Assembly: GCA_000388065.2 (NCBI GenBank)
Contig: KB932204.1
Source: Fonticula alba ATCC 38817
Lineage: Eukaryota; Protista; Nucleariida
DNA length: 14,829 bases
Reading direction: 5' to 3' (one strand)
Shown here: positions 1 through 14,829 of the stretch, in pieces
Layout: every line of letters starts with the position of its first letter
Position numbering within the stretch: position 1 is the first letter of the stretch
Program-made: the position numbers and the translations under genes
The notes under the pieces: model-generated
The model's database searches: none
Seen by the model: the letters and a program-made list of their open reading frames with translations, nothing else
What the model was told of the DNA's origin: nothing

Positions 1-23
1 CCCCCCCCCGGAGATACACGCAC

Positions 24-2278
24 CCTCGGCCTCGGCGATCGCCGGATCATACATCGCCTGGTCGACCACCGACTTGGCCAGAACCACCGGGAACTCGTTG
101 TTCGGGGGGATTTCGATTGGCACGTCGTTGCGCGGGAAGAAGCAATCCGTCCCGGGGAACTCCTTGATGATCTGCCAGCTGAGGAAGGCCCTGTGCGGAG
201 GAGCCCCATCACAGGCACAGACGCGCGCGCGCAGACACGCATGTACACACACACACACGCGCACACACACATACACACACACACACGCACGCACATTGAC
301 AGGGCCGCCGTATCAGGGAAAAGGAACGAGTCCGGTGCCGGGAGAAAGAGCACGCAGGAGCAAAGCAAGGAGATCCGAGGCAGGGGAGATGGTCAGACAC
401 GGGAGGACGGGCGGGCGGGGCAGACATCGGCCGGGGGGGGAGGGAAGCCGATGCTGAGCGAGTTCCCCCGGGGCGGTGCGTACATTTTCTTCTTTTCGCC
501 ATGCACCAGCATCACCTTGCGCGGCTTGGCCATGTGGATGAGCTGCATGATGCCCTTGGCATCGGCGTGCGCCGAGAAGGACATGTTGCGCACGCTCAGG
601 TTCACCGGGATGTATTTCTTGTCGATCTCAATCTGCCAGCCGGACACAGCGGCGTCAGAACACACGGTCAGCGGCGGGCGCGGGAGCGGGAGCAGCAGGA
701 TCGCCCGATGGGCGGCCAGCCCGGGTACGCACCTCCTTCTGGCCGGCCAGGACGCGGGCACCGACCGTGCCGGCCACGCAGTAGCCCGGCATGATGAGCA
801 TGTTCCGCGGATCGGGCGCCCACTTCTTGAAGACCTCCAGCGAGGTGCCTGCATGCGGGTCGTCGGGAGCCACGGGCGTGAGAGGCGGGAAGGCGGCCGA
901 GAAAACCGGAGCTCAAAATGCAGGGGGGGGGGGCGGGGAGGAGGAAAGTGGCCAAGGGAGCCTGAGGCACCGGCATGCAGCATGCCCGGCGTGGCGAAGA
1001 GAACCATCGGCCCCGGGAGGTCGGCATAACTCCGGTCGAAGCTGCGAATGTACTTGAAGTCGAAGGCATTTCGCCGGACAAAGGTCTTCTTGATCCGGTC
1101 GTTGGTCCAGTTGATGAAGAGTTTGTAGTAGTGGTTGGCCTTGTCGGTCATGCCGGCGCTAAAGTAGACCGGCACGCTGAGGTTGTTCCGGTCCCAGAAC
1201 TGCTCGATCAGGATGCACAGCTCCTGCGCGCGGCCCAGCGCGAAGCAGGGGATCAGCACCTTGCCCCCGCGCGACACGCACTCGTGCACCTTGGTCAGGA
1301 AGTCGCGCTCGCGGGCGCGCTTCGACTCGCGCACGGTCGTCGCGTAGCTGAGGTAGCCGGGGGGGGGGCGGGGGGCGGGGGGGGGGGGCGAGACCGAACG
1401 CCACGGGTCAAGGCGTGAATGGGGAGGGAGGGTGAGGGGGAGCCCGAAAGGAGGAGGCACGGGAGGCAAAGAGGGGGAGACACGCGGCAGGGTGCGGATA
1501 GGAGCAGAGGGAGGGAAGAAGGAGGGGGAGGGAGGCGGCGCAGGAGGAGAGGAAGGCAGGCCGGAGCATCAGGACGCACGTCGACTCGGTGATCAGCAAG
1601 TCCGGTCGGAGGGGCTCGATCCAGGCCGCACCCAGGTGTCGATCTGGGGTCATGTTGTAGTCGCCCGTGTAGACGACCGACTGGTGCCCGACACGGATGT
1701 GGAACATGGCCGCGCCGATGACCTTCATTCGCCGGGGGAAGGAAATGGAGTCAGCGATTTTGGAGGACGGCAGAGGAGCGAAGACAACCGAGGCAACATC
1801 CCGCCCGCAGGGGAGGGCCTCCGGAAACACATACATGCCCGGCATAGTAGGCGCGGATTTCCAGCTCGTCATCCACCTTGATTGTCTGGTGGATGTTGAC
1901 CGTGACCACTGTGGCATGGGGAGGGGGGGGGGCGGGGAACGGCGCGGGGGGACAGGCAACGAAGAAAGTCAGCACGGCGCGGGGCAGACCGGCAGGACGG
2001 CCGAGGGCCCATGCACCTGGGCAGGCACGCACCCTTCTTCATGCAGTTCCAGATGTCCTCGGTGGTGAAGAAGTCGCTTTCGCCCTTCTTCTCGACGACG
2101 ATTCGCCGGAAATCCTCCAGCAAAATGGGCGAGATGGCCTTCGTCGGGTGCGTCATGTAGATGGGCCCATTGTAGCCGCACTTCTCCGTGAAGTGTGGCA
2201 GTGCACCGCAATGGTCCAGGTGGCTGCGGCAGCGAGAAAAGATGCATGCGGTCAGTGTCGGGCCGGCGTGTGGGTGTG

Positions 2279-2314
<36 letters not shown>

Positions 2315-3733
2315 TGTGCGCATTCACCATCACGGCGGGTCGGGGCGGGCAGGCTGGTCGCAAGGCTGACGCACAAATGGGTGATAATGACAGCGTCGAT
2401 GACTTTCTCGAAGCTCCCGGGCGAGGGATTGGCGATGAGCGAGAAGTTCGGGAACCGCCGGTGGTCCTCGTAGCCCATGTGCATGCCGCAGTCGAACATC
2501 ACTTGCTTGTTGCCGATCTTGACAAGCACACAACTCCGGCCGACGTCCTGGCCAGCACCTAGCGATACATGGCATGTGAGTTATCCGGGGGAGGGGGGGA
2601 GGGGGGGGAGGCAGAAGTGGAAGCACTCAGGAGCGTGGAGTGATCAGCAGGGGNNNNNNNNNNGGGGGGGGGCACACGCACATAGAGATCGATGTCCGAG
2701 CGCCCACGGCTGAAGGCGATCACCAGGCAGGAGAACCCATTGAACAGCTGGCACATTTGGCCGGCAATCAGGAAAGGCAGGATCATGTTCAGACGGCCGA
2801 TGGTCGAGCCGAGGAGGCCGCCCTCGCGCGAGCCGGACCGGGCACGACCGGTCGCGCCGCCGGCCACGGCCACCGAGGAGGTCGACCCGCCAACACCAGC
2901 CCCGGCCAAGGGCGGGCAGATGACGCCGGGCGTGGACTCGGTGGAGGTAAGGGCGCCGGAGTCGCCGGCCGCCGCGAGGGAGGCCGCCGCCGCGGTGGCC
3001 GCCGCGGTGGCCGTCGCCGAGGCAGACGACCCGGCGGAGGCGGCGGCCACGGCGGCCGCCATGGCCGCCGTGCTGGCCGCCGACACCGACGGCGTCAGCG
3101 GCGAGACCGGCGACAGGATGGACGAGGCCGTCCGAGACCCGGGGCCGTCGACGACGATCGCCGCGTCGCCGGACACCACATCCAGGGGCCGACGCTTGCC
3201 CAGGGTGCGCAGGGTGCGCAGCCGGCCCATCTGGTACCGGAACTGCAGGAGCTGGATGGCGCCGACGATGATGTAGAAGAGGTTGATCTGCTGCCGGGTG
3301 ACCGGGAAGTTGGGCAGGTCCGGCCAGACCAGCAGGATCCCCGACAGCAGGGCCGACAGGTAGTGGTGGATGAGCCACCAGCTGTGGATGCGCGACCCGT
3401 TGACAAGGAGGATGTGATCGCGCAGGGACAGGGTGCAATAGTAGTAGAGGACCAGGAAGTTGAAGATGGCTATCGGGAGAGGGAGAGCCACGGGCAGCCG
3501 GGCGGGGTGAGTGGCCGGGAGCCGAGCACATGGGCAGGGAGGGCATGGGGGGGGGGCTGTCTGCCTGTCTGCTTGTTTGTCTGCCTGTCTGCCTGTCTGC
3601 CTGTCTGCTTGTTTGTCTGCCTGTCTGTCTTTCTGTCTGTATGCCTATGTGCTGACCTAATGCCCAGCGGCAGCACAGTGATGGGGGTCTGCTGCACCAG
3701 CGGTGCGGCAGGAGACGCGGATGTCGGCCCCAT
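24..3733 (-). CDS. INTS11: Integrator complex subunit 11 (CPSF73-like MBL/beta-CASP endonuclease), 3'-partial. Exons 3733-3664, 2558-2375, 2223-2033, 1908-1835, 1722-1580, 1347-971, 848-733, 632-484, 190-24, then continues off the left edge
   Basis: The exons join in frame: [33 protein letters not shown]...[19 protein letters not shown]...[12 protein letters not shown] (HxHxDH)...YYAGHVIGAAMF...[18 protein letters not shown]...ITESTYATT...[18 protein letters not shown]...[10 protein letters not shown]...[36 protein letters not shown] and SAHADAKGI are INTS11-type rather than CPSF3-type. Introns 2-8 are GT-AG with matching phases. The intron 1 donor reads GC at a suspected chimeric junction. 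Confidence 0.95.
245..295 (+). repeat. Imperfect (AC)n microsatellite in INTS11 intron 8
   Basis: acacac run with gc/at interruptions. Confidence 0.9.
2281..2316 (+). repeat. (CGTG)9 microsatellite in INTS11 intron 2
   Basis: Perfect cgtg x9. Confidence 0.95.
2654..2663. other. Assembly gap (10 N)
   Basis: N run flanked by G runs. Confidence 1.
2682..3469 (-). CDS. TMEM120: TMEM120-family membrane protein, internal exon 5 (788 nt, most TM helices), out of order relative to the rest of the gene
   Basis: Translates (A)[49 protein letters not shown]...[21 protein letters not shown]...[19 protein letters not shown]...SDIDLY, matching TMEM120A [48 protein letters not shown]. Acceptor tag at 3472-3470 (phase 1); donor gtgcgt at 2681 (phase 0). 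Confidence 0.93.
3557..3665 (+). repeat. Near-identical direct copy of 5033-5133 (satellite end plus unique branch-point region of the zinc-finger intron)
   Basis: 3591-3665 is identical to 5059-5133, including the unique tail ctgtatgcctatgtgctgacctaatgccc. The copy has one extra 8-nt ctgtctgc unit. Confidence 0.92.
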
Positions 3734-3807
3734 GACTGTTCGTGGCCAGGGAGAAAGGGAGACGCCCTGCCTCCTATCAGGAAGGTCTTGAAGCGGGGAG
3801 TTCAGGG

Positions 3808-3878
<71 letters not shown>

Positions 3879-4336
3879 GGCGGCGGGCAAAGATACGCGA
3901 AAGGGCAGACGGAGAAGAGCACAGATGGCTGTATGGCCCGCACGGCGCCCGGACCCCAGGAAGGGGCGCGGCCGGCCGAAAAAGCCCGAACGCCCGCGAT
4001 CGACGCCCGGCCAATGCGGGCCGAGCGTTGGGTCCTCGACATTAATAGGATCATGTGCCCCTTGCGCGTGCCATAGCGCCGCACGCGCGTCCCACCCTGG
4101 CCGCTGGCGCTCTCCCGCGGGCGGGGGGCACACACCGGCGGGTCGATCTTGTTCCGGCTGCGAGGGGTCGGGTGTCTTTCGGCCGGCCTCCTCCAGGCCC
4201 GGAACGACGGGGCCGTCCAAAAGAACGTCTCCTCCCCCCTCCCCCCTCCCCCCTCGCCCCTCTCTTTCTCTCTTTCTCTCTTCCCCCCCCCCCCGCCCCC
4301 ACACGCCCCGCCCCACACCCAGGCACACGCACAGCC
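3734..4336. promoter_or_regulatory. Probable bidirectional promoter / 5' UTR region between head-to-head INTS11 and zinc-finger genes
   Basis: Only 603 nt separate the two divergent ATGs (3733 minus, 4337 plus). Promoter function is inferred from geometry; TSSs are unknown. Confidence 0.6.
3811..3874 (+). repeat. (AG)32 microsatellite between the divergent INTS11 and zinc-finger gene starts
   Basis: Perfect AG dinucleotide run of 64 nt. Confidence 0.97.
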
Positions 4337-5770
4337 ATGTTCAAGCGTGCTCTGAGCCACGTCTACAACCGGGCCCTCCACGGCGAGGATGAGGACTTCA
4401 ACAATGACGCTGTTGAGGCCCACTCGGACGACTCGTCCGAGGAGTCGGACCTGAGTGTGTCGGACTCGGAGCTGGATTCCGACACCGACGAGATTGACCG
4501 GCTGCGCTTCAAGATCCGCAAGCTGGAGGATCGCAACGCCAAGGGCAGCGACGATGACGACTCCACCGAGGACGATGACAGCGCGGAGGATGATGACCAG
4601 CCCCGGCGCAAGATTTTCGGCTGCCAGCTCTGCTCCAACAAGTTCTTCCATTCCGAGGCTGAAGTGGAGGAGCACCTGAAGAGCAAGGTGCGCGCGCCCT
4701 GCGACGAGCCGCATGCATGTGCTTTGCCTGTGGATCCATTCGTTTGGTGTTTCCTTTTTGGCCTCCCTCTGTTGTTGCCCTGCCTTGCCCCTGTGTGTGT
4801 CTGTTTGTCTGTTTGTCTGTTTGTCTGTCTGTTTGTCTGTTTGTCTGTTTGTCTGTCTGTCTGTCTGCCTGTCTGCTTGTTTGTCTGCCTGTCTGCCTGT
4901 CTGCTTGTTTGTCTGCCTGTCTGCCTGTCTGCCTGTCTGCCTGTCTGTCTGTTTGCCTGTCTGTCTGCTTGTCTGTCTGTCTGCTTGTCTGTCTGTCTTT
5001 CTGTCTGCTTGTCTGTCTGCTTGTTTGTCTGCCTGTCTGCCTGTCTGCTTGTTTGTCTGCCTGTCTGCCTGTCTGCTTGTTTGTCTGCCTGTCTGTCTTT
5101 CTGTCTGTATGCCTATGTGCTGACCTAATGCCCGCTCTTACAGGGTCACCTGCGTCGTGTGCGCAGCACCACCCTGGCCAGCATGACCTCCGAGGAGATC
5201 GAGGCCCAGAAGCAAAAGCGCCGGATGAAGGTGGCTCGCAAGATTGCCCGCAACATCCCGGAGGCTGCGGCTGCGCTGGAAGCCGGCGACCTGGAGAAGG
5301 TTTTCCAAATCGCCTCCCAGCAGAAGAAGCGCCCGGGCCGGAAGCGCGCCCGGCCGGGGAAGCGCGCTCGCCAGGCGGCCGCTGCCGCTGGTGGTGATGT
5401 CGCCACTGCCACGCCCGAGAAGAGCAAGAAGGACGCCGCGGCCACGCCCGAAAAGGCCAAGAAGGCCGCCGCGGCCACGCCCGAGAAGGCCAAGAAGGCC
5501 GCCGCGGCCACGCCCGAGAAGGCCAAGAAGGCCGCCGCGGCCACGCCCGAGAAGGCCAAGAAGGACGCCGCTGCCACGCCCGAGAAGGCCAAGAAGGACG
5601 CCGCTGCCACGCCCGAGAAGAGCAAGAAGGACACCGCGGCCACGCCCGAGAAGAGCAAGAAGGCCGCCGCTGCCGATCTTACCCCGGCCGAGGCCACCCC
5701 GGCCAAGAAGGCCAGCACTCCGGAGAAGACCAAGACCCGCTCGTCCAAGAAGGCCGCCAAGTCCAAGTAG
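4337..5770 (+). CDS. 325-aa protein with an acidic N-terminus, a U1/matrin-like C2H2 zinc finger, a basic helix and a histone-H1-like ATPEK repeat tail. Exons 4337-4687 and 5144-5770
   Basis: ATG at 4337, donor AAG|gtgcgc at 4688, branch-like ctgacctaat then ttacag acceptor ending 5143, stop TAG 5768-5770. Splicing completes CQLCSNKFFHSEAEVEEHLKSK|GH (C-x2-C-x13-H-x5-H). Third codon positions are strongly G/C. Nuclear or nucleolar function is inference. Confidence 0.88.
4795..5108 (+). repeat. Degenerate tetranucleotide satellite (GTCT/GTTT/GCCT/GCTT) filling the zinc-finger gene intron
   Basis: About 310 nt of interspersed gtct, gttt, gcct and gctt units read directly. Confidence 0.95.
5408..5671 (+). 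repeat. Coding tandem repeat, 8 x 33 nt, encoding ATPEK[A/S]KK[A/D][A/T]A
   Basis: Unit gccacgcccga(g/a)aag(gcc/agc)aagaagg(c/a)c(g/a)ccgc(g/t) starts at 5408 and recurs every 33 nt; the eighth unit starts at 5639. Confidence 0.95.
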
Positions 5771-6015
5771 GAGGCGCGCGGCCGTTGCGTGCGCGTCCAA
5801 GCCCGCTCTCCCTGTCCTGCGTCCTCAGCAGGGACGAGATACGAGGCCCAAAATAGATGACCGAAACACATTGCCACAGACAGCAGCATGCTTTATATAT
5901 TGTTGTGAAGGGAGGGGGAGCAGCCCACACACACCCGGAGGGAGGGACGAGCACCATGGTGGAGGGAGGGGGGCATCCCCCGCACGGGGGACCACACAGG
6001 GAGCGCGCGCCGCGA

Positions 6016-6486
6016 TCAGCTGGCATTGACCATGCGGATGTCCGCCTGCTCGGAGGGGATGCGCGCCGAGGAGGAGATGACCACGGTGTCGGTCTCCTCG
6101 TCGACCGAGTGCTCCAGGTCGCCGGTGCCCGGAGGCTCGGCGCCCGGCTCGACATCCGGGTCGTCATTGCTGAAGACGACGCGCGGCCGCGACACCGCCG
6201 GGGCGGGCTCCGGGGGGGGCTGCGACACCGGCTCCGGGTGTGGCTCAGCCGGTGCTGGCGCCGCGTCCGGGACGACGACGGGGGGGGCGGCCGGCCCCGG
6301 GGCGGCGGCCGTCCCGCAGGCGGGCTGGTGCTTCAGGAGGTTCTGGCGCTGGCGCTCCTTCTCGGTGGCCCGGCGAACGGCCTCCCGGAGGTTGCGGCTC
6401 CGGACGAGCTTCCCATGATAGATGCGCAAGGTGGTGTACATGTTGCCGGAGCCGGTGATGAGGAAGAGGACCGCGGCGGCGAGGGC
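6016..6486 (-). CDS. TMEM120: TMEM120-family protein, terminal exon 6 (last TM helix plus long Pro/acidic tail)
   Basis: Acceptor cag at 6489-6487, then ALAAAVLFLITGSGNMYTTLRIYHGKL, matching TMEM120A [27 protein letters not shown]. Stop TGA at 6018-6016. Confidence 0.88.
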   Translation of the reverse strand, partial: ALAAAVLFLITGSGNMYTTLRIYHGKLVRSRNLREAVRRATEKERQRQNLLKHQPACGTAAAPGPAAPPVVVPDAAPAPAEPHPEPVSQPPPEPAPAVSRPRVVFSNDDPDVEPGAEPPGTGDLEHSVDEETDTVVISSSARIPSEQADIRMVNAS

Positions 6487-6513
6487 CTGAGCAGCGGGGT
6501 GGCGGCGGGGTGG

Positions 6514-7299
6514 NNNNNNNNNNNNNNNNNNNNNNNNNNNNNNNNNNNNNNNNNNNNNNNNNNNNNNNNNNNNNNNNNNNNNNNNNNNNNNNNNNNNNNN
6601 NNNNNNNNNNNNNNNNNNNNNNNNNNNNNNNNNNNNNNNNNNNNNNNNNNNNNNNNNNNNNNNNNNNNNNNNNNNNNNNNNNNNNNNNNNNNNNNNNNNN
6701 NNNNNNNNNNNNNNNNNNNNNNNNNNNNNNNNNNNNNNNNNNNNNNNNNNNNNNNNNNNNNNNNNNNNNNNNNNNNNNNNNNNNNNNNNNNNNNNNNNNN
6801 NNNNNNNNNNNNNNNNNNNNNNNNNNNNNNNNNNNNNNNNNNNNNNNNNNNNNNNNNNNNNNNNNNNNNNNNNNNNNNNNNNNNNNNNNNNNNNNNNNNN
6901 NNNNNNNNNNNNNNNNNNNNNNNNNNNNNNNNNNNNNNNNNNNNNNNNNNNNNNNNNNNNNNNNNNNNNNNNNNNNNNNNNNNNNNNNNNNNNNNNNNNN
7001 NNNNNNNNNNNNNNNNNNNNNNNNNNNNNNNNNNNNNNNNNNNNNNNNNNNNNNNNNNNNNNNNNNNNNNNNNNNNNNNNNNNNNNNNNNNNNNNNNNNN
7101 NNNNNNNNNNNNNNNNNNNNNNNNNNNNNNNNNNNNNNNNNNNNNNNNNNNNNNNNNNNNNNNNNNNNNNNNNNNNNNNNNNNNNNNNNNNNNNNNNNNN
7201 NNNNNNNNNNNNNNNNNNNNNNNNNNNNNNNNNNNNNNNNNNNNNNNNNNNNNNNNNNNNNNNNNNNNNNNNNNNNNNNNNNNNNNNNNNNNNNNNNNN
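6514..7299. other. Assembly gap (786 N) at the position where TMEM120 exon 5 is expected
   Basis: N run between the exon 4 donor (7308) and the exon 6 acceptor (6487). Confidence 1.
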
Positions 7300-7308
7300 A
7301 AGACGCAC

Positions 7309-8184
7309 CATTGAGCCAAGTCTGATCGATGAAGATGTACGCCAGGGTAGCCATGACAAGCTGGATGATGGTGAAGCGGAACTTGAAGGTCTCATACTCG
7401 GCCTTGTAGCGGAAGCGGTCCTTGAAGGCCATGGCCACATTCGCCGACCCGAGGGACAGGCGAAGCATGGCCCTGCGATGCCAGGCAGGCACAGGGGGGG
7501 AGGGGGGGGGGAGGGGGGTTAGGTATCATCGCAGCCACGCCGGGCGGCGCGGGCCGGGAACACCAGGAGGGCCGTACCGCGAGGGCCGGGGGAATCGGGA
7601 GTCCAGGTTGTCGAGGCGCTTGGACAGCTCATCGATCTCTTCGAGCTCCTGCTTGGAGGCGCCTGGGAGGACAAAGTCGGTCAATACGTGAGGGAGGCCG
7701 GGAGGGGGCGGGGAGGGGGAAGGAACACGGGCCCGGCCGGCGGGGGGCGTACCCTGCTCGAGCATGAGCGACTGCAAGGTCTTGACGCGCTTGATCTGAG
7801 CGACGACCTCGCCGCGGCTGGGTGTTGGGCCGGGGGGGCGAGGGGGGGGGGGCAGAGGGGAAAGGAGGGAAGGGGGGACGGCGCAGGGGGATGGAAGAGC
7901 GCAAAAAGAGGTCAGCATGATCGCGCACGAAGGGACCGGCGAAGTACGGCCAGGCACACGCACCAGGACTCGGTGTCCTTCAGGAGCTTGCTCTCGGTCC
8001 GTCGGAGGGCGACGCTGGTCTGCTCCAGAACACGCAGTTGCGAGTGAATTGACTGGAGCTCCGGCGTGCTGGCGGTGGCACGCAGGATCGTGGTGGCCGG
8101 GACCTCGGCCGGATCGGCCGGGCGCGCCGACGCCGACGCCGACGGGTCCGGCCGGGAGGATGGGGCTGAAGACAGCGGCGCCAT
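7309..8184 (-). CDS. TMEM120: TMEM120-family protein, exons 1-4 (8184-7964, 7817-7753, 7662-7578, 7472-7309): N-terminal coiled coil and first TM helix
   Basis: Phase-consistent GT-AG splicing gives MAPLSSAP...LRRTESKLLKDTESCRGEVVAQIKRVKTL...LDSRFPRPSRAMLRLSLGSANVAMAFKDRFRYKAEYETFK..., matching the TMEM120 LYLSLVLGNVNV...KFAYKDEYEKFK motif. The ATG at 8184 follows directly after an acceptor-like cag, so an upstream exon may exist. All six exons total 1794 nt (597 aa plus stop). Confidence 0.9.
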
Positions 8185-8299
8185 CTGTGCGGTAGGGGGA
8201 CCAGGGAGCGGGGAGGGGGGAAAGGGTGGGGGGGGGGGAGCGCGGAGGAGGAGGGCGGGAGGCAGGAGCAAGGCGGGGGAAGGGGGGTGCCCTGAGCTC

Positions 8300-8633
8300 N
8301 NNNNNNNNNNNNNNNNNNNNNNNNNNNNNNNNNNNNNNNNNNNNNNNNNNNNNNNNNNNNNNNNNNNNNNNNNNNNNNNNNNNNNNNNNNNNNNNNNNNN
8401 NNNNNNNNNNNNNNNNNNNNNNNNNNNNNNNNNNNNNNNNNNNNNNNNNNNNNNNNNNNNNNNNNNNNNNNNNNNNNNNNNNNNNNNNNNNNNNNNNNNN
8501 NNNNNNNNNNNNNNNNNNNNNNNNNNNNNNNNNNNNNNNNNNNNNNNNNNNNNNNNNNNNNNNNNNNNNNNNNNNNNNNNNNNNNNNNNNNNNNNNNNNN
8601 NNNNNNNNNNNNNNNNNNNNNNNNNNNNNNNNN
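8300..8633. other. Assembly gap (334 N)
   Basis: N run. Confidence 1.
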
Positions 8634-9238
8634 NGGGGGCGGGAGCGGGTGCCACCCCCGGGCCCTGGACGCGTTCGCCGCCGGGTAGGACCGGGGGCGG
8701 GGGCTCCACCGATCCCGGGCGAAAGACCGGGCCCGTGCCCCGGAGAGCGAGGCAGGACACCGAGAAGCGGCGTGAACACCACAGGTCGCCGGGGCAATAT
8801 TAAAGGCGCTTTAATGCGCGCATATTCCCCGCCGGGACAGCCGGACCCCGGGAGGTCCTCGGAGTCGAGAAGGACCAGGCTGACGACCGGCGCATCGCAG
8901 CCGGCCCCTGCCCACGAACGGTGGGGGGCTTCCATTCGCTGTGGTGGCTGATTGTGTGCCTGGTCCCCCCCTCGGCGGATCTGTGCTTCACACTGGGCAG
9001 GCGGCGCGCCAGCTGCTGGTGACTCGAACCCCAAACATGGTAACTCGATCGCCGGCGCATGACCGGCCGGAGAGGCATGATCGGGCCTGATCACGCGCCG
9101 GATTGTGGACTCTACAGTTGGCGGTTCCGCCTGCGCCCGCCCGGCGGGCAGGGCGGCATAGAGCCTACGACTAGCGGTGTGCTGCTTCCGGCTCCCTCCC
9201 TCGGCCACTCTCTCTCGGTGCCAGCATTTTGCCTGCAT
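8634..9238 (-). CDS. Possible hypothetical coding exon, or an upstream exon of TMEM120; no recognisable family
   Basis: The frame is open from 9565 into the gap, with an ATG at 9238. Parts have coding-like G/C third positions (GTC GTC AGC CTG GTC CTT CTC GAC TCC GAG GAC CTC). Long open frames also arise by chance at this GC content. Confidence 0.25.
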
Positions 9239-9915
9239 GAGGGATCCCACTGCCAGCCAAATATACCAGCCATGGTTGTCGATCCGCGGGCCCCAGCACA
9301 AGCGCGAGGATGATGCATGCAGGGAAAAAACGACTGGTGATGGGGGGGGGACAGGGATTTCTATTGTTGGTGCGAGGGCGCATGTGCGCCTCCTCGCCAA
9401 CCTGGGCAAGGGTGTGGGGGGTGGAGGGAAAGGGCGGGGGGTGGCGGCGGGTGGGGAGCAAAAGGCAAAGCAGCTGTGTCCGGTGACCCCGGAGGCACGC
9501 AAGGGGGGGGGGGGGTGTTGGCGCGCATCGGGCGATGCGCGAGGCATGCGCCGACGCGCACACAAACAAGGATCTATCTCGTCGAGGGGGCACGCGCGCT
9601 CGCGCTCTCCTTTCCTCTCGCGCGCCTTCTCTCTTCCTCTCTCTGGATCGTGCGCCTGGTCGGTCGTCGCTTGCTCTGTCTCTTCGAATACATACGGTCA
9701 CTTGCTTGCCTCCGTGTCACCCCGCGAGCGAGGCGCCGGAGCATGGCGAGCCATATGGGAGGGAGATGGGGAGGGGAAAAGAGTGAAGGACAGGGAGGGG
9801 TGTGGCGGGCCGCAAGAAGGCGCGCGCGCGCGCGCGAAGGGGGCGGCCGTGCGTCTATATGGCGCGGCCTTGTGTGCATATGCCCGCATATACAAAGGCG
9901 GACACACAGAGGCAG

Positions 9916-9938
9916 ACACACACACACACACACACACA
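9916..9938 (+). repeat. (AC)11 microsatellite downstream of the HECT stop codon
   Basis: Direct read. A (CG)8 run lies nearby at 9821-9836. Confidence 0.9.
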
Positions 9939-10257
9939 TGAGGCTACGCGCGCGCGCACGGCCACCACTTCTCTTCGGCTGGCTGGTCCTCGGACCGCTC
10001 TCGGGTCCTCGCGCGCCCCGCGAATGTGCCCCCGCGCGCGCGCCACTTCGTCGGTGTCGGTTCATGGGCCCCGGGCCGTGCAAGATATGTCCTCCTCGGA
10101 GGGGGCGAGCGTGTGCCCTTTTTTCTCCGCCGAAGCCTGTATCTTTCACATGCACTCGCAATATATGCCAGCCTCCAGGCCGGTGTGGGCGCGCACGGGG
10201 CGCGTGCGGGGCGTGCGCATGTGTGTTGGCGTGGACCGACGCCCAGGACAGCTGCCT

Positions 10258-13034
10258 CTACTGAATGCCGAAACTGGTGGCGTGCTCGATGGCCACCTCC
10301 AACTTCTCAAGGAGCTGGGCCTTCGAAGTGTAGGGGGGGATATCGATGCGGTTGAAGCTGGGGTGGGGGACGCGGGGGGGGCGCGCCACAAGTGCGGGGC
10401 CAGAGGCGGACATGTGAGCATGTGCGTATGTGCGAGAGAGAGGGAGGGAGGGAGGAAGAGAGAGGATGCCTGCACGCCCTCAGCATGGACACCTCCCTCC
10501 CCACCAAGAGGAGGGAGGGAGCGGCCGGTCATATGGCCGGGCGCGGGAGGGAAGTGGACTGGTAGGCGTGTATGCGTGTGCGCGGGAGATGGGCCGCGCG
10601 GAGGGGAGCGGGTGGGAAAGGGAAGGCCGTGTGTGCGTACCATGTGTGGCTCTGAGGCAGGGAGTCGCCCGAGTGCGAGGCGTCCCACTTCTCGATGCAA
10701 AAGCGCCGGATGCCGGACGACCCGACCAGGTCGCCGAAGCCGGTGGCCGGGACACGCTCGGACCCGGTGACAAACTGCAAGAGTTTCCGCCTCTTGGAGG
10801 GATCCCAACTGCGAATGACCTGAGTCGCGTGCGCGTTTTTTTTCCATCCCGAGAGTGTCAGAGAGCGCAAGAAGCCATCCGAAGGTGCGGTCCCCTTCAT
10901 TGGCGGCCCAACCCCCCGACCACCCCGGAAAGCTAGCCAAAGCAACTAGGTGCGCAACCGGCGCGCGCGCGCGCGCGTGCGCGCGTAAGCACACCCCCGC
11001 CCCAGAGGCCAGGATGGGCGGGAAAAACCCGGCACGGGGGCGGCAGATGTCGCCGGCCGGGGGAGAGGAGACGCGGGGAATTTGCGCCCCCCCCCCCCCC
11101 CCCCCTGCACAAGTGCCCTGCACCATGGGCCGGATATAACGCACCTCCCAGAACCAAACGATCTGCGGGTCAACAGGGGTGTACTTCTTGTAGATGGTGT
11201 TGCGGAACCAGTCGTCGAGGTCGATGTCATCGCGGCCGCCGATCAGGAGCTGAATGCGCGCGTGCGTGGGTGCGGGCAGGCGCGGCGAAAAGGGCCTCGA
11301 ATGTCAGCACATAGGTCCGCCCTGGGCAGGCGGCTCTCCCCCCAGACCACAGCACTGATTGTGCATATGTGTGCATGTGTGTGCGCGCGCGCACCTCCAA
11401 CTCCGATGGCTCAAATGCCTGCAGCATGGAGCGCGGGATGACCTCGTGCAGGCCGTGCAGGATGGCCGTCATCTGGGCCTCGGTGCCATGGGCGCACCGC
11501 CATGCGACATACTTCTCCACATACTCATGCTTGTTGTCATCGGTCACTTCGATGTCCTCGCCGCCGGGAGGGGGGGGGGGGGAAGGAGGGGCATCCACGC
11601 ATCCACGGAGGGGAGGGGGTCCCAGGGCGATGGGGAGAGCAAATCGTCAGTTGCGCATGTTTGTGCGTGTATGTGCAGTTGTGAGGCCATTCGCGCGCGG
11701 GGAGCAGGCCGGTTCTCTTGCCGGCAAGCCCCCCACCACCAAGCAGGAGGGCCGGGGAAATGGAGCGGGGGGCAGGAACAGGGCCGGGAACGCACCGGGT
11801 ACCAGCTCAACGCGGCGAACCTGGCCGAGGTATTCGTAGGCCGCACTGAAGTTCTCATAGATGACCCCCTCGATGGGGTTGGACAGCATCCAGTTGAAGG
11901 ACCGGTAGTGCTCGGCATCGATGGACTCCAGGTCCGACAGTGCAACGCTGTGCCCGAGGAGACTGCGTATGGTGGCGGCGGCGGGGGCGAAGCAAAGTGT
12001 GTCAGCGTCTGGCCAGGGCCACGGGCAAAGGGCAAGCGCGCGCGCGCGTCGAGAAGCAGGCCCGCCCAGTGGCCTGGCGTCCCTGATCCCTGCGCCTGGC
12101 CTCGCCCCCCCCCCCTCGGTTGGTACTCTTGTGTCCCAATGTGGATTGTGCGCGTACCGCTTGTAGAAGCTCGTGACAAAGAAGGCATCCAAGTACTTGT
12201 CGTGTAGGATGGCCATGCCAATCAAACGGCCTGGGCGGCGGTCGAGGTGACAGAGAGCAGCAGGCGTCCCGCGTGGCCAGACAGGGCATATCAGTGGATG
12301 TGGGCAAGTGCGTGCGTGTGCACGCCTGGTCGGCCGCGCACGAGGGCAATGTGGACGGGCCACCCCCGCGCCCCTTGGCATGTCCCCCCCCCCCCCCCCC
12401 CCCCAGCCGGCGGTCCACGTACCGACAAAGCGGAAGTACTCCAAATGCGAGGGATTGACCCCGCTGACGCGGCTCACGTCCAGCAGGTACTGGCCGGACT
12501 TGGCATACTCGAAGAGCCCATAGTCCGGACTGAAGGCCAGCTTGCTGACGGCGGCGAACCACTCGCGCTGCACGCCGCCATAGTCTAGGGCGCTCTCGCC
12601 GGCGAAGGTGACATTCAGCGGCCGGCGGAGGTGCTGCGGGTCGGCCCGGATGACCGCCCGGTAGGAGTCGTCCAGCAGGCGGGACCGGCGCACGCGGATG
12701 TTGAACTTCTGCACGCGCTGCGCCGCGCGGCGCGAGCTCGAGGAGGACCCGGAGGCCATGGCCGCCGCCGCGCGGCGGCTGCTCGAGGCGGCCGATCCGG
12801 CCGACCCATCGTCCGGGGCGCTGGCCGCCGCATTCTTGATGACATTCAGCGCACGCTGCAGGGCCTTGTGCTTGACGGAAAACCGGTCCACCAGGTCGCT
12901 GGAGTGTCGCGGGGTGGTGGCGCCGGCGGCGGCCCCGGGCCCGGGCCCGGCCCCGGCAGGGTCCGTCTGGGGCTGCTTTGCCGGCGCCACCGAGAAGGCC
13001 GAGGCCTCCTCCGTGTCGCCAGTCTCCGGGCGGG

Positions 13035-13066
<32 letters not shown>

Positions 13067-14829
13067 GAGCGCTGTGCGCCGGCCGCGGGGGCGAGCATGG
13101 ACGAGGAGGAGCCGGCGGTGGGGCCCGGCCCGAGGGCCGCATCGACGGCCACGGTGACCGAGGATGCCGAGGCCGAGGCCGCCCCCGACGCCGGGGCCGA
13201 GGGCGGCCGGGCCGGCAGCGGCGGCCCCGCCCCGGGGCGCTGCCGCGCGGCCAGGTACTTGTCCAGGGTGTACGGCTGCCGGGCGGCCGCCCCGGCCGAG
13301 CCGCCCTCAGCCACCATGCCCAGGGCCGAGGCCAGGGTGCGCGTCGAGCTCCCCGGCCAGGAGGGGTTCGTGGCGCCGAGGCCGCTGGCGTGATTGCGGA
13401 AGACACTGGGCGGGGACATCTTGGCCACGTTGGTCTGGAAGTTGTGGTAGTAATAGAGCCCATGGCCGTCGGTGTACATGCGCCAATCGCCGAGGGCCCG
13501 CGGCCCGTGGTAGTTCGGGTCGCCGGAGGCCACCGGCCGAGCGGCGGGCAGGTGCCCGGCGGCCGTCGGGCCCGGGCCGGCAGCCCGACGGCCGGCCCCC
13601 GCCCCGACGCTGCTCCCGATCGACCGCGCCCGCAGGAGGTCCGCCCCGCCGAAGGGGCCGGAGCGCGGCTGTGTCGCCGGGCCAGGAGCGGCGGCGGTGC
13701 CGGTGGCAGCGGCAGCAGCCGGGGCACTGGCCGACCGGGTGGCCGACCGGGGGAGGGTGCTGGAGGCGGTGGTGGTGGGCGGCGGGCGCGCGGCGCCGGC
13801 CCGGTGGGCCGTGCCACTGCGCACCGAGGGCGACTGGTTGGCCGGCAGGGTGGGCCGGTCCCACTGGGTCTCGCGCAGGTGGTGGTTGGCGTAGTAGCGC
13901 CGGCCATCATGGTCGAAGCGCTCCTCCCAGCTGCGGGCATCGGCGGCATGGGGCCCGGCGTGTGCAGCCGGGGCGGAGGACCGAGACAGGCGGCCGGGCA
14001 GCGGGAAGGTCAGGCACGGAGCGCGCGCGCCCGCGCATGGGGTCTGTCGGCGAAGGTGGGCAAGGGCGTGCACAGGTGAATGCCCGCGCGGTGGCGGGCC
14101 AGAACGCACCCTTCGGGCAGGCCGGCCGACGTGGTGAGCCGGGCCGCGGCCGCCGGCCGAGGAGGAAGCGCCGGCTGGTGCGAGGTGACCACCACCGTGG
14201 CCCCGCCGCTGCCGGCCCCGCCGCCCATGGCCGCGGCCTGCCCCATGCTCAGCACCCCGATGGAGGTGAGGGCCGCCGCCGTGCCGGACAGGGTGAACAG
14301 CTGGGCCGACGGGTTGGCAGCCGGGGGGATGGCCGCCGGCGGCCCCTGGGCCGCGTCATAGAAGTCGCTTTCGTCGCTGGTGCTGTTGGTCAGCGGCACG
14401 GCCGGCGCCTGGATGACGGTCAGATGCCCGCCGGTGGACAGCCGCCGGCCGGAGACGTGGGGATTCGAGACCCCCGCCGGCCCCCGGGGGTCGGTGGGCG
14501 AAGCGGGCGCGCCGGGGCGCGGGCGCGCCACATGCAGCGGCAGGCCCCCGGCGGCCGGAGGCCGCGCGACCGGCGGCCCGGGATGGATGGAGACTGGGTG
14601 TGGCCCAGGGGGAAAGGGGGTGGGGGGAATGTCAGCAGGGGGGGGGGGGGGCAGGCGCGCGTGTGCGACCCCCCTTGGGGCCGCTTGAGACGCGGAGGAG
14701 GGCCGCCGGGCTCCGGCGGTCGGTGGAGTCCACGCACTCTGGAGGTGGAGTGTGGCGTCGCTGCCGCGGCCGGGGTATTGCATCAGGCGACGCCCCTGGC
14801 GGTCGGTGAGCCTGCGCGCCAGAGGCAGC
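10258..14829 (-). CDS. NEDD4/Rsp5-family HECT E3 ubiquitin ligase, 5'-partial. Exons >14829-14738, 14593-14110, 13930-12423, 12230-12158, 11962-11796, 11564-11395, 11249-11145, 10819-10641, 10357-10258
   Basis: WW domain LPEG|WEERFDHDGRRYYANHHLRETQWDRP. HECT motifs VRRSRLLDDSY, FAGESALDYGGVQREWF, HLEYFRFVGRLIGMAILH, LLQFVTGSERVP, catalytic QSHT-C-FNRIDIPPY (Cys codon TG|C split by an intron) and C-terminal FGIQ* with Phe at -4. The edge exon (..GSDATLHLQISI) may be the end of a C2 domain (inference). One acceptor (11565) is non-canonical. Confidence 0.95.
13036..13065 (-). repeat. Pure (CAG)10 encoding polyglutamine in the HECT ligase linker
   Basis: Plus strand ctg x10; in frame gives RS-Q10-ARP. 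Confidence 0.9.

Follow-up and report, generated by a model that had tools for sequence, protein, structure and literature searches.

TMEM120A/B fold in the membrane with six helices and have a pocket that binds CoA. The TMEM120 gene of Fonticula alba, when its exons are read in the order 1-2-3-4-5-6, shares with these proteins (TACAN; PF07851; 7f3t, 7n0k and 7f73) an N-terminal coiled-coil region, a WW..HHY transmembrane core and a last helix, but its product would have 597 residues, whereas TMEM120A/B have about 340. Two additions set it apart from them. One is an Ala/Ser-rich insert, about 125 residues long, that exon 5 encodes along with the conserved core (WWLIHHY included); the other is an acidic C-terminal tail, rich in Pro and Ala and about 130 residues long, that exon 6 encodes along with the last membrane helix. 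In the assembled DNA the exons do not stand in this order.

Ciliate micronuclear genes and Giardia split genes likewise have parts that stand in another order in the DNA than in the protein. There the arrangement was established by continuous reads and transcripts, whereas in Fonticula TMEM120 an unread gap spans the expected place of the missing exon, and the order is that of the assembly. The locus also resembles the errors in contig order that occur in gapped scaffolds of short reads, with a displaced piece of less than 1 kb, homopolymers at its ends and a gap at the vacated place. We consider it very probable, judging from the sequence, that the piece with exon 5 was misplaced by the draft assembly and that TMEM120 is really collinear, with six exons and about 597 residues.

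Exon order and splice phases of TMEM120

The window, the whole stretch of DNA that was analysed, comprises 14,829 nt of contig KB932204.1, and the features in it are listed in Table 1. On the minus strand, exons 1-4 (8184-7309) come first, then a gap of 786 N, then exon 6 and, far off, exon 5, which is found 2547 nt beyond the stop codon with a complete plus-strand gene in between. The exon lengths (221+65+85+164+788+468) add up to 1791 nt, or 597 codons, and all the exons are open in frame. Their splice phases are compatible solely as 4-5-6 (1/1 and 0/0), and exon 4 spliced directly to exon 6 would lose the frame, a phase 1 donor meeting a phase 0 acceptor. As written, the distance from 7309 to 6486 is 823 nt, which leaves a remainder of 1 on division by three, the gap length being an estimate. 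The three complete introns are 90-146 nt each. A sequence-only reading had described this scrambled order, the coordinates and phases of its junctions (exon 4 ending at 7309, exon 5 at 3469-2682, exon 6 starting at 6486), a joined 4-5-6 frame open for 597 aa, and an exon 5 about 2.5 kb past the stop beyond an opposite-strand gene, and all of this was borne out.

Table 1. Positions of the genes, gaps and repeat copies within the window
Feature	Position	Strand	Remarks
TMEM120 exon 1	7964..8184	-	ATG 8184-8182; 3' end TG/gtgcgt, phase 2; identical to H696_02672 N-terminus
TMEM120 exon 2	7753..7817	-	
TMEM120 exon 3	7578..7662	-	
TMEM120 exon 4	7309..7472	-	3' end AAT G/gtgcgt, phase 1
Assembly gap, 786 N	6514..7299		between TMEM120 exons 4 and 6; exon 5 site if gene collinear
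TMEM120 exon 6	6016..6486	-	starts cag/GCC, phase 0; stop TGA 6018-6016
Plus-strand gene	4337..5770	+	exon 1 4337-4687; intron 4688-5143; exon 2 5144-5770
CAGA-type repeat, original	5030..5133	-	in intron 4688-5143 of plus-strand gene
INTS11 exon 1	3664..3733	-	23 protein letters and G of split codon; then GCATTAGG, not GT
CAGA-type repeat, local copy of its start	3557..3665	-	109 nt; from INTS11 exon-1 donor to G run of displaced piece
Displaced 893-nt piece	2664..3556		exon 5 with 87 nt from intron 4 and 18 nt from intron 5; G runs 2664-2672 and 3547-3556
TMEM120 exon 5	2682..3469	-	788 nt; tag/CC ATC, phase 1 in; CTC TAT/gtgcgt, phase 0 out
Placeholder gap, 10 N	2654..2663		C/G runs flank both sides; most frequent gap length in the vicinity
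INTS11 exon 2	2376..2558	-	AGQDVGRSC...; start exact, 3' end approximate; INTS11 structures E 1e-17

To place the exons within the family, they were searched one by one against Pfam PF07851. Exon 4 matched profile positions 97-146 (E 5e-9, 36.3 bits) and exon 5 positions 151-249 (E 1e-42, 146.8 bits), both above the curated cut-off of 29.8 bits; exon 6 gave a weak match to 297-321 (E 0.39), and exons 1-4 together spanned 3-146. Similarly, in the solved TMEM120B fusion chain 7f73, residues 3-42 of exon 4 aligned to 387-427 and residues 1-98 of exon 5 to 441-538, so the 4-5 junction has exactly the spacing of the family, with no residue missing or extra. A second stretch of exon 5 (residues 226-247) aligned weakly to 550-571 of this chain (2.5 bits). 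Against the TMEM120A/B structures exon 5 gave E values of 1e-25 to 1e-27. The exons are collinear with the family, by the profile as well as by the solved structures, only when ordered 4-5-6, unlike in the assembly; the collinearity proposed in the sequence-only reading agrees with both. In a genome-wide scan PF07851 matched at exon 5 (138.6 bits) and exon 4 (31.9 bits) of the window only, so the Fonticula alba genome holds no other source of the TMEM120 core, and exon 5 is needed.

We also looked for relatives of exon 5 by a word search of a protein collection. Among the 8000 top word-sharing candidates that were scored, a list that the low-complexity insert may have crowded, a single relative was found, P0001, with 178 aa and 61% identity. 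The conserved part of this ORF begins and ends near the limits of exon 5; metagenome contigs scanned with P0001 gave no match.

The piece with exon 5 inside INTS11

The piece with exon 5, which the sequence-only reading had put at about 890 nt with G runs at its ends and a rough fit to the gap, measures 893 nt and is present in one copy in the assembly. It is located in intron 1 of INTS11, past INTS11 exon 1, a circumstance absent from that reading. Residue 11 of INTS11 is the first that exon 2 encodes; the gene continues down to about position 396, and the Beta-Casp and RMMBL domains lie within 396-1469. As assembled, the donor of INTS11 exon 1 reads CTGG/GCATTAGG, GT is absent and the repeat copy begins there, and intron 1 would be 1105 nt long, compared with the 90-146 nt of the complete TMEM120 introns. 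An alternative donor, AG/GTCAGC at 3656, was rejected because it breaks the INTS11 frame. We searched the genome for a second INTS11 or TMEM120 gene that would render these oddities harmless, and neither was found, so this possibility was rejected as well.

Between INTS11 exon 1 and the displaced piece, the first part of a CAGA-type repeat is present as a 109-nt copy, which likewise had not been noticed before. The first 80 nt of this copy are exact, and it has one extra unit compared with the original in the plus-strand gene. That gene has a weak C2H2 jaz-type zinc finger in exon 1, a CAGA microsatellite in its intron and ten 33-nt coding repeats in exon 2. The first 33 nt of the 109-nt copy occur twice in the genome, both times inside the window, and the copy was therefore rejected as a dispersed element. 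The exactly copied 80 nt are not simple low complexity. The sequence is continuous, with no Ns, at both 3665/3666 and 3556/3557.

It is very probable that two pieces adjacent in the real genome, the 893-nt piece with exon 5 and a piece of 2.9 kb that stretches from exon 6 to INTS11 exon 1, were set in swapped order by the draft assembly. The new junction would have been closed without Ns over low-complexity sequence (the CAGA-type repeat and a G/C run), and the swap would leave the 786-N gap at the home of exon 5 and then the 10-N gap after the displaced piece. We infer that the 893-nt piece belongs in the 786-N gap, and the assembler's route to the join is proposed on the same footing. Misassembly is supported by the exon order and phases, the family collinearity, the single copy of the piece, its G/C-run ends, the loss of the INTS11 donor, the gappy scaffold and a further case at eIF3e (see below); a single-copy piece, typical contig ends, a fitting gap and a pattern repeated at eIF3e are what an artefact would show.

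Some observations at the locus sit less easily with misassembly. The piece needs at least 893 nt, near the 786-nt gap estimate but 107 nt over it; the two junctions lack Ns, and the 80 nt copied exactly are not simple sequence; and, with the piece relocated, the assembly comes out locally too long by about 0.8-0.9 kb. A variant of the misassembly explanation, possible but clearly less likely than not having arisen, is that the whole 1002 nt of 2664-3665 are genuine TMEM120 intron 4 and exon 5 that belong in the gap; the false join would then be only at 3665/3666 and the 109-nt repeat would truly occur twice. The continuity over 3556/3557 and the extra repeat unit, by which the copy is not identical throughout to the original, agree with this variant, but at least 1002 nt would have to be accommodated, further from the 786 estimate, and the same data fit the swap of the 893-nt piece equally.

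A real local duplication has to be weighed here too. The true exon 5 would lie in the 786-N gap, and an identical copy, together with the 109-nt repeat copy, would have entered INTS11 intron 1 in the form of a templated patchwork, both exon copies then being collapsed by the assembler. A perfect duplicate of this kind yields an identical picture, one collapsed copy and a gap of similar size. The similar-sized gap at the home position, the run from INTS11 exon 1 through the displaced piece without Ns, and the adjoining 109-nt segment, present twice in the assembly with its first 33 nt nowhere else in the genome, are consistent with it. An insertion from the second base of the intron would, however, abolish the GT donor of the sole INTS11 gene; G/C-run ends are typical of contig ends here and not of duplication borders; the eIF3e layout would demand a second such event, start codon included; and repeats are reportedly rare in the Fonticula genome, at 0.36% (bioRxiv 10.64898/2026.06.24.734286). 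We regard a duplication as improbable.

A truly scrambled TMEM120, in which the INTS11 intron holds the only exon 5 and separate pre-mRNAs are joined into the mRNA by trans-splicing twice, is very improbable indeed. Only the order in the assembly and the intact, phase-compatible splice sites of exon 5 speak for it. Its collinear place is not continuous sequence from which exon 5 is excluded but the 786-N gap, and since this unread gap lies exactly at the expected site of exon 5, the premise of a scrambled gene is not established. In addition, the 9 nt of intron 4 that stand between exon 4 and the gap are too little for judging the pairing of intron halves, the junctions are of low complexity, INTS11 would lose its donor, and the gap-side pattern at eIF3e points to the assembler.

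Gaps in the scaffold and the eIF3e locus

In 200 kb of the scaffold we counted 41 gaps, approximately one per 5 kb, with a median piece of 2.1 kb and 10 N as the commonest gap. G/C runs touched 25 of the 81 gap edges, compared with 2.2% of random positions in the same 200 kb. A literature search for how the assembly was made found no description.

A comparable arrangement was found at eIF3e on scaffold C12 (C12:631250-632500), where the parts of the protein follow one another in the genome as C (127-159), D (164-201), A (eIF3_N 1-65), B (78-119), a gap, and E/F (230-387). The layout matches that of TMEM120, with a gap, the second piece, the first piece and a small gap in succession, and the sequence at the junction is of low complexity and includes a (CCT)n repeat. 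We also noted an exact identity of 95 nt at two gap edges (C4:547283/555157), which resembles a k-1 overlap left by an assembler; reading a gene across this place gave long open frames in every frame, the DNA being GC-rich. Both the recurrence at eIF3e and the 95-nt identity fit contig order errors; unlike in ordinary errors of this kind, the join at TMEM120 has the 80-nt exact copy of nearby, non-simple sequence, which is not derivable from a specific assembler step.

That Fonticula truly carries exon 5 of its sole TMEM120 out of order, along with parts of housekeeping genes like eIF3e, and that functional mRNAs would then require trans-splicing or another form of reordering, we hold to be extremely unlikely. 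The sequence-only reading had ranked misassembly above a real duplicate and a real duplicate above scrambling, and this ranking is kept and made sharper on the strength of the single copy, the contig-like ends, the INTS11 donor and eIF3e. An order error of the same kind probably affects at least one further gene, eIF3e, and caution is warranted with gene content and gene-structure statistics taken from this assembly.

The public gene model H696_02672

The value of the analysis is practical, a correction of the gene model, with no new biology unless reads prove the order to be real. NCBI H696_02672 is one model of 318 aa that omits exon 5; exon 4 is shortened by use of a cryptic donor (7358), then joined directly to exon 6, whose product is 100% identical to the model. 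When the exon 6 protein was searched among candidates of 261-830 aa in the protein collection, the NCBI model alone was retrieved, and no transcript-derived protein with the 4-5-6 junctions was found. The model would be short by about 280 residues, the conserved membrane core among them, and any comparison of TMEM120/TACAN proteins based on the Fonticula proteome therefore works with a truncated sequence. It had been predicted that automatic annotation would break the gene into three fragments; this was only partly right, there being no such three-way split but the one model that leaves exon 5 out and cuts exon 4 short.

Exon order of TMEM120 and fit to the family

The window (G000:C4:577673-592501, in a genome of 31.3 Mb and 214 scaffolds) carries six TMEM120 exons, numbered here in protein order, which add up to 1791 nt or 597 codons. 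Exon 5 lies on the far side of the stop codon, 2.5 kb from it, in a displaced piece of 893 nt (2664-3556) that also holds parts of introns 4 and 5. When exon 4 is spliced directly to exon 6, the frame is lost. In the sequence as written, 823 nt separate the edges of the two exons, a distance not divisible by three; since the 786 N of the gap are an estimate, it allows no statement on continuity across the gap.

Coordinates of the features (window positions; for eIF3e and its gaps, positions in L033, a stretch of scaffold C12)
Feature	Position	Strand	Remarks
TMEM120 exon 1	8184-7964	minus	ATG 8184-8182
TMEM120 exon 2	7817-7753	minus	
TMEM120 exon 3	7662-7578	minus	
TMEM120 exon 4	7472-7309	minus	3' end AAT G/gtgcgt, phase 1
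Assembly gap	7299-6514		786 N, between exons 4 and 6
TMEM120 exon 6	6486-6019	minus	5' end cag/GCC, phase 0; TGA 6018-6016
TMEM120 exon 5	3469-2682	minus	in: tag/CC ATC, phase 1; out: CTC TAT/gtgcgt, phase 0
INTS11 exon 1	3733-3664	minus	...ITVLPL+G
INTS11 exon 2	from 2558	minus	AGQDVGRSC...
Gap	L033 2644-4248		1605 N
eIF3e C	L033 from 4274		human eIF3e 127-159
eIF3e D	L033 from 4509		human eIF3e 164-201
eIF3e A	L033 4883-5077		start codon, eIF3_N profile 1-65
eIF3e B	L033 5260-5385		eIF3_N profile 78-119
Gap	L033 5501-5661		161 N
eIF3e E/F	within L033 5664-7271		human eIF3e 230-387, E 1e-45

Profile and structure searches were run separately for each exon. Against the family profile, Pfam PF07851, exon 4 matched positions 97-146 (E 5e-9), exon 5 positions 151-249 (E 1e-42) and exon 6, weakly, positions 297-321 (E 0.39). 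Residues 3-42 of exon 4 align with 387-427 of the solved TMEM120B fusion chain 7f73, and residues 1-98 of exon 5 with 441-538; a second stretch of exon 5 (residues 226-247) falls at 550-571, weakly (2.5 bits). When the numbering of 7f73 is continued from exon 4, the last full residue of that exon is 439, the split codon takes 440 and exon 5 starts at 441, so that the junction of exons 4 and 5 keeps the family spacing exactly. P0001, a 178-aa ORF of a relative (61% identical), starts one residue past the first codon of exon 5, and its similarity ceases at the exon 5 end. It is clear from coordinates, phases and collinearity with the family that the exons, as assembled, are in scrambled order yet splice-compatible in the correct one, as the sequence-only reading had stated.

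Within the genome, PF07851 found no match outside exons 4 and 5 of the window; the assembly thus offers the organism no other exon 5, and this one is required. No second copy of the 893-nt piece was found in the assembly. The in-frame part of exon 5 (2682-3467; 262 codons) and the gap are both 786 nt long, which we take as a coincidence; N runs of 785 and of 786 are both present within 55 kb.

The junction with INTS11 and the contig ends

The displaced piece lies between INTS11 exons 1 and 2, so exon 5 is inside INTS11 intron 1, which measures 1105 nt as assembled, against 90-146 nt in the complete TMEM120 introns (n=3). INTS11 is single-copy in the genome, and its exon 2 aligns with solved INTS11 chains starting at residue 11 (E 1e-17). 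The 109 nt between exon 1 and the displaced piece (3557-3665) copy, in direct orientation, the first part of a CAGA-type repeat, whose original (5030-5133, read from 5133 downward) lies 1.47 kb away within the plus-strand gene (4337-5770), in its intron. The first 80 nt are exact, and the first 33 nt occur twice genome-wide, both times in the window. Since the copy starts exactly at the exon-1 splice donor, INTS11 exon 1 is followed by GCATTAGG, with no GT.

The exon order is very probably a misassembly, in which two neighbouring pieces would have been swapped and the false junction then closed. The displaced piece would belong in the 786-N gap, where at least 893 nt would be needed. We infer this course without tying it to a particular step of assembly, and a swap does not account in detail for the 80 exactly copied nt at the join, whether the assembler or the cell made them. 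The same appearance would result from a genuine second exon 5, identical to the first, but such a copy would deprive the only INTS11 gene of its donor, and its borders would lie in G runs by coincidence; we consider it improbable.

Gap statistics were collected over 200 kb of the window's own scaffold, which contains 41 N runs (commonest length, 10 N) and has a median piece of 2.1 kb. A G/C run of at least 5 was touched by 25 of 81 gap edges, compared with 2.2% of random positions, so the G run at either end of the displaced piece is the usual kind of contig end in this assembly. We also noticed a 95-nt exact identity between G000:C4:547283-547377 and 555157-555251, 7.8 kb apart, one of them bordering a 10-N gap and the other a 4418-N gap. 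The identity resembles an overlap that the assembler left in place and suggests that the two contigs sharing it overlap; the 3.35-kb contig between the two sites may be misplaced.

A parallel at eIF3e

On scaffold C12, the pieces of eIF3e, all on one strand, follow each other as C-D-A-B-E/F. The start-codon exon is downstream of the exons for residues 127-201, and C-D-A-B lie within one N-free contig (G000:C12:631250-632500; L033:4249-5500). The matches of C and D are individually weak (E 0.2-0.3); no protein other than eIF3e was matched. As in TMEM120, the vacated place is a gap, which is followed by the second piece, the first piece and a small gap. In both genes the second and first pieces join without Ns across low complexity, at the D/A junction including a (CCT)n repeat. 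One pattern beside gaps in two unrelated housekeeping genes indicates an effect of the assembler rather than biology. A duplicated exon 5 would require a parallel event at eIF3e. Misassembly had been the first choice of the sequence-only reading, and the single-copy piece, its G-run ends, the lost INTS11 donor and eIF3e all argue for it. A truly scrambled TMEM120 gene is extremely improbable; nothing speaks positively for it, because the collinear place is unread.

The public gene model and neighbouring genes

The NCBI model of this gene, H696_02672, has 318 aa against about 597 expected. It is 100% identical to exon 6, cuts exon 4 short at a cryptic in-frame donor (CTT/gtcatg, 7358, minus strand) and bridges the gap by a splice to exon 6 (...TIIQL/ALAAAV...). 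Its Pfam match ends at profile position 143, and it is without the TMEM120 core. The gene had been expected to be mis-modelled, and it is, as one truncated protein rather than the three fragments foreseen. In a word search of proteins of 144-458 aa (8000 candidates sharing most words), none in the collection contained exon 5. The value of the result is a corrected TMEM120 gene model and a warning about the assembly.

The plus-strand gene encodes 325 residues, including a single, weak C2H2 jaz-type zinc finger; ten 33-nt tandem repeats (5335-5763, plus strand) give a Lys/Ala-rich tail of TPEKAKK-type units, and about 350 nt of its 456-nt intron are CAGA/CAAA microsatellite. The promoter region that it has in common with INTS11 holds a long (CT)n microsatellite (3832-3876). 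An open frame at 11650-14109 (minus strand) carries a WW domain and a partial HECT ubiquitin-ligase domain and is NEDD4-like.
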